From Bacillus subtilis subsp. subtilis str. 168 (lineage in GTDB: Bacteria; Bacillota; Bacilli; Bacillales; Bacillaceae): 64,000 nt of DNA. The translations under genes and the position numbers were made by a program. Under the pieces are notes generated by a model. That model saw only the letters and a list, made by a program, of their open reading frames with translations, did no database searches and was not told where the DNA came from. Shown here piece after piece: positions 1 to 64,000 of this stretch. Numbering within the stretch: position 1 is the stretch's first letter; each line of letters begins with the position of its first letter. The stretch spans positions 1,984,001 to 2,048,000 of the forward strand of contig NC_000964.3 in assembly GCF_000009045.1 (NCBI RefSeq). Direction: 5' to 3'.

Positions 1-3000
1 TGGCGCGTACGTCTTTTCGAACCCGGGCGGACAGTTCACCAAGAGTCTGATGTTCAAACATCTCACGTACTGTCGTTTCAAATCCGCGCTGCTTCAGTCT
101 GGCACAAACCTGCAGCGCTTTAATAGAGTCTCCGCCAAGCTTAAAGAAATTGGCGCTTACACCCAGCTCATCTACATTAAGAAGCTCTTCCCAAATTTCA
201 GCCATCACCGTTTCAATCTCATTTCTAGGACTGATATCATCAGCTGTATAAGCTTGTTTTTCAGGCTCTGGCAGGGCTTTCTGATCGAGCTTTCCATTAA
301 CAGTCACCGGGATGCTGTCAATTTGTATCATACGGGCAGGCAGCATAAAGTCAGGCAAGGCGTTTTTTAGGTAAGTTCGGATGTCTGATATATTCGCAGC
401 CTGTTGATCTTTTATCACCATATATGCATATATAGCTGTTTGCCCTTGCTCGTCTGCTCTGGTAATGACAGCCGCCTCTTTAATCATTGGATACTGAAGA
501 AGTGCCGCTTGGATTTCGCCTAACTCAATACGGTGCCCTCTGACTTTCACCTGCTCATCAATGCGGCCTAAGTATTCCAGCTCGCCATTTGACAGGCGCT
601 TAGCAAGATCTCCTGTTCGGTATAATCTGTCTCCCGGAAGATAAGGATTGGATACAAAACGGTCAGCGGTCAGCTCATCTCTGTTGAGATATCCCCGTGC
701 CACACCTTCGCCGCCTATATACAGCTCCCCTGGAACTCCGGTCGGCTGCAGGTTCATATGGGCATCCATCACATGAGCCTGCAGAGTAGAAAGAGGCCGG
801 CCGATATTGCTTTTATTTTTTGCAATGTCTGCTGCGGACAATTTTTTGAATGTTACATGGACCGTTGTTTCTGTAATACCGTACATATTAATCAAATCAG
901 TATGAGGATATTTTTCATTCCAGCTTTGAAGCAATCCGGGCTGTAAGGCTTCGCCGCCAAAAATCACATAGCGGATGTTTAAATGATCTGTATGATTTTG
1001 GTCTTCAAGCATCAAGCCGTAAAAAGCAGTCGGGGTCTGATTGAGTACAGTGACGCGCTCTTTTTTTAACAATAATCGGAATGCTTGGGGGTCACGGGCT
1101 GTTTCTTTAGAGACCACGACTAATGTACTTCCGTTCAATAACGCACCGAACATCTCCCATACAGAGAAATCAAAGCAATAAGAATGAAATAACGTCCAGA
1201 CGTCTTCATGGTTAAATTCAAAAGGCAGGTTTTGATGCTTCAAGAGACTGATCACATTGCGGTGCTCGACAATGACTCCCTTTGGCTGACCAGTCGTTCC
1301 AGATGTGTATATCACGTATGCGGGCTGATCCGTTACTATTTCTTCAATGTTTACATCAGCCGGAATTGAGTTGTTTTCACATTCATCGATATACAAAATA
1401 TGCCCGGTGTAGTCTGCAGGTTTGTTTAGACCGCGCTCTGTCAGCAGCAGTTTTGCTCCGCTGTCATTGAGCATAAAGCTAATACGCTCCTTGGGATATT
1501 CAGGATCAATCGGCAAATAGGCCCCGCCAGCTTTTAAAATCGATAAAACGCCAATGATCATATCAGGTGACCGATCGAGCATCAGACCGACGATATCGCC
1601 AGTTCTGACCCCTTGTTTGATCAGCATAGCAGCTGCCCGCTCGGCTTTTTCATTCAGGTCTCGATACGTAAGCTGAGAATGGCCGCACACCACTGCGATA
1701 TGCTCCGGATACTGAGCTACTTGCTTTTCAAATAAGCTTACTATGTTTTCATTTCTCGGATAAGCTGCATACTGCCCCATTTTTTCAAGGAGTAACCTAC
1801 GCTCTGCAGCAGGAAGCAATTGCATGTTCGAAATTCTCATCTCAGTATCCGCCGTTACCCCTTTTACCAATTCAATAAAATAGGATGCCCACTGCGTAAT
1901 GGTTTCTTCTTCAAAAAGAGCAGTGCTGTATTCAAAACGGCAGCGTATTCCACTCAGATGCTCCTCAGCATGTAATGTTAAATCGAATTTAGATATATCA
2001 TGTTTAGGAGTGACAGACGAAATCGACAGACCAGGCACTTCGAACCGGAAATCTTCACTGCTTTGAAGCACAAGCATCGCATCGAACAGCGGGTTGCGAT
2101 TTACCTCTCGATTTGTATCGAGCTTATCTGCCAGCTCCTCAAAAGGATAATCCTGATGCTCGTAAGCGGTCAGAGCCAGGTGGCGAATGTCATGCAAATA
2201 GGAGCTGAACGTTTTGTGGCCCTCGGGCTTGCTGCGCATCGCCAATGTATTGACGAACATTCCGATGACGCGCTCCAGATCAGCGTGCGGTCTTCCGGCA
2301 GCAGGCGAACCGACAACAATATCCTCTTGCCCGCTTAGCTTAGATAACAAAATAGAATAGACAGCCAGAAGAATCATATACAATGTTGTTCCCGTTTCAG
2401 CCATTAAACGGTGCAGTTCATCAGCCATGTCTTTATCAATGTTGACTTCAATTGTTCCACCCCTGAAATCAGGGAGACGCGGCCTTGTTTTATCAAGCGG
2501 TAATTCTAGTGTAGGAAGACTCCCGCCAAGCTGACCGAGCCAGTAGGCCTCCTGTTTTTTGTATAGCTCTTTCGGGTGCTTCTCTTGCTGCCAAACAGCA
2601 AAATCCTTATAATGCAGGTTTAAAGCTGGCAACTCTTTTCCGCAATATAAGTCAGTAAATTCTTGGACAAGAGTGCTCATCGAGACACCGTCGGCAATAA
2701 TATGGTGCATATCGAGCAGCAAAAAGCCGCGATTATTGCCCATTGTAATGACACATGCTCTAAAAAGCGGACCGGATGATAGATAAAACGGTTTGATAAA
2801 GGTCTCGATTGCAGACTCAAGCATTTGTTCTGATTCCATTTCAAGCTCTTTTAGATCAAAAGCCATCTCTGGATAAATGATCTGCACAGGCTCGTCTCTG
2901 TCAAGCACAAAAACAGTCCGTAATGCTTCATGCCGATTCACAAGTTCTGTGAGAACGCTTCTCAACCGCTGGCGATTCAGATTTCCGCGTAATTCAAGTA

Positions 3001-6000
3001 CAGCTGGCATGTTGTAGCCTGTGCTGTCATCTGCCAGCTGATGAAGAGCATATAATCGTTTTTGCGAGAAAGACAGCGGATAGACATCTCTTTGATCCGC
3101 AGGTTCAATCTGTGTAAAAGCGTGTTCTTTTAAGCTCATCAATTTGACCGCCATGCTTTCAACCGTCGGATAAGAAAACACCTCACTGAGCGGCAGCTCG
3201 ACATTAAGCTTTTTATGTATTCTTGATACCAGTGCGGCCGCTTTTAAGGACTGTCCGCCTAACTGAAAGAAATCATCACGAATGCCGATGTGCTGTTTAT
3301 TCAGCACATCTTCCCAAATATGTGCGAGATCAGCTTCGATTAAGGTTCGGGGCGCCATATATGTGACACTCGTATTGTTTTCTGGTTCAGGAAGCGCAAA
3401 CCTGTCAAGCTTGCCGCTGGATGTTAATGGCATCTGGCTGATGTTGATAATACTTGCTGGGATCATATAGGACGGCAATGTCCCGGCAAGATGCTGATAC
3501 AAATCTGGGAGGCTGTTTCCCTTTTCCGGAACGATATAAGCAACGAGCTCCTTTTCCTCAGCAGAAACATCACGGGCCAGTACCGCTGCTTCTTTTACCC
3601 CCGGTGCTTGTCGAAGAACTGTTTCAATCTCTCTCAGTTCAATACGATAACCCCTAATTTTCACTTGATCATCAAAACGTCCAATATATTCAATCGTTCC
3701 ATCAGGCAAAAAGCGGCCTGCATCACCTGTTCGGTATAAACGCTCCCCTTCAAGGAATGGATGATCGGAGAATGCTTTCTGTGTCAGCTCTTGCTGTTTG
3801 TAGTATCCTCTCGCAAGACCCGCGCCGGAAATACACAGTTCACCCGCCGCGCCGATCGGCTGCATTTGATTTCCGTGCAAAACAAATACTTTTGTGTTTC
3901 TGATCGGGTGTCCGATCGTGATCCTCTCTTTTTTATTCAGATGCCGCAATATTGTTGTTGCCACACTGTTTTCTGTGGGCCCGTATTCATTTGCCAGTTC
4001 AGCAGAAGGACAAATTATTTGATTCAACTCAAGCAGATCAGGCGTGACCGCTTCACCCGCAAATGTCACAATACGAAGACTTTTTGCATCGTCAGCAGTC
4101 ATCACTTCCAATAACACCCTGTACAGGGAAGGAACAATGATCATGTGGCTGACCTTATAACGGGCTATTTTTCGCTTAAGGGCCAGCACATCCTTCGCTT
4201 CGTCATCTGTTGTCAGCAGTACGCACGCACCAGATAAAAGCGGGGTAAATAAGCTCGTTACACAGCCGTCAAACACGTACGAAAACAAATGGAGGGATAT
4301 ATCCTGTTCGGTCATGCTATACTCTTCCCGTCTCCATTGCAATGTATTGGCAATACCGTGATGATCAACTAAAACCCCTTTAGGGCGCCCCGTCGTTCCC
4401 GACGTATAGATCAAGTAGGCTAGATCACCTGGCGGCATATTTGGCGCTTCTGTTTGGTAACTTTCTGTATGTTCTATCGTTATCGTATTTCCTTCATAGG
4501 ACGGAGGGATCAAGGAAATAAGGTCTTCTTCTATCAGCAATTGAGCCGCTTGACTGTCCTTCAGAAGAAAAGAAAGACGTTCTGCTGGAAAATGTGGATC
4601 AAGCGGCATATAAGCGCCGCCTGCTTTCCAAATCCCAAGCAGAGCTGCAGGCATTTCCATTGACCGGCCCATCATTACAGCAACGATATCCCCAGATCCA
4701 ACGCCTTTTTCTATCAGGGCGTGCGCAATCTGATTGGCTCTTACTTGTAACTGGCGATAGGTCCAGCACTCGTTTCCCATTTTCAATGCAGCAGCTTCAG
4801 GTGTTTTGTGAGCTTGTTCCTCAAACAATTGGGGTATCGTTTTGTTCACATAAGGACGCTCAGTTTCGTTAAACAATTGGATAACCTGTTGCTCCTCCGG
4901 CGGCACGATATTGATGTCACTGACGGCAACATCGGGATTTGTCAAAATGCAATCCAGTGCTTGCTTTAGATGCCCCTGAATCCTCAGCATCTCCTCCCGC
5001 TCGTAAACGTCTGCGTTGTAGCTGAATTTGATATAAAATGATTCTCCCGGAACGATAACGATATTAAAGTCGTAATTGGTTTGTTCCGACATTGAAATGT
5101 CACTCAGCTTCAGAGCGCCTTCGTCATTTTCACTCTCCACGCTTAATGCCTGATGAAGCTGTACAGGGTAATTTTCAAAAACAAAAATATGATCGATCAA
5201 CCCTTGCTTCAATGGACTATGGTTTTGAATCTCATAAAGCGGATAATACCCATGCTGTTCAGATGATAAAATATCCTCCTGCACGGCTTTGACCAGCGAA
5301 GAAAATGTTATGCCTTCCGCAGATCGGATTCGCACTGGAACAGTATTGATAAACAAACCGACCATTGATTCAATCCCGTCAATCGCTGACGGGCGTCCCG
5401 AAATGACGGAGCCAAAAACGGCATCATCTGCAGCATTATATCGATGGAGCAGCACGCCCCAAATACTCATAAACAGCGTGTTTAATGTCACTCCCCAGTT
5501 TTGGGCAGCCTCTGTCAGTTTCTCAACCATATCCGGCGCTAATGAAAAGCTGACCTGGTCGGCTTTATAATTCCCGTCTGCCGTGCGGCGCTTTATTCGG
5601 GGAATAGAAGCAGTATTGCCGTACTCCTTCAAATATTCGCTCCAGTAGGCAGCAGTCTCTTCTTGATCTTGTTCTCCGAGCCATTCAATATAACGGCTGT
5701 ACGGCACCGTGCTGCCAAGCTGTACAGGTGAGTTATTTTTGAGCGAATCATACATGCTGAAAAACTCTTTAAGAATAATGCCGAGACACCACCCATCCAT
5801 GATGATATGGTGATGTGTCCAGACACATGTATATTGGCTGTCTCCTCTATCAAAAAGGGCAAGACGCATTAAAGGATCTTTTTGCAAATCAAATCCTTTT
5901 TCCCGATCCTTAGTCATAAAAGCATCAATCAGCGTCTGCTGTTCTTGATCAGCCAGGCGAGAAATATCTTCTCTATATACTGTCAATTCACGGTTTGATA

Positions 6001-6247
6001 GAACTACCTGCTGCGGACCTGTAAGATCTGGTACTTCTTTAATGAAAATCGTTCTGAAAATATCATATCTAGAAACAAGAAGGTTTAAGCTCTTTTGAAA
6101 CGAGTCGACGCATAGATTCCCTGTGATCGTAAACGAGGTCTGTTCGATATATGCTTTCGAGCTGAAATCCATTAGTGAATGAAACAGCATTCCTTCCTGC
6201 ATGTGCGATAACGGATAAATATCTTGAATTTGTGCCGATTGTGCCAT
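1..6247 (-). CDS. ppsB: Plipastatin/fengycin synthetase B (NRPS; C-A-T-C-A-T, E domain beyond window), 3'-truncated at window edge
   Basis: Manual translation from ATG at 6247: MAQSAQIQDIYPLSHMQEGMLFH, HHIIMDG, YTSGTTGRPKG, GGQSL; second A domain has FDFSVWEMFG (Thr-type). Frame at both ends is consistent (ends ...RVRKDVRA at position 2). Missing from the ORF track because there is no stop in the window. Confidence 0.96.
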   Translation of the reverse strand, partial: MAQSAQIQDIYPLSHMQEGMLFHSLMDFSSKAYIEQTSFTITGNLCVDSFQKSLNLLVSRYDIFRTIFIKEVPDLTGPQQVVLSNRELTVYREDISRLADQEQQTLIDAFMTKDREKGFDLQKDPLMRLALFDRGDSQYTCVWTHHHIIMDGWCLGIILKEFFSMYDSLKNNSPVQLGSTVPYSRYIEWLGEQDQEETAAYWSEYLKEYGNTASIPRIKRRTADGNYKADQVSFSLAPDMVEKLTEAAQNWGVTLNTLFMSIWGVLLHRYNAADDAVFGSVISGRPSAIDGIESMVGLFINTVPVRIRSAEGITFSSLVKAVQEDILSSEQHGYYPLYEIQNHSPLKQGLIDHIFVFENYPVQLHQALSVESENDEGALKLSDISMSEQTNYDFNIVIVPGESFYIKFSYNADVYEREEMLRIQGHLKQALDCILTNPDVAVSDINIVPPEEQQVIQLFNETERPYVNKTIPQLFEEQAHKTPEAAALKMGNECWTYRQLQVRANQIAHALIEKGVGSGDIVAVMMGRSMEMPAALLGIWKAGGAYMPLDPHFPAERLSFLLKDSQAAQLLIEEDLISLIPPSYEGNTITIEHTESYQTEAPNMPPGDLAYLIYTSGTTGRPKGVLVDHHGIANTLQWRREEYSMTEQDISLHLFSYVFDGCVTSLFTPLLSGACVLLTTDDEAKDVLALKRKIARYKVSHMIIVPSLYRVLLEVMTADDAKSLRIVTFAGEAVTPDLLELNQIICPSAELANEYGPTENSVATTILRHLNKKERITIGHPIRNTKVFVLHGNQMQPIGAAGELCISGAGLARGYYKQQELTQKAFSDHPFLEGERLYRTGDAGRFLPDGTIEYIGRFDDQVKIRGYRIELREIETVLRQAPGVKEAAVLARDVSAEEKELVAYIVPEKGNSLPDLYQHLAGTLPSYMIPASIINISQMPLTSSGKLDRFALPEPENNTSVTYMAPRTLIEADLAHIWEDVLNKQHIGIRDDFFQLGGQSLKAAALVSRIHKKLNVELPLSEVFSYPTVESMAVKLMSLKEHAFTQIEPADQRDVYPLSFSQKRLYALHQLADDSTGYNMPAVLELRGNLNRQRLRSVLTELVNRHEALRTVFVLDRDEPVQIIYPEMAFDLKELEMESEQMLESAIETFIKPFYLSSGPLFRACVITMGNNRGFLLLDMHHIIADGVSMSTLVQEFTDLYCGKELPALNLHYKDFAVWQQEKHPKELYKKQEAYWLGQLGGSLPTLELPLDKTRPRLPDFRGGTIEVNIDKDMADELHRLMAETGTTLYMILLAVYSILLSKLSGQEDIVVGSPAAGRPHADLERVIGMFVNTLAMRSKPEGHKTFSSYLHDIRHLALTAYEHQDYPFEELADKLDTNREVNRNPLFDAMLVLQSSEDFRFEVPGLSISSVTPKHDISKFDLTLHAEEHLSGIRCRFEYSTALFEEETITQWASYFIELVKGVTADTEMRISNMQLLPAAERRLLLEKMGQYAAYPRNENIVSLFEKQVAQYPEHIAVVCGHSQLTYRDLNEKAERAAAMLIKQGVRTGDIVGLMLDRSPDMIIGVLSILKAGGAYLPIDPEYPKERISFMLNDSGAKLLLTERGLNKPADYTGHILYIDECENNSIPADVNIEEIVTDQPAYVIYTSGTTGQPKGVIVEHRNVISLLKHQNLPFEFNHEDVWTLFHSYCFDFSVWEMFGALLNGSTLVVVSKETARDPQAFRLLLKKERVTVLNQTPTAFYGLMLEDQNHTDHLNIRYVIFGGEALQPGLLQSWNEKYPHTDLINMYGITETTVHVTFKKLSAADIAKNKSNIGRPLSTLQAHVMDAHMNLQPTGVPGELYIGGEGVARGYLNRDELTADRFVSNPYLPGDRLYRTGDLAKRLSNGELEYLGRIDEQVKVRGHRIELGEIQAALLQYPMIKEAAVITRADEQGQTAIYAYMVIKDQQAANISDIRTYLKNALPDFMLPARMIQIDSIPVTVNGKLDQKALPEPEKQAYTADDISPRNEIETVMAEIWEELLNVDELGVSANFFKLGGDSIKALQVCARLKQRGFETTVREMFEHQTLGELSARVRKDVRA

Positions 6248-6271
6248 CAATTCCACACACCTTTTCAAAAG

Positions 6272-9200
6272 TTAAAGATCTTTCACGAGATCTTCGATGC
6301 TAGATAATGCAGACAACGTTAATTCTTTATTGCTGAAATCGCTCAATGTTTTTTCGCGTGCTTTTTTCTGCGAACAATGCTCAATCGTCTCGATAAGATG
6401 CCTGTGAAAACGATCCATAAAGCACTCAATTGAGTGTTTGCTGAACACTTGGGTGTATACCGCTTTTACGTGAAGCCGTCCGTCCGTAATGAGAGCATTG
6501 ATGTCCAGCTCATACTCTCGTTCTCTCTCACCCGCTATTTCGTAACGGGGCTGGTAATATGATAATTGAAACGTTTCAACTTCCTTCTCTTCGCTAAATT
6601 GACCGAGATAATTAAAGCTGACCTCAGGCTCTTTATGCCGCAGTTCTCCTATGTGTGTTAACAATCCGTATCCAGTTCCTTTGTTCGGTACTCTTCTCAG
6701 CATATCTTTTGTCGTCTTAATTCGGTATGCGAGCTGATCCTCGAAAGGCTCGGGAATACCCATGTCTAGCAGAATAGGATAAATGGAGGTAAACCATCCA
6801 ACTGTCCTTGAAATATCAATGTTTGGCACATGCCCTTCTCTACCGTGTCCCTCAGTGCTGATCACGATTTGGTCATGCCCAGTCCATTCAGAAAGCGCCA
6901 TTCCTAAAGCCGTAAGCAAAAGTTCGTTGGCATCAGTACCATAGGCTTGCTGGGTTTCAAACAGCAATTTTTCAGTCCAGTCCCCGGATAGTACAAACGC
7001 TGCTGCGTCGCTGTTCATTTGGAGTTTGTCTGGCACATTTTCTATGTCCTTAGGAAGAAAAGCAGTGTGAGCGTCTAAAATCGTTTGCCAATACGTTTTC
7101 TCTGAAAGCAATTGTTTACTTTCAGCTATTTGGGTAAGACCATCGGCGTAGGATAAATAAGAATCCGTTTTTGGCGGTAATTGGATTTCTTTCTTTTCTA
7201 AAGCCTGTTGATATGCTGCAGCTAAATCCTCAAGCAGAATTCTCCAAGAAACGCCATCTATCACAAGATGATGAAGTGCAATCAGCAAATGATCCCCTTC
7301 TGCCGTTTTAAACAAACCTGCTTGCAGTAAGGGCCCTTTTTCTACATTCATTTTGCTTTGAATGACGGTTTCCTCAGCGGCAAGTTTTTCATCAAGATGA
7401 GCCCTTTCCAGCGATGCTTTTGTCCAATCTGAAATATAAAGGCCAAACAGTTCATGATCCTTGTGATTGATTCCGCGATTAAACTGAATGACATGGCCGT
7501 TTTGGTCACGTTGGAAAATCATGCGAATGGCATCATGATGCTCGGTTATTTTACGCAGCGCTAGATGAAGCGCGTTAGCATTGAATCCTTTTTCACTGAA
7601 AAGCATGACGGACTGGTTGTAATGATAGTGAAAAGCATGTACCTGTCCGAAAAATCTTCGCTGAATCGGGGTGAGTTCAGCTTCACCTTCCGCAGGTCCC
7701 TGGTCCGCTTGAGATGCCAATGGTGTGATATGTCCGCATAGTTCCTGAATCGTTGAATAACGGAATAAGTCGCGTATTGTCATGCTCCAGCCTTCAGCTG
7801 CCAGACGTGCTGCCACTTGTAATGCTTTAATTGAGTCTCCGCCAAGCTCAAAAAAGGAATCGTGAATGCCGACTCGTGACATGCTCAGTACATCTTCCCA
7901 TATATACGCCATCGTTTTTTGTAAGTCGTTAACTGGTGCGGTATATGGACGCGATAACACATTATTTGGAGCCGGCAAGGCATTTCTGTCCAGCTTTCCG
8001 TTTAGGGTCAGCGGCATGTTTACTAAAGGAATCAGATATGCAGGAATCATATACGCTGGCAGTTCCTTTGTTAAAGCAGCACGGAGAGCATTCGTATTGA
8101 CGTCTGAAGGCACAATATATGCTGCCAAACCAGCCTGTCCATTTTTATCATGCTGAACGGCAACAGCAGCTTCTCTGACAAGCCCCGTTTGAAGCAGAAC
8201 ACTTTCAATTTCTTCTGTTTCAATTCTGTATCCATTTATCTTTACTTGATAATCCATTCGGCCAAGAAGCCGGATCGTTCCGTTTGGAAGCCAGCATGCT
8301 CGATCACCGGTTCTGTACAGCCTTTCTCCAGAGACAAATGGATTTTCTGTAAATTTCATTTGCGTTAAGTCAGGTTTATGATGATAGCCTTTCGCAACAC
8401 CTGCCCCGCCGATGCACAGCTCGCCGGCAACACCGATCGGCTGAATTTGATCAGTCTGGCTGAGTACGTACATGTGTACATTCGGCAGCGGGCTGCCGAT
8501 TGGTACGTTATCTCCCGTACACTCTCCACCCATACTGGTTTCATAGAAACTCGAATCAATGGTTGCCTCTGTGACACCATAGCTATTAATGATGCGCATG
8601 CTTTGGCCAAAGCGATCTGTCAATGTTTTGAAATCTTGAGCTTTCACCATGTCGGAACCAAGAATCAGTATGTCTAAGTCAGGAAGCTTGAACTGGTTAC
8701 GGTATACATACTCCATCACCGGGATAATGAGAGCCGGTGTCGACTCCATCACCGTGATTCTCTGAGATTTAATGATTTTATATATTTCAGCAGGTTCCAG
8801 CCGTGTTTCATCTGGGCAAACGATTAGAGTCCCGCCGTTGGTCAATGTTCTCGCCAAATCTCCTGAGAAGACATCGAATGAAAAGCTCGCGATTTGAAGC
8901 AGTCTGACAGGCTTCCGATCCAGTTCATAAATTTGACGCCAAGCAAGAGCAGCATGAGTAAAGTTCTGATAGGTGACAATAACACCTTTAGGCGCACCCG
9001 TCGTTCCTGACGTATAAATGATATATACCGGCTCTTCAGGAGCAGGAGATAAGTTAAGGTTGCAGTTACTTTCTTCAAAAGAGCCCTCATCGTCAAGGAA
9101 GATGTGAGACATCTCAGATTCAGGCGAGTTCGAAATCAAATGCTTCAACTCTCTCTGTAAAAGAAGAATATCTGCCCCGCTATCACGAAGAATGTATTCA

Positions 9201-12200
9201 ATACGAGCTTTTGGATAATGTGCATCGATTGGGATATACACTCCGCCAGCTTTCATCACTGCCAGAACTCCAACAATTGCATCGATGGACCGCTTGGCTA
9301 AAACAGCCACAGTTGGCTTCGGTCCTTTTCTGTTTTGCAATGTTCGTGCCAGACGATTGGCTCTTTCATTTAGAAGGCGATAGCTAATCTCTGTTTCGTT
9401 ATCAATAACAGCTATATGTTCTGGATTTTCTTCAGCTTTCGCTTCAAATATGCGATGAAAAGGAATATCTTTTTGAGCAAATTCAACTTGAGTTTTGTTA
9501 AATTCAAAGACTATTTTTTGTTTTTCTTTATCACTAAGTATGTTTATTTGTGCAAGGCTTGTTTCAGGAGTTGAAAGTGCCTCATGCAGAAATTCGATAA
9601 AATGATCAGCCCAGCGTTCAATCGTAGCTTTCAGGAATACTTCTGTACTAAATTCCATTTCGCAGCAAATAGATCCACTTATTTCCGTAGCTATTAATGT
9701 GATATCAAATAAGGAAATGTGATGTGCGAAATTGGCAGGCCGGACTTTTATTTCTCTCAGATCTATGTCTTGTTTTTCCACATTTTGAAGGATAAACATC
9801 GCATCAAACACTGGGTTCCGGCTCATATCTCGTGTCAATTCAAGCTTATCGACAAGCTCTTCGAACGGGTAATCCTGGTGCTCAAAGGCTTCCAATGCTG
9901 TCTCACGCACTTCCTGCAAATACTGTACGAATGGCTTCCCGCCCTCCGGGCGCGTCCGAAGCGCCAGCGTGTTCACAAACATGCCGAGTATCGGCTCAAG
10001 ATCCTTGTGCGGCCGGCCGGCAATTGGCGAGCCGACGATGATATCTTCCTGTCCGCTTAAGCGTGACAAGAACGCGGTGTAAGCCGCAAGAAGCACCATG
10101 TACAGTGTGCTTCCGTTTTCACGTGCCAGCTTGTGAAGGCCTGATGCAACCTCTTGATCCAGCGTAAATGAGACCTTGTCACCCGCGAAGCTTCGCACCG
10201 GCGGGCGGGCATGATCAGCCGGAAGATCCAGCACAGGCAGCTCGCCCTCGAGCTGCTTCAGCCAGTACGCCTCTTGCGTTTTGTACGCGTCTCCTGTTTT
10301 GAATCCTTCTCGCCATACGGCATAATCTTTATATTGAATGCGCAGTGCCGGAAGATTCCGATTATTGTACAGCTCGCCGAATTCCCGAATCAGAATGTTG
10401 ACGGAAACACCGTCTGAAATGATGTGATGCATATCAACCAGCAACAGGTGCCGCTCATCTGATATCTTTACGATTTGGGCACGGAACAGCGGCGCTTGGC
10501 TGAGATCAAACGGTTTGATAAATGCGGCTGCGGCCTCCTGTTCGGTTCGTTCGCCGAGAACTGTAGTCTGTAACGTAAACGGCACCTCGTCATGGATGCG
10601 CTGCACCGGATCGCCTCCTGCGTCCTGTTCGAAGGAGGTCCGAAGCGACTCGTGGCGCTTGATCAGCTCTTTGAAAGCTCTCTCCATCCTTTCAGGGTTG
10701 AGCTTCCCTTCGAGCTCTAACACAGCCGGCATATTGTAGCCTGTCCCTCCGTCCTCCAGCTGCTGAAGGACATAAATCCGCTTTTGGGCAGAGGAAACCG
10801 GATAGGTTTCCTGTTTTTCAGCGGGCTTAATCGCTTCATATGGACTGTCCGTTCCTTCACGGATAACGGTAGCCAGTCCTTCTACTGTCGGATGGGCAAA
10901 CACATCTTTTAGCGGCACCTGTACATCGAATTCTTTGGCGATCCGTGAGACAAGCGCCGTTGCTTTTAAGGAATGTCCCCCGCGGTCAAAAAAGTTGTCG
11001 TGAATCCCGACAGGGCCATTTTTCAGCACGTCCTCCCACAGCTGAGAAAGCTTCATCTCAGTCACGTTTCTCGGCGCCGTGTAGGTCTCCGCATCTGCCG
11101 CTCCGCCAGGAGCTGGCAGGGCGTTTCGGTCGAGCTTTCCGCTTGGCGTAACCGGCCACTGTTCCATCTCTATCATATAGGCTGGGACCATGTAGCCCGG
11201 CAACAGTCTCTCAAGCTGTGCACGCACTTCGTTTCTTTGGAGCCCTTCTACATAAGCGCATAATTCCGGCTCCCCGCTGTCTGTCCGTACGGTAACAGCC
11301 GCCTCTCTTACGCCTTCTATGCTTCTTAGTGCCGCTTCAATTTCTCCCGGCTCAATCCGGTAGCCGCGGATTTTTACCTGATCATCCGTGCGCCCGAGGA
11401 ATTCAACATTCCCGTCAGGGAGCCAGCGCGCCACATCCCCGGTTTTGTACATGCGTTCCCCCGGGTAAAACGGGTCTTCAAGAAAACGCTCCTCCGTTAA
11501 TGCCGGCCGATTCAAATAACCTCTGGCAACACCCGCTCCGGCAATGTACAGTTCGCCGGCGACACCGGAAGGCTGTACGGCTAAATGCGGATCTAAAACA
11601 TACAAACGCGCACCAGGTACGGGCTTCCCAATCGGAATCCGCAAACGATCCCTGTCCCGTTCTGGATCCAATACGTAAAATGCCGCGTCTACCGTTGCTT
11701 CTGTCGGCCCGTAACCATGGATTAATGATACCTGCGGCAATACAGAAGCAAAACGGGCTGCCGTACGCGGCGCAAGCGGTTCACCTCCGGCGAATACACG
11801 CTTTAGGCTTGTCCTGTCACTCAGCCTTTCGATTTCCGCTTGATCGAGAAAGCTGTTCAGCATAGCCGGAATAAAATGAGCCGTTGTCACGTTTTCCTGA
11901 TGAATGGCTTGTACGATCAATGCGGAGTCTTTCTCCCAGCCGGGCGGAAGCAGATACGCCGAAGCACCGGAAAGCGACCACCAAAACAGCTGCCACACAG
12001 ACGCATCAAAGGAAAAAGAGGTTTTCACCATGACAATGTCATCTTCCGAAAGCGGAAACTGGTGCTGCATGCCGGTCAGAAAGGAAACAGCCTGACGGTG
12101 CTCAACGGCCACTCCTTTCGGCTGCCCGGTAGAGCCCGATGTATAGATGACATAGGCGAGAGATCCGCCGTCAGCAGGAGTAAACTCATGGTTTTCTGCT

Positions 12201-13957
12201 TTTTCGCTCGCAAGAGATGTCATGTCCACTTCAAGCGTTTCGCCAGAAAAGTTTGGTGCGGAGCATCCCGGCTGTGTCAGCAAGAGCGATGCCCCGCTGT
12301 CTTTCAGCATGTAGCTCAGCCGCTCCTTTGGATACGCAGGATCAAGCGGCAAATACGCCCCGCCGGCCTTCAATACAGCAAGGACAGCGATCAGCATGTC
12401 AGGTGAGCGTTCAGACAGGACACCGACGATACTTTCGTTTGTGACGCCGCGTGCCGCAAGGTGCGCAGCCAGCCGGCTGGCGTACATATCAAGCTCAGCG
12501 TATGTCAGCGAACCGCCTGAAAAGCGAATGGCCAGCCGCTCCGGTGTGAAAGCTGCCTGTCGCTCAAACAGCCCATGCAGGGTGAAAGCTTTAGGCGAAA
12601 CAGCTTCCGTCTTGTTAAACTCATACAACAATTTTTGCTTTTCTCTTGTATTCGTCATATCTAATTCTCTTATAAAGCTGTGCGGATGTTTAAGGGCGTT
12701 TTCCAGTATGGTAAGCAGATGAGATTGTATTCGTTTAATATCCTCAAGAGAAAACAAGGTATTTTGATAGTCGAAATTTAATTGAATGGTTCCATTGTCT
12801 ATCCGTTCTTGTATTTGAACTGAAAGTTCGTTCGCGGTGTATCCGCTGAAATAAAGCGCTGTTTCATAGTCAAAATCATCTGCATTGTGCCACTGAAGTG
12901 GCTGATACTGCATAGATATACCGATAAGGTTGTGTAAATCCTTCTGTTCATTTCTTAATTCATTTACAAGCAAATTATAAGGAAACCGTTGATGACGCAT
13001 AACAGAAAGCTGTTCCCTGCCTATTGTGCGGACAAAGGAAAGAAAATCTGTGTCAGGATCAACCGTTATTCTGATTGGAAGGGAACTAACGAACATGCCG
13101 AGCATTTCTTTTTCAGCCTTTGAACCTCTGTTGCCATAGTAGGTGCCAATGGCAAGATCTTTTTTAGAAGTGATTCGGCTGATGCATATGTAAAATGAAG
13201 CCATAAATAAGGAAATGATATTGATCTTGTGTTCTTCGCAGAAGATTCGAATCGTTTGCTCTAGATCAGGTGAAAGAATGATGGTGTCTCTGGATGCAGA
13301 TGTGCTCTGTTTTTGTAAGGACGTCTGGTCGGCTAACGAGTGGTATTCCAACGGGTGCTCAAAGGTTTGCGTCCAAAATAAACGGTCCTTTGCAAACCGT
13401 GGAGATTGTAGATATTGACTCTCTTTTTCGATGTAGCTCAAGTAAGAAGGTTCCGGCTGATCAGGTAAAGGATCTTTCTTTTTCATTTTTTGATAAAGAT
13501 CTATAATTTGATTTCCCATCACATTTAAAGAGATTCCATCCATTATGATATGATGGAATTTCGCAAATAGCCAAACTTCATGAGAGTCAATTCTAAGGAG
13601 GTAAAATTGAAAAAGAGGCGAGTTGAACAGTTTAAATGGAATGCTCGCTTGATCCTGAATCCATTGCTCTATTTCTATCATTTCAACATTTGAAAAATCA
13701 ATTATTCTAAGTGGATAATATTTATATTCAGTAAGGTGCAATCGAGGCTCAAGCTCTTCTCCTTCTAACAGCTGAAATCTAATGGCGTCGTTGCGGGAGA
13801 TGGAATGATTCAGTGCTCCCTCCAGAGTATCAAGCTCAATATTGCCTTTAAATTTCACACAAGCTGTAAGATTGCAAATGCTGGTATCTGGCTCCAGCAG
13901 TTCGGTAAACCACACTCTCCTTTGGGCATGGGTTAAAGAATAAGTATGTTCGCTCAA
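6272..13957 (-). CDS. ppsA: Plipastatin/fengycin synthetase A (starter C-A-T-C-A-T-E; Glu1, D-Orn2)
   Basis: 2568-aa ORF. Likely start is TTG at 13957 (MSEHTYSL) after a GGAGGG RBS. HHIIMDG/HHIISDG/HHLVIDG, two YTSG.TG.PKG A-domain motifs, GGHSL and GGDSI PCP serines, terminal E domain. Confidence 0.97.
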   Translation of the reverse strand: MSEHTYSLTHAQRRVWFTELLEPDTSICNLTACVKFKGNIELDTLEGALNHSISRNDAIRFQLLEGEELEPRLHLTEYKYYPLRIIDFSNVEMIEIEQWIQDQASIPFKLFNSPLFQFYLLRIDSHEVWLFAKFHHIIMDGISLNVMGNQIIDLYQKMKKKDPLPDQPEPSYLSYIEKESQYLQSPRFAKDRLFWTQTFEHPLEYHSLADQTSLQKQSTSASRDTIILSPDLEQTIRIFCEEHKINIISLFMASFYICISRITSKKDLAIGTYYGNRGSKAEKEMLGMFVSSLPIRITVDPDTDFLSFVRTIGREQLSVMRHQRFPYNLLVNELRNEQKDLHNLIGISMQYQPLQWHNADDFDYETALYFSGYTANELSVQIQERIDNGTIQLNFDYQNTLFSLEDIKRIQSHLLTILENALKHPHSFIRELDMTNTREKQKLLYEFNKTEAVSPKAFTLHGLFERQAAFTPERLAIRFSGGSLTYAELDMYASRLAAHLAARGVTNESIVGVLSERSPDMLIAVLAVLKAGGAYLPLDPAYPKERLSYMLKDSGASLLLTQPGCSAPNFSGETLEVDMTSLASEKAENHEFTPADGGSLAYVIYTSGSTGQPKGVAVEHRQAVSFLTGMQHQFPLSEDDIVMVKTSFSFDASVWQLFWWSLSGASAYLLPPGWEKDSALIVQAIHQENVTTAHFIPAMLNSFLDQAEIERLSDRTSLKRVFAGGEPLAPRTAARFASVLPQVSLIHGYGPTEATVDAAFYVLDPERDRDRLRIPIGKPVPGARLYVLDPHLAVQPSGVAGELYIAGAGVARGYLNRPALTEERFLEDPFYPGERMYKTGDVARWLPDGNVEFLGRTDDQVKIRGYRIEPGEIEAALRSIEGVREAAVTVRTDSGEPELCAYVEGLQRNEVRAQLERLLPGYMVPAYMIEMEQWPVTPSGKLDRNALPAPGGAADAETYTAPRNVTEMKLSQLWEDVLKNGPVGIHDNFFDRGGHSLKATALVSRIAKEFDVQVPLKDVFAHPTVEGLATVIREGTDSPYEAIKPAEKQETYPVSSAQKRIYVLQQLEDGGTGYNMPAVLELEGKLNPERMERAFKELIKRHESLRTSFEQDAGGDPVQRIHDEVPFTLQTTVLGERTEQEAAAAFIKPFDLSQAPLFRAQIVKISDERHLLLVDMHHIISDGVSVNILIREFGELYNNRNLPALRIQYKDYAVWREGFKTGDAYKTQEAYWLKQLEGELPVLDLPADHARPPVRSFAGDKVSFTLDQEVASGLHKLARENGSTLYMVLLAAYTAFLSRLSGQEDIIVGSPIAGRPHKDLEPILGMFVNTLALRTRPEGGKPFVQYLQEVRETALEAFEHQDYPFEELVDKLELTRDMSRNPVFDAMFILQNVEKQDIDLREIKVRPANFAHHISLFDITLIATEISGSICCEMEFSTEVFLKATIERWADHFIEFLHEALSTPETSLAQINILSDKEKQKIVFEFNKTQVEFAQKDIPFHRIFEAKAEENPEHIAVIDNETEISYRLLNERANRLARTLQNRKGPKPTVAVLAKRSIDAIVGVLAVMKAGGVYIPIDAHYPKARIEYILRDSGADILLLQRELKHLISNSPESEMSHIFLDDEGSFEESNCNLNLSPAPEEPVYIIYTSGTTGAPKGVIVTYQNFTHAALAWRQIYELDRKPVRLLQIASFSFDVFSGDLARTLTNGGTLIVCPDETRLEPAEIYKIIKSQRITVMESTPALIIPVMEYVYRNQFKLPDLDILILGSDMVKAQDFKTLTDRFGQSMRIINSYGVTEATIDSSFYETSMGGECTGDNVPIGSPLPNVHMYVLSQTDQIQPIGVAGELCIGGAGVAKGYHHKPDLTQMKFTENPFVSGERLYRTGDRACWLPNGTIRLLGRMDYQVKINGYRIETEEIESVLLQTGLVREAAVAVQHDKNGQAGLAAYIVPSDVNTNALRAALTKELPAYMIPAYLIPLVNMPLTLNGKLDRNALPAPNNVLSRPYTAPVNDLQKTMAYIWEDVLSMSRVGIHDSFFELGGDSIKALQVAARLAAEGWSMTIRDLFRYSTIQELCGHITPLASQADQGPAEGEAELTPIQRRFFGQVHAFHYHYNQSVMLFSEKGFNANALHLALRKITEHHDAIRMIFQRDQNGHVIQFNRGINHKDHELFGLYISDWTKASLERAHLDEKLAAEETVIQSKMNVEKGPLLQAGLFKTAEGDHLLIALHHLVIDGVSWRILLEDLAAAYQQALEKKEIQLPPKTDSYLSYADGLTQIAESKQLLSEKTYWQTILDAHTAFLPKDIENVPDKLQMNSDAAAFVLSGDWTEKLLFETQQAYGTDANELLLTALGMALSEWTGHDQIVISTEGHGREGHVPNIDISRTVGWFTSIYPILLDMGIPEPFEDQLAYRIKTTKDMLRRVPNKGTGYGLLTHIGELRHKEPEVSFNYLGQFSEEKEVETFQLSYYQPRYEIAGEREREYELDINALITDGRLHVKAVYTQVFSKHSIECFMDRFHRHLIETIEHCSQKKAREKTLSDFSNKELTLSALSSIEDLVKDL

Positions 13958-14299
13958 CGGATTCCCTCCAGTTCTCATAATAAGAGGATAAGAAAATGTA
14001 GAAAAAAGCAGAAAAATGACAATAAAAGAAATTATATGACTATATAATCCATATATGCACTATATTAACGGATATTTTTTAAAGTACAATAAAAAACATT
14101 AAATTTTTATAACATTTTTTTTGAATATAGTATTATTTCTTTATTTTTCGTTTCTTTTTTTATCAAATTTCCGGATATAAAGTGATAAAAGTATTGTTTT
14201 ACATAAGGTCTTATACACTACTTTTTAATCGGACTAATTTTCTTTTGTGCATCATTCTTCTAATTGTTGGAAGGTTCGACAAAGCGTTATTACAGACAT

Positions 14300-14330
14300 A
14301 AAAAAACCTGTTTTCTCTTGGAAAACAGGT
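14300..14330 (-). terminator. Intrinsic terminator after dacC
   Basis: ACCTGTTTTC-tcttg-GAAAACAGGT stem with an A-run at 14300-14306 (U-tract on the minus strand), just past tandem stops TAA TAG. Confidence 0.8.
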
Positions 14331-14339
14331 CTCCCGCTA

Positions 14340-16832
<2,493 letters not shown>

Positions 16833-16914
16833 TCAACCTCTCCTTGATTCATTGCTAGTATAAGAATTCAATGTACTGTACCATATTTCCTCCATTTTAT
16901 ATTTTCCCCTATCA

Positions 16915-16949
16915 AATAAAAAAACACCGTTCAAACTTATGAACGGTGT
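16915..16949 (-). terminator. Intrinsic terminator after yoeA
   Basis: ACACCGTTCA/TGAACGGTGT stem preceded by an A-run. Confidence 0.7.
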
Positions 16950-16959
16950 GATTCGGAGG

Positions 16960-18351
16960 CTATTGGATGAGACGTGTGATTTGTTTCTTTTTCCAGACGA
17001 ATTGATAATACCCATAAATCAACAGCAAGCTGACGGCAAACGCAGCTGGATAACCAACCCAGACGCCGAGTATTTCAAGCTTTGTATAGTGAGAAAGGAC
17101 GAAAGCGACAGGCACCTCTACTCCCCAGATTGCAAAAATACTGATGACGGTCGGCCATAAAACTGTTCCGCTTGCCCGCATCGTTGCAGAAATAATTTGG
17201 GCATTTCCAAACAGCAAATAGCTCCACAGTGTAATCATCAAAAGACGGTGCGCAATGTAAAGCGTCTCTTGCTCGGTTAAAAATAACGATAAAATCTGAT
17301 GTGAAAAAACATAGATCAGAATGATCAGTACGCCGCCAATGATATAATTCAGCCAAATCCCAACGCGAATGACCTGCTTTAAGCGGTCAAACTCGTTTGC
17401 TCCGATCGATTGCGCAGCGAAAATAGAAACCGCAATACCAAGGCTGACGGCCGGCATCTGTACATAGCTGGCCACCTGGTTGACCACTCCGTATGCAGCT
17501 GTTGCATTAGAGCCGTAATGATTGACGAATGAAATAACCGCTATCTCTGATAATGAGACAAGAATCATATTGATGCTTGCTGGGACCCCAAGACGCAGCA
17601 GGAGAACCAGCAGTTCCTTATCCATTTTCAAATAACGACGCACTGTTTTATCAAATTGCAGCGGGTGTTTTCGCTTTCGTAAATACACCATTAACACGAG
17701 AAAAGTCGCAATCGTGGAAATGACAGTTGCATATGCCGAGCCGTATATGCCCAGTTTCGGAAAACCAAACATGCCAAGGATTAAAACAGGCAAAAGCGCG
17801 ATGTTGATGACCGTGCTCACAATCAGCGTATAAAACGGTGTCTTGGAATCTCCTGTTCCGCGCAAAAAGGTAGTATATGCAAAATATAAAAACATAAACG
17901 GCATAGCATAAAATAAAATACGTGCATAGTTAGCGCTGACATGAATGACATTTTCAGGTGTTCCCATTAAACGAAGGATATCCAGGGTGAAAATACTGCC
18001 GATAACGGCTAACACAACGCCTAATAAAAATGTAAACGTGAGTGTCGTCCCGACAACAGCCTTTAGCCGTTCCTCATTTTTCGCTCCGTAAGCTTGTCCT
18101 ATCAGAATCGAACTTCCTGAACCGATCCCAATCGTAAATGAGATTAAAAGAAAAAATAACGGGAAAAAGGATGATACAGCTGCCACTGCATCAACACCGA
18201 GCCATCTGCCTACAGCCATCATCCCGACTAGCTGGCCGACTGATTGCAGCACATTGCTCAGCAGAAGCGGCACTAAAAAGAGTGACATCGACCGCCAAAC
18301 TGATGGTTTGCTTTTCTTTTGAGTTACAAGAGGTTCTTGTGATGTTTCCAT
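16960..18351 (-). CDS. yoeA: MATE family efflux transporter
   Basis: 463 aa, about 12 hydrophobic segments, MATE-like motifs (LRGTGDSKTP, MRASG). Confidence 0.9.
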   Translation of the reverse strand: METSQEPLVTQKKSKPSVWRSMSLFLVPLLLSNVLQSVGQLVGMMAVGRWLGVDAVAAVSSFFPLFFLLISFTIGIGSGSSILIGQAYGAKNEERLKAVVGTTLTFTFLLGVVLAVIGSIFTLDILRLMGTPENVIHVSANYARILFYAMPFMFLYFAYTTFLRGTGDSKTPFYTLIVSTVINIALLPVLILGMFGFPKLGIYGSAYATVISTIATFLVLMVYLRKRKHPLQFDKTVRRYLKMDKELLVLLLRLGVPASINMILVSLSEIAVISFVNHYGSNATAAYGVVNQVASYVQMPAVSLGIAVSIFAAQSIGANEFDRLKQVIRVGIWLNYIIGGVLIILIYVFSHQILSLFLTEQETLYIAHRLLMITLWSYLLFGNAQIISATMRASGTVLWPTVISIFAIWGVEVPVAFVLSHYTKLEILGVWVGYPAAFAVSLLLIYGYYQFVWKKKQITRLIQ

Positions 18352-18567
18352 ATTAAAGGACTCCTTTATTTGAAATCGTTTTTAAACATGCCCTCATTTT
18401 TTGACAAAAACAGGATATGTAACATGTTATTATTCATCACTGCACTTATGAAACCCTTCCCGATTCTTCTAATTTTACACATCTTTTTAGCTTATGAAGA
18501 ATAAACTAGCAAGTAATGGCGTATTTTTTGTGAGTAAAAGAATAAAAAATAATTTATGCAAAAGTAT

Positions 18568-18602
18568 TGTAATCTATCCGTAATTATTGTAACATTTGTA
18601 AC
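18568..18602 (+). promoter_or_regulatory. WalR-type direct repeats upstream of iseA
   Basis: TGTAAT-N5-CGTAAT-tat-TGTAAC-att-TGTAAC. WalR consensus is TGTWAH-N5-TGTWAH, and iseA is an established WalR-repressed gene. Confidence 0.7.
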
Positions 18603-18636
18603 ATAAGAGAAAGAGATTTTGAAGGAGAGAGCGATA

Positions 18637-19182
18637 ATGAAAAAATGTCTTCTATTTCTAACAACCATTGCACTTATTCTGTCATTAAGCACAAATGCAT
18701 TTGCGAAAAATACATCAGGCGATTTATCACAAAAACAAGCATTACAGTTGGCATTATCCGCTAGAGAACATTTTTGGAACACCATGAGCGGCCACAATCC
18801 GAAGGTGAAAAAAGCAGTTTGCCCATCAGGCACATTCGAGTATCAAAATCTTCAATATGTATACATGTGCAGTGATCTAGGCACTAAAGCAAAAGCGGTG
18901 AATTATTTAACTCCTATTTTTACAAAAACAGCAATCGAAAAAGGCTTTAAAGATTATCATTTCACTGTTTCAAAAGGAAAACTTGCTGTTCCAATCGGTG
19001 ACGGAGACAATCTTTTGAATTGGAAAAAATCAACTGCTAAACTGATCTCTAAAAAAGGCAGCACAATCACATACGAATTTACTGTCCCTACATTAGACGG
19101 ATCCCCTTCTGCAAAACGGAAAGTGACATTTGTGAAAGAAAATAAAAAATGGAAAGTCAATCAATTTGACGCAGTTATATAA
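18637..19182 (+). CDS. iseA: Secreted inhibitor of DL-endopeptidase autolysins IseA (yoeB)
   Basis: 181 aa from ATG 18637 (AAGGAG RBS); signal peptide MKKCLLFLTTIALILSL; recognised sequence. Confidence 0.9.
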   Translation: MKKCLLFLTTIALILSLSTNAFAKNTSGDLSQKQALQLALSAREHFWNTMSGHNPKVKKAVCPSGTFEYQNLQYVYMCSDLGTKAKAVNYLTPIFTKTAIEKGFKDYHFTVSKGKLAVPIGDGDNLLNWKKSTAKLISKKGSTITYEFTVPTLDGSPSAKRKVTFVKENKKWKVNQFDAVI

Positions 19183-19183
19183 G

Positions 19184-19212
19184 AAAAACGCCCGGTATAA
19201 GCGGGCGTTTTT
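19184..19212 (+). terminator. Intrinsic terminator after iseA
   Basis: AAAAACGCCCG-gtataag-CGGGCGTTTTT. Confidence 0.85.
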
Positions 19213-19230
19213 TATTTGGTTTGCATAAAG

Positions 19231-19265
19231 AAAGACAACAGGCGAAAAGTGCCTGTTGTCTTTTT
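19231..19265 (-). terminator. Terminator after tRNA-Arg (bidirectional-looking)
   Basis: AAAGACAACAGGC-gaaaagt-GCCTGTTGTCTTT. Confidence 0.8.
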
Positions 19266-19275
19266 GTGAATATAA

Positions 19276-19348
19276 CGCTCTAGGAGAGATTCGAACTCCC
19301 GACCTGCAGTTTAGGAAACTGCTGCACTATCCGCTGTGCTACTAGAGC
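19276..19348 (-). tRNA. tRNA-Arg, anticodon CCT (reads AGG), no encoded CCA
   Basis: Minus strand GCTCTAG...CTAGAGC-G acceptor stem, anticodon arm GCAGT-TTCCTAA-ACTGC, T-loop GTTCGAATC; followed by TTA, not CCA. Confidence 0.97.
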
Positions 19349-19361
19349 TTTTGGTATTTAT

Positions 19362-19390
19362 ATAGTAGCTCTGATGATCAATATTTTCAA
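19362..19390 (-). promoter_or_regulatory. SigA-type promoter for tRNA-Arg
   Basis: TTGAAA-N17-TACTAT on the minus strand, 13 bp before the tRNA 5' end. Confidence 0.65.
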
Positions 19391-19400
19391 GCGATTTGTA

Positions 19401-19946
19401 TTAAAGCCCTCCAAAAACCTTATATGCGGCTCTTGTCGTATCTTCATCAATACCGATATACCGCATTGTAATTGATGGTGATGAATGATTCAGTATTCTC
19501 TGCAGCTCGGCGATGTCTTTCGTTCGCTGATAAAAATGATAGCCAAACGTTTTCCGGAGTGTATGCGTCCCTATCTCCTCAAGTCCGCACGCTGCAGCGG
19601 CCTCTCTTAAAATTCTGTAGGCCTGAATGCGGGAAATCGGCTTCCTGGTCCGCACTGATTTAAAAAGATATTCGTTTTCCTTCATGTCTTTCGTATACTC
19701 GTATATTTCCTGTTTCAGCGATTCTAAAATAAGAATCTTTCTTTTCTTTTTCGTTTTGCTTTCAGTCGCCCATAAATGATCTTTATTTTGAACGTCCTTC
19801 ACTTGCAGCGGCAGAATATCAGAAATACGGAGCGCGCTGTTGATGCCGAAAATAAACAGAAAATAATCCCGCTTGTTTTTGTTAAGCAAATACTGTTTGA
19901 CTTCTTGGATTTTCTCTAGACTGCGAATCGGCTGTACAATATGCAT
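19401..19946 (-). CDS. yoeC: Small tyrosine recombinase (phage integrase family), 181 aa
   Basis: Catalytic set appears intact: LRISD (R), KTKK (K), HTLRKTF (HxxR), LNHSS (H), RYIG (Y). AAGGAG RBS 7 nt before ATG 19946. Confidence 0.92.
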   Translation of the reverse strand: MHIVQPIRSLEKIQEVKQYLLNKNKRDYFLFIFGINSALRISDILPLQVKDVQNKDHLWATESKTKKKRKILILESLKQEIYEYTKDMKENEYLFKSVRTRKPISRIQAYRILREAAAACGLEEIGTHTLRKTFGYHFYQRTKDIAELQRILNHSSPSITMRYIGIDEDTTRAAYKVFGGL

Positions 19947-19967
19947 CAAAAAACTCCTTAAAAACCG

Positions 19968-19999
19968 TTATGTAACATTTTGAGGTCTATGTTACTATT
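19968..19999. repeat. Inverted-repeat site 1 upstream of yoeC
   Basis: TTATGTAACA-ttttgaggtcta-TGTTACTATT. Confidence 0.75.
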
Positions 20000-20024
20000 A
20001 TAGCTGAAAAACGTTGAATGTCAA
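19997..20024 (-). promoter_or_regulatory. SigA promoter of yoeC
   Basis: TTGACA (20024-20019) -N16- TATAAT (20002-19997), both perfect consensus hexamers. Confidence 0.8.
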
Positions 20025-20037
20025 AGTGCGGCGGCGT

Positions 20038-20069
20038 TTATGTAACATAATATACATAGTGTTACATAA
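20038..20069. repeat. Inverted-repeat site 2 upstream of yoeC (perfect 10-bp arms)
   Basis: TTATGTAACA-taatatacatag-TGTTACATAA. Confidence 0.85.
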
Positions 20070-20233
20070 GCTTTTAAAAAAGCTTCTTCCAACCTTCACC
20101 CTATAAAATAAGCTTTAAAGCCTCTTATAAAGCTTTTAACCTCTTGGATACTTATCCCCCTACTAATCATCAAAAAACCTCTTAAAATGAAATCTGACAC
20201 TCCCAATTTTCTGGAGCTTCCGCAAAAATATAC

Positions 20234-20261
20234 AAAAAAAGACACAATTTCAAATTGTGTC
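20234..20261 (-). terminator. Intrinsic terminator after yoeD
   Basis: GACACAATTT/AAATTGTGTC stem with an A7 run on its left. Confidence 0.75.
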
Positions 20262-20492
20262 CTAATCCTCATCCTTTACATCAATATCTTCCGGGATCGG
20301 TTCATTTAATATTTCCTGCACAAGTGCTTTGTAATTCTCCAGCTGTTCGAGATGCGTTTTGAACTGTTCCTTATAAATCAAAAATTGCTCCCCGTCATGA
20401 ACGGCTCTGATTTTCCCTTCGAGCACCAAGCTTTTAATATAATCCTCTGAAAGATTTGTATATTCTGCTGTTTCTTCAATCGTTAAATACAT
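20262..20492 (-). CDS. yoeD: Excisionase-like helix-turn-helix protein, 76 aa
   Basis: MYLTIEETAEYTNLSEDYIKSLVLEGKIRAV matches the Xis/HTH_17 pattern; acidic C-terminal tail; GAAGGG RBS. Confidence 0.8.
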   Translation of the reverse strand: MYLTIEETAEYTNLSEDYIKSLVLEGKIRAVHDGEQFLIYKEQFKTHLEQLENYKALVQEILNEPIPEDIDVKDED

Positions 20493-20612
20493 ATAGCAGT
20501 CCCTTCTTAATCCGTATGCTGATTCTAATATAGCACATGGCTCATATCAATATAATCAATTCTGCACAGAAAAACGGCATTATGCACTATATAATATACC
20601 ATTTGTCACTTG

Positions 20613-20626
20613 TGAAAACGCTGTAA
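20613..20626 (+). promoter_or_regulatory. Putative cre (CcpA) site upstream of ggt
   Basis: TGAAAACGCTGTAA versus consensus TGWNANCGNTNWCA (one mismatch). Confidence 0.5.
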
Positions 20627-20676
20627 TTTTTTTACGCTAAGATTGTAACAATACAGCTTCATATAGGAGGGAGAAC

Positions 20677-22440
20677 ATGAAAAGAACGTGGAACGTCTGT
20701 TTAACAGCTCTGCTTAGTGTTCTGTTAGTCGCTGGAAGTGTCCCTTTTCACGCGGAAGCTAAAAAACCGCCCAAAAGCTACGATGAGTACAAACAAGTAG
20801 ATGTTGGAAAAGACGGCATGGTTGCGACCGCACATCCTCTTGCTTCTGAAATCGGTGCTGATGTGCTGAAAAAAGGAGGAAATGCTATTGACGCAGCGGT
20901 TGCCATTCAATTTGCACTCAATGTAACAGAGCCGATGATGTCAGGTATTGGCGGCGGCGGTTTTATGATGGTGTATGACGGAAAAACGAAGGATACAACG
21001 ATAATCGACAGCCGTGAGCGTGCTCCAGCAGGCGCAACTCCTGATATGTTTCTGGACGAAAACGGCAAAGCAATTCCTTTCTCTGAACGTGTAACAAAAG
21101 GTACTGCCGTTGGTGTTCCAGGCACTCTGAAAGGGCTGGAAGAAGCCTTGGATAAATGGGGAACCCGTTCGATGAAGCAATTAATTACCCCTTCTATTAA
21201 ACTCGCTGAAAAAGGCTTTCCGATTGATTCGGTGTTGGCAGAGGCCATTTCTGATTATCAGGAAAAGCTTTCACGGACTGCCGCAAAAGATGTATTTTTA
21301 CCAAATGGCGAACCGCTTAAAGAAGGAGATACCCTTATTCAAAAGGATTTGGCTAAAACATTTAAGCTTATTCGCTCCAAAGGCACTGACGCTTTTTATA
21401 AAGGAAAATTCGCCAAGACGCTTTCTGACACTGTCCAGGATTTCGGCGGATCAATGACAGAAAAAGATTTAGAAAATTACGACATTACAATTGATGAACC
21501 GATTTGGGGAGATTATCAAGGCTATCAAATCGCTACTACTCCTCCTCCAAGCTCCGGCGGTATTTTCTTATTGCAAATGCTGAAAATCCTTGATCATTTT
21601 AACCTTTCACAATACGATGTCCGCTCATGGGAAAAATATCAGCTGCTTGCTGAAACGATGCATTTGTCATATGCCGACCGTGCGTCTTACGCAGGTGATC
21701 CCGAATTTGTAAATGTTCCTCTCAAAGGCCTGCTTCACCCCGATTATATTAAAGAACGCCAGCAATTAATCAACCTAGATCAAGTGAATAAAAAACCGAA
21801 AGCCGGTGACCCTTGGAAATACCAAGAAGGATCAGCAAACTATAAACAAGTTGAACAGCCGAAAGACAAAGTAGAAGGCCAAACAACCCACTTTACAGTT
21901 GCTGACCGTTGGGGAAATGTTGTTTCTTATACAACAACAATCGAACAGCTATTCGGAACGGGTATTATGGTCCCTGATTACGGTGTTATTTTAAACAATG
22001 AATTAACGGATTTTGATGCGATACCAGGCGGAGCTAACGAAGTACAGCCAAACAAACGGCCTTTAAGCAGCATGACCCCGACGATTTTATTTAAGGATGA
22101 CAAGCCTGTCCTCACGGTTGGATCTCCTGGCGGGGCCACAATTATTTCATCCGTTTTGCAAACCATTCTCTACCACATTGAATATGGTATGGAATTAAAA
22201 GCAGCTGTTGAAGAGCCGAGAATTTACACAAACAGCATGAGCTCTTACCGTTACGAAGACGGAGTTCCTAAAGATGTCCTCAGCAAGCTAAACGGCATGG
22301 GCCACAAATTCGGCACAAGTCCGGTGGATATCGGAAACGTGCAAAGTATATCGATCGACCATGAAAACGGCACCTTTAAAGGTGTAGCTGATTCAAGCAG
22401 AAACGGCGCGGCGATCGGCATTAATTTAAAACGTAAATAA
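20677..22440 (+). CDS. ggt: Gamma-glutamyltranspeptidase precursor
   Basis: 587 aa with signal peptide, TTHFTV autocleavage nucleophile, PLSSMTP and GSPGG. Confidence 0.97.
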   Translation: MKRTWNVCLTALLSVLLVAGSVPFHAEAKKPPKSYDEYKQVDVGKDGMVATAHPLASEIGADVLKKGGNAIDAAVAIQFALNVTEPMMSGIGGGGFMMVYDGKTKDTTIIDSRERAPAGATPDMFLDENGKAIPFSERVTKGTAVGVPGTLKGLEEALDKWGTRSMKQLITPSIKLAEKGFPIDSVLAEAISDYQEKLSRTAAKDVFLPNGEPLKEGDTLIQKDLAKTFKLIRSKGTDAFYKGKFAKTLSDTVQDFGGSMTEKDLENYDITIDEPIWGDYQGYQIATTPPPSSGGIFLLQMLKILDHFNLSQYDVRSWEKYQLLAETMHLSYADRASYAGDPEFVNVPLKGLLHPDYIKERQQLINLDQVNKKPKAGDPWKYQEGSANYKQVEQPKDKVEGQTTHFTVADRWGNVVSYTTTIEQLFGTGIMVPDYGVILNNELTDFDAIPGGANEVQPNKRPLSSMTPTILFKDDKPVLTVGSPGGATIISSVLQTILYHIEYGMELKAAVEEPRIYTNSMSSYRYEDGVPKDVLSKLNGMGHKFGTSPVDIGNVQSISIDHENGTFKGVADSSRNGAAIGINLKRK

Positions 22441-22442
22441 AT

Positions 22443-22479
22443 AAAAAACTGTACTCGCTTCAAATGAGTACAGTTTTTT
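22443..22479 (+). terminator. Bidirectional terminator between ggt and yofA
   Basis: AAAAAACTGTACTC...GAGTACAGTTTTTT. Confidence 0.85.
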
Positions 22480-22540
22480 CATGCAGATCTTTAAAATAAA
22501 AACTGACAAACGTCTTTATTCTGCTAATGCACGTCTATCT

Positions 22541-23398
22541 TCATCTTTTCATTTCGTTTATCTCATCAAGAAATGTCTGAAACGCACTCGTAATAAAAAA
22601 GTCTTTCCTGTATATAAAGACGATCTCTAAGTCTTGATATGATGGTGGCAGCTGATGAATCCATACATTTGTACGATGCTCGGAGCCGTCAACAGCGGAC
22701 TTTGGGAGCAGCGCCGTACCCATCCCGGCGGAAACACCTTTTATAATAGCCTCCAATGTGCCAAACTCTATGATTTTTTGATTGTGTATGCCTGCTTCCT
22801 CTAGTAATCTTTTGACCCTGTCACGATGAGAACAGCCAGCCCCAAAAAAGAGCATCGGCTGCTGAAGCATGTCTTCTGCCGTCCCTTCTCGTGATGAAAT
22901 CAAAACTAATTCATCATGGGAGACATGGAGTTGTCTAACTGCAGCGTGTTCAACCGGCCCATATACAAAAGCGCCATCAACTTTATGATCAAGAACCTGT
23001 TGAATCAAATGATGCGTATCAGCTGTGTTCACTGATAAATCCACTTCAGGAAAACGCCTGAGGAAGGATGCTGCATGCTCAGGCAGATGCGTTACCGCCA
23101 TTGTTTCCAGTGATCCGATCCGCAAAGGCCCTTTTGGTTGCCTGCTCATTCGGGTCGATTTTTCAGCTTGGTCTAACAGCGATAATACTTGATCTGCATA
23201 TTGTAAAAGATTTTCTCCTGCAGCAGTCAGCTTCATTCCCCGATTCGTTCGATGAAAAAGCCTGATATTCAAATCTTCCTCAAGGTTATGCACTCTGGCT
23301 GTCACATTCGACTGAACATAATTCAGCATTTGGGCTGCTTTCGTTATGCTTCCTTCGCGAGCAACAGCCTGAAAAATCTTTAAATCTCCGCTTTCCAC
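22541..23398 (-). CDS. yofA: LysR family transcriptional regulator
   Basis: N-terminal HTH (SITKAAQMLNYVQSNVT...LEEDL...LFHR); 285 aa. Confidence 0.9.
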   Translation of the reverse strand: MESGDLKIFQAVAREGSITKAAQMLNYVQSNVTARVHNLEEDLNIRLFHRTNRGMKLTAAGENLLQYADQVLSLLDQAEKSTRMSRQPKGPLRIGSLETMAVTHLPEHAASFLRRFPEVDLSVNTADTHHLIQQVLDHKVDGAFVYGPVEHAAVRQLHVSHDELVLISSREGTAEDMLQQPMLFFGAGCSHRDRVKRLLEEAGIHNQKIIEFGTLEAIIKGVSAGMGTALLPKSAVDGSEHRTNVWIHQLPPSYQDLEIVFIYRKDFFITSAFQTFLDEINEMKR

Positions 23399-23428
23399 GC
23401 GCTCTCACCTGCTTGCTATGATGAAAAG

Positions 23429-23443
23429 TGATATTGGCTATCA
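23429..23443. promoter_or_regulatory. LysR-type operator between divergent yofA and yogA
   Basis: TGAT-N7-ATCA dyad (TGATATTGGCTATCA). Confidence 0.55.
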
Positions 23444-23525
23444 TATTTGTTCATTTTACTCGAAGAAAACCGCTATGTAAAATATGTAAAGATATGAAAA
23501 TACAATTAATGAGGAGGCAGACAGC

Positions 23526-24515
23526 ATGAAAGCTGTAATTCACAACGGAAAAGCCGGTCTTCTGGGGTTATCAGTTCAGGACGTTCCATCAACAAAGCCT
23601 GGATACGGAGAGGTAAAGGTTAAATTAAAATCTGCAGGCCTGAATCATCGTGACTTGTTTCTTATGAAAAACAAATCTGAACAAGATCCTCACATGATAC
23701 TGGGTTCTGACGGCGCGGGTATCATCGAAGAGATTGGTGAAGGCGTGAAAAATGTTACTGTTCAGACAGAAGTAGTCATTTTCCCGACATTGAACTGGGA
23801 TTTGACAGAAAATGTTCCACCTGTACCTGAGATTCTGGGAGGTCCTTCGGACGGAACACTTGCTGAATATGTGATCATTCCTTCACAAAATGCAATCAAA
23901 AAACCTGCTTATTTATCTTGGGAAGAAGCGGGCGTTTTACCTTTATCCGCTTTAACTGCATATCGGGCTCTGTTTACAAAGGGGCAATTAAAAAAAGGCG
24001 AGCATCTATTGATACCCGGCATCGGCAGCGGTGTAGCAACCTACGCTTTATTTATGGCTAAGGCGATTGGGGCAACAGTAAGCGTGACCTCCCGCAGTGA
24101 GGAGAAAAGAAAAAAGGCGCTGAAATTAGGTGCTGATTACGCATTTGACAGCTACAGCAATTGGGATGAGCAGTTGCAGGGAAAAAAGATAGATGTTGTT
24201 CTTGACAGCATAGGACCTGCCCTCTTTTCGGAATACTTCCGCCATGTAAAACCAAATGGCCGTATTGTCAGCTTTGGGGCAAGCTCAGGGGATAATCTCA
24301 GTTTTCCGGTGCGTTCTTTATTCTTTCCTCAGGTCAATGTTTTGGGAACCTCGATGGGAAGCGGTGAGGAATTTCAAGCTATGCTCGCTTTCATTGACAA
24401 ACATAAGCTGCGGCCTGTAATTGACCGGATATATCCTTTAGAAAAAGCATGTGAAGCATATAAAAGAATGCAGGAAGGCAGACAGTTTGGAAACATCGGG
24501 ATCGTAATGGAATAA
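23526..24515 (+). CDS. yogA: MDR superfamily (zinc-binding alcohol dehydrogenase/quinone oxidoreductase-like) enzyme
   Basis: LNHRD, GSDGAG and GIGSGVA nucleotide-binding motif; 329 aa. Confidence 0.85.
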
Positions 24516-24550
24516 AAAAAGAAACCGGCTGGCAGCCAGACCGGTTTCTC
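24514..24550. terminator. Terminator between convergent yogA and gltB
   Basis: AGAAACCGG...CCGGTTTCT stem with an A-run on the left. Confidence 0.7.
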
Positions 24551-24571
24551 TTATATGATAATCCCCTTTAT

Positions 24572-26053
24572 TTACGGAAGAACTGAACTCCCCATCAAAT
24601 ATCGATCCACTTCACGCGCCACTTCACGGCCTTCATTAATCGCCCATACGATTAAGCTTTGCCCTCTTCTTGCATCCCCTGCGGCGAATACACCATCGAT
24701 ATTTGTTTGATAATCCCCATATGCTGCACTGATTTTGTTATTTACTGAATTAACACCGAACTGTTTCAACAGCGGCTGTTCTGTGCCTTCAAAGCCGATA
24801 GCGATAAAGACAAGCTGAGCAGGCCATACTTTTTCCGTTCCAGGCAGCTCGCGGAACTCGTATTTTCCATGCTCATTTTTCACTTTTTCCATTTGGATGG
24901 TATGAAGCTCTTTCAGCTTTCCGTTTTTATCCGCGACCATTTTTGTCGTTTGAATGGAGTATTCTCTCGGATCTCTTCCGAATTTTGCTTCTGCTTCCTC
25001 GTATGCATATTCAAGCGTAAAGACGTGTGGCTGTTCAGGCCACATATTGTCATTCGTGCGGGCTGGCGGAAGTTTCGGGTGTTTGCCGAATTGGTGCACG
25101 CTTTTGGCTTTTTGACGCAGAGCGGTAGCCACACAGTCAGCTCCTGTATCTCCGCCTCCGATTACGATGACATCTTTCCCTTTGGCATCAATGAATTGCT
25201 TGTCTTTAAAATTAGAATCTAAATAGCTTTTTGTTGCAAGTGTGAGGTAGTCCATTGCGTAATGGACTCCTTTTGAGTCGCGTCCTTCGATTAAGAGGTC
25301 CCGCTGTTTTTGAGCGCCTGTGCATAAGATCACAGCATCAAATTGCTCCTTTAGCTCATCAGCTGTAATGTCAACACCGATTTCTGTGTTCGTGACAAAA
25401 TCAATTCCCTCTTGCGTCAGCAATTTAATTCGGCGTTCTACAATGCCCTTCTCAAGCTTCATGTTTGGAATGCCGTATGTTAAAAGGCCGCCCGCTCTGT
25501 CTGCTCGTTCAAAAACAGTGACGGAATGTCCCGCTTGATTCAGCTGGTCAGCACTCGCCAGTCCGGCTGGGCCTGACCCGACGATGGCCACTTTTTTGCC
25601 TGTTCGTTTTTTTGGAATTCTAGGTTGAATCCAGCCGTTCTCAAATCCTTTATCGATAATGGTCCGCTCGATGTTTTTAATTGATACGGCCGGATCTGAA
25701 ATCGCTAAAGTGCATGATCCTTCACAAGGAGCGGGGCATACCCGCCCTGTGAATTCAGGAAAGTTGTTTGTTTTCAACAGACGTTCCAATGCTTCCTTCC
25801 ATCTGCCCCGGTAGACAAGATCATTCCATTCAGGAATTAAGTTGTAAATCGGACAGCCGGATGTAAATCCGTTAATGTCCGCACCGATCTGGCAAAACGG
25901 TGTACCGCAATCCATACACCGCGCCCCTTGCCGTTTCGATGCTTCTTCTGAAAAAGGAGCAGAATATTCTTTCCAATCCTTTAAGCGAGTGAGAGGGTCC
26001 CGCTCCGCAGGTTTTTCTCGTTTGATCTCCATAAATCCAGTTGGTTTCCCCAT
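24572..26053 (-). CDS. gltB: Glutamate synthase small subunit
   Basis: RCMDCGTPFC, GRVCPAPCEGSC, GSGPAG and GGGDTG motifs. Confidence 0.97.
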   Translation of the reverse strand: MGKPTGFMEIKREKPAERDPLTRLKDWKEYSAPFSEEASKRQGARCMDCGTPFCQIGADINGFTSGCPIYNLIPEWNDLVYRGRWKEALERLLKTNNFPEFTGRVCPAPCEGSCTLAISDPAVSIKNIERTIIDKGFENGWIQPRIPKKRTGKKVAIVGSGPAGLASADQLNQAGHSVTVFERADRAGGLLTYGIPNMKLEKGIVERRIKLLTQEGIDFVTNTEIGVDITADELKEQFDAVILCTGAQKQRDLLIEGRDSKGVHYAMDYLTLATKSYLDSNFKDKQFIDAKGKDVIVIGGGDTGADCVATALRQKAKSVHQFGKHPKLPPARTNDNMWPEQPHVFTLEYAYEEAEAKFGRDPREYSIQTTKMVADKNGKLKELHTIQMEKVKNEHGKYEFRELPGTEKVWPAQLVFIAIGFEGTEQPLLKQFGVNSVNNKISAAYGDYQTNIDGVFAAGDARRGQSLIVWAINEGREVAREVDRYLMGSSVLP

Positions 26054-26069
26054 GTTCCTCTCCCCTTCC

Positions 26070-29000
26070 TTACTGTACTACCGCTTGTTTTTGTCCCGAT
26101 GCTGCTGTATTCTGCTTTGGCTTCGTGTTGGCCTCAAAAGCGAACATGATGGCTTCTTCATCTGATAAACCTGCAGCTTTTTGCTCTTCGATGCTTGCGA
26201 GCATTTGTTTATAGTTTTTCGGAATGACTTTGACGAATTTTTTCACACTGTCTTCCCATTGATCTAGCAGATCTTCTGCTTTTTGGCTGTTTGTATACGC
26301 AGTATGTCTTTCAAGCATTGCTTTGATTTGCTGGATTTCTTTCTCATCCTCTAATGATTCAAATAAAATCATCTCAAGGTTGCATTTGCGTTTAAACGCT
26401 TTGACATCTTCGGTCAGTACATAAGCGATTCCGCCGGACATACCTGCCGCAAAGTTTTTGCCTACATCACCGAGAACGACAACGCTGCCGCCAGTCATGT
26501 ATTCACAGCCGTGGTCGCCGATGCCTTCTACAACTACGTTCACACCGCTGTTTCGAACGGCAAAGCGTTCACCAGCACGCCCGTTAATATATGCTTCTCC
26601 GCTTGTCGCACCGTAAAAAGCCACGTTGCCGATAATGACATTGTCATCCGAAGCAGAGTTGAATCCTTCTGATGACTTGACGATGATTTTTCCGCCAGAA
26701 AGCCCTTTTCCGACGTAATCATTTGAGTCTCCGTCCAAATAAAGCGTCATCCCTTTAGGAACGAAAGCTCCAAAGCTTTGGCCGGCTGATCCGGTAAAGT
26801 GCAGCTTGATTGTATCTTCAGGAAGACCTTCTTCTCCGTAACGCTTTGAGATTTCACTGCCGGTTATCGTTCCGGCTACACGATTTGTATTATTGATTTC
26901 AATCGAAATATCAGCTTCTTTTCCAGATTCGATGGCTTCTTGTACGGCCGGGAGAATTGTTGTAATATCAAGTGATTGATCAATTTTATGATTTTGCGGC
27001 GATTGGAACGTCCGCACCCCTTCAGGCTGATAAAGAAGGGTAGACAAATCAAGCTGGCTTGCTTTCCAGTGCTCCTTTGCCCGTTCACTTGCATGAAGTA
27101 CATCAGTGCGGCCGATCATTTCATCAAATGTCTTGAAGCCTAACGCAGCCATGTACTCACGAACTTCTTCGGCAATGAACAGCATATAGTTCACAATATG
27201 GTCAGGATCTCCCATGAACTTTTTGCGAAGCTCTGGATTTTGTGTCGCTACACCGACAGGGCATGTATCCAAATGGCAGGCACGCATCATGACACAGCCG
27301 AGTACAACTAACGGAGCCGTTGCGAAACCAAATTCTTCGGCGCCGAGCAAGGCAGCCATCACAACGTCGCGGCCCGTCATGAGCTTTCCATCTGTTTCTA
27401 ATACAACACGGTCACGAAGTCCGTTCAGCATTAGTGTTTGATGTGCTTCTGCAAGGCCAAGCTCCCACGGAAGCCCTGTATGTTTAATACTGGTTTTCGG
27501 AGAAGCGCCTGTACCTCCGTCATAGCCGCTGATCACAATGACATCTGCAGTCGCTTTGGCAACACCTGCAGCGATTGTTCCTACACCTGCTTTTGACACC
27601 AGCTTTACGCTGATTCTTGCGTCACGGTTGGCATTTTTCAAATCGTGGATCAGCTGGGCTAAATCCTCAATCGAATAAATGTCATGGTGTGGCGGAGGTG
27701 AGATTAATCCGACACCTGGCGTTGACCCACGGACATCGGCAACCCATGGATATACCTTGTTGCCAGGAAGCTGCCCGCCTTCACCCGGCTTAGCACCTTG
27801 AGCCATTTTAATCTGCAGCTCATCAGCATTGACGAGGTAATGGCTTTTGACACCAAACCGTCCGGATGCAATTTGTTTGATCGCACTTCTTCTATCATCG
27901 CCGTTCTCATCTGGAACAAAGCGTTTGGGATCTTCTCCGCCTTCACCGCTGTTGCTTTTTCCTCCAAGACGGTTCATTGCGATTGCTAAAGCTTCGTGCG
28001 CTTCCTTACTCAAGGACCCGAATGACATCGCACCCGTTTTAAAACGTTTGACAATCGATTCAGCGGATTCAACCTCCTCCAACTTCAAAGGCTTGCGGTT
28101 TCCGTCAAATGCGAACAAGTTCCGCAAAAATCCGATGCGTTCTTCATCAGCCGCTTTTGTATACTGTTTAAACAGATTGTAATCATTTCTGCGGCACGCC
28201 CATTGCAAAGTATGAATCGTTTTCGGATTAAACGCATGATGCTCTCCGCCATTTCTCCATTGGAAGTCACTTCCCGGTTCAAGCGTTTTGCTGTAATCAT
28301 CCTGATACGCTTCCCGGTGGCGGCGCTGTGCCTCTTCTGCAATTGTTTGTAAATCGATGCCGCCTAGCTGTGATGCAGTACCTGAGAAATAGCGGTCGAT
28401 CACATCGCGGCTGATTCCTACCGCCTCAAAGATTTGTGCGCCTCTGTAGCTTTGCACAGTTGAAATTCCCATCTTGGACATCACTTTTACGACGCCCTCA
28501 GTAATGCTTTTTCCATATTTGCTAACCGCTTCTTCATAGCTGATATCCAAACGGCCTTCATCAATTTCCTGCTTGTAGGTCGCATAAGCGAGATAAGGGT
28601 TAATCGCATCTGCGCCATAACCGATTAACGCTGCAAAGTGATGCACTTCACGTGCTTCTCCCGATTCCACAATAATGCTGACCTTCGTACGCAGCCCTTT
28701 GCGGATTAAGTGCTGGTGCAGTGCGCTTACTGCCAGAAGCGGCGGAATTGGTGTCAGTCGTTCGTTCATCTTTTTGTCTGATAAAATTAACAAACTTACG
28801 CCTTGGCTGATGGCTTTCTCTGCCTGTGTGAACATGTCCTTTAAACCGCGTTCAAGATCCTCTGAAAACAGCACATCAATTTTTTGGCTTTTTAAATCAG
28901 GATGAACAATCGTTTTCAATGCGTAAAACTGTTCATTGGATAAAACAGGTGTATACAGTTTAATCCGGCGAACATTTCGTTCACTTGGATGAAGAAGATC

Positions 29001-30632
29001 GCCTTCCGCACCGAGCCAAGTCATCGTTGAAGTGACAAGCTGCTCACGAATCGCGTCGATTGGCGGGTTCGTTACTTGTGCAAACAGCTGTTTAAAGTAG
29101 TTAAACAGCGATTGCGCTCGGTCAGAAAGTACAGCAAGCGGAGCGTCATTCCCCATTGAACCAAGGGGATCTTTGCCTTCTTTAATAACAGGAATTAGAT
29201 ACTTTTGGATATCCTCATATGTGTATCCGAATGCCTTCTGGCGAGTAAGAAGATCACTAAATTGTTCTTCTTCTCTTGACTCCGGATCAGGATTTACTTG
29301 TACAAGCTCTTCTTCAAGCCATTTTTGGTACGGATACTCAGTTGCAATTTGTGTTTTGACTTCCTCATCGGAGATAATACGGCCTTCTTCCAGGTCGATT
29401 AAAAGCATTTTCCCAGGCTCAAGGCGGTTTTTATATAAAACGTTCTCCTGTTCAACTTCAATAACGCCTACTTCAGATGAGAAAATAATATAATCATCTT
29501 TTGTGACATAATAACGGGCCGGACGGAGACCGTTCCGGTCAAGGATCGCCCCGATTTGTTTACCGTCAGTAAATGAAATAGCTGTCGGTCCGTCCCAAGG
29601 CTCCATCAGGGAGCTATGGTACTCGTAGAACGCCCTTTTTTCCTTGGACATATGCGTATTTTCCGTCCAAGGCTCTGGAATGAGCATCATTGCCGTATGT
29701 GCCGGTTTGCGTCCAGCCATCACAAAAAACTCAAATGCGTTATCCAAAATGGAAGAGTCACTGCCATCAGCATTGAGAATCGGCAAAATCTTGTTTAAGT
29801 CCTCACCGAAGCTTTCAGAAACAAATTGCTGCTCACGTGCTCTCATCCAGTTGATATTTCCGCGAAGGGTGTTAATTTCACCGTTGTGAACCAAATAGCG
29901 GTTAGGATGCGCTCTTTCCCATGTAGGGAATGTATTGGTACTGAAGCGTGAATGAACAAGCGCAAAAGCAGAAACGAATGCTTCGTCTTGCAGATCAGAA
30001 TAAAATGCATCAACCTGTTCAGGTGTTAAAAGGCCTTTGTAAACAATGGTCTGGCTTGAAAGACTGGCAAAATAAAAATCAAGACCTTCCGTTACTCCCC
30101 AATTTTCAGCCTGTTTACGAATGACATACAATTTTCGTTCAAAAGATAAATTGTCCTTTAGATCAGAACTTGCGCCGATAAATACCTGACGGACAAACGG
30201 ACAGCTTTTTTGCGCCACTGTTCCGATTTTTCCGACATTTACAGGTACAGTTCTCCATCCAAGAACGACTTGGCCTTCTTGTTCAATTAGTGCATTGATT
30301 TGCTTTTCAATTTTTTTTCTTTCATCTTCCTTCTGTGAGAAAAAGACCATTCCTACCCCGTAACGTTCTTTTTCTGGCAGATTGATGTTTTTGCACTCTT
30401 TTCTAAAGAAAGCATCAGGGATTTGAACCAGTAAGCCGGCTCCGTCTCCTGTATCCGGATCACTGCCTTGCCCTCCTCTATGGTCTAGCTGGCAAAGCAT
30501 CTTAAGTCCTTGTTTGACAATGTCGTGAGTCTGCTTGCCCTTTAAGTGTGCATATAGGCCGATTCCGCATGCATCATGTTCAAATTCAGGACGGTAGAGA
30601 CCTTGAGCTTTTGGCATTTGATTGTACGTCAT
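26070..30632 (-). CDS. gltA: Glutamate synthase large subunit
   Basis: 1520 aa; HDACG N-terminal nucleophile, KMAQGAKPGEGG, GC.MMRACHLDTC 3Fe-4S motif. Confidence 0.98.
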   Translation of the reverse strand: MTYNQMPKAQGLYRPEFEHDACGIGLYAHLKGKQTHDIVKQGLKMLCQLDHRGGQGSDPDTGDGAGLLVQIPDAFFRKECKNINLPEKERYGVGMVFFSQKEDERKKIEKQINALIEQEGQVVLGWRTVPVNVGKIGTVAQKSCPFVRQVFIGASSDLKDNLSFERKLYVIRKQAENWGVTEGLDFYFASLSSQTIVYKGLLTPEQVDAFYSDLQDEAFVSAFALVHSRFSTNTFPTWERAHPNRYLVHNGEINTLRGNINWMRAREQQFVSESFGEDLNKILPILNADGSDSSILDNAFEFFVMAGRKPAHTAMMLIPEPWTENTHMSKEKRAFYEYHSSLMEPWDGPTAISFTDGKQIGAILDRNGLRPARYYVTKDDYIIFSSEVGVIEVEQENVLYKNRLEPGKMLLIDLEEGRIISDEEVKTQIATEYPYQKWLEEELVQVNPDPESREEEQFSDLLTRQKAFGYTYEDIQKYLIPVIKEGKDPLGSMGNDAPLAVLSDRAQSLFNYFKQLFAQVTNPPIDAIREQLVTSTMTWLGAEGDLLHPSERNVRRIKLYTPVLSNEQFYALKTIVHPDLKSQKIDVLFSEDLERGLKDMFTQAEKAISQGVSLLILSDKKMNERLTPIPPLLAVSALHQHLIRKGLRTKVSIIVESGEAREVHHFAALIGYGADAINPYLAYATYKQEIDEGRLDISYEEAVSKYGKSITEGVVKVMSKMGISTVQSYRGAQIFEAVGISRDVIDRYFSGTASQLGGIDLQTIAEEAQRRHREAYQDDYSKTLEPGSDFQWRNGGEHHAFNPKTIHTLQWACRRNDYNLFKQYTKAADEERIGFLRNLFAFDGNRKPLKLEEVESAESIVKRFKTGAMSFGSLSKEAHEALAIAMNRLGGKSNSGEGGEDPKRFVPDENGDDRRSAIKQIASGRFGVKSHYLVNADELQIKMAQGAKPGEGGQLPGNKVYPWVADVRGSTPGVGLISPPPHHDIYSIEDLAQLIHDLKNANRDARISVKLVSKAGVGTIAAGVAKATADVIVISGYDGGTGASPKTSIKHTGLPWELGLAEAHQTLMLNGLRDRVVLETDGKLMTGRDVVMAALLGAEEFGFATAPLVVLGCVMMRACHLDTCPVGVATQNPELRKKFMGDPDHIVNYMLFIAEEVREYMAALGFKTFDEMIGRTDVLHASERAKEHWKASQLDLSTLLYQPEGVRTFQSPQNHKIDQSLDITTILPAVQEAIESGKEADISIEINNTNRVAGTITGSEISKRYGEEGLPEDTIKLHFTGSAGQSFGAFVPKGMTLYLDGDSNDYVGKGLSGGKIIVKSSEGFNSASDDNVIIGNVAFYGATSGEAYINGRAGERFAVRNSGVNVVVEGIGDHGCEYMTGGSVVVLGDVGKNFAAGMSGGIAYVLTEDVKAFKRKCNLEMILFESLEDEKEIQQIKAMLERHTAYTNSQKAEDLLDQWEDSVKKFVKVIPKNYKQMLASIEEQKAAGLSDEEAIMFAFEANTKPKQNTAASGQKQAVVQ

Positions 30633-30666
30633 AATTCCTCTCCCCCGATCAATTTCCGATAATACC

Positions 30667-30683
30667 GGTCATAAAATCTAACA
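30667..30683 (-). promoter_or_regulatory. TnrA box in the gltA leader
   Basis: Minus strand TGTTAGATTTTATGACC versus consensus TGTNA-N7-TNACA; TnrA repression of gltAB is established. Confidence 0.65.
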
Positions 30684-30744
30684 ACTCTATAATCATTGTA
30701 GGTTTTCAAAACGATATAAACAATATATAATTTAGATCAAAAGA

Positions 30745-30759
30745 ATCTCAAAATGAGAT
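30745..30759. promoter_or_regulatory. GltC binding box I
   Basis: ATCTCA-AAA-TGAGAT perfect dyad between divergent gltA and gltC. Confidence 0.75.
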
Positions 30760-30778
30760 AGATGGATGTGAGACAAAC

Positions 30779-31681
30779 ATGGAGCTGCGCCAACTGCGTT
30801 ATTTTATGGAGGTGGCTGAAAGAGAACACGTTTCAGAAGCCGCTGATCATTTGCATGTGGCCCAATCAGCAATCAGCAGACAAATTGCCAATCTTGAAGA
30901 AGAATTAAATGTGACCTTATTTGAGCGTGAAGGGAGAAATATCAAACTCACGCCAATCGGAAAAGAATTTTTAATTCATGTGAAAACGGCGATGAAAGCC
31001 ATTGATTATGCGAAAGAGCAAATTGATGAGTATCTTGACCCGCATCGCGGAACGGTAAAGATCGGCTTTCCTACAAGCCTCGCCAGCCAGCTTTTGCCGA
31101 CTGTCATTTCAGCGTTTAAAGAAGAATATCCGCACGTCGAATTTTTGCTGCGCCAAGGCTCCTATAAGTTTCTGATTGAAGCTGTCAGAAACCGCGATAT
31201 TGATCTGGCCTTATTAGGGCCGGTGCCGACGAATTTCTCTGACATAACGGGAAAAATATTATTTACTGAAAAAATTTACGCGCTTGTTCCATTAAATCAT
31301 CCGCTTGCTAAACAAAAAACGGTTCATTTAATCGATTTGCGCAACGACCAATTTGTATTGTTCCCGGAAGGATTTGTACTTAGAGAGATGGCAATCGATA
31401 CTTGCAAACAAGCAGGCTTTGCTCCTCTCGTTTCCACGGAGGGTGAGGATTTGGATGCGATCAAAGGGTTAGTGTCCGCAGGAATGGGCGTTACCCTTCT
31501 GCCTGAAAGTACTTTTGCTGAAACAACACCTCGTTTTACTGTGAAAATTCCAATTGAGTTCCCTCAAGTAAAACGGACTGTCGGAATCATTAAACCGAAA
31601 AATAGAGAGCTTGCGCCTTCCGCGAATGATTTTTATGAGTTTGTCATTCAATTTTTCTCTAAGCTGGAGCAGTATCAATAA
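30779..31681 (+). CDS. gltC: LysR activator of gltAB
   Basis: MELRQLRYF...HVSEAADHLHVAQSAISRQI HTH; divergent from gltA. Confidence 0.96.
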   Translation: MELRQLRYFMEVAEREHVSEAADHLHVAQSAISRQIANLEEELNVTLFEREGRNIKLTPIGKEFLIHVKTAMKAIDYAKEQIDEYLDPHRGTVKIGFPTSLASQLLPTVISAFKEEYPHVEFLLRQGSYKFLIEAVRNRDIDLALLGPVPTNFSDITGKILFTEKIYALVPLNHPLAKQKTVHLIDLRNDQFVLFPEGFVLREMAIDTCKQAGFAPLVSTEGEDLDAIKGLVSAGMGVTLLPESTFAETTPRFTVKIPIEFPQVKRTVGIIKPKNRELAPSANDFYEFVIQFFSKLEQYQ

Positions 31682-31689
31682 AAAAAATG

Positions 31690-31725
31690 AACCCGAGCTT
31701 CTATATAGAAGCTTCGGGTTTTTTT
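31690..31725. terminator. Bidirectional terminator between gltC and proJ
   Basis: AACCCGAGCTTCTA/TAGAAGCTTCGGGTT stem with A- and T-runs. Confidence 0.85.
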
Positions 31726-31732
31726 CTGCAAA

Positions 31733-32848
31733 TTAATTTACAGGTAAAGAAAAATCCACATGGCAAACAAATGCTTCTTGATCAATTAGAGCTCTATTTG
31801 TCAGTTCCTTTTTCTTTTCCGGTTCTTGAAGCTGTACAGAAGAGTAATTGACGATTCCAAGGCCGATTTCCGTCCCTTTTGAATCCATCAGCCGAACAAC
31901 TGAACCGCTTTTGAATTTCCCTTTAATCTTCTGTACACCGTCTAGGTATAAACTCGATTGTCCGTTTGTTATTTTTCGTGAACAATCATCTGATAAAATC
32001 ATTTCACCTTCCGGACCGGAATTAAAAGCGATCCATTGCTCCTTTTGATTCAACGGAAGCGTTCCTTCTGCTTCAAAATAGGTGCCTTCCGCCTGTTCAT
32101 GAACGGCGTGGTATAAAATATCGCCAGCATCTGCCTGACCTAGGAAACCTTTAATGCCAGACGCCATTACGATTTTAAACGCATCAAGCTTAGAGCGCAT
32201 GCCGCCGGTGCCAACGATGCTTCCAGTGTCACCTGCGCATGCTTCGATGTCAGGTGTTATTTCACTCACCCGCTGTATCTTTTTCGCTTCTGGATTTGTG
32301 CGCGGATTGCCGTCATATAATCCGTCTATATCTGATAAAATCACAAGCATATCTGCATCAATCAATCCTGCGACTTTTGCTGCGAGCGTATCATTGTCGC
32401 CAAACTTGAGCCGATTGACGGTAACTGTGTCATTTTCGTTTATGATCGGGATGATGCCGCGCTCGAGCAGTACATTCATTGTATTCCTGACATTGTTGTA
32501 TCGATATTCATCAGAAAAATCGCTTCTCGTAATTAAAATTTGGGATGCGACATAGCCGTGTGCCAAAAACAGCTTTGAATAAGCCTCCATTAGCAATCCC
32601 TGGCCGATTGAAGCTGATGCTTGTTTTTCTGGAAGCTTCTCGGGCCTTTGGATAAATCCGAGCTTCCGATATCCCGCCGCCACTGCGCCTGAGGAAACCA
32701 AAATCACTTCATAACCGGCGTCTTTGAGTTTGACGACCTGGTCGACCAACGCTTCTAATTTTCGAATGCTGATTTCTCCATGAAGGCTTGTTAATGAACT
32801 GCTTCCAATCTTCACAACGACTCTTTTCATGCTTGTATCAGGCGTCAC
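31733..32848 (-). CDS. proJ: Glutamate 5-kinase (osmoadaptive)
   Basis: VVKIGSSSL, NENDTV, GDND, TGGMRSK and a C-terminal PUA domain. Confidence 0.93.
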   Translation of the reverse strand: MTPDTSMKRVVVKIGSSSLTSLHGEISIRKLEALVDQVVKLKDAGYEVILVSSGAVAAGYRKLGFIQRPEKLPEKQASASIGQGLLMEAYSKLFLAHGYVASQILITRSDFSDEYRYNNVRNTMNVLLERGIIPIINENDTVTVNRLKFGDNDTLAAKVAGLIDADMLVILSDIDGLYDGNPRTNPEAKKIQRVSEITPDIEACAGDTGSIVGTGGMRSKLDAFKIVMASGIKGFLGQADAGDILYHAVHEQAEGTYFEAEGTLPLNQKEQWIAFNSGPEGEMILSDDCSRKITNGQSSLYLDGVQKIKGKFKSGSVVRLMDSKGTEIGLGIVNYSSVQLQEPEKKKELTNRALIDQEAFVCHVDFSLPVN

Positions 32849-33738
32849 TTTATCACTCCTGATAGCGGCGCTGCAGTTTTTTCGATATCTTCGCTGATTT
32901 CCTTTGAACGCTTAGCCGCATGCTTTATTGCTTGAGAAATCGCTTCTCCGCCGCCGCTCTTTTTCAAGGCTTGCAGCCCCGCTGCTGTCGTTCCGTTCGG
33001 TGACGTGATATTATCTCTTAAGATCTCAGGATGTTCTCCTGTTTCCATGAGCATTTTTGCGGCACCTAAAAGTGTCTGTGCGCCGATGCTTCGAGATAAC
33101 TGTTTATCGAGGCCCGCTTCCTCGCCTGTCTTTTCAATGAATTCCATTAAATAATAAAAATACGCGGGTCCGCTGCCTGCAATTCCGGTGAATATATCCA
33201 TTTGATTTTCTTGGATTGTATAGACTTCGCCCATGCATCCGAGCAATGCTTCGGCCAGCTTCTTCAGGTCTTCCGACACATATTTGCCAAGGGCAATAGC
33301 TGTTGCAGAAGCGCCAATCATACTGGAAGTGTTGGGCATCACTCTGACAACCGGCTGTTCATTAAGCAATGATTGTTCAATAAAAGAGGTAGTTATGCCG
33401 GCAAGGACCGACAATATTAATTGATGGGGTTGAATACGTGATTTTAGTGATGACAGAGCGTTTTCGGCGTCTTTTGGCTTCATTGCCAAAATGAGCACAT
33501 CCATGTCTTCAATACATAGTTGGTTCGGCAAGGCGCCTTTAATGCCATATTGAAGTTCAAGTTCAGTTAATCGCTCTGTATTGCTGCGGTTTGTAACGCA
33601 GATGTTTTGTTTCGGGATTTTGTTGGCTCGAACGATACCTGATATCATTCCTTCCGCCATAGATCCTGCTCCTATAAAGGCTACTTTCTTTTGATCAAAG
33701 ATCGGTAACATCTCCTTTGTTCGCTTTTTTGTTCGCAT
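32845..33738 (-). CDS. proH: Pyrroline-5-carboxylate reductase (osmoadaptive)
   Basis: FIGAGSM, RVMPNT, GSGPAY and TSPNGTT motifs; overlaps proJ by 4 nt. Exact start is uncertain. Confidence 0.92.
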   Translation of the reverse strand: MRTKKRTKEMLPIFDQKKVAFIGAGSMAEGMISGIVRANKIPKQNICVTNRSNTERLTELELQYGIKGALPNQLCIEDMDVLILAMKPKDAENALSSLKSRIQPHQLILSVLAGITTSFIEQSLLNEQPVVRVMPNTSSMIGASATAIALGKYVSEDLKKLAEALLGCMGEVYTIQENQMDIFTGIAGSGPAYFYYLMEFIEKTGEEAGLDKQLSRSIGAQTLLGAAKMLMETGEHPEILRDNITSPNGTTAAGLQALKKSGGGEAISQAIKHAAKRSKEISEDIEKTAAPLSGVIK

Positions 33739-33753
33739 TTTCACACGTTTAAA

Positions 33754-33781
33754 ATGTTACCACGTGAGGAAATGATGTCAA
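33754..33781 (-). promoter_or_regulatory. SigA promoter of proHJ
   Basis: TTGACA-N16-TAACAT with a TG extended -10 element. Confidence 0.7.
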
Positions 33782-33885
33782 GTTTGAAGGCCATTATTGA
33801 TTTGTATTGTTTCTTTTCGACAAATATGTATAATGAAAAGCAGAAAACACCCGGTTCACACTGCTGCGCCGGGTGTTTGTTTCTA

Positions 33886-34254
33886 TTAAAAATTATCTGA
33901 GAGAGCTTTTTCAATCAGTTTTTTACAGCGATCCAGCTCTACCTTCAGCTGTTTTTTATATAGCTTGGCAGCTTCGTAATCTTTAAATTGATAGAGGACG
34001 ACTTCCTGGAGCTTAGCCCCTTCTTTTTTTACTTTAATTTGTTTTAGTATCCCGTCATCAAGAAGCTCATGCAAAGACCGGTATACTTCTGTATGATTTG
34101 GTTTAAAACCAATCTCTTTAAATTCAGACCGAAGTACTTCAAGCAGCTTTAACCCATAGAGTCTCTCTTGCTCTGTCATCGTTATCATATAAAGCTTCAA
34201 AAATGCGCGCTGTTTCACTAAAAAGCCTGTTGAACTCCTTTTTTCTTCTTTCAT
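33886..34254 (-). CDS. rtp: Replication terminator protein
   Basis: 122 aa, MKEEKRSSTGFLVKQRAFLKLY...; adjacent to Ter sites. Confidence 0.97.
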   Translation of the reverse strand: MKEEKRSSTGFLVKQRAFLKLYMITMTEQERLYGLKLLEVLRSEFKEIGFKPNHTEVYRSLHELLDDGILKQIKVKKEGAKLQEVVLYQFKDYEAAKLYKKQLKVELDRCKKLIEKALSDNF

Positions 34255-34276
34255 CATATGCACTCCTTCTTCTGTC

Positions 34277-34306
34277 ACTGACAACACTATGTACTAAATA
34301 TTCAAT
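34277..34306 (+). other. Replication terminator TerII (IRII), RTP-binding site
   Basis: ACTGACAACACTATGTACTAAATATTCAAT matches the Ter core CTATGTACYAAATRTTCA; lies in the rtp leader. Confidence 0.9.
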
Positions 34307-34399
34307 TTTCTTTTATTGTTTTCCTTCTTTATATTAAAGACTGATAGTCCAGTTATTTCATGTTTACTGATTATAGGTGTAGCGGAAAAAATAAATTTC

Positions 34400-34430
34400 G
34401 ACTGAACATTTGGTACATAGTTTTCTTAGT
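34400..34430 (-). other. Replication terminator TerI (IRI), RTP-binding site
   Basis: Reverse complement is ACTAAGAAAACTATGTACCAAATGTTCAGTC; inverted relative to TerII. Confidence 0.92.
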
Positions 34431-34521
34431 TCTATTATAGCCTGCATTTACTGCTATCTTCAATTTAAACGATTGCCAGGGTTTACATATCTCATTTTAC
34501 CGGTACGGATTTCATTCAAAT

Positions 34522-34548
34522 AAAAAAACCTGTCGAAAGACAGGTTTT
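34522..34548 (-). terminator. Terminator after yoxD
   Basis: AAAACCTGTC-gaaa-GACAGGTTTT. Confidence 0.8.
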
Positions 34549-34553
34549 CATTT

Positions 34554-35270
34554 TTAAGGATTTGTTGACCATAATCCCGCTGTTTTGATGAAAATACGAG
34601 GATCTAATTTCAGTTGTGCCACCATGTACTCAGCAAGATCCTCAGGCTGCATAACTTTTTCAGGATTACCGTCTGTTAAGTTCAATTCGATAGACATATC
34701 ACTAGCGACAGTGCTCGGCGTTAACGCGCTGACTCTGATATTATGTTTTCTCACTTCTTGCATAAGAGACTCTGTTAACCCGAGAACGGCAAATTTAGAA
34801 GCGCTGTAAGCACTTGTTACAGCAGCTCCTCTTTGGCCCGCTGTAGATGAAATATTAATGATGTCTCCGGCTTTGCGTTCGATCATTTCCGGAAGCACCG
34901 CGCGAGTGACATGGTACACACCCATTAGGTTGACTTGAATAATATTTTCCCACTCATCAGCTGACAGATCTAAGAAACCGCCAAATTTGCTGATGCCGGC
35001 ATTATTAATGAGGATATCGATATCACCGAGCTGTTCCTTCACTTGAGCTACAGCTTGGTTAACCTGATCGGCATCTTTTACATCTGCAGCAGCAAATGCA
35101 GCTTTTACACCAAGCGCTTTGACTTCTTCAGCCACTTTTTCTACATTAGCGGAAGTCCGGCCAATTAACCCGATATTCACGCCTTCTTTGGCAAGCGCCA
35201 GAGCAGTAGCGCGGCCAATTCCTCTGCCTCCGCCTGTGATTAGTGCAGTTTTATGTTGTAAACTTTGCAA
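34554..35270 (-). CDS. yoxD: Short-chain dehydrogenase/reductase
   Basis: [12 protein letters not shown] and YSASK motifs; TTG start at 35270 after AAAGGTG. Confidence 0.9.
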
Positions 35271-35371
35271 TTGAAGCACCCTTTCTTTGTTTACATATGT
35301 ACGATATCACATTATAAGTACAATACATCCAATACGCAAATCAAACGAACTGTGTAAATATCATTTCTTCT

Positions 35372-35396
35372 GATTAAAAAAACGGATACAGGGTAA
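35372..35396 (+). promoter_or_regulatory. SigB-type promoter of yoxC-yoxB-yoaA
   Basis: GATTAA-N13-GGGTAA versus consensus GTTTAA-N12-14-GGGTAT. Confidence 0.7.
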
Positions 35397-35420
35397 TGAC
35401 ATAAGAAAAGGAGTGAACAT

Positions 35421-35726
35421 ATGATTATAGTTTATATCAGTCTTGCAGTATTAGCAGTTTCTATTATCTTCTTAGGAGTTACCGTGATCCAAAACAAGAA
35501 AAAAATAGACCCCGCACTAAAGGAGCTTTCCTCTGTTACGCAGGCTATGCAAAAACAAATCGAAGGATTAAAAACAGAAACAGAGCTGCTGACGCAAAAA
35601 CAAAAGAAGATTCAGCAGGATGTCCAAATAAAAAAATACACGCTTCAGCAGACCGCAGCTGAAGTGAAAGAAGTTCCCCAAGCAGTCAAAGAGGTGTGGC
35701 AGGCAGGACATTTTAATAGCAGATAA
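35421..35726 (+). CDS. yoxC: General-stress membrane-anchored coiled-coil protein
   Basis: 101 aa; N-terminal TM helix then coiled coil; AAGGAG RBS. Confidence 0.8.
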   Translation: MIIVYISLAVLAVSIIFLGVTVIQNKKKIDPALKELSSVTQAMQKQIEGLKTETELLTQKQKKIQQDVQIKKYTLQQTAAEVKEVPQAVKEVWQAGHFNSR

Positions 35727-35796
35727 GGATGAATGAGATCCCGTTGTTACGATCAGAATGGACAAATGGGATCTCATTTTTCGAGGAGGCTTACAC

Positions 35797-36567
35797 ATGA
35801 TTATAAACCGCAGCTGCTTAAAAGAGTTCGCAGAAAAAGTACATTTTCTTCCCTCTTCACTTACAAAGTCCGATTTACTTACTGATCCATTTCGTCTCCA
35901 TCAAGAAAACGAACTTGGCATCTACTATTCACCTCATAATGAATTTATCAATCGGGATGCCTCGCTTGTGATTGCCGGGATCACGCCTGGTTTTTCCCAG
36001 ATGAAGACAGCGTACGAAACAGCCGCCGAAAGCCTGCTGCAAGGCGGGACTCTTGAGCAAATGGCAGTAGACACAAAAATAGCAGCGGGTTTCTCCGGAT
36101 CGATGAGACATAACCTTATTACCATGCTGGATTTATGCGGGCTGCCGCAAGCTTTTGGCATTCAAAGCGCCGCAAAGCTTTTTGGAGAATTACGGCATAT
36201 GCTCCATACAACTTCCGTTATTAAATATCCTGTCTTTATCCAGCAAAAAAACTATACCGGATACAAACCGGCTATCACTCATTCTCCTATCCTAAGCACT
36301 TATGCTTTTGGGCACTTCCCTGCAGAGCTTAACCATGTGACGGGACCAGCTCTTCTCATTCCGTTAGGAAAAGCGGCCGAAACAGTGTGTGAAACATTGA
36401 TCAGACAGCACAGCCTCCAGAATTTGATTTGCCTTAACGGCTTTCCCCATCCATCAGGCGCGAACGGCCATCGTTTGAAACAATTCAGCAAAAACAAAGA
36501 GCAACTAGAAAGACAAATTCGTTCCTTTGCTGCATTGGTTGATTTCGCTATAGAAAAGAGGAAATAA
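35797..36567 (+). CDS. yoxB: Uncharacterised protein with uracil-DNA-glycosylase-superfamily-like motifs
   Basis: 256 aa from ATG 35797 (GAGGAGG RBS); IAGITPG and FPHPSG motifs. Confidence 0.75.
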   Translation: MIINRSCLKEFAEKVHFLPSSLTKSDLLTDPFRLHQENELGIYYSPHNEFINRDASLVIAGITPGFSQMKTAYETAAESLLQGGTLEQMAVDTKIAAGFSGSMRHNLITMLDLCGLPQAFGIQSAAKLFGELRHMLHTTSVIKYPVFIQQKNYTGYKPAITHSPILSTYAFGHFPAELNHVTGPALLIPLGKAAETVCETLIRQHSLQNLICLNGFPHPSGANGHRLKQFSKNKEQLERQIRSFAALVDFAIEKRK

Positions 36568-36610
36568 AAGGGATATGATAAACAAAAACACAAACGTGGG
36601 GAGTGGTTGA

Positions 36611-37144
36611 ATGTTTCCTATATTAGAAACGGATCGGCTTATACTTAGGCAAATCACAGATCAGGATGCGGAAGCCATTTTTGCTTGTTTCTCAAACGAT
36701 GAGGTGACACGCTATTATGGGCTTGAAAACATGGAATCTATAGAACAGGCCATTTCAATGATTCAAACGTTTGCTGCCCTCTATCAAGAAAAACGCGGTA
36801 TACGGTGGGGAATTGAAAGACGGGACACTAAAGAACTGATCGGAACAATTGGCTTTCACGCTCTGGCCCAAAAGCATAGGCGCGCGGAAATCGGTTATGA
36901 AATCATCCCGGAGCATTGGCGAAACGGATTTGCATCAGAAGTCATTTCAAAGGTCGTATCTTACGGATTTTCTGCCCTTGGACTGTCGCGTATTGGCGCA
37001 GTTGTATTTACCGATAATGAAGCATCAAATCGTCTGCTTCTAAAAATGGGGTTTCAAAAAGAAGGCGTTTTAAGACAGTACATGTATCAAAATGGGACTC
37101 CATATGATACAAATGTGTACTCTATTGTGAAACCAAGAGAATGA
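36611..37144 (+). CDS. yoaA: GNAT N-acetyltransferase (RimJ/RimL type)
   Basis: LETDRLILRQ, EIGY, NEAS..LL.KMGF..EG motifs. Confidence 0.88.
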   Translation: MFPILETDRLILRQITDQDAEAIFACFSNDEVTRYYGLENMESIEQAISMIQTFAALYQEKRGIRWGIERRDTKELIGTIGFHALAQKHRRAEIGYEIIPEHWRNGFASEVISKVVSYGFSALGLSRIGAVVFTDNEASNRLLLKMGFQKEGVLRQYMYQNGTPYDTNVYSIVKPRE

Positions 37145-37222
37145 CGGTATTCTCTTGGTCTGTGCCACATCCCTTTTCCTTTAAAAAGATAAAAAGCGCC
37201 CCTCAAACAGGGCGCTTTCTAA

Positions 37223-38467
37223 TTAAGATGCATATTGAGGAGATGTTTCCTCCTTAACTGCTTTTTCCTCAGGTATATGAATACATTTTGTCAAGACCGC
37301 ACTTGCAAGGTAAAGGGCCGCAAAGATCCAGACGACACCTTGCGCGCCGACGAGACCGATGAACAGCCAAGCGAGTGCAGGGCCGACAAACGCTGATAAA
37401 CCTGCAGCTAAATTCAATACAGACATGGCTGCCCCTTTATCTTTTCCTGCCACCGTCGGCACAATTGCACCAATCGGCACATAGCCTGCCAGCAAACCGC
37501 CCCAAATAAAGCCGATCACGCTGACAACCGCTAAACTTCCGCCGGAGAAAACAGGTGCGTAGTATAATAAGACGGTGAAAATGCCGCAGCCGACTCCGCC
37601 GAACCAAATAACAGTATTTTTCCAGCCGAATTTATCGCCGACAATACCGAAGATAAGGTTAAACACAATGTTCCCCAGGAAAATCGTTCCCCAAATTTGC
37701 AGCCACACATTGGTTGAAATTCCATGCTGGGCCATGTGCATCGGCAAAAAGACTGGAAAACCATATGTACCAATGCTGTTGATGATTCTGATGATTCCGC
37801 CTGTAAGCACGCGCGGATTTGTAAATAGAATCGTAACCCCTTTTAAAAGCTCCTCGGCTGTTTCTGATCTTTTTCTTTTCTTCTTTTCAAAACGGTCTTT
37901 ATTGATAAACAATGCAAAGAATGCACCGAGACATACCCAGAAAATAGAGCTCCAAAGCGTATTCAAATAACCGAACGCTTTGATCGCGTAGCTTGAGTAC
38001 CAAGCGCCGAACACAAACATGCCGAGGCAATATGCAATCCAAAACCAGCCGACAGCAGTGCTCAGTTTGCTTTGCGGTGTTCTGTAAATGACCCATGTCA
38101 AGAAAGAATAAGCAAAAAGCGGGTAACCTAACCCTTTTACGAAGTAAGTCACATACATCACTGGCAGGTTCAGCTGTTCAAATCCAAATACGATAAAAGC
38201 AGCTGTACCGATCACATAAAACAACAGCCCCATAAACATCGTTCGTTTTGCGCCAAATGCTTCGAGACATACACCCGAAAACCAGGAAGCTATGGCAAGC
38301 GCAATTCCGTATATACTAAAAATGGAAGCGGACTGCTGAACGGTGAGCCCGTTTTCGATCAAAAAAGGACTGAGCCAGCCTTGTTCAAGGCCATCTCCCA
38401 TCATAAACAAAACAACCCCTAAAAATCCCCAGGCAAGCCGCTTCGGTATTCCTATTTTATCCAACAT
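37223..38467 (-). CDS. yoaB: MFS transporter (polyol/alpha-ketoglutarate permease-like)
   Basis: 414 aa, 12 TM segments; GDGLEQGWLSP and GYPLFAYSF motifs typical of the RbtT/DalT/CsbX group. Confidence 0.85.
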   Translation of the reverse strand: MLDKIGIPKRLAWGFLGVVLFMMGDGLEQGWLSPFLIENGLTVQQSASIFSIYGIALAIASWFSGVCLEAFGAKRTMFMGLLFYVIGTAAFIVFGFEQLNLPVMYVTYFVKGLGYPLFAYSFLTWVIYRTPQSKLSTAVGWFWIAYCLGMFVFGAWYSSYAIKAFGYLNTLWSSIFWVCLGAFFALFINKDRFEKKKRKRSETAEELLKGVTILFTNPRVLTGGIIRIINSIGTYGFPVFLPMHMAQHGISTNVWLQIWGTIFLGNIVFNLIFGIVGDKFGWKNTVIWFGGVGCGIFTVLLYYAPVFSGGSLAVVSVIGFIWGGLLAGYVPIGAIVPTVAGKDKGAAMSVLNLAAGLSAFVGPALAWLFIGLVGAQGVVWIFAALYLASAVLTKCIHIPEEKAVKEETSPQYAS

Positions 38468-38560
38468 ATCTGTCTCCTCCTTAGATGCTATTATTCATTA
38501 CCGTATTACCTTATTAAAGTTGAAAATTAAATGATTCCTCAAAACAGCAGAAATTCCGTC

Positions 38561-40024
38561 TTAAATTAATACTTTGCTTTCTGATCCTGAAAAAAAGCGC
38601 TGTGTTTGCTTCCATTCCTCATATAAAGCCAATTCTATCTGACAGTCCTTCGGTTCGATCACCCGGACATTTGCTGACATCTCCTCCGTTAATTGAAAGG
38701 TTTCATTGCAAATGACTGCAGCACCGACGACAGATGCCTGATGATATCCCTCTTGGACATAGACCTTTTTTTGAAGAAGATCCGCGATATATTGAGTGAG
38801 CGCTTTGCTTTGGAATCCCCCTCCGCACACCCAAACATAATCACGTTCAAACGGAGTAACCTCTGTTAAAATGTCAAAGTTCCATTTGATTGAAAATGCG
38901 ATCTCTTCTAGCGCTGCACGTACAAAATGTGCCCTCTTTAAATGTGCTGACAGCGGGGCATCAAAAAGAAAACCGCCTCTCGTTAACGCATTCTTTTCAG
39001 CCGATAAATAAGAGCCGAGAGCCGCTACACATGCATGGTCTTCTTTTGCAAGTGCAGAAATCTCCTCCTCCATTACTTCGTACGTTTCATTCGGATAAAA
39101 AATCTGTTTTAATTTTTGATAATTCAAGCCGGTAATTCCCGGATTCGTTTCCACAAGCCAATGCCCTTGATCCGTATGACAGTTCAACCAGGCTTTATGT
39201 TTTGTGTCGCCATGATCCTCAGTAATTTTGGTTATTGGCGTTGTTGTCCCTGATACAATGACAATGTCCTCAAGTCCAGCTCCGGTGCTTTTGACAGCCA
39301 GCTGTGTATCCCCGCCCCCTGCTATAACCTTAGCATTTATTGAAAGGCCTAATTCGGATGCATATTCATTTGCTATCGTTCCAATTGCTGTTCCCGCTCT
39401 TACAAGAGGCGGAAGGATAGATGGAGAAAAGCCGAAAATGTCGCACATCTCTTCTGACCAAGTGTTTTGCTTCACATCAAATAGCAGGGTTTCTGTTGCC
39501 TGTGATGGTTCATATGTTAATATTCCGCTCAGTTGGTACGTCACCCAATCACTGATGCTTGTAAAGCTTGCAGTCTTTTCCCATAAAGAGGGCTGGCGCT
39601 GTTTTAATCCATAAAGCTTGAGCGCAGAAAAAAGTGCAGTTGGCAGGCGGCCTGTGCTGCTGTATATCTCTTCCCAATCGGGAATGCCCGCCTCCCACTC
39701 TCGGCCGCGATTATCGATGTTCGGCAGCCCGAGAAAAGGATTGCCGTTTTGATCAATCAAAACAATCCCCTGTCTTTGGCTCGTCGATGTCAAACCAATG
39801 ATGTCAATATCACACGAACGGGATAGCGCACGTTTTGCCAAATTCATCACCTGCTTCCACAGCACCTGAGGAGAAAAATAACGGCTGTCCGGGTAAAGCG
39901 TCTCTGTGGAATACTCGATGTCCTCCCGTTCAACTGTTAGAACACTGCCAGTTACACTCACGACCGCTACCCTCGCATTGCCTGTGCCAATATCAAAAAC
40001 GAGATAGCCTTTTTGTTTTTTCAT
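38561..40024 (-). CDS. yoaC: FGGY family carbohydrate kinase
   Basis: FDIGTGNAR, TSQRQG, GGGDTQ, SGTT and CGGG motifs. Confidence 0.88.
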   Translation of the reverse strand: MKKQKGYLVFDIGTGNARVAVVSVTGSVLTVEREDIEYSTETLYPDSRYFSPQVLWKQVMNLAKRALSRSCDIDIIGLTSTSQRQGIVLIDQNGNPFLGLPNIDNRGREWEAGIPDWEEIYSSTGRLPTALFSALKLYGLKQRQPSLWEKTASFTSISDWVTYQLSGILTYEPSQATETLLFDVKQNTWSEEMCDIFGFSPSILPPLVRAGTAIGTIANEYASELGLSINAKVIAGGGDTQLAVKSTGAGLEDIVIVSGTTTPITKITEDHGDTKHKAWLNCHTDQGHWLVETNPGITGLNYQKLKQIFYPNETYEVMEEEISALAKEDHACVAALGSYLSAEKNALTRGGFLFDAPLSAHLKRAHFVRAALEEIAFSIKWNFDILTEVTPFERDYVWVCGGGFQSKALTQYIADLLQKKVYVQEGYHQASVVGAAVICNETFQLTEEMSANVRVIEPKDCQIELALYEEWKQTQRFFSGSESKVLI

Positions 40025-40041
40025 TCTGTTAGCCTCCTTTC

Positions 40042-41076
40042 TTATCCCCCTGTTTTCAGTGCGTCCTTGTTATACATTGTCTGAATATTAAGAGTTTTTT
40101 CACCCTTCCACTTTTTGAGGGCTTTATTCAGTATCGTCACGTGATGATCCTCCACTTCAAATGTTGCTCCAGCGAGATGCGGTGTTGCCAGAACATTAGG
40201 CAATGAAATCAATTCATAATCTGATTCCTCTGGAGGTTCATGATAAAAAACGTCTAGTATCGCACCGCTGATTTTATGTTCTTTTAATACAAATAAAAGA
40301 TCTTCACGGTTTACAACAACTGCTCTTGAAGTATTAACGAAAATCGCACTCTCTTTCATCAGATCAAAATATTGCCGATCTATCAGTCCGAGTGTTTCCT
40401 CAGTGCGAGGCAGATGGACAGAAACGATATCGCTGTCTGAAAACACCGTTTTAAGAGATGCTTTTTCATACAACGGATGATCGTCTTGAATGTATGGATC
40501 GTAATATTTTATCTTACAGTCAAACGCAGTCAGCAGTTTTGCAATCCTTTGCCCGACTGCGCCGAACCCAATCATGCCAACCGTTTTTCCTGTTAGCTCA
40601 TTTCCTTTAAATTTGACATAAGCCTGCAGGTAATCACTGTCCCACTCTCCATCCTTCAGCCACTGATTCGAGGCGCTGGTATGGCGCAGAAAGGAAATCA
40701 CATTTCCAATAAACATTTCGGCAACGGCTTGTGCATTCCGCCCTGGTGTATAAAAAACAGGTATGCCCCTTTTTGAGGCAGCTGCCACATCCACATTTGA
40801 GGGCATTCCCCTGCAAACACCGACAAATGAAAGTTCGGGAACAGAAGCAAATACGCTGTCTGTTACCTGATCAAGTTCAGTAATCAAGCCTGTCGCATTT
40901 GTTGCTTTTAGCAGCTGAATGAGTTCATCCTCCCGATATGCCCTACCTTGTTCCTTCCAAGATTGATAAGCAACTGAGCCAAACAAGTTTTCAAGCTCTT
41001 TTCGTCCTTCTTCGTTGTACGGTGCTGTAACCAAAACCGTCATGCTGCAAAACATCCTTTTCATCGTATTTTTCAT
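40042..41076 (-). CDS. yoaD: D-isomer-specific 2-hydroxyacid dehydrogenase
   Basis: GMIGFGAVG, NTSR, LDVF..EP and TPHLAG motifs. True start may be ATG 41043, since 41076 abuts the terminator U-tract. Confidence 0.88.
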   Translation of the reverse strand: MKNTMKRMFCSMTVLVTAPYNEEGRKELENLFGSVAYQSWKEQGRAYREDELIQLLKATNATGLITELDQVTDSVFASVPELSFVGVCRGMPSNVDVAAASKRGIPVFYTPGRNAQAVAEMFIGNVISFLRHTSASNQWLKDGEWDSDYLQAYVKFKGNELTGKTVGMIGFGAVGQRIAKLLTAFDCKIKYYDPYIQDDHPLYEKASLKTVFSDSDIVSVHLPRTEETLGLIDRQYFDLMKESAIFVNTSRAVVVNREDLLFVLKEHKISGAILDVFYHEPPEESDYELISLPNVLATPHLAGATFEVEDHHVTILNKALKKWKGEKTLNIQTMYNKDALKTGG

Positions 41077-41110
41077 AAAAAAAATCTCTTTCCGAAGATG
41101 GAAAGAGATT
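41077..41110 (-). terminator. S-box leader transcription terminator
   Basis: AATCTCTTTCC-gaagat-GGAAAGAGATT with an A8 run (U-tract on the minus strand). Confidence 0.88.
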
Positions 41111-41159
41111 CATATATAGGCGCGCTCTGTTACAGGCAGACGCCGGTATAAACCTTGCT

Positions 41160-41250
41160 TTCCTATCTTTCAAGCTAGCGCTTGCTGGAATTGGCACAAT
41201 AATGTTGCCGAGGTTTCATAGGGCCAGTCCCTCCACCTCTCTGGATAGAA
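41160..41250 (-). ncRNA. SAM-I (S-box) riboswitch upstream of yoaDCB
   Basis: Minus strand TTCTATCCAGAGAGGTGGAGGGACTGGCCCTATGAAACCTCGGCAAC...GTGCCAATTCCAGCAAG...CTTGAAAGATAGGAA carries the hallmark S-box segments. Confidence 0.93.
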
Positions 41251-41399
41251 AATATTGAGTATGTAATTTTCAGAATGAAGAATACGTTTATCATAAAGAA
41301 GACTCAGATTGATGTCAATCTCTTTTTTTCAGAATTGACGTTATCATCGGAAATGTTATAATTCTTACAAAATATCTAACTAGAGAGAGGAACTGGGCC

Positions 41400-43442
41400 A
41401 TGAGATCTTTTGCCACACAACAAAACGGCATTTTCAAATCCGTTTGCTCGCTGGACTGCCCGGATCAGTGCGGATTGTTAATACATAAAAAAGACGGGAA
41501 AATCGTAAAAGTGCAAGGAGACCCTGATCATCCTGTCACAGCTGGAAACATATGCAACAAAGTCCGGAATATGACGGAGCGCATCTATGATGAAAAGCGG
41601 CTGACTACACCGCTCAAACGAACAGGTGCGAAAGGCCAAGCGATATTTGAACCGATTTCCTGGAAAGAGGCAATCGATACGATCACCTCCCGCTGGAAAC
41701 AGCTGATTGATGAAGAGGGAGCTGAAAGCATACTTCCTTACAGCTTTTACGGAAATATGGGGAAATTGACAGCTGAAGGAATGGACCGCCGCTTTTTTTA
41801 CCGCATGGGGTCAAGCCAGCTTGAACGGACGATTTGCAGCAAAGCGGGATCTGAAGGCTATAAATATACAATGGGCATAAGCGCGGGAATCGATCCTGAG
41901 GAAACCGTTCATACAAAACTATTTATTTTTTGGGGAATCAACGCGGTCAGCACAAATATGCACCAAATTACGATCGCCCAAAAAGCGCGAAAAAAAGGTG
42001 CCAAAATTGTCGTGATCGATGTGCATAAAAATCAAACAGGACGTCTTGCAGATTGGTTTATCCCAATAAAACCGGGAACCGACAGTGCACTTGCTCTTGG
42101 CATCATGCACATTTTATTTAAAGAAAACCTTCATGATGAAGCATTTCTGTCCGAGTACACGGTTGGCTATGAAGAGCTCCGTGAACACGTGAAACAATAT
42201 GATCCTGAAAAGGTATCGACGATCACCGGTGTCAGTACCGAAGATATTTACCGACTGGCAAAAATGTACGGGGAAACCTCCCCTTCTTTTATCAGAATCG
42301 GAAACGGACCCCAGCATCACGATAACGGGGGGATGATTGTAAGGACGATTGCCTGTCTTCCGGCGATCACCGGCCAATGGCTGCACACAGGGGGCGGCGC
42401 AATTAAGCATAACAGCGGAATTTTAGAATATAACACAAATGCCTTGCAGCGGCCCGACTTATTGAAAGGGCGCACCCCGAGGTCGTTTAATATGAATCAG
42501 CTTGGCAGGGTGCTTTTGGAAACAGACCCGCCGATTCGCTCTCTATTTATTTACGGAACGAACCCTGCCGTCGTCGCGCCCGAAGCAAACAAAGTCAGAC
42601 AGGGCTTGCTGCGGGAAGACTTGTTTACTGTGGTTCATGATTTGTTTTTAACGGAAACGGCTGCATATGCGGACATTGTACTGCCTGCAACATCCGCTTT
42701 TGAAAATACTGATTTTTACACCTCCTACTGGCACCATTACATTCAGCTTCAGCAGCCGGTGATTGAGAGATATGGGGAAAGCAAGTCTAACACTGAGGTT
42801 TTCCGATTACTGGCTGAAGCCATGGGATTCACAGACCAGGAGCTTAAAGATTCAGATGAAGTATTAATCCGCCAGGCGCTTGACCATCCAGATAATCCGC
42901 ATTTGGCAGAGATTGATTACGATTCACTTACTAAGCATTCATTTATGAAAGCGAAACGTGAAAAGCCGCTGTTTCCGGGCGAACTTCCAACGCCAAGCGG
43001 AAAAATAGAATTATATTCAGAAAAAATGAAACAAGACGGCTTCCCTGCTTTACCGACATATACACCTCTTGTAACCGATAATGAACATCCGTTTATGTAT
43101 GTTCCGGGGCCAAACCATAATTTCTTAAACTCAACATTTTCCAATAATGAAAAACACATCAAGCTTGAAAAGACGCCAAAGCTCTTTATCAACACAAAAG
43201 ATGCTGAAAAACACGGAATCGTTGATGGGGCACCTGTACGAATTTGGAACAGCCGGGGAGAATGCGAGCTGACCGCTGCAGTTGGAGAACAAGTGCTGCC
43301 AGGTGTCGTTGTCAGCCAAGGATTATGGGCGGATGAACAAGGAAAAAAACAGCTTGTAAACGCGCTAACCCCAGATCGCTTGTCCGATATGGGCGGCGGC
43401 GCCACCTTTTTTTCAGGCCGTGTACAGATTGAAAAGGTTTGA
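41400..43442 (+). CDS. yoaE: Molybdopterin oxidoreductase (formate dehydrogenase-like), cytoplasmic
   Basis: CSLDCPDQC...C 4Fe-4S motif, D..L.ETA..AD.VLPA, C-terminal molybdopterin dinucleotide domain; no TAT signal seen. Confidence 0.88.
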   Translation: MRSFATQQNGIFKSVCSLDCPDQCGLLIHKKDGKIVKVQGDPDHPVTAGNICNKVRNMTERIYDEKRLTTPLKRTGAKGQAIFEPISWKEAIDTITSRWKQLIDEEGAESILPYSFYGNMGKLTAEGMDRRFFYRMGSSQLERTICSKAGSEGYKYTMGISAGIDPEETVHTKLFIFWGINAVSTNMHQITIAQKARKKGAKIVVIDVHKNQTGRLADWFIPIKPGTDSALALGIMHILFKENLHDEAFLSEYTVGYEELREHVKQYDPEKVSTITGVSTEDIYRLAKMYGETSPSFIRIGNGPQHHDNGGMIVRTIACLPAITGQWLHTGGGAIKHNSGILEYNTNALQRPDLLKGRTPRSFNMNQLGRVLLETDPPIRSLFIYGTNPAVVAPEANKVRQGLLREDLFTVVHDLFLTETAAYADIVLPATSAFENTDFYTSYWHHYIQLQQPVIERYGESKSNTEVFRLLAEAMGFTDQELKDSDEVLIRQALDHPDNPHLAEIDYDSLTKHSFMKAKREKPLFPGELPTPSGKIELYSEKMKQDGFPALPTYTPLVTDNEHPFMYVPGPNHNFLNSTFSNNEKHIKLEKTPKLFINTKDAEKHGIVDGAPVRIWNSRGECELTAAVGEQVLPGVVVSQGLWADEQGKKQLVNALTPDRLSDMGGGATFFSGRVQIEKV

Positions 43443-43449
43443 AAAATAA

Positions 43450-43476
43450 TGAAACCCGGAGTATGCCAAGCCCGTA
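43450..43476 (+). promoter_or_regulatory. SigW-type promoter of yoaF
   Basis: TGAAAC-N17-CGTA. Confidence 0.7.
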
Positions 43477-43508
43477 TAACATAACATCGACATAATGGAG
43501 GCATACAC

Positions 43509-43802
43509 ATGGACGTTTTTTTAGGAATTGGTATTGCTTTGGCTGGATATTTTATCGGTGAAGGCTTAAAGCAGAGGAACCAAACCAAAGGTAATGAACA
43601 AAATGATATCTTCCTAATAAAAGAACGGGATATTTACTTTTACATTGGACTTTTTTTAGGAATAACAACGACTGAAGCAAAACAGTTAGCTGGAGACATG
43701 GCAGACCTGCCTTACATCGAAATAAACGGAAAAAAATATGTCCAGAAACATATGTTAAAAGATTGGACATTCACATTAGTTGAAAAACATCAGGGTGAAT
43801 AA
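43509..43802 (+). CDS. yoaF: Small membrane-anchored protein
   Basis: 97 aa; N-terminal hydrophobic helix; GGAGG RBS. Confidence 0.8.
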   Translation: MDVFLGIGIALAGYFIGEGLKQRNQTKGNEQNDIFLIKERDIYFYIGLFLGITTTEAKQLAGDMADLPYIEINGKKYVQKHMLKDWTFTLVEKHQGE

Positions 43803-44174
43803 AACAAATCTGAGGAGAGCGAGATTCATTGTCACGCTCTCCTCTGTTTAGCTGTATGGATCCTGCCACCAAAACTTTGTGCTATAAGCGCTGATAAAAC
43901 GATAAACCACCATCTATGTTCTTTCCTCAAACAACTCAAGATGCCCGTTCCACAACAATAGTTTTTATATTCCTTTGATGACGTGATGTTCTTGATGAAC
44001 GTATGTATCGTAAAACACTTAGAAAACCTATTCGGTTTGAATGTGTGCTCTCATTATGCCCCCATACTGCGCCTTTATCCGCGGAGGATTTTTTTAAAAA
44101 AATATGAAACCTAAAGCTTTTAGATCCTGAATTTTTATTGAACCTCCATATTTCTCCGATTGGTAAAAATTAGC

Positions 44175-44579
44175 CTATACACCGGAAGCTGTACGTTTAT
44201 AAAGGATCAGAGAATCCCATAACCAGTAAATCACTGCAGCCGCAATACTTAACATATAATAAAAGTACGATTGCAATGTCCATGCTATTGACGCAGGTTC
44301 ATTGATAACAAAAAACAGGAAAGCTGCGATAAAAGCAACCACACTGTAAATCAATAGGTACATGACATTGAAAGTTCTCGCTTTTTTCTGCAACTTCATT
44401 TGGAGCGGAACAGCAAAAAGGCCATACACCACAAAACCGTATAATAAAGCAATTGCTGCCGTAAACAATGCAATTATCATATCGCCATACATAACGAAAG
44501 AATAAAACCCTAATAACAAACCAAATGTAAGGCTGGATAGCCCTAATGTCATTAAATAATATGATGCGATTTTTTTCAT
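44175..44579 (-). CDS. yoaG: Four-TM membrane protein
   Basis: 134 aa from MKKIASYY with a GGGGGTG RBS; highly hydrophobic. Confidence 0.8.
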   Translation of the reverse strand: MKKIASYYLMTLGLSSLTFGLLLGFYSFVMYGDMIIALFTAAIALLYGFVVYGLFAVPLQMKLQKKARTFNVMYLLIYSVVAFIAAFLFFVINEPASIAWTLQSYFYYMLSIAAAVIYWLWDSLILYKRTASGV

Positions 44580-44675
44580 TTTTTCACCCCCCTTGTTTGA
44601 TTTATTCACAGTGCTGTTAGTATAAATTCACAACCTTTGTATTTCTTTTATCGAGATGTCTTCCCTAACGTGCTA

Positions 44676-44702
44676 TACGCAATGCGCTAATAAAAGGTTT
44701 CA
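44676..44702 (-). promoter_or_regulatory. SigW-type promoter of yoaG
   Basis: Minus strand TGAAAC-CTTTT...-CGTA (N17). Confidence 0.7.
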
Positions 44703-44853
44703 AAAATGACGTTCTTTTATTAGATAATACGCTGGCTGAAAACGCCTCTCCTGATTGGCCAAAGCGCGAATGAAAAAAGTGCATGAATACCTGCCCAACA
44801 GACAGAATAAGAAGAGTTGATATTTCAACACTTTTCGTAAAGGGGTGAAACCA

Positions 44854-44976
44854 ATGAGTAAGAAAGGTATTCAAAATTCAAGTATTGAACAAATAAGAAA
44901 TGACCATGAGACTGAAACAGCTTTTAAAGCAGATGATCCTAAAAAACACGGTTCCGATCCTAAAAGAACGAAATAA
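44854..44976 (+). CDS. Small hydrophilic 40-aa protein (below ORF-track cutoff)
   Basis: MSKKGIQNSSIEQIRNDHETETAFKADDPKKHGSDPKRTK* with an AAGGGGTG RBS 6 nt upstream; co-directional with yozQ. Confidence 0.6.
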   Translation: MSKKGIQNSSIEQIRNDHETETAFKADDPKKHGSDPKRTK

Positions 44977-45019
44977 GTTCTTACCCCCACTAAAATATCA
45001 ATAATCTGGAGGAAGTAAA

Positions 45020-45313
45020 GTGACTCAAAAAAACGGTGCAGACAGACCTGATGATTATAAAAGATTTTCTTCATTAGACAAGGAATATGATTTTCAGCAA
45101 TCTATACGCAGCAATACTGAGACAGAAAGTGTAAACACTGAAACACAAACTCATAACAAAGAAAACAAAAATGACACAACAGATGTTGCCGGGAAATACT
45201 TTGAGCCCTCAGATTATAAAGGAAGCACGCAATTAGAAAAAGGATTGGCTGAAACTCATGAACAGGTCAGCGATGACTATTTTGAAGGGACAATCGATCA
45301 AAATTTGGACTAG
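45020..45313 (+). CDS. yozQ: Small acidic spore-associated protein (YozQ family)
   Basis: 97 aa, GTG start with GGAGG RBS; AGKYFEPSDY...GLAETHEQVSDDY motif. Confidence 0.8.
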   Translation: MTQKNGADRPDDYKRFSSLDKEYDFQQSIRSNTETESVNTETQTHNKENKNDTTDVAGKYFEPSDYKGSTQLEKGLAETHEQVSDDYFEGTIDQNLD

Positions 45314-45428
45314 CCATACAAACGGAACTAACTTAAAAGAAGTCAGTTAACTCTGTTTTTAGAAACAACCACAGTAAAAGTAGCCAACCCCCACCGAATA
45401 AGATGGGGGTTGCACGTAAGTAGCCTGT

Positions 45429-47114
45429 TTAATATTTAAAACGATTAATGACGGTTTGAAGTTCTTCTGCCAACTGAGATAGAGATTCTGCGGCATAGGA
45501 GATTTCCCCCATTGAATGAAGCTGTTCCTGTGATGAATTTGCAACCGCTTCTGTATTTGCTGACGTTTCTTTTGTACCAGCAGCCAATGTATGAACTGTG
45601 TGCTGAATCACTTCAACGCCTGAAGTAAGCTGTTGAGTTGCTGCTGCAACTTCTTGTATTTGAGAAGTGACCTGTTCCACCAGGTTCAGTATTTCATTGA
45701 AATTTCCTGTTGTCTCTTGAGAAAGAACAATACCTGAGCTCACATTTTCTTGAACAACTTTAATATTATTTACCGTTTCTATCGATTCGTTTTGGATGGT
45801 CGCTACCACCGATTGGATGTGGTTTGCAGATTTATTTGTTTCATCCGCCAACTTCCGAACTTCTTCTGCCACCACAGCAAATCCTTTTCCTTGCTCTCCG
45901 GCTCTGGCCGCCTCGATCGCTGCATTTAGTGCCAACAAATTTGTCTGCTCTGAAATCGTCGTGATAAGCGAAGAGATATCGCTGATTTCTGCTGTGCTCG
46001 CTACCAATGTTTGCAATCCATTGCCGGCTGAATCTACAGATTTATCAATGAATTTCATCTGGTCTAACATCTTGTTGACGGACTTAGAGCCTATTTCAGC
46101 CTTGTCTCTCATCGAAGAAGAAAGATCCGCTATGTTCCCTGTATTTGAAGCGACTGATGATATACTGTCTAATAATTCAGTGATGGATTCTGCGCTCTTT
46201 TCTGTCATTGAGCTTTGCTTCACATTGCTGTCGGCAGCCATCTGCATGGCTCGTGAAATATGTTCAGATGTTGATTTCGATTCTTCCGCGCTTGCCGATA
46301 ATTCTTCAGAGGAAGCGGCGACTTGTTCAGATGAGCTGCTGATCTGCTTCACAATTTGAGTTAATGAATGAGTAAAAGAATTAAAAGATTGGGCAAGCTG
46401 GCCAAATTCATCTTTATTTTTCACAATGACTTTTTTGGTTAAATCAGCCTCGCCGTGTGCAATTTCCTCCAGCTGCTTATTTATGCTTCTTAGTGGCACC
46501 ATAATGGACTTTAACAGCATTATGCTTAGAACAATGCCTAATATTACTGATATCCCTGTGACAATGATAATGAGCGATTGACTCATTTTCCCATTGCCCT
46601 GTATTTCATCCTTTAGATCCTCTACCTCTTGATCCAGGCGATCAGACAGCTTATTGACAGCCGGAGCTACGCCTTCTTTTCTTATTGTTCTTTCTTCTCC
46701 AAAATGGATGGTTTCTGCTTTTTTAGGATTTGAAGAGTAGGCTGTTACTACTTGCTGATTCAAAGCTCTATACTGAGTAAAACTTGTCTTAATGTCTTCA
46801 ATATTGGATTGATACTTCTCTTCATCAATCAAGTCATTAACCCGGTCAAGGCTCTTTAAGACATCGTCTGCTTTTCCCTTCATACCCTCGTCGTATTCTT
46901 TGTCTCTGGTAATCAAGAAGCCTCTTTCATCATTTGATAACCCGGTCAATTCATATTGGATGTGTTTTATCTCTTTTTGGAATTCCATTTTGTCTTTAAG
47001 TTCTTCATTCTTTTTCACAGTAGAAGAAATCATAAATACTGAGGAGCCTCCAATTCCAATAATTGAAACAACTAATATTGATATAATCCCCAGCAATTTT
47101 GTTTTCACTTTCAT
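45429..47114 (-). CDS. yoaH: Methyl-accepting chemotaxis protein
   Basis: TM - four-helix sensor - TM - HAMP - MCP signalling domain ([27 protein letters not shown]). Confidence 0.93.
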
Positions 47115-47204
47115 GTGTCGTTTTCCCTTTCCGCACAATGTAATGGCTGAAATAAAATATGTTCAAGCGCGTTTGAATCCAATTCGCTTACGCTCATGTC
47201 CATA

Positions 47205-47230
47205 ATATCGACACGTGTTATCAAGTTTTA
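47205..47230 (-). promoter_or_regulatory. SigD-type promoter of yoaH
   Basis: TAAA-N14-GTCGATAT versus consensus TAAA-N15-GCCGATAT. Confidence 0.6.
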
Positions 47231-47438
47231 TAGTGATATTCTTATATGAATAAGCAAATTCTTTACGTCTCTGAACTTACAGAAAAACCTTAAGTAAAAT
47301 TTGCAGTCTTTTGCGGTATGTAAGTCACTCTTATTCGTTTTTCTAAAAAAGGCTTTTCCCACCTCAAATTGGCTGAACCGGCTGTTTTCTCGAAAATATA
47401 ATACAATACGCAGCATAATATGAAGGAGCGAAACTTAA

Positions 47439-48890
47439 ATGGGGATCATCAATGGTAAAGAATTCATTGACCGATTGAATAAACTAGAAAACGAAATATG
47501 GTATGATGGCGAAAAAATAAAGGGTAACATTTCTGAGCATCCTGCATTTAAAGGAATAATCAAAACAAAAAGCTCACTTTATGAATTGCAAACAAAGGAT
47601 GAGTTAATACATGAAATGACTTATTGCCTTCCTGGAGATCATAATCGAATCGGCCTTTCCTATCTCCAGCCTAAAACAAAAAATGATTTGAAAAAAAGAA
47701 GGACCATGATTGAACATTGGGCTAGACATACTCATGGAATGATGGGGAGAAGTCCGGATTACATGAATACGGTTATGATGAGCTTTGCTTCGTCAGCGGA
47801 GCTTCTAAAAGATAAAGAGAATTGCTTTCCTGAACATATACTAGATATGTATGAACAAGCTGCTAAGCATGACCTTTCCTTTACCCATACATTCATTACT
47901 CCGCAAGTGAACCGGTCACAGTCCTATTTTGGGCTAAGTGAAAAACCGATATCTGCTAAAGTCATTGATAGAACCGAAAAAGGTTTAATGATTCATGGCG
48001 CACGACTGCTTGCCACACAAGGCGGGTTGACCGATGAAATCTTGGTTTTTTCAGCGCCTAAATTTTTCTTTGAAACAGATGAAGCTTATGCTTTTTCAAT
48101 CCCTTCTAATACAAAAGGCGTAAAATTCATCACAAGAGAATCATTTGTATTAAGCGACTCTTCCTTTAATCATCCCTTAAGCTCAAGGTATGAAGAAATG
48201 GATTCAATTGTGGTTTTTGATCATGTGTTAGTGCCGTGGAATCGTGTGTTTTTTTACGATAATGTGGAAGCAGCTAAAGATTTTATGACAAAAAGCTCTT
48301 TTCATGCCTTTACCTTTCACCAGGTTGTCATTAGGCAAATGATAAAAATTGAATTTCTATTAGGTGTTGCACAGCTTCTTGTCGACACCATTAATGTTTC
48401 CGAATATCAGCACATCCAAGAAAAGCTCTCAGAAATCATTGTGGGATTGGAAACAATCAAAGCCCTCATTGACAAATCGGAAAATGATGCTCAGTTAGAT
48501 GAATTCGGCTATATGCGCCCCTGTTTAATTCCTCTTCAAGTCATCAGTACGATCATTCCTAAGCTATATCCTCGATTTACTGAAATCATACAATTAATTG
48601 GAGCTAGCGGAATGGTGACACTGCCTACCGAAAATGCATTTGACTCAGAGATACGGGAAGATCTTGACCAATATCTTCAAGCAACCAATACAAATGCTGA
48701 AGAACGTGTGAAAATTTTCCGTTTGGCATGGGATTTAACAATGAGTTCATTCGGAACTAGACAAACTCACTACGAAAGATATTTTTTCGGAGATCCTATT
48801 CGGATTTCAAGCAGGCTGTATACCAGTTATCCAAAGCAGGAGCAGTTGAACATGATTAAAACATTTTTACATGCAGATACAGAACATTGA
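47439..48890 (+). CDS. yoaI: 4-hydroxyphenylacetate 3-monooxygenase oxygenase component (HpaB-like)
   Basis: GRSPDY, PQVNRS, GA..LAT and DHVLVPWNRVF motifs; 483 aa. Confidence 0.88.
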   Translation: MGIINGKEFIDRLNKLENEIWYDGEKIKGNISEHPAFKGIIKTKSSLYELQTKDELIHEMTYCLPGDHNRIGLSYLQPKTKNDLKKRRTMIEHWARHTHGMMGRSPDYMNTVMMSFASSAELLKDKENCFPEHILDMYEQAAKHDLSFTHTFITPQVNRSQSYFGLSEKPISAKVIDRTEKGLMIHGARLLATQGGLTDEILVFSAPKFFFETDEAYAFSIPSNTKGVKFITRESFVLSDSSFNHPLSSRYEEMDSIVVFDHVLVPWNRVFFYDNVEAAKDFMTKSSFHAFTFHQVVIRQMIKIEFLLGVAQLLVDTINVSEYQHIQEKLSEIIVGLETIKALIDKSENDAQLDEFGYMRPCLIPLQVISTIIPKLYPRFTEIIQLIGASGMVTLPTENAFDSEIREDLDQYLQATNTNAEERVKIFRLAWDLTMSSFGTRQTHYERYFFGDPIRISSRLYTSYPKQEQLNMIKTFLHADTEH

Positions 48891-48926
48891 AAAAACAGCG
48901 GGAAAAGATCCGCTGTTTCGTATTTT

Positions 48927-49625
48927 TTATTCAGGAAACTGAACATGGCCCGGTACTGTATAGGCTTTGGACGTTCCGCTTTCAGGCAGCTTTGGAATGG
49001 TGTCTTTCACAACTTTTCCGCGGATGTCAGTCATTCTGACTTTGAGAGAGCCAGTACCTAAATTCGTACTCACAAAATGGTTATAGTCCATTTTCTCCAT
49101 GTTGATCCACTTACCATCCTTTTCATATTCCATTTTCATAACAGGATACTTGTGATTTCTGACTTGGATTGCTGCCCACCACCTGCTGCTGCCTTCTTTG
49201 ATCCGGTACGTGAAATTGCCGGTGATTGGGGCTTTGACAACACGCCATTTAATATTGATTTTTCCGTCTTTCATATTGCCGATTTTACGGAAGGCATTAG
49301 GTGACAGATCAAGAGCTCCCCGAGCGCCTTCGGGATAAAGATCAGTAACATATACGGTTGTTTTCCCTTTTGGCCCTTCAACTTCCAAATAAGAGCCGGC
49401 AAGTGCCGCTTTTACTCCTCCGTAATTGAGATCCGCCGGATTTATTGCAGTAATCTCCATATCGGAAGGAATGGGATCCAGCAGGAAAGCTCCTCCTGAA
49501 TAGCCTGACCCTGTATACGTTGCATAACCTTCATGCAGGTCGTCATATGCTGCCGAAGCTTGCGGGGAAAAACAGAAGATCGTCAACAAAACCATACCAA
49601 CAAATGCACTCATGATCTTTTTCAT
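48927..49625 (-). CDS. exlX: Bacterial expansin EXLX1 (yoaJ)
   Basis: Signal peptide; ATYTGSGYSGGA, TDLYP, ALDLS; CBM63-like C-terminus. Confidence 0.95.
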   Translation of the reverse strand: MKKIMSAFVGMVLLTIFCFSPQASAAYDDLHEGYATYTGSGYSGGAFLLDPIPSDMEITAINPADLNYGGVKAALAGSYLEVEGPKGKTTVYVTDLYPEGARGALDLSPNAFRKIGNMKDGKINIKWRVVKAPITGNFTYRIKEGSSRWWAAIQVRNHKYPVMKMEYEKDGKWINMEKMDYNHFVSTNLGTGSLKVRMTDIRGKVVKDTIPKLPESGTSKAYTVPGHVQFPE

Positions 49626-49894
49626 ATTTGGTCCTCCTCAAACCAGACTTCAAATGAGAATCATTATCATTATAAGACTCAATCCATCTGGTTTGAAAGA
49701 GGAAATAGATTCATAGTTGATTTTAAGGCAAATTCACTATCATTCATATATCAAATGTAGGTACTTATGAAAAAGCCAATACAAATGAACGAATGTGCAC
49801 TTCAGCCGAATGTCTTATTTTTCCCTCTCAAAATTCGCATTTCAATAACGAAATGAAACAGGCTGTTGGCCTGATAACAGCTATACAGGAAAAG

Positions 49895-50572
49895 CTATTT
49901 TTCCCCGCTCAGTTTCAACTTAGCTGTCATCATGATGCCAAAGATCAGCACAATCGGAACCCAAATAATGAAGTGATAAAAATCAGGCTCAGCCAGAGCA
50001 ACAATAATAGCCCCTACACAATACAAAATAATAGCCAGTGCTCTTAACACAGTATCTCTTAAGAAAGTCTTCTTTTGCTTCTTAAAAAACAAACGGCCGG
50101 ATATATCCTCTAAAAGAGAAGCCAAAGTGCCGGTCAACACAGTTGAAGAAATACCTGCAATCCCCAGTTTTTTTGCTGCTGTAGTTTGAATCCCCATAGA
50201 AATGCTCATGAGTATAATTAGAATGTGCACAGGAACAAATGCCCGGTAAAAAGAAAGACAAGCAAAGACAAACAAAATGAATGCTTCAAGTGCGAGGGCT
50301 TTTGTCACAGCAGAAGGCCAAAGGGTATTTTCCGCCTTTCCGACCATCAATGTAGCAATGATCACGCCGCATATAAATCCGATTAGCGCAGTCAAGGAAT
50401 TAAAAACAGTGACCTGAATGGATTTGCCGATAGCTAACCCCAATAATACAATGTTTCCAGTCATATTAGCTGTGAACACATGTCCCAGGCTTAAATACCC
50501 GATTACATCCACGATTCCAGCTGTTAAACATAAAAGTGATAGCAAGGTGTTTCGATAAGCTGCTGCAGTCAA
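49895..50572 (-). CDS. yoaK: YoaK/DUF1275 family membrane protein
   Basis: AGIVD...F.ANMTGN and MGIQ...STVLTG motifs. Confidence 0.85.
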   Translation of the reverse strand: MTAAAYRNTLLSLLCLTAGIVDVIGYLSLGHVFTANMTGNIVLLGLAIGKSIQVTVFNSLTALIGFICGVIIATLMVGKAENTLWPSAVTKALALEAFILFVFACLSFYRAFVPVHILIILMSISMGIQTTAAKKLGIAGISSTVLTGTLASLLEDISGRLFFKKQKKTFLRDTVLRALAIILYCVGAIIVALAEPDFYHFIIWVPIVLIFGIMMTAKLKLSGEK

Positions 50573-50744
50573 CGGTGTATCAATCCTTTCTTCTATTTCA
50601 ATTGTTAGTATGTCTTTTGGCGCAATCTCTATTTTTTAAGTAACCCAACATTAATTAGGAAGATAGAACCTATTATTCCTTTCCATTAACTGTAATAATA
50701 ATCCCCGCAAGGAAATGATTAAAATTGAAAGGAAGCATATTGTG

Positions 50745-51782
50745 ATGAAACGACTTTGTTTATGGTTCACCGTCTTTAGCTTGTTTTTGGTTCTCTTGCC
50801 TGGAAAAGCATTAGGTGCAGTCGATTTTCCGAATACCTCAACAAATGGCCTTTTAGGTTTTGCCGGAAATGCCAAAAATGAAAAAGGCATCTCTAAAACG
50901 GGCACAACGGGTGGAAAAAACGGGCAGATTGTTTACATTCAAAGCGTAAATGATTTAAAAACCCATCTAGGAGGATCCACTCCGAAAATTTTAGTGCTTC
51001 AAAATGATCTTTCCGCATCTGCGAAAACAACAGTTACCATTGGCTCAAATAAAACACTCGTGGGCTCTTACGCGAAAAAAACGCTGAAAAATATTTATTT
51101 AACAACTTCATCAGCTTTTGGAAATGTCATTTTTCAAAATTTAACGTTTGAACACAGTCCGCAGATTAACGGAAATAATGATATCCAGCTTTATTTAGAT
51201 TCCGGTATGAACTATTGGATTGATCACGTCACATTCTCAGGTCATAGCTATAATGCAAGCGGAAGCGATTTGGACAAACTCGTGTATATCGGAAAATCCG
51301 CAGATTATATCACGATCAGCAACTCAAAATTTGCGAATCATAAATACGGTTTGATTTTAGGATACCCGGATGATTCTCAGCATCAATATGACGGCTACCC
51401 CCACATGACAATCGCCAATAATTATTTTGAGAACTTGTATGTTAGAGGCCCAGGTCTGATGAGATACGGTTACTTTCATGTTAAAAACAATTACAGCAAT
51501 AATTTTAACCAGGCGATTACAATTGCTACAAAAGCAAAAATATATTCCGAATATAATTACTTTGGGAAAGGCAGTGAAAAAGGCGGCATCCTTGACGACA
51601 AGGGCACTGGTTATTTCAAAGACATAGGCAGCTATCCATCACTCAACAAGCAAACCTCTCCGCTGACTTCTTGGAATCCTGGGTCAAACTATAGCTATCG
51701 TGTCCAAACGCCGGAATATACAAAAGAATTTGTCACGAAATATGCCGGATCACAAAGTACAACTCTGGTATTTGGCTACTGA
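50745..51782 (+). CDS. pelB: Secreted pectin lyase (PL1)
   Basis: Signal peptide; GFA...TTGG, NYWIDH, ITISN and RGPGLMRYG motifs; start at ATG 50745. Confidence 0.9.
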
Positions 51783-52038
51783 TATAAAAGAGGCCCTGCG
51801 TTAAAAACGCTGTGCCTCTTTTTATACTATAGGCTATTTTTAAGCGATCCTTGTAATTCCATCAAGATCCAGCGTCGGTCAAACTAAAAAGCATATGTTC
51901 TTTTCCACAATAACTTCTTAACTGGCTTTCTTATTATACCAGTTTATCGCAAGTGAAAAGAAATCATTGTTCTGAACCTGTATTAAATGAACGATCGTCC
52001 CACAAACTACTTAAAAACCCCTAAAAAGGATGATGGAT

Positions 52039-52722
52039 ATGTGCGGCAGGTTTACTTTGTACTCTGCATTTGATGATATTATTGACCAGTTTGACATCGA
52101 TCAATTTTTTCCTAAAGGTGAATACCAGCCAAGCTATAATGTCGCACCATCACAAAACATCCTTGCAATCATCAATGATGGATCAAATAATCGCTTAGGC
52201 AAGCTTAGATGGGGACTTATTCCACCTTGGGCAAAAGATGAAAAGATCGGTTATAAAATGATCAATGCTCGAGCCGAAACAATTACCGAGAAACCGGCCT
52301 TTCGAAGACCGCTTGTCAGCAAACGCTGCATCATACCAGCAGACAGTTTTTATGAATGGAAACGGCTTGATTCCAAAACCAAAATCCCAATGCGGATCAA
52401 ATTGAAATCATCTGCTCTTTTTGCGTTTGCTGGCTTATATGAAAAGTGGAGCACACATCAAGGATACCCTCTTTATACCTGCACCATCATAACAACTGAG
52501 CCTAATGAGTTCATGAAAGATATACACGACCGAATGCCGGTTATATTGGCCCATGATCATGAAAAGGAGTGGCTTAACCCCAAAAATACAAGCCCTGATT
52601 ATCTGCAAAGTTTGCTGCTGCCTTATGATGCTGATGACATGGAAGCATACCAGGTTTCATCATTAGTAAATTCACCCAAAAATAATTCAGCTGAGCTTCT
52701 TGATGCAGAAAATCATATGTAG
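52039..52722 (+). CDS. yoaM: SRAP/HMCES family abasic-site-protecting protein
   Basis: Starts MCGRF (catalytic Cys2); INARAET, FYEW and HDRMPVIL motifs. Confidence 0.92.
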   Translation: MCGRFTLYSAFDDIIDQFDIDQFFPKGEYQPSYNVAPSQNILAIINDGSNNRLGKLRWGLIPPWAKDEKIGYKMINARAETITEKPAFRRPLVSKRCIIPADSFYEWKRLDSKTKIPMRIKLKSSALFAFAGLYEKWSTHQGYPLYTCTIITTEPNEFMKDIHDRMPVILAHDHEKEWLNPKNTSPDYLQSLLLPYDADDMEAYQVSSLVNSPKNNSAELLDAENHM

Positions 52723-52793
52723 TGATTGAAAAAATTCTCTAGCAAGAACTTGTCAAATAGCTTTGTTCCTTAGGTGCCAATCCCTCTAGTAAT

Positions 52794-52823
52794 TATGAAT
52801 ATTTAGTACATAGATCAATTAGT
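52794..52823 (-). other. Replication terminator (TerIII), same polarity as TerI
   Basis: Reverse complement ACTAATTGATCTATGTACTAAATATTCATA matches the Ter core. The name TerIII is from recollection of the published set. Confidence 0.85.
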
Positions 52824-52836
52824 TATCTTTAGCATC

Positions 52837-52864
52837 AGTTTGAAATAATTTTATTATGTAAACT
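52837..52864 (+). other. dif-like 28-bp site (11-6-11)
   Basis: AGTTTGAAATA-ATTTTA-TTATGTAAACT. The right arm equals the B. subtilis dif RipX arm; the left arm is degenerate. Confidence 0.5.
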
Positions 52865-53062
52865 TAAATAAGCAATGTTATTCCTTTCATATAAAATAGT
52901 TTACATTTTTATAAAATCGCTTCACTTTTCTATTTTGTCAGCAAAAAAACTGAACCACATTAAACTTATGAAACCTGCCGCACCTGTGGATTGCAAATAT
53001 GATATAAGCCCATAGAGGTAAATCCATACACTTTCCCTCCTAAGAATTAAATGAAATTTCTT

Positions 53063-53368
53063 TCATCTTACATGAAGGTCTTCTTTCTTTTGTTTATCCA
53101 GTGTAATACTTAATAATATGTTGATGAATGCAGCTGGAAAATATATAAATCCCACTCCAAGAATGCCTAGTATCGTACTTAAACTTACTATGTAATTCTT
53201 TGTCATCGTTTGACTGTCAATCAATATTAGAAGTGAAATCAATCCAGCTAAAACACCTATAAACCAAGCATCGCCAACAGCATAAGAATCATCCAGCATC
53301 CCTAACCATCGCCCCAATATAGAGCTCCCAATGGCAGTCAAACTGGATAAAAATATGAGTGCTTTCAT
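53063..53368 (-). CDS. yozS: Small hydrophobic membrane protein
   Basis: 101 aa from MKALIFL with an AAAGGAGG RBS; three TM segments. Confidence 0.75.
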
Positions 53369-53600
53369 TTCTTCTCCTCCTTTAAAGCCAATCAAACTGG
53401 TAGAAATCGGCCATTGAATCCCCATTATCGAATGGTTACCATTTCATTTCCACATTAACATTTTAAAGCTCATTACAATACGATTCAAGCAGAAAAACCC
53501 TACATAACGTATATATAGGGATTTAATAAAACACAGGCCAAAATTCAGCTCTATCTACTTTAAAAAGATATGAAGGGCAGCTGTGTGATCTGTTACGTCT

Positions 53601-54779
53601 TTACGTACCGGGATATTTCACAACAGGCACTTTCTTCTTGCGCAGAGAATCAAGCATGACTGATCCAGCATTCAAGTTGCTTTGTACTAATTCTTTAGGC
53701 GTCAATGCCATCCACTGATTGAGTGACACATCTGCATAGCGGTTACTTTTGAACATTTCTAAAAACCATAATGTTTCTGTACCAGTGTTTTGTATATAGT
53801 GTCCGGCATTAGAAGGCACGTATCCAACGTCGCCTGCTCTATAATCAAATGTGCGGGCAGTCCCATTTCCGATAAATACCGTCATTCGTCCCTGTCCTGT
53901 TAGATAATATTGCCACTCATCGCTATTGGGATGCCAATGAAGCTCTCTCATCGCGCCAGGCTCAATCTGAACAAGTGCAGCGGCTATCGTTTTTGAAATT
54001 GGGAAGTTAGAAGAATCCACAATTCGTACACTCCCCCCTGGCATTTGAATTGGGGGTTGATTTAACAGCTCGTGTTTAAAGGTCATGGGGACTTTTCCAT
54101 ATGGTGACTGAATGTCTTCACTGGCGACTGATCCCGGCACATTCCCTTGGTAGATATAGACTTGCTCAGACGGAAGAGAGTTGAAAGCATTCTCCGGGAC
54201 ACCGAAATTTGCAGACAGAACATCTTTTGGTGTGTGTGCAAGCCAATCTGAAATGGTTAACGTTGAAAACTCAGAAAAGTTCCCATCATCGAAAACGAGC
54301 AGAAACTCGCAGTGTTCCAATCCCTGTATGGAATGCGGAATTCCTGCCGGGAAGTACCAAAGGTCGCCGGGACCAACATCAGCAATGAAATTTCGTCCGT
54401 CTTGGTCAACAGCGGTGATACGTGCCCGTCCCAAAAGCATATAAGCCCACTCCGCTTGCTTATGCCAATGAAGCTCGCGGACGCCTCCCGCAGTTAAGCT
54501 CATGTTTACACCTGCAATCGCAGTCGAAATCGGAAGCTGTCTTACGGTGATTTCTCTTGACCAGCCGCCGTGATCTAATTTCATGGGAGCGTCTGAGAAT
54601 GAAAATCTCAAGTTAGGAATCATACCCTCATCTGTAACAGGCGGAACAAATATATTCGGATTTTGAATATCCCGTATTATATTTCGCGGGCCTGTATCAA
54701 TAGCTCCAGCTCCATCACTTCGAATAGGCTGCGGCACGTTTCTGTCTTCATGATTGATTGGTTGTTGTTCCAACAGCAT
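53601..54779 (-). CDS. oxdD: Oxalate decarboxylase (bicupin, spore coat; yoaN)
   Basis: Two cupin motifs, [11 protein letters not shown] and [12 protein letters not shown]. Confidence 0.93.
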
Positions 54780-54814
54780 GCACCTCGTTTTAGAAATGAA
54801 CAAGATTTTATTTC

Positions 54815-54842
54815 AGCCTATGCAGAATCTTAGATTGCTGTG
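54815..54842 (-). promoter_or_regulatory. SigK-type promoter of oxdD
   Basis: CACA-N16-CATAGGCT fits the SigK consensus. Confidence 0.65.
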
Positions 54843-54901
54843 CCTAGGAATCCGCAAATAAAAAAGTGACCACCAATGTGATCACAAATACATCAAATAA
54901 A

Positions 54902-55390
54902 CTATTTTTTATACCATGGCTTCTTATGTAATTTGATTGCTTCTGTCTGTTTTTTCTGGCCTGTCCTCCACTCCACTTTTACTAATACATCATGACCTAT
55001 CACTTCATCTTCAGGCATATAATCAAAGGTGGAAATATGGTCCTCCATGCGTCCCCCACCCGGCATTTCATCACCTGTGTACTCCGATAAGTCGTACTCA
55101 TCTACGTTATCATCTTGATACTTTTCGCCATCTACATACAGAGTAATTCTTTCAACAACAGTCCACTTTTCTTCCTTCTTACTCCCCTGCCAATATAGAT
55201 TTAGAAAATAATTGGGTCCAATTGAAGTTTTGTCTGATTTTTCAAGGTTAGACATCCACAGTCCGCTTTTCCCGCTGCCCTCATATTTCACTTTGTTCCC
55301 TGACACCATTACAAATAATGTGATGATGCAGATGATCAAGAATCCAGCAATGATCAATAGCCATTTCTTAATATTGTTCTTTTTTCTCAT
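54902..55390 (-). CDS. yoaO: Membrane-anchored hypothetical protein
   Basis: 162 aa; basic N-terminus followed by one TM helix. Confidence 0.75.
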   Translation of the reverse strand: MRKKNNIKKWLLIIAGFLIICIITLFVMVSGNKVKYEGSGKSGLWMSNLEKSDKTSIGPNYFLNLYWQGSKKEEKWTVVERITLYVDGEKYQDDNVDEYDLSEYTGDEMPGGGRMEDHISTFDYMPEDEVIGHDVLVKVEWRTGQKKQTEAIKLHKKPWYKK

Positions 55391-55609
55391 GTTTTTCCTC
55401 ACTTTCCTAACTTTTTAGTAGGAAAATACGATCAAAATGTTACCGAAAAGAAAATAAGAAAGGGCTAATGATCTAACAGATGACTGTCTAAACTTTTGAC
55501 TTAAATTAAAGTGCTTTCTAAAGACAAGATTAAAACGTATAACAGCTCTTAAATGCATTTTTTGTTTCATTGAGTCAAGAACCTTAAAATGGCTTTTTAT
55601 TATTAAAAA

Positions 55610-56365
55610 TCAAGCTAGTGTATTAAGTAACTTTTCAAATTTATTTATACTCATGATCTCGTGAGTCACAAATCTCCCATCAAAAAAAACGCTAAAAGTT
55701 GTCCAAATAGCTGGTGACTTTTGTGCCTCTTCTTTCGATGATAACTGAATTGACTGAAATTGAACCCCTTTCTTTTCAGTCAATTCCCGCAAATCATTTA
55801 TCATGCCCACTGCAAACGGACACTGAGCTGTATAGTATATCGTAATCCCCTTTTCATTGATAGAATCACTTTTCACCTGGCTCTTAAATGCAGGAGAATC
55901 TGCAAGGCCATTCCAAGTCAAAGCCATTAATTGAAAATAAGGGGCAGCTTCATCTTGTAGAGTAAACCCCATATGCTCAAAGAAATGCTTATCACTTAAA
56001 TAGGGCAGTTTTTTCTTGCCTGCGATATGGATAATGCCATCCATGCCGCACGCTTTCGCATCTGCTATACATTTGTCCAACAATCGTTTCGCATGACCGT
56101 TATTTTTATATCTGCCAGACACCCACAGACAATTAATGTACATAAAATTAGGCGCATTGATAGGCACCCATGCCTCATTCGCAGGTAGGTATTCAATAAA
56201 GACTTTTGCCCGTTCATGTAAGCGATAGAACACCAATCCTTCATCCATTCGAGCTTTGAGCCATCTCTTCTTTTCATTAACTGCATGCTCATATTGTTTC
56301 GTGCTTAATGCACAGCAAATATGATTGTCTTCAATATTGTCCTTTGTGATTTCAATGTAGCACAT
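55610..56365 (-). CDS. yoaP: GNAT-like N-terminus plus YoaP thioredoxin-like C-terminus
   Basis: INCLWVSGRYKNNGHAKRLL acetyl-CoA motif; YYTAQCPF in the C-terminal part. Confidence 0.8.
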   Translation of the reverse strand: MCYIEITKDNIEDNHICCALSTKQYEHAVNEKKRWLKARMDEGLVFYRLHERAKVFIEYLPANEAWVPINAPNFMYINCLWVSGRYKNNGHAKRLLDKCIADAKACGMDGIIHIAGKKKLPYLSDKHFFEHMGFTLQDEAAPYFQLMALTWNGLADSPAFKSQVKSDSINEKGITIYYTAQCPFAVGMINDLRELTEKKGVQFQSIQLSSKEEAQKSPAIWTTFSVFFDGRFVTHEIMSINKFEKLLNTLA

Positions 56366-56675
56366 CTCCTCTTTCCCCCCTTTAACATAATTACATGGAA
56401 TTCAACTTCACACTTTACATGCCTAATAGAATAAATACCCGTTCCAACTTAAATACTTTTTCTTTTCCATTTTGCCAATTAACTGTAAAACCCTTCTTTT
56501 ATTCAGATATTATCTTGATTCCTATATCACCCATTTCAAATCCAAAGTGTGTTCATCTTTGAGGATTAGATGCACTGCTTATGCTATAAATACAGTACAC
56601 GAAGTTTTTTATTTGAAGTAATATTTGTTACGGGACAGCAATAGTAAATAAGTGATAAAAGGGGAATTAAACTTG

Positions 56676-57029
56676 GTGGAAAAATGTTATTCTTGTTTAA
56701 TTTGCGGATACAAAGGATTAATTCAAAATCCTTTGTATAAAGGCGAGTATCAAAAAACGTTTGACATTTGTCCATGTTGCGGTTTTGAATTTGGCTACAG
56801 TGAGGATCATGATGTGAGGTTAGGTTTTATTGTAACTCCTGATCATTTAATTGAGGCTGCATTTCAATTGTATCGCAAACAATGGCTTGAGAGCGGGATG
56901 GTAATTGCTCATCCGGAAGATATTCCAGAAGAATTGAAAAATGGCAATTGCTTAAAATTTGAAGTTTTGTTGAAACAATTGAAAAAACTAAATCTTGACA
57001 TAGAAAATTTTGAAATTAGCGGTTTTTAA
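56676..57029 (+). CDS. yoaQ: Cysteine-rich CPCC-type protein
   Basis: CLICG...ICPCCGFEF; likely GTG start at 56676 after AAGGGG. Confidence 0.75.
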   Translation: MEKCYSCLICGYKGLIQNPLYKGEYQKTFDICPCCGFEFGYSEDHDVRLGFIVTPDHLIEAAFQLYRKQWLESGMVIAHPEDIPEELKNGNCLKFEVLLKQLKKLNLDIENFEISGF

Positions 57030-57114
57030 TGATGAAACAGGTTGCACTTGTTTAGGTTTCACTGTCATTATCAGTAAAATGTTAAGTTGAAATGCGCAAT
57101 CAGTCACAAAGTCT

Positions 57115-57285
57115 CTATTCGTATTCAATAAAGACTTTGTGATCATCGACAAACATTTCACTCCCATCGGATAAAGTATCCAAAAGGCCTCCTCTGGTTC
57201 TTCTCTATAGTCATTAATCACAGTCACTTTGACATTTGACTCAGCTATGATTGGTTTTCCAACAATTTTTCGTTTTTTCCTCAGG
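57115..57285 (-). pseudogene. Possible frameshifted small-gene remnant
   Basis: Two protein-like frames (..KPIIAESNVKVTVINDYREEPEEAF and DTLSDGSEMFVDDHKVFIEYE*) join if one T is added to the T4 run near 57182-57185; no clear start. Confidence 0.25.
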
Positions 57286-57329
57286 CAAAGTAAGAGATCG
57301 AATCATCAAAGCCATTCCATCTTTACTGT

Positions 57330-57827
57330 CTAATTAACGCCATCTTCAGTGAATTTAAAGGTCTGTTTTAAATTGCGTCCTTCTTGCCCCTTCTGTGTCC
57401 AAATTATAACAACCTCTAATTCAGAGGCCTTATCTGCCAGCATAAAATGATTGAACTTCAGCGGTGAGCCATCATTTAAACTTTCAGCTAACATTTTAGA
57501 ATCTTCTTTTGGTTTGACACAATTTTCATCGGGACATCCAAAAAGCGAAAACCTTGTGATTGAATTAGGGTCATTTCTATACAATTGCACATCCACTGTA
57601 GCTGCTTTTTCCCCTATATTTTTGACTTCCAAGGAATATACTTGATATTCTCCTTTATGAGGTCTCGTAAATTCCTTTACATTTTTTGCTTCACTTACTT
57701 TTACTGACCACTGGTCTGTTTTTTGTGTAATAGGCAACACCGTAAAAGTCAGGGCATGCGCTTTTGATTGGCAAAACGTAAATCCAACTGCTGTAAAAAC
57801 AATTACAGAAAATAATACCCTTTTCAC
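57330..57827 (-). CDS. yozF: Secreted hypothetical protein
   Basis: 165 aa with signal peptide (AHA cleavage site); GGAGGG RBS. Confidence 0.75.
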   Translation of the reverse strand: MKRVLFSVIVFTAVGFTFCQSKAHALTFTVLPITQKTDQWSVKVSEAKNVKEFTRPHKGEYQVYSLEVKNIGEKAATVDVQLYRNDPNSITRFSLFGCPDENCVKPKEDSKMLAESLNDGSPLKFNHFMLADKASELEVVIIWTQKGQEGRNLKQTFKFTEDGVN

Positions 57828-57927
57828 TTCATTTATCCCTCCTTCCTTTCACTGGCCGCTCCTTAAAGAATTGATTTTGAGCAATCTACAAGCTCTCTTA
57901 ACCAAAACCTTACCTGAGGTTTTGTCT

Positions 57928-58839
57928 TTACTGCTCTGCATTTATTTCTTTCGGTATCCGAGAAGGAGCTTTGGGGATTTTTCTCAATCTGCTGTTAATC
58001 ACATCAGAAGAGTATAGCGTAATAATCATACTTCCCCCATACCTTTTTGCCCGAATTAAGATTGGTTGGTTATATTGGTTTTGAAAGCGAAAGTCAGGAC
58101 CTCCCCAGCTTACCGTCGCATCCCGTCCGGGCGGTACATATGGTACACTTCTAGTATGAGAATAGCGCTGAACGATCTGCAGTCCTGCACGATCTACTGC
58201 ATTAAATAGAGTTGAGGACACCTGACAAATTCCTCCTCCTACACCTTCAGACAACTCCCCTTTTACAATAATGGGTGCACTTTTATATCCTTTGTTCCGA
58301 GTTCTCATTCCCACAACTTGGTTAAACGAAAACGTCTCATTAGGGAAAACAACGTGATTGTCGATTGCTTTTGCAGAAAGAGAAATATTGTGTGAACGGC
58401 TTTTATTGCTTGAGTTAAAATACGTCACGTACTGACCAAGCTGCTGCGTACTGATGTGAGCTAGCAGCTCGCTGTCAACTTTCGGATAAATGTTCATTTC
58501 CGGCACTTCTATCTTGGAGGGACCTTGCCCATAAAAATACGCATAAAACTTTTCCATAAACGCCTGTTGATACAGTTTGTAGCCAACCCTGCCCGGGACG
58601 ATGCTTCCATGATCGTTAAGGACAGCATTTATCGGCTCACGGTACACTTTCTGATCAAGCTGTTTGATGAATTTACTGTATTTTTCATAGTCAACCATTG
58701 GAGTGCCGGGAAGAGGCATTGTAAAGTCTTCACGGTTAACAGTGGCAATCGTCCGTCCTTGCTGTGTGACCGTTAAACTGTCCTGCGGCTCACTCGGCTG
58801 AGCCAATAAAAAAAGACCAGTGATCAAAATTTGTATCAT
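57928..58839 (-). CDS. yoaR: VanW family protein
   Basis: FSFNQVVG, GGGICQVSSTLF and PGRDATVSWG motifs. Confidence 0.88.
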   Translation of the reverse strand: MIQILITGLFLLAQPSEPQDSLTVTQQGRTIATVNREDFTMPLPGTPMVDYEKYSKFIKQLDQKVYREPINAVLNDHGSIVPGRVGYKLYQQAFMEKFYAYFYGQGPSKIEVPEMNIYPKVDSELLAHISTQQLGQYVTYFNSSNKSRSHNISLSAKAIDNHVVFPNETFSFNQVVGMRTRNKGYKSAPIIVKGELSEGVGGGICQVSSTLFNAVDRAGLQIVQRYSHTRSVPYVPPGRDATVSWGGPDFRFQNQYNQPILIRAKRYGGSMIITLYSSDVINSRLRKIPKAPSRIPKEINAEQ

Positions 58840-59027
58840 AAGTCGGTTTACCTCCCAATCATTAGTATGAACAGCCGCTTATCCTTTGATGTATTTCTTC
58901 CCATCGTTTGTTTGAATCTTTAGACGTTGATAAAAACCTTCATAAAAGAGCTTAGCTTTATGTTCACACCGATCCCTGAGCTCACTGAGGCACACGGTTC
59001 ATTCAGTCGGCAAGTTTGAAGTAGTTC

Positions 59028-59058
59028 AGCATCTCCCAGTGATGAGGGATGCTTTTTT
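59028..59058 (+). terminator. Orphan intrinsic terminator in the divergent yoaR-yoaS gap
   Basis: AGCATCTC...GGGATGCT stem followed by TTTTTT. Confidence 0.65.
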
Positions 59059-59120
59059 GTCTTGTCAAAAATGAAAAGGGTCTCCTATAACAACAAAAAA
59101 TCAATCCATTTCAATATTTT

Positions 59121-59153
59121 TTTATTGAGAAACGATAAATTTTTTGTTACATT
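59121..59153 (+). promoter_or_regulatory. SigA promoter of yoaS-yozG with an overlapping dyad
   Basis: TTGAGA-N17-TACATT with a TG extension; dyad TTTATTG-N5-CGATAAA overlaps the -35. Confidence 0.55.
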
Positions 59154-59185
59154 CAATTAGACAACAAATAAATGAGGTGCTTGTT

Positions 59186-59668
59186 ATGAATCGAATGTCG
59201 ACAATTTTTTTAAAGATAGCTTTGGTTCTTATTGGAATTCCAATTCTTGCTTTATGCATTTTTTTAGTGCCTAAGGTAGCCAACTATTCAGCAGAATTAT
59301 TTCCAAATATCGCTTATATAAAATATCTCGTTTTCATCTATTTGTATGTAACGGCGATACCTTTTTACTTTGCTCTTTATCAAGCGTTCAAACTTTTAAG
59401 CTATATTGACAAAAACAAAGCTTTCTCGGGTTTGTCTGTAAGAGCTTTGAAGAATATAAAATATTGCGCAGTCACTATCAGTATCTTTTACGCAGCAGGC
59501 ATGCCTGTCTTTTATCTGATGGCCGAGATAGACGACGCCCCGGGTATCATTGTGATCGGATTGGTTATTATTTTTGCTTCAATGGTGATTGCGGTCTTTG
59601 CTGCTGTTCTTCAAAAACTGTTAAAAGAAGCGATTGATATAAAATCAGAAAATGACTTAACGGTCTGA
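59186..59668 (+). CDS. yoaS: Four-TM membrane protein (DUF2975-like)
   Basis: 160 aa from MNRMST with a GAGGTG RBS; F..L..I.K..AFS...L..IKY pattern. Confidence 0.8.
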   Translation: MNRMSTIFLKIALVLIGIPILALCIFLVPKVANYSAELFPNIAYIKYLVFIYLYVTAIPFYFALYQAFKLLSYIDKNKAFSGLSVRALKNIKYCAVTISIFYAAGMPVFYLMAEIDDAPGIIVIGLVIIFASMVIAVFAAVLQKLLKEAIDIKSENDLTV

Positions 59669-59677
59669 GGTGATGAC

Positions 59678-59932
59678 ATGGCGATTATTATCAACATTGA
59701 TGTGATGCTTGCTAAGAGGAAAATGAGCGTAACAGAGCTTTCAGAGAGAGTTGGCATCACCATGGCTAATCTTTCGATATTAAAAAACGGAAAAGCAAAG
59801 GCTATTCGATTATCAACTTTAGAAGCGATTTGCAAGGCTTTAGAATGTCAGCCCGGGGATATATTGGAATACCGAAGTGATGAAGACACAGGATTCGTAA
59901 AGAAAAAATATGAAGGATCAACAGAAAAATAA
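59678..59932 (+). CDS. yozG: Xre/Cro-C1 family HTH regulator
   Basis: MSVTELSERVGITMANLSILKNGKAKAIRLSTLEAICKALECQPGDIL. Confidence 0.88.
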   Translation: MAIIINIDVMLAKRKMSVTELSERVGITMANLSILKNGKAKAIRLSTLEAICKALECQPGDILEYRSDEDTGFVKKKYEGSTEK

Positions 59933-60037
59933 AGTGATTGGCGGTGAGCTTATGGACATAAACTTATATCCATCTAGCTGCTATACTAAGCGTCCCTTTC
60001 ATACACGAAGAACACAACTATGGAGGAGGCATACATC

Positions 60038-60832
60038 ATGAGAGCCATAAAACAAATCGTCCATTTTGGCTGGGAACAAGCCCTTTCATGTTTGTTTCCT
60101 GCCGTTATTTTTGCCTCTTTGGCTATTACGCAAATCATCCCACTGCCCTTCTTGCCGCGGTATGACTGGCTGCTCATTATCTGCGTTCTCATGCAATTGT
60201 GGATGGTGCGTTCCGGTCTTGAGACACGGGATGAATTAAAAGTGATCACATTATTCCACCTTATTGGGCTTGCTCTGGAACTTTTTAAAGTCCATATGGG
60301 CTCCTGGTCTTATCCAGAAGAAGGATACTCCAAAATATTTGGAGTACCTTTGTATAGCGGCTTTATGTACGCAAGTGTAGCCAGTTATTTGTGCCAGGCA
60401 TGGAGAAGGCTTAAGGTTGAACTGGTTAAGTGGCCGTCTTTTTTTGCAGTTGTTCCGCTTGCCGCAGCGATTTATTTGAATTTTTTCACCCACCATTTTT
60501 CTATAGACATTCGATGGTGGTTATCAGGGCTTGTCATCATTGTCTTTTGGCAAACATGGGTTACATACGAGGTGAATGGAGCTCGTTACCGTATGCCGCT
60601 CGCACTTTCTTTTATACTCATCGGATTTTTTATATGGATAGCGGAAAATATCGCTACGTTTTTTGGAGCTTGGAAATATCCAAACCAAATCGATACATGG
60701 AGTCTCGTACACCTTGGAAAGGTAAGTTCATGGCTCTTGCTAGTGATTGTTAGCTTTCTTATAGTAGCATCATTAAAACAAGTTAAGGAGCAGAGTCCCA
60801 CAAAGGCAGAGATGGATGAATCTTTTTCTTAG
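60038..60832 (+). CDS. yoaT: Integral membrane protein (DUF817-like)
   Basis: 264 aa, multiple TM segments; GVPLYSGFMYASV and WIAENIATFFGAW motifs. Confidence 0.8.
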   Translation: MRAIKQIVHFGWEQALSCLFPAVIFASLAITQIIPLPFLPRYDWLLIICVLMQLWMVRSGLETRDELKVITLFHLIGLALELFKVHMGSWSYPEEGYSKIFGVPLYSGFMYASVASYLCQAWRRLKVELVKWPSFFAVVPLAAAIYLNFFTHHFSIDIRWWLSGLVIIVFWQTWVTYEVNGARYRMPLALSFILIGFFIWIAENIATFFGAWKYPNQIDTWSLVHLGKVSSWLLLVIVSFLIVASLKQVKEQSPTKAEMDESFS

Positions 60833-60955
60833 CATACGCATACAAGCTCCCAAATAGAGTGAAAAGCAACGTTCAAATGGTTGCTTTTTTCTTTTATGTA
60901 ACTCTGCCGGTGAGTATTCATCTTCTTCAAATTTCATCGCAACACGATAACTGAT

Positions 60956-61828
60956 TCAGATTACAACTGCTTTCAACACTTTGACAAACTCATGCGCCGC
61001 CGGCGTTATCTCTTCAAATGAATGTGCGATGACGCCAATATCGCGTGTGACCCTAGGAAAGATGTCCTTTTTAATCAATTGATGCGGGACGGATGAAAGT
61101 GTAAAGTTTGAAATGATGCCGATACCCAAGTTATTTTTGACCATATTAATCAAGGTTTCGGCATTTTGCACAGTTAAGTTTTCCTTTAATTCGATGTTGT
61201 ATTGCGAAAATGCGTTTGACATCGCGATTTCATGACCGCCTTTACAAAAAATGAGGTCATCTTGATATGTTTCAAGGTCGACATGCTTTTCAAGTTTTAA
61301 TTCGTCACGCTGCGGCGGGATGACGGCCACCATATAGTCGTTACACAATAGCTGATTTTCAAACGGTTCAAATGGAGATGCTGCGATCCCGATATCAACC
61401 GTCCGATCTTCAACCCATCCTTTTATTTGGTCAGAGGTTCCTTCGATCAATTCTATGCGGATCAGCGGGTAGTTTGATCTGAATGCCGCAATCGCCTGTG
61501 GCATGATATTTGTTGAAACTGCAGGAAATGAACCAATTTTCACCTTCCCGTTTAACAGCTTGTTTTCCCGGTTGGCTACTTGATATATTTTGCTTTCAAT
61601 TCCCTTCATTTGCCTCGCCAGCAGCAATATTTCTTTTCCGATGTCAGTCAGCATTAAACCATGATGTTTATCCCTGATCAATAATTTGAGCTGCAGTGAG
61701 CTCTCCAGGTTTTTTATCGCTTTACTTACCGCCGGCTGAGAGATGAACAATTCTTTTGCCGCTTCTGTAATATTTAATTTCTCCCCAACTTTTACAAATA
61801 TGTGAAGATGGTTCATGTTCATAACCAT
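60956..61828 (-). CDS. yoaU: LysR family regulator
   Basis: NITEAAKELFISQPAVSKAIKNLE HTH; start placed at ATG 61828 (290 aa). Confidence 0.88.
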   Translation of the reverse strand: MVMNMNHLHIFVKVGEKLNITEAAKELFISQPAVSKAIKNLESSLQLKLLIRDKHHGLMLTDIGKEILLLARQMKGIESKIYQVANRENKLLNGKVKIGSFPAVSTNIMPQAIAAFRSNYPLIRIELIEGTSDQIKGWVEDRTVDIGIAASPFEPFENQLLCNDYMVAVIPPQRDELKLEKHVDLETYQDDLIFCKGGHEIAMSNAFSQYNIELKENLTVQNAETLINMVKNNLGIGIISNFTLSSVPHQLIKKDIFPRVTRDIGVIAHSFEEITPAAHEFVKVLKAVVI

Positions 61829-61928
61829 TTGGTTATACCCCCAATAATAAAAATGTATTTCAGTTATACATAAATGTAACATATGATAGAAACCAGCACG
61901 ATATTTTAACAAGAAAGGCGGCTTCATT

Positions 61929-62807
61929 ATGGTAAAAGTTATGCTGGGAATCATATCTGTCACACTTATTTGGGGTTATACTTGGGTTGCGATGAAAGTA
62001 GGAATTCATGACATCCCCCCGCTTTTATTTTCGGGTTTGCGCCTGTTCATCGGAGCAGTTCCTTTATTTCTCATTCTCTTCATCCAAAGAAAAAAGCTTT
62101 CAATTCAAAAAGAACATCTCAAAAGCTATATCATCATGAGCCTGTTGATGGGGCTGGGCTATATGGGGATTTTGACGTATGGAATGCAGTTTGTCGATTC
62201 AGGGAAAACCTCTGTTTTGGTATATACAATGCCTATATTTGTTACGGTGATCAGCCATTTTTCATTAAACGAGAAAATGAATGTGTATAAAACGATGGGA
62301 CTGGTCTGCGGCCTCTTCGGACTGTTATTTATATTTGGAAAGGAAATGCTCAATATCGATCAAAGCGCTTTATTTGGGGAGCTGTGCGTACTTGTGGCAG
62401 CGCTTAGCTGGGGAATCGCGAATGTGTTCAGCAAGCTACAATTCAAGCATATCGATATTATTCACATGAATGCCTGGCACCTTATGATGGGAGCCGTCAT
62501 GTTATTGGTGTTTTCCTTTATATTTGAGGCGGTCCCTTCAGCCGAGTGGACATATCAGGCGGTGTGGTCATTGCTGTTTAATGGCTTGCTTTCCACCGGC
62601 TTTACCTTTGTCGTATGGTTTTGGGTGCTCAATCAAATCCAAGCGTCAAAAGCATCCATGGCATTAATGTTTGTTCCCGTATTGGCCCTATTCTTTGGAT
62701 GGCTGCAATTGCACGAACAGATCACCATCAATATTATCCTCGGCGCACTGCTGATATGCTGCGGGATTTTTATGAATACATTTACATTTTCACGACGGAA
62801 AGTGTGA
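61929..62807 (+). CDS. yoaV: DMT/EamA family exporter
   Basis: 292 aa, 10 TM segments, two EamA repeats; divergent from yoaU. Confidence 0.88.
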   Translation: MVKVMLGIISVTLIWGYTWVAMKVGIHDIPPLLFSGLRLFIGAVPLFLILFIQRKKLSIQKEHLKSYIIMSLLMGLGYMGILTYGMQFVDSGKTSVLVYTMPIFVTVISHFSLNEKMNVYKTMGLVCGLFGLLFIFGKEMLNIDQSALFGELCVLVAALSWGIANVFSKLQFKHIDIIHMNAWHLMMGAVMLLVFSFIFEAVPSAEWTYQAVWSLLFNGLLSTGFTFVVWFWVLNQIQASKASMALMFVPVLALFFGWLQLHEQITINIILGALLICCGIFMNTFTFSRRKV

Positions 62808-62905
62808 ATGATATACATTTCCCCTGTCATTTGGGCTTCATGTGACAGGAGAAGACTATTACGAGAAAGTCTTCTAGAATCCTGACGACAGCCTATTAAA
62901 CAATG

Positions 62906-62940
62906 AAAAAAGCTAATGTCTGCATGTAGACATTAGCTTG
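62906..62940 (-). terminator. Terminator after yoaW
   Basis: AAGCTAATGTCT...AGACATTAGCTT stem with an A-run on the left. Confidence 0.75.
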
Positions 62941-62979
62941 GCTGGCGTTTAGGCTGGTGAGAATCCAGATACTTTTTTA

Positions 62980-63411
62980 TTACCATTCTGGCTGATCAAA
63001 CTGAAAACCGTATAGACCTTTTACTTTAACATCTCCGCAATCTGGATCTTTTGTCAAAATCAAATAATGAGTCTTATAAGGCATCGTCTCAACTCGATCA
63101 GTTGCACTAAAATCAAAATGATCCCCCGAGAAGTTTTTTTCACTAACGGTTATTTCATATCCTGACAAAGTCATTCGCATGATTCTTGCGTTAATTGTAC
63201 ATCCTTCAGTATCGAAAATGGTGAATCTGTACCCAAAGTGAGATGTCCAATGGTTTGAATTTAGGTCATCAGACTTCATAAACCATTTTTCATTCTCTGT
63301 CATTGTAAAACTCACTTTCTCCTCATCTTTCACGATAACGGCCGAAGCTTCCCCTACATGGATAGTCAAAGCCAAAAGAAATGTAAAAGCTAACATCAAC
63401 ATCTTTTTCAA
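62980..63411 (-). CDS. yoaW: Secreted hypothetical protein
   Basis: 143 aa; signal peptide ending ASA; two cysteines. Confidence 0.78.
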   Translation of the reverse strand: MKKMLMLAFTFLLALTIHVGEASAVIVKDEEKVSFTMTENEKWFMKSDDLNSNHWTSHFGYRFTIFDTEGCTINARIMRMTLSGYEITVSEKNFSGDHFDFSATDRVETMPYKTHYLILTKDPDCGDVKVKGLYGFQFDQPEW

Positions 63412-63674
63412 AAGAGTTCCTCCCGATATCTTTTACTTCAATATATTGGAAGGGTCTTTTCTGATCAAGACAGTCTTCTCCAAATGAATCTTTAGCACCA
63501 TGAAATGAGCCTTAATAAGAACAGTTTTAACCCAAATCAACCTCTATTCGAAATAAGGCTTACCAATCTATATTCTTTTTAAAAGTTTCTGCATTTCTTT
63601 ATTTAGCTCCTAGACACATATAAAAAATGCTCCTATAAGTTCAGGAGCACTACAAAAAACTGCTAAAGTGTTTT

Positions 63675-64000
63675 CTATCGATTTATTGTATTCATTAGCT
63701 CAAAGAAATATTCAGGCTTTTGAGTCTTATTTAGCTTATACCATGAACGCAATGTATCTGGTGCAAATACATCTAATTTTTTCAATACTTCTACCGCAAA
63801 TTCCAGAGGAGCAATTCCTGATGCAGTAACCAAATTTTCATCAGATACTGCAGGCCCCTTTTCATAGAATGTTTCTCCTTTGTAATTAGGGCAGACCATA
63901 TTCATATAGTCGAGGTCATTGCTTGTGTGCTTTCTCGAATTTAAGTATCCTTCATTCGCGAGGCCCAAGGTTGCCCCACAAATTGCAGCAATAGTCGTGC
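63675..64000 (-). CDS. yoaZ: DJ-1/PfpI family protein, 5'-truncated at window edge
   Basis: Frame is open to the window end and reads ...TIAAICGATLGLAN... (nucleophile-elbow Cys); LVTASG motif. Confidence 0.85.
   Translation of the reverse strand, partial: TTIAAICGATLGLANEGYLNSRKHTSNDLDYMNMVCPNYKGETFYEKGPAVSDENLVTASGIAPLEFAVEVLKKLDVFAPDTLRSWYKLNKTQKPEYFFELMNTINR

Follow-up and report, generated by a model that had tools for sequence, protein, structure and literature searches.

Palindromic sites flanking the yoeC promoter of Bacillus subtilis 168 are probable cognate sites of a minimal, putatively self-regulating tyrosine recombinase

Two palindromic DNA sites bracket the promoter of yoeC in Bacillus subtilis subsp. 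subtilis str. 168, and they are probably the cognate sites of the tyrosine recombinase that this gene encodes (rough probability 0.6). YoeC would regulate its own expression through these sites, and the promoter-distal one, site 2, would be a complete recombination site. The sites are assigned to YoeC because they form a phylogenetic footprint, because the recombinase is the only gene that consistently accompanies them, because the type of their arms tracks the protein tree of the family and because a relative inverts DNA between such sites. The palindromes themselves are real and strongly conserved, and sequence analysis essentially supports the interpretation given in the preliminary description. 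All coordinates refer to the whole analyzed stretch of 64,000 nucleotides, termed the window.

The gene order at the locus is yoeA, iseA (yoeB), tRNA-Arg(CCU), yoeC, yoeD and ggt. The yoeC gene (19401-19946, minus strand) encodes a tyrosine recombinase of 181 amino acids that consists of the catalytic domain only (PF00589). Its start is most likely the ATG at 19946, which yields the same 181 amino acids as the database homologues; the TTG start given in the list of open reading frames lies 3 nt outside this ATG and yields 182 amino acids. Upstream of yoeC, yoeD (20262-20492, minus strand) encodes a 76-amino-acid protein of the HTH_17 excisionase family, as identified by domain and profile searches. 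An intrinsic terminator 3′ of yoeD (20239-20263, minus strand), whose stem is invariant in a nine-species alignment, insulates the yoeC promoter from upstream transcription. Directly downstream of yoeC lies tRNA-Arg(CCU) (19276-19348, minus strand), which has its own conserved promoter, an invariant TTGAAA-17-TACTAT at 19390-19362. The window also contains rtp (33886-34287), and yoeC is located about 14 kb away from it. B. subtilis is the most thoroughly studied Gram-positive model; full-text searches of the literature returned nothing specific on the function of yoeC or yoeD.

The clustering of integrase-family, excisionase-family and tRNA genes could be taken to mean that yoeD and yoeC are what is left of an element that had integrated at tRNA-Arg, namely its decayed integrase/excisionase end, with the palindromes as functionless att remnants. 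This explanation is very improbable. The tRNA faces yoeC with its 5′ rather than its 3′ end and carries its own conserved promoter, direct repeats were not found, and YoeC has no N-terminal domain and at 181 amino acids has the normal length of its family. Moreover, both the gene and the sites are strongly constrained, and the same layout is found elsewhere with neither the tRNA nor YoeD. YoeD was also considered as a conserved partner of YoeC and rejected, its homologues being restricted to B. subtilis-group loci among the approximately 150 loci examined.

YoeC belongs to the tyrosine recombinase superfamily. In a Pfam search PF00589 spans residues 24-166 (E = 8e-26), and R41, K65, H129, R132, H155 and Y164 are invariant in an alignment of 18 diverse members. 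The AF2 model of the protein forms one domain with a pLDDT of 90; its best PDB matches are XerA (TM 0.79) and XerH, and among structures of isolated catalytic domains it also superposes on those from the HP1 and P2 integrases. A homologue search yielded 5787 sequences, and clustering at 90% leaves the family with over 5,000 proteins. Nearly all of the best 120 of the 5787 homologues are 179-192 amino acids long, with a few of up to 214, and Bacillales are their main source, with Clostridia and gut Melainabacteria contributing some. YoeC was therefore rejected as a truncated phage integrase, since 181 amino acids is the norm in a large family of conserved length without a core-binding domain. 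The dN/dS of yoeC within the B. subtilis group is 0.02-0.04 at synonymous divergences from 0.15 to more than 1. To judge from its sequence, YoeC is an intact, selected, minimal recombinase, because its catalytic residues are invariant, its single-domain length is normal and its dN/dS is low.

The two sites were read directly from the sequence, and their positions and letters are identical to those in the preliminary description. Site 1, the proximal site, occupies 19968-19999 (no strand assigned; 28-bp core at 19970-19997) and has the sequence TTATGTAACA-N12-TGTTACTATT. Site 2, the distal full core site, occupies 20038-20069 (no strand assigned; 28-bp core at 20040-20067) and has the sequence TTATGTAACA-N12-TGTTACATAA. 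A repeat-family search recovers the spacing of 70 bp between the site starts that had been described before, together with an identical first 11-mer, TTATGTAACAT, in both sites. The motif TGTAACA-N12-TGTTAC occurs in the window at sites 1 and 2 only, where 0.07 occurrences are expected by chance, and the observed count was reached in none of 100 shuffles of the 64-kb window. In the orientation of yoeC, and divided into two 11-nt arms around a 6-bp center, site 2 reads ATGTAACACTA|TGTATA|TTATGTTACAT and site 1 reads TAGTAACATAG|ACCTCA|AAATGTTACAT.

The two sites had been described as sharing one architecture; site 1 is the weaker of them, its arms matching at 7/11 positions in the 11-6-11 format compared with 9/11 in site 2. 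An inverted-repeat search shows the arms of site 2 to be perfectly complementary over 10 nt, with 12 nt between them; in site 1, perfect arm complementarity is limited to GTAACAT/ATGTTAC. The alternative 13-6-13 and 12-8-12 parses that had been proposed are not borne out, as the 11-6-11 format fits the family sites throughout. The 6-bp centers of the two sites, ACCTCA and TGTATA, are unrelated in either orientation. Protelomerase-like hairpin resolution was rejected by reasoning, since the 6-bp centers are not self-complementary. No second matching site for either site 1 or site 2 was found in the 64-kb window, where the best non-self match is 19/28.

A promoter scan places the yoeC promoter between the two sites on the minus strand, as previously noted, with a 12/12 match to the sigma-A-type consensus (TTGACA-16-TATAAT). 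The -35 hexamer TTGACA (20019-20024, minus strand) is retained in seven of nine species, the exceptions being B. siamensis and B. nakamurai, where it reads TTATCA, while the -10 hexamer TATAAT (19997-20002, minus strand) forms part of the invariant block CTATAATAGTAACATA in the nine-species alignment. The overlap of the -10 element with the outer end of site 1, also part of the preliminary description, amounts to 3 nt. The predicted transcription start lies near 19990, some 7 nt beyond the -10 element; relative to it, the core of site 1 would extend from approximately -7 to +21 and that of site 2 from approximately -77 to -50. A conserved ribosome-binding site, AAGGAG (19954-19959, minus strand), precedes the ATG at 19946 by 7 nt. 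Sequence comparison finds an operator geometry over the -10/+1 region of the yoeC promoter, and site 1 is a candidate operator for yoeC autorepression because this overlap is conserved.

A promoter flanked by two similar palindromic sites might also constitute an invertible switch of the fimS type, in which the 38-bp segment between the sites would be the inverting DNA, and the family does include invertible segments of 140-210 bp beside the recombinase gene (L057 and L112). This is the least probable of the explanations considered. The centers of the two sites are unrelated not only in B. subtilis but also in the outgroup loci L081-L083, whereas the true site pairs of relatives have exactly complementary centers. 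The promoter faces yoeC in nine B. subtilis-group genomes, four metagenome contigs and three outgroups. Inversion between sites 1 and 2 had been considered disfavored at the outset, and the unrelated centers together with a single promoter orientation in 12/12 YoeC-clade genomes agree with that view. The promoter segment is thus taken to be non-invertible because the centers differ and the orientation is fixed.

For the conservation analysis, the yoeD-yoeC spacer was aligned from nine Bacillus species, a set that extends from B. subtilis to B. nakamurai and B. siamensis. Site 2, center included, forms the longest stretch without variation in this alignment (30 columns), with diverging flanks on either side. 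At site 1, no variation is seen in the -10 element with the left arm, in a CTCAA block or in the right half-site GTTAC, and the remaining spacer varies. The difference between an invariant center in site 2 and a variable spacer in site 1 suggests a function that needs the center itself, such as cleavage or strand exchange. Conservation of the motif upstream of YoeC homologues had been set beforehand as the test of the proposal, and the motif is conserved in the B. subtilis group and in more distant relatives. Among relatives at 35-60% identity the site is present in many, including plasmid and phage copies.

The nearest outgroups, at 65-67% identity, are Bacillus sp. FSL R10-2789, Cytobacillus depressus and Halalkalibacterium halodurans. 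All three have unrelated gene neighborhoods with neither YoeD nor the tRNA, and all three retain the order of distal palindrome, strong promoter, proximal palindrome at or just past the -10 element, an extra half-site and the ribosome-binding site. Their promoters read TTGATA-17-TATAAT, TTGATA-17-TATACT and TTGATT-18-TATAAT. The proximal site abuts the -10 element in L081 and L082 and lies a few nucleotides farther downstream in L083, and the distal and proximal centers are unrelated in these loci as well. Four of five lineages have a register of exactly 70 bp between the distal and proximal sites.

The wider family was compared at 80 genome loci, and a common site grammar emerged: four variable outer nucleotides, ACA-N-AA(T), a 6-bp center and the mirror arm, in an 11-6-11 arrangement. 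The center is usually T-N4-A, and TGTATA, the center of site 2, is the commonest one in relatives. The arms fall into types that differ by clade (GTAACA, CTAACA, GCAACA, GAAACA and others). Arm type tracks the protein tree: it requires 20 changes, compared with 36.5 on average after shuffling, and 0/200 shuffles gave a value as low, although co-variation statistics of this kind are inflated by the common ancestry of related sequences. The arm hexamer of a locus recurs as exact copies in the interval from its distal site to its start codon 7 times as often as expected (27 observed, 3.9 expected), and 18 of 27 non-redundant loci have at least one such copy there.

The recombinase is the sole gene common to all site-bearing loci. 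A metagenome scan with TGTAACA-N3-TGTATA-N3-TGTTACA returned 43 contigs, 16 of which encode an adjacent YoeC-like protein at 34-100% identity; inverted pairs of the site occur on six contigs, 140-150 bp or approximately 700 bp apart, and direct pairs on none. The commonest layout in the family is a module with a single site, which is found on small Macrococcus plasmids, in phages and at many chromosomal loci. A Macrococcus plasmid encodes a YoeC homologue of 49% identity with the same site layout. Geobacillus phage GR1 also carries the layout, with its homologue and site positioned immediately before the terminase genes, and in Streptococcus Javan phages the site lies between the recombinase and terminase genes.

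These comparisons bear on the question of which protein binds the palindromes. YoeD, an HTH_17 DNA-binding protein whose gene lies just upstream, or the host Xer proteins RipX and CodV, given the resemblance of the arms to the XerD/RipX arm of dif, could be the binding partner instead of YoeC. Either assignment is improbable, as YoeD homologues are missing from every site-bearing locus beyond the B. subtilis group, the arms vary with the recombinase clade in a way that a conserved host Xer protein would not explain, and the sites accompany the recombinase gene on plasmids and phages.

Paired sites with exactly reverse-complementary 6-bp centers are present in eleven loci. The pair flanks the recombinase gene at a distance of 0.7-0.85 kb in L008, L009, L010, L013, L014, L015, L037, L065, L079 and L080, and in L057 it brackets a 210-bp segment beside the gene. 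Short segments of 140-210 bp bounded by inverted pairs beside the recombinase gene are found in L057 and L112. In Aneurinibacillus aneurinilyticus, an 855-bp cassette occurs in both orientations between flanks that are 99.5% identical, and it encodes an identical 187-amino-acid protein in each; the orientation in GCA_000466385 (L088) is opposite to that in L087, L089 and L090. The inversion has its breakpoints within the two 28-bp sites. In two further independent A. aneurinilyticus assemblies, the cassette is present as stand-alone 855-bp contigs with both ends in the sites. The recombinase of this cassette is a 60% identical relative of YoeC. Inversion between two full sites, which usually flank the recombinase's own gene, is thereby demonstrated for the YoeC family in a relative.

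The A. aneurinilyticus cassette lies next to a gene for an EAL-domain protein, which recalls the phase-variable c-di-GMP phosphodiesterase switch of Clostridioides difficile; the recombinase is directed toward the EAL gene in L008 and L010 and in the opposite direction in L013 and L015. A second case of both orientations was sought in the P0113 species, which has inverted flanking sites, and all 10 of its 10 assemblies show one orientation, so paired sites are no guarantee of frequent switching. An IS-like element with terminal inverted repeats was considered and rejected: each genome has a single copy, and the copies have diverged by 50-60% between species and are syntenic within groups. Literature searches returned nothing specific on Firmicutes invertons that contain the gene for a small recombinase.

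The evidence from relatives also bears on the idea that YoeC is a domesticated DNA-binding regulator whose sites are pure operators, with no recombination taking place. A consensus promoter bracketed by both sites in a fixed register would suit such a role, as would the absence of a nearby partner site and the fixed orientation in all genomes examined. This possibility is nevertheless unlikely, given that DNA inversion is demonstrated in close relatives, that no other target gene is known for such a regulator, and that all six catalytic residues are invariant at a dN/dS of about 0.03, where a pure DNA binder would be expected to lose its Tyr or Arg residues over time.

Among known systems, the FimB/FimE invertases (and MrpI) resemble YoeC in several respects. 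They likewise comprise about 180-200 amino acids and lack a core-binding domain, and YoeC residues 25-166 align to positions 25-173 of 198 in the NCBIfam model ‘tyrosine-type DNA invertase’ with the same N-terminal offset. In both groups the recombinase gene adjoins its own sites, and YoeC relatives likewise act on short promoter-sized segments (140-210 bp) or on a cassette. YoeC is placed outside the FimB/FimE subfamily because its scores are far below the curated NCBIfam cut-offs (PRK09871, 41 bits against 222; PRK09870, 27.8 against 221). The systems also differ in that many YoeC relatives have the recombinase gene inside the invertible DNA, and B. subtilis has no second site. The sites of the fimS switch are 9-bp inverted repeats with flanking half-sites, unlike the 28-bp 11-6-11 palindromes of YoeC.

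The sites also resemble those of the Xer/dif systems. The resemblance to dif noted in the preliminary description is substantiated, with site 2 matching Escherichia coli dif at 17 of the 18 right-hand nucleotides and at 19/28 overall. It shares with E. coli dif the center TGTATA and 10 of the 11 nucleotides of the XerD arm, and it has the same 28-bp 11-6-11 architecture; against B. subtilis dif it matches at 14/18 right-hand positions. The E. coli and B. subtilis dif sequences used were confirmed verbatim in the literature (PMC3025954). The best sequence and structure matches of YoeC are likewise to Xer proteins (XerA, XerD, XerC and XerH), but the NCBIfam models for XerA, XerD, XerC and XerS align by their C-terminal halves only, at 47-93 bits against cut-offs of 220-335. 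Further differences are that YoeC has no N-terminal core-binding domain, that both arms of its sites are alike and that the sites overlap its own promoter. YoeC relatives use their sites for inversion rather than for dimer resolution, and no skew inflection is found at the site. Among the Xer/dif systems, the single-recombinase ones, XerS/difSL, XerH/difH and XerA/dif, are particularly comparable; the xerS and xerH genes adjoin their sites, as yoeC does. The yoeC locus lies in the terminus region.

Recombinase sites that overlap the promoter of the recombinase gene, an arrangement in which binding would bring about autoregulation, are known from res and resolvase of Tn3/gamma-delta and from the IRS and TnpI of Tn4430. 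The Tn3 resolvase differs as a serine recombinase and TnpI as a full-length enzyme acting on the direct repeats of a cointegrate, while the yoeC locus has no transposon and one full site. In phage P1, Cre/loxP combines a single palindromic core with an adjoining recombinase gene, as does YoeC, but the site of Cre is 13-8-13 rather than 11-6-11, and Cre possesses the core-binding domain that YoeC lacks. The lox-cre region lies near pac in P1, a position comparable to that of the phage-borne YoeC homologues immediately before the terminase genes. The Hin/H segment resembles the cassettes of YoeC relatives in having the recombinase gene inside the invertible segment, and Hin differs in being a serine invertase. 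There is one earlier record of an 844-bp inverton around a recombinase gene, the fimbrial switch of Providencia stuartii (PMC5903667). Its size is near that of the segments between inverted sites in YoeC relatives (approximately 0.74-0.86 kb), but it has 14-bp imperfect repeats and lies beside fimbrial genes, and the B. subtilis locus has no second repeat. By analogy with these systems, YoeC would work like a FimB/FimE-type invertase on sites of the Xer/dif style with a resolvase-like promoter overlap, although its scores place it in neither family by sequence.

The proposed mechanism for B. subtilis combines these elements. Each site would consist of two inverted GTAACA arms around a 6-bp center, with one YoeC monomer bound per arm. 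YoeC bound at site 1 would block RNA polymerase at this very strong promoter and keep yoeC expression low. Cooperative binding with site 2, located 70 bp upstream in a register conserved in the clade, may contribute; 70 bp corresponds to a non-integral number of helical turns, so looping is not obviously favored. Site 2 itself would be a recombination-grade core, homologous to the end-sites of the invertible cassettes of about 0.85 kb in relatives. The B. subtilis locus would then represent a single-site module in which the distal full site and the proximal site have been kept and a second full site is absent. The position of the second inverted site of relatives is occupied in B. subtilis by tRNA-Arg(CCU), and no remnant of a second site is found between the yoeC stop codon and the tRNA, where the spacer is the conserved promoter of the tRNA. 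As far as sequence comparison can indicate, YoeC presumably binds both sites, represses its own gene and retains catalysis in B. subtilis. It probably still recombines something, either site 2 with an identical copy or sites elsewhere, because selection would not preserve a gene that did nothing but repress itself and because the catalytic residues are conserved.

The emphasis could also be placed differently, with site 2 as an active single-site locus in the manner of Cre/loxP, XerS/difSL or plasmid resolution, whose partner would be the sister chromosome, a dimer or an incoming element, and with the promoter overlap as a secondary feature. This alternative is possible but clearly less probable than the assignment of both sites to an autoregulated YoeC. 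It fits the prevalence of the single-site layout in the family, the conserved catalytic residues of YoeC and the terminus-region locus with rtp 14 kb away, and a requirement for center identity would account for the invariant center of site 2 next to the variable one of site 1. However, B. subtilis already has CodV/RipX and dif, and the GC skew is negative throughout the 64-kb window with no change of sign. Searches of the window and of phage, plasmid and viral-contig collections found no second copy of site 2 or associated mobile element, and the nine aligned species give no sign of insertions at site 2. In the phage and plasmid collections, the search for a partner of site 2 returned weak partial matches only, and the viral-contig scan returned one unrelated contig from a giant-virus MAG. 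A perfect match in the plasmid entry NZ_CP154897.1 was rejected as a chromosomal yoeA-iseA-yoeD-ggt fragment labeled as a plasmid.

A more far-reaching and rather speculative proposal is that YoeC and site 2 form an active, self-contained module, acting either in a Cre/loxP-like manner between sister copies or as an invertase in trans, and that the family represents a widespread but undescribed class of self-inverting cassettes that carry the gene for their own recombinase. If this is true, the Cre/loxP-like form would mean that sister copies recombine in the terminus region independently of CodV/RipX, and the trans-acting form would mean that YoeC serves as the invertase for 11-6-11 sites at other genomic positions that have so far escaped notice. 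In Bacillales, Clostridia and gut Melainabacteria, the cassettes would then switch their neighbors, for example genes for c-di-GMP phosphodiesterases and for large surface proteins, and B. subtilis 168 would be a tractable model for their biochemistry. If YoeC is instead inactive in recombination, it would provide a clear case of a recombinase retained as a regulator.

The analysis turns a gene annotated as a ‘putative phage integrase fragment’ into a testable system that consists of a minimal recombinase, defined 28-bp sites and a likely autoregulatory circuit. As a very small site-specific recombinase (181 amino acids), YoeC is a possible genetic tool. Knowledge of the site grammar would help to predict invertons as well as resolution sites across many Firmicutes and gut bacteria, and it could explain breaks in genome assemblies such as those that produce the 855-bp contigs.

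In the window, yoeC (19401-19946, minus strand) is followed after 52 bp by a tRNA-Arg(CCU) gene (19276-19348), which has its own invariant promoter, TTGAAA-17-TACTAT, at 19362-19390. This linkage of yoeC to the tRNA gene is confined to the B. subtilis group. At 33886-34287, 14 kb from yoeC, lies rtp (PF02334, E = 2e-54), which encodes the replication terminator protein, and GC skew on the plus strand is negative over the entire window. AAGCTT-rich repeats in direct and inverted orientation (e.g. AAGCTTTTAAAAAAGCTT and AAGCCTCTTATAAAGCTT) are present at 20068-20137, just upstream of site 2, the distal member of the pair of sites that bracket the yoeC promoter. These repeats are partially conserved in the B. 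subtilis group as TTAAAAGCTTTATA...GGCTTTAAA and could be bound by YoeD, the excisionase-family HTH_17 protein encoded by the upstream neighbor of yoeC.

Independent assemblies of A. aneurinilyticus, in which a recombinase gene lies between two inverted sites, break exactly at both 28-bp sites (L095 and L096; L092-L094), and in L095 and L096 the cassette is recovered as a separate 855-bp contig. Such breaks are the pattern expected if both orientations of the cassette coexisted in the sequenced culture. At several loci of the family (L010, L012, L017, L022, L024, L028, L039, L045 and L098), the stretch from the distal site to the recombinase promoter contains a GC-rich, terminator-like hairpin (e.g. 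AAAAAAGCCTTTATTTTAAAGGTTTTTT), and none is present at this position in the B. subtilis clade. Within an invertible cassette, this hairpin would stop read-through out of or into the flanking DNA.

The number of sites per locus also varies. Two are found at each of L039, L024, L017 and L082, and the Domibacillus aminovorans locus L067 (156-3521) carries five 11-6-11 sites, each formed by two 11-bp inverted arms around a 6-bp center, upstream of the recombinase gene. The arms of these five sites are near-identical (GCAACATAA), the centers are all different (TGCCTA, TAGCAA, TATAAA, TAGGAA and TGTTAA), and the sites are spaced 0.5-1.15 kb apart with small unrelated open reading frames in between, an arrangement that looks like an integron or accretion array.

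Members of the family are also found on mobile elements. In the phage clade, the gene is positioned directly 3′ of an ArpU-type late regulator and just ahead of the terminase genes. This clade includes Bacillus phage 11143 (L086), Streptococcus phage Javan427 (L152) and Geobacillus phage GR1 (L153), together with loci L043, L046, L055, L056, L058, L060, L062-L064, L072, L075 and L077. Javan427 has one 11-6-11 site, ATTAGACAGAA|TATAAG|ATATGTCTAAT, between the recombinase and terminase genes, and GR1 has a YoeC-like upstream layout. The placement before terminase is reminiscent of phage P1, in which lox-cre is located near pac. Many small mobilizable Macrococcus and Macrococcoides plasmids of 9-24 kb (L098, matches H26-H37) carry a site close in sequence to site 2, which in p19Msa1047-4 lies 128 bp upstream of the gene for a 188-aa YoeC homolog (49% identity). 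The plasmid site and recombinase together form a candidate multimer-resolution module.

The PLSDB record NZ_CP154897.1 (L097), a linear ‘plasmid unnamed1’ of 147.8 kb from B. amyloliquefaciens Fad 97, has the chromosomal gene order yoeA-iseA-yoeD-ggt, lacks yoeC in its PLSDB gene table and is probably a chromosome fragment wrongly labeled as a plasmid. An IMG/VR contig binned as a giant-virus MAG (L085/L113) contains a perfect site-like palindrome, ATATGTAACAATATATACAGATTGTTACATAT, at 6612-6637 and no detected YoeC-like gene; the palindrome may reflect chance or a mis-binned contig.

In gut Melainabacteria and uncultured genomes (L079, L080, L050, L037, L065, L016 and L057), the cassettes are positioned at the 5′ end of genes for very large proteins of ~1250-1340 aa with no Pfam match. 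In L079, the large-protein gene lies downstream and has the same direction, and in L080 it lies upstream and is divergent. At L050, the recombinase gene is flanked on each side by one of two paralogous genes, both with bactofilin-domain matches, and this presence of paralogs on both sides suggests an either/or switch.
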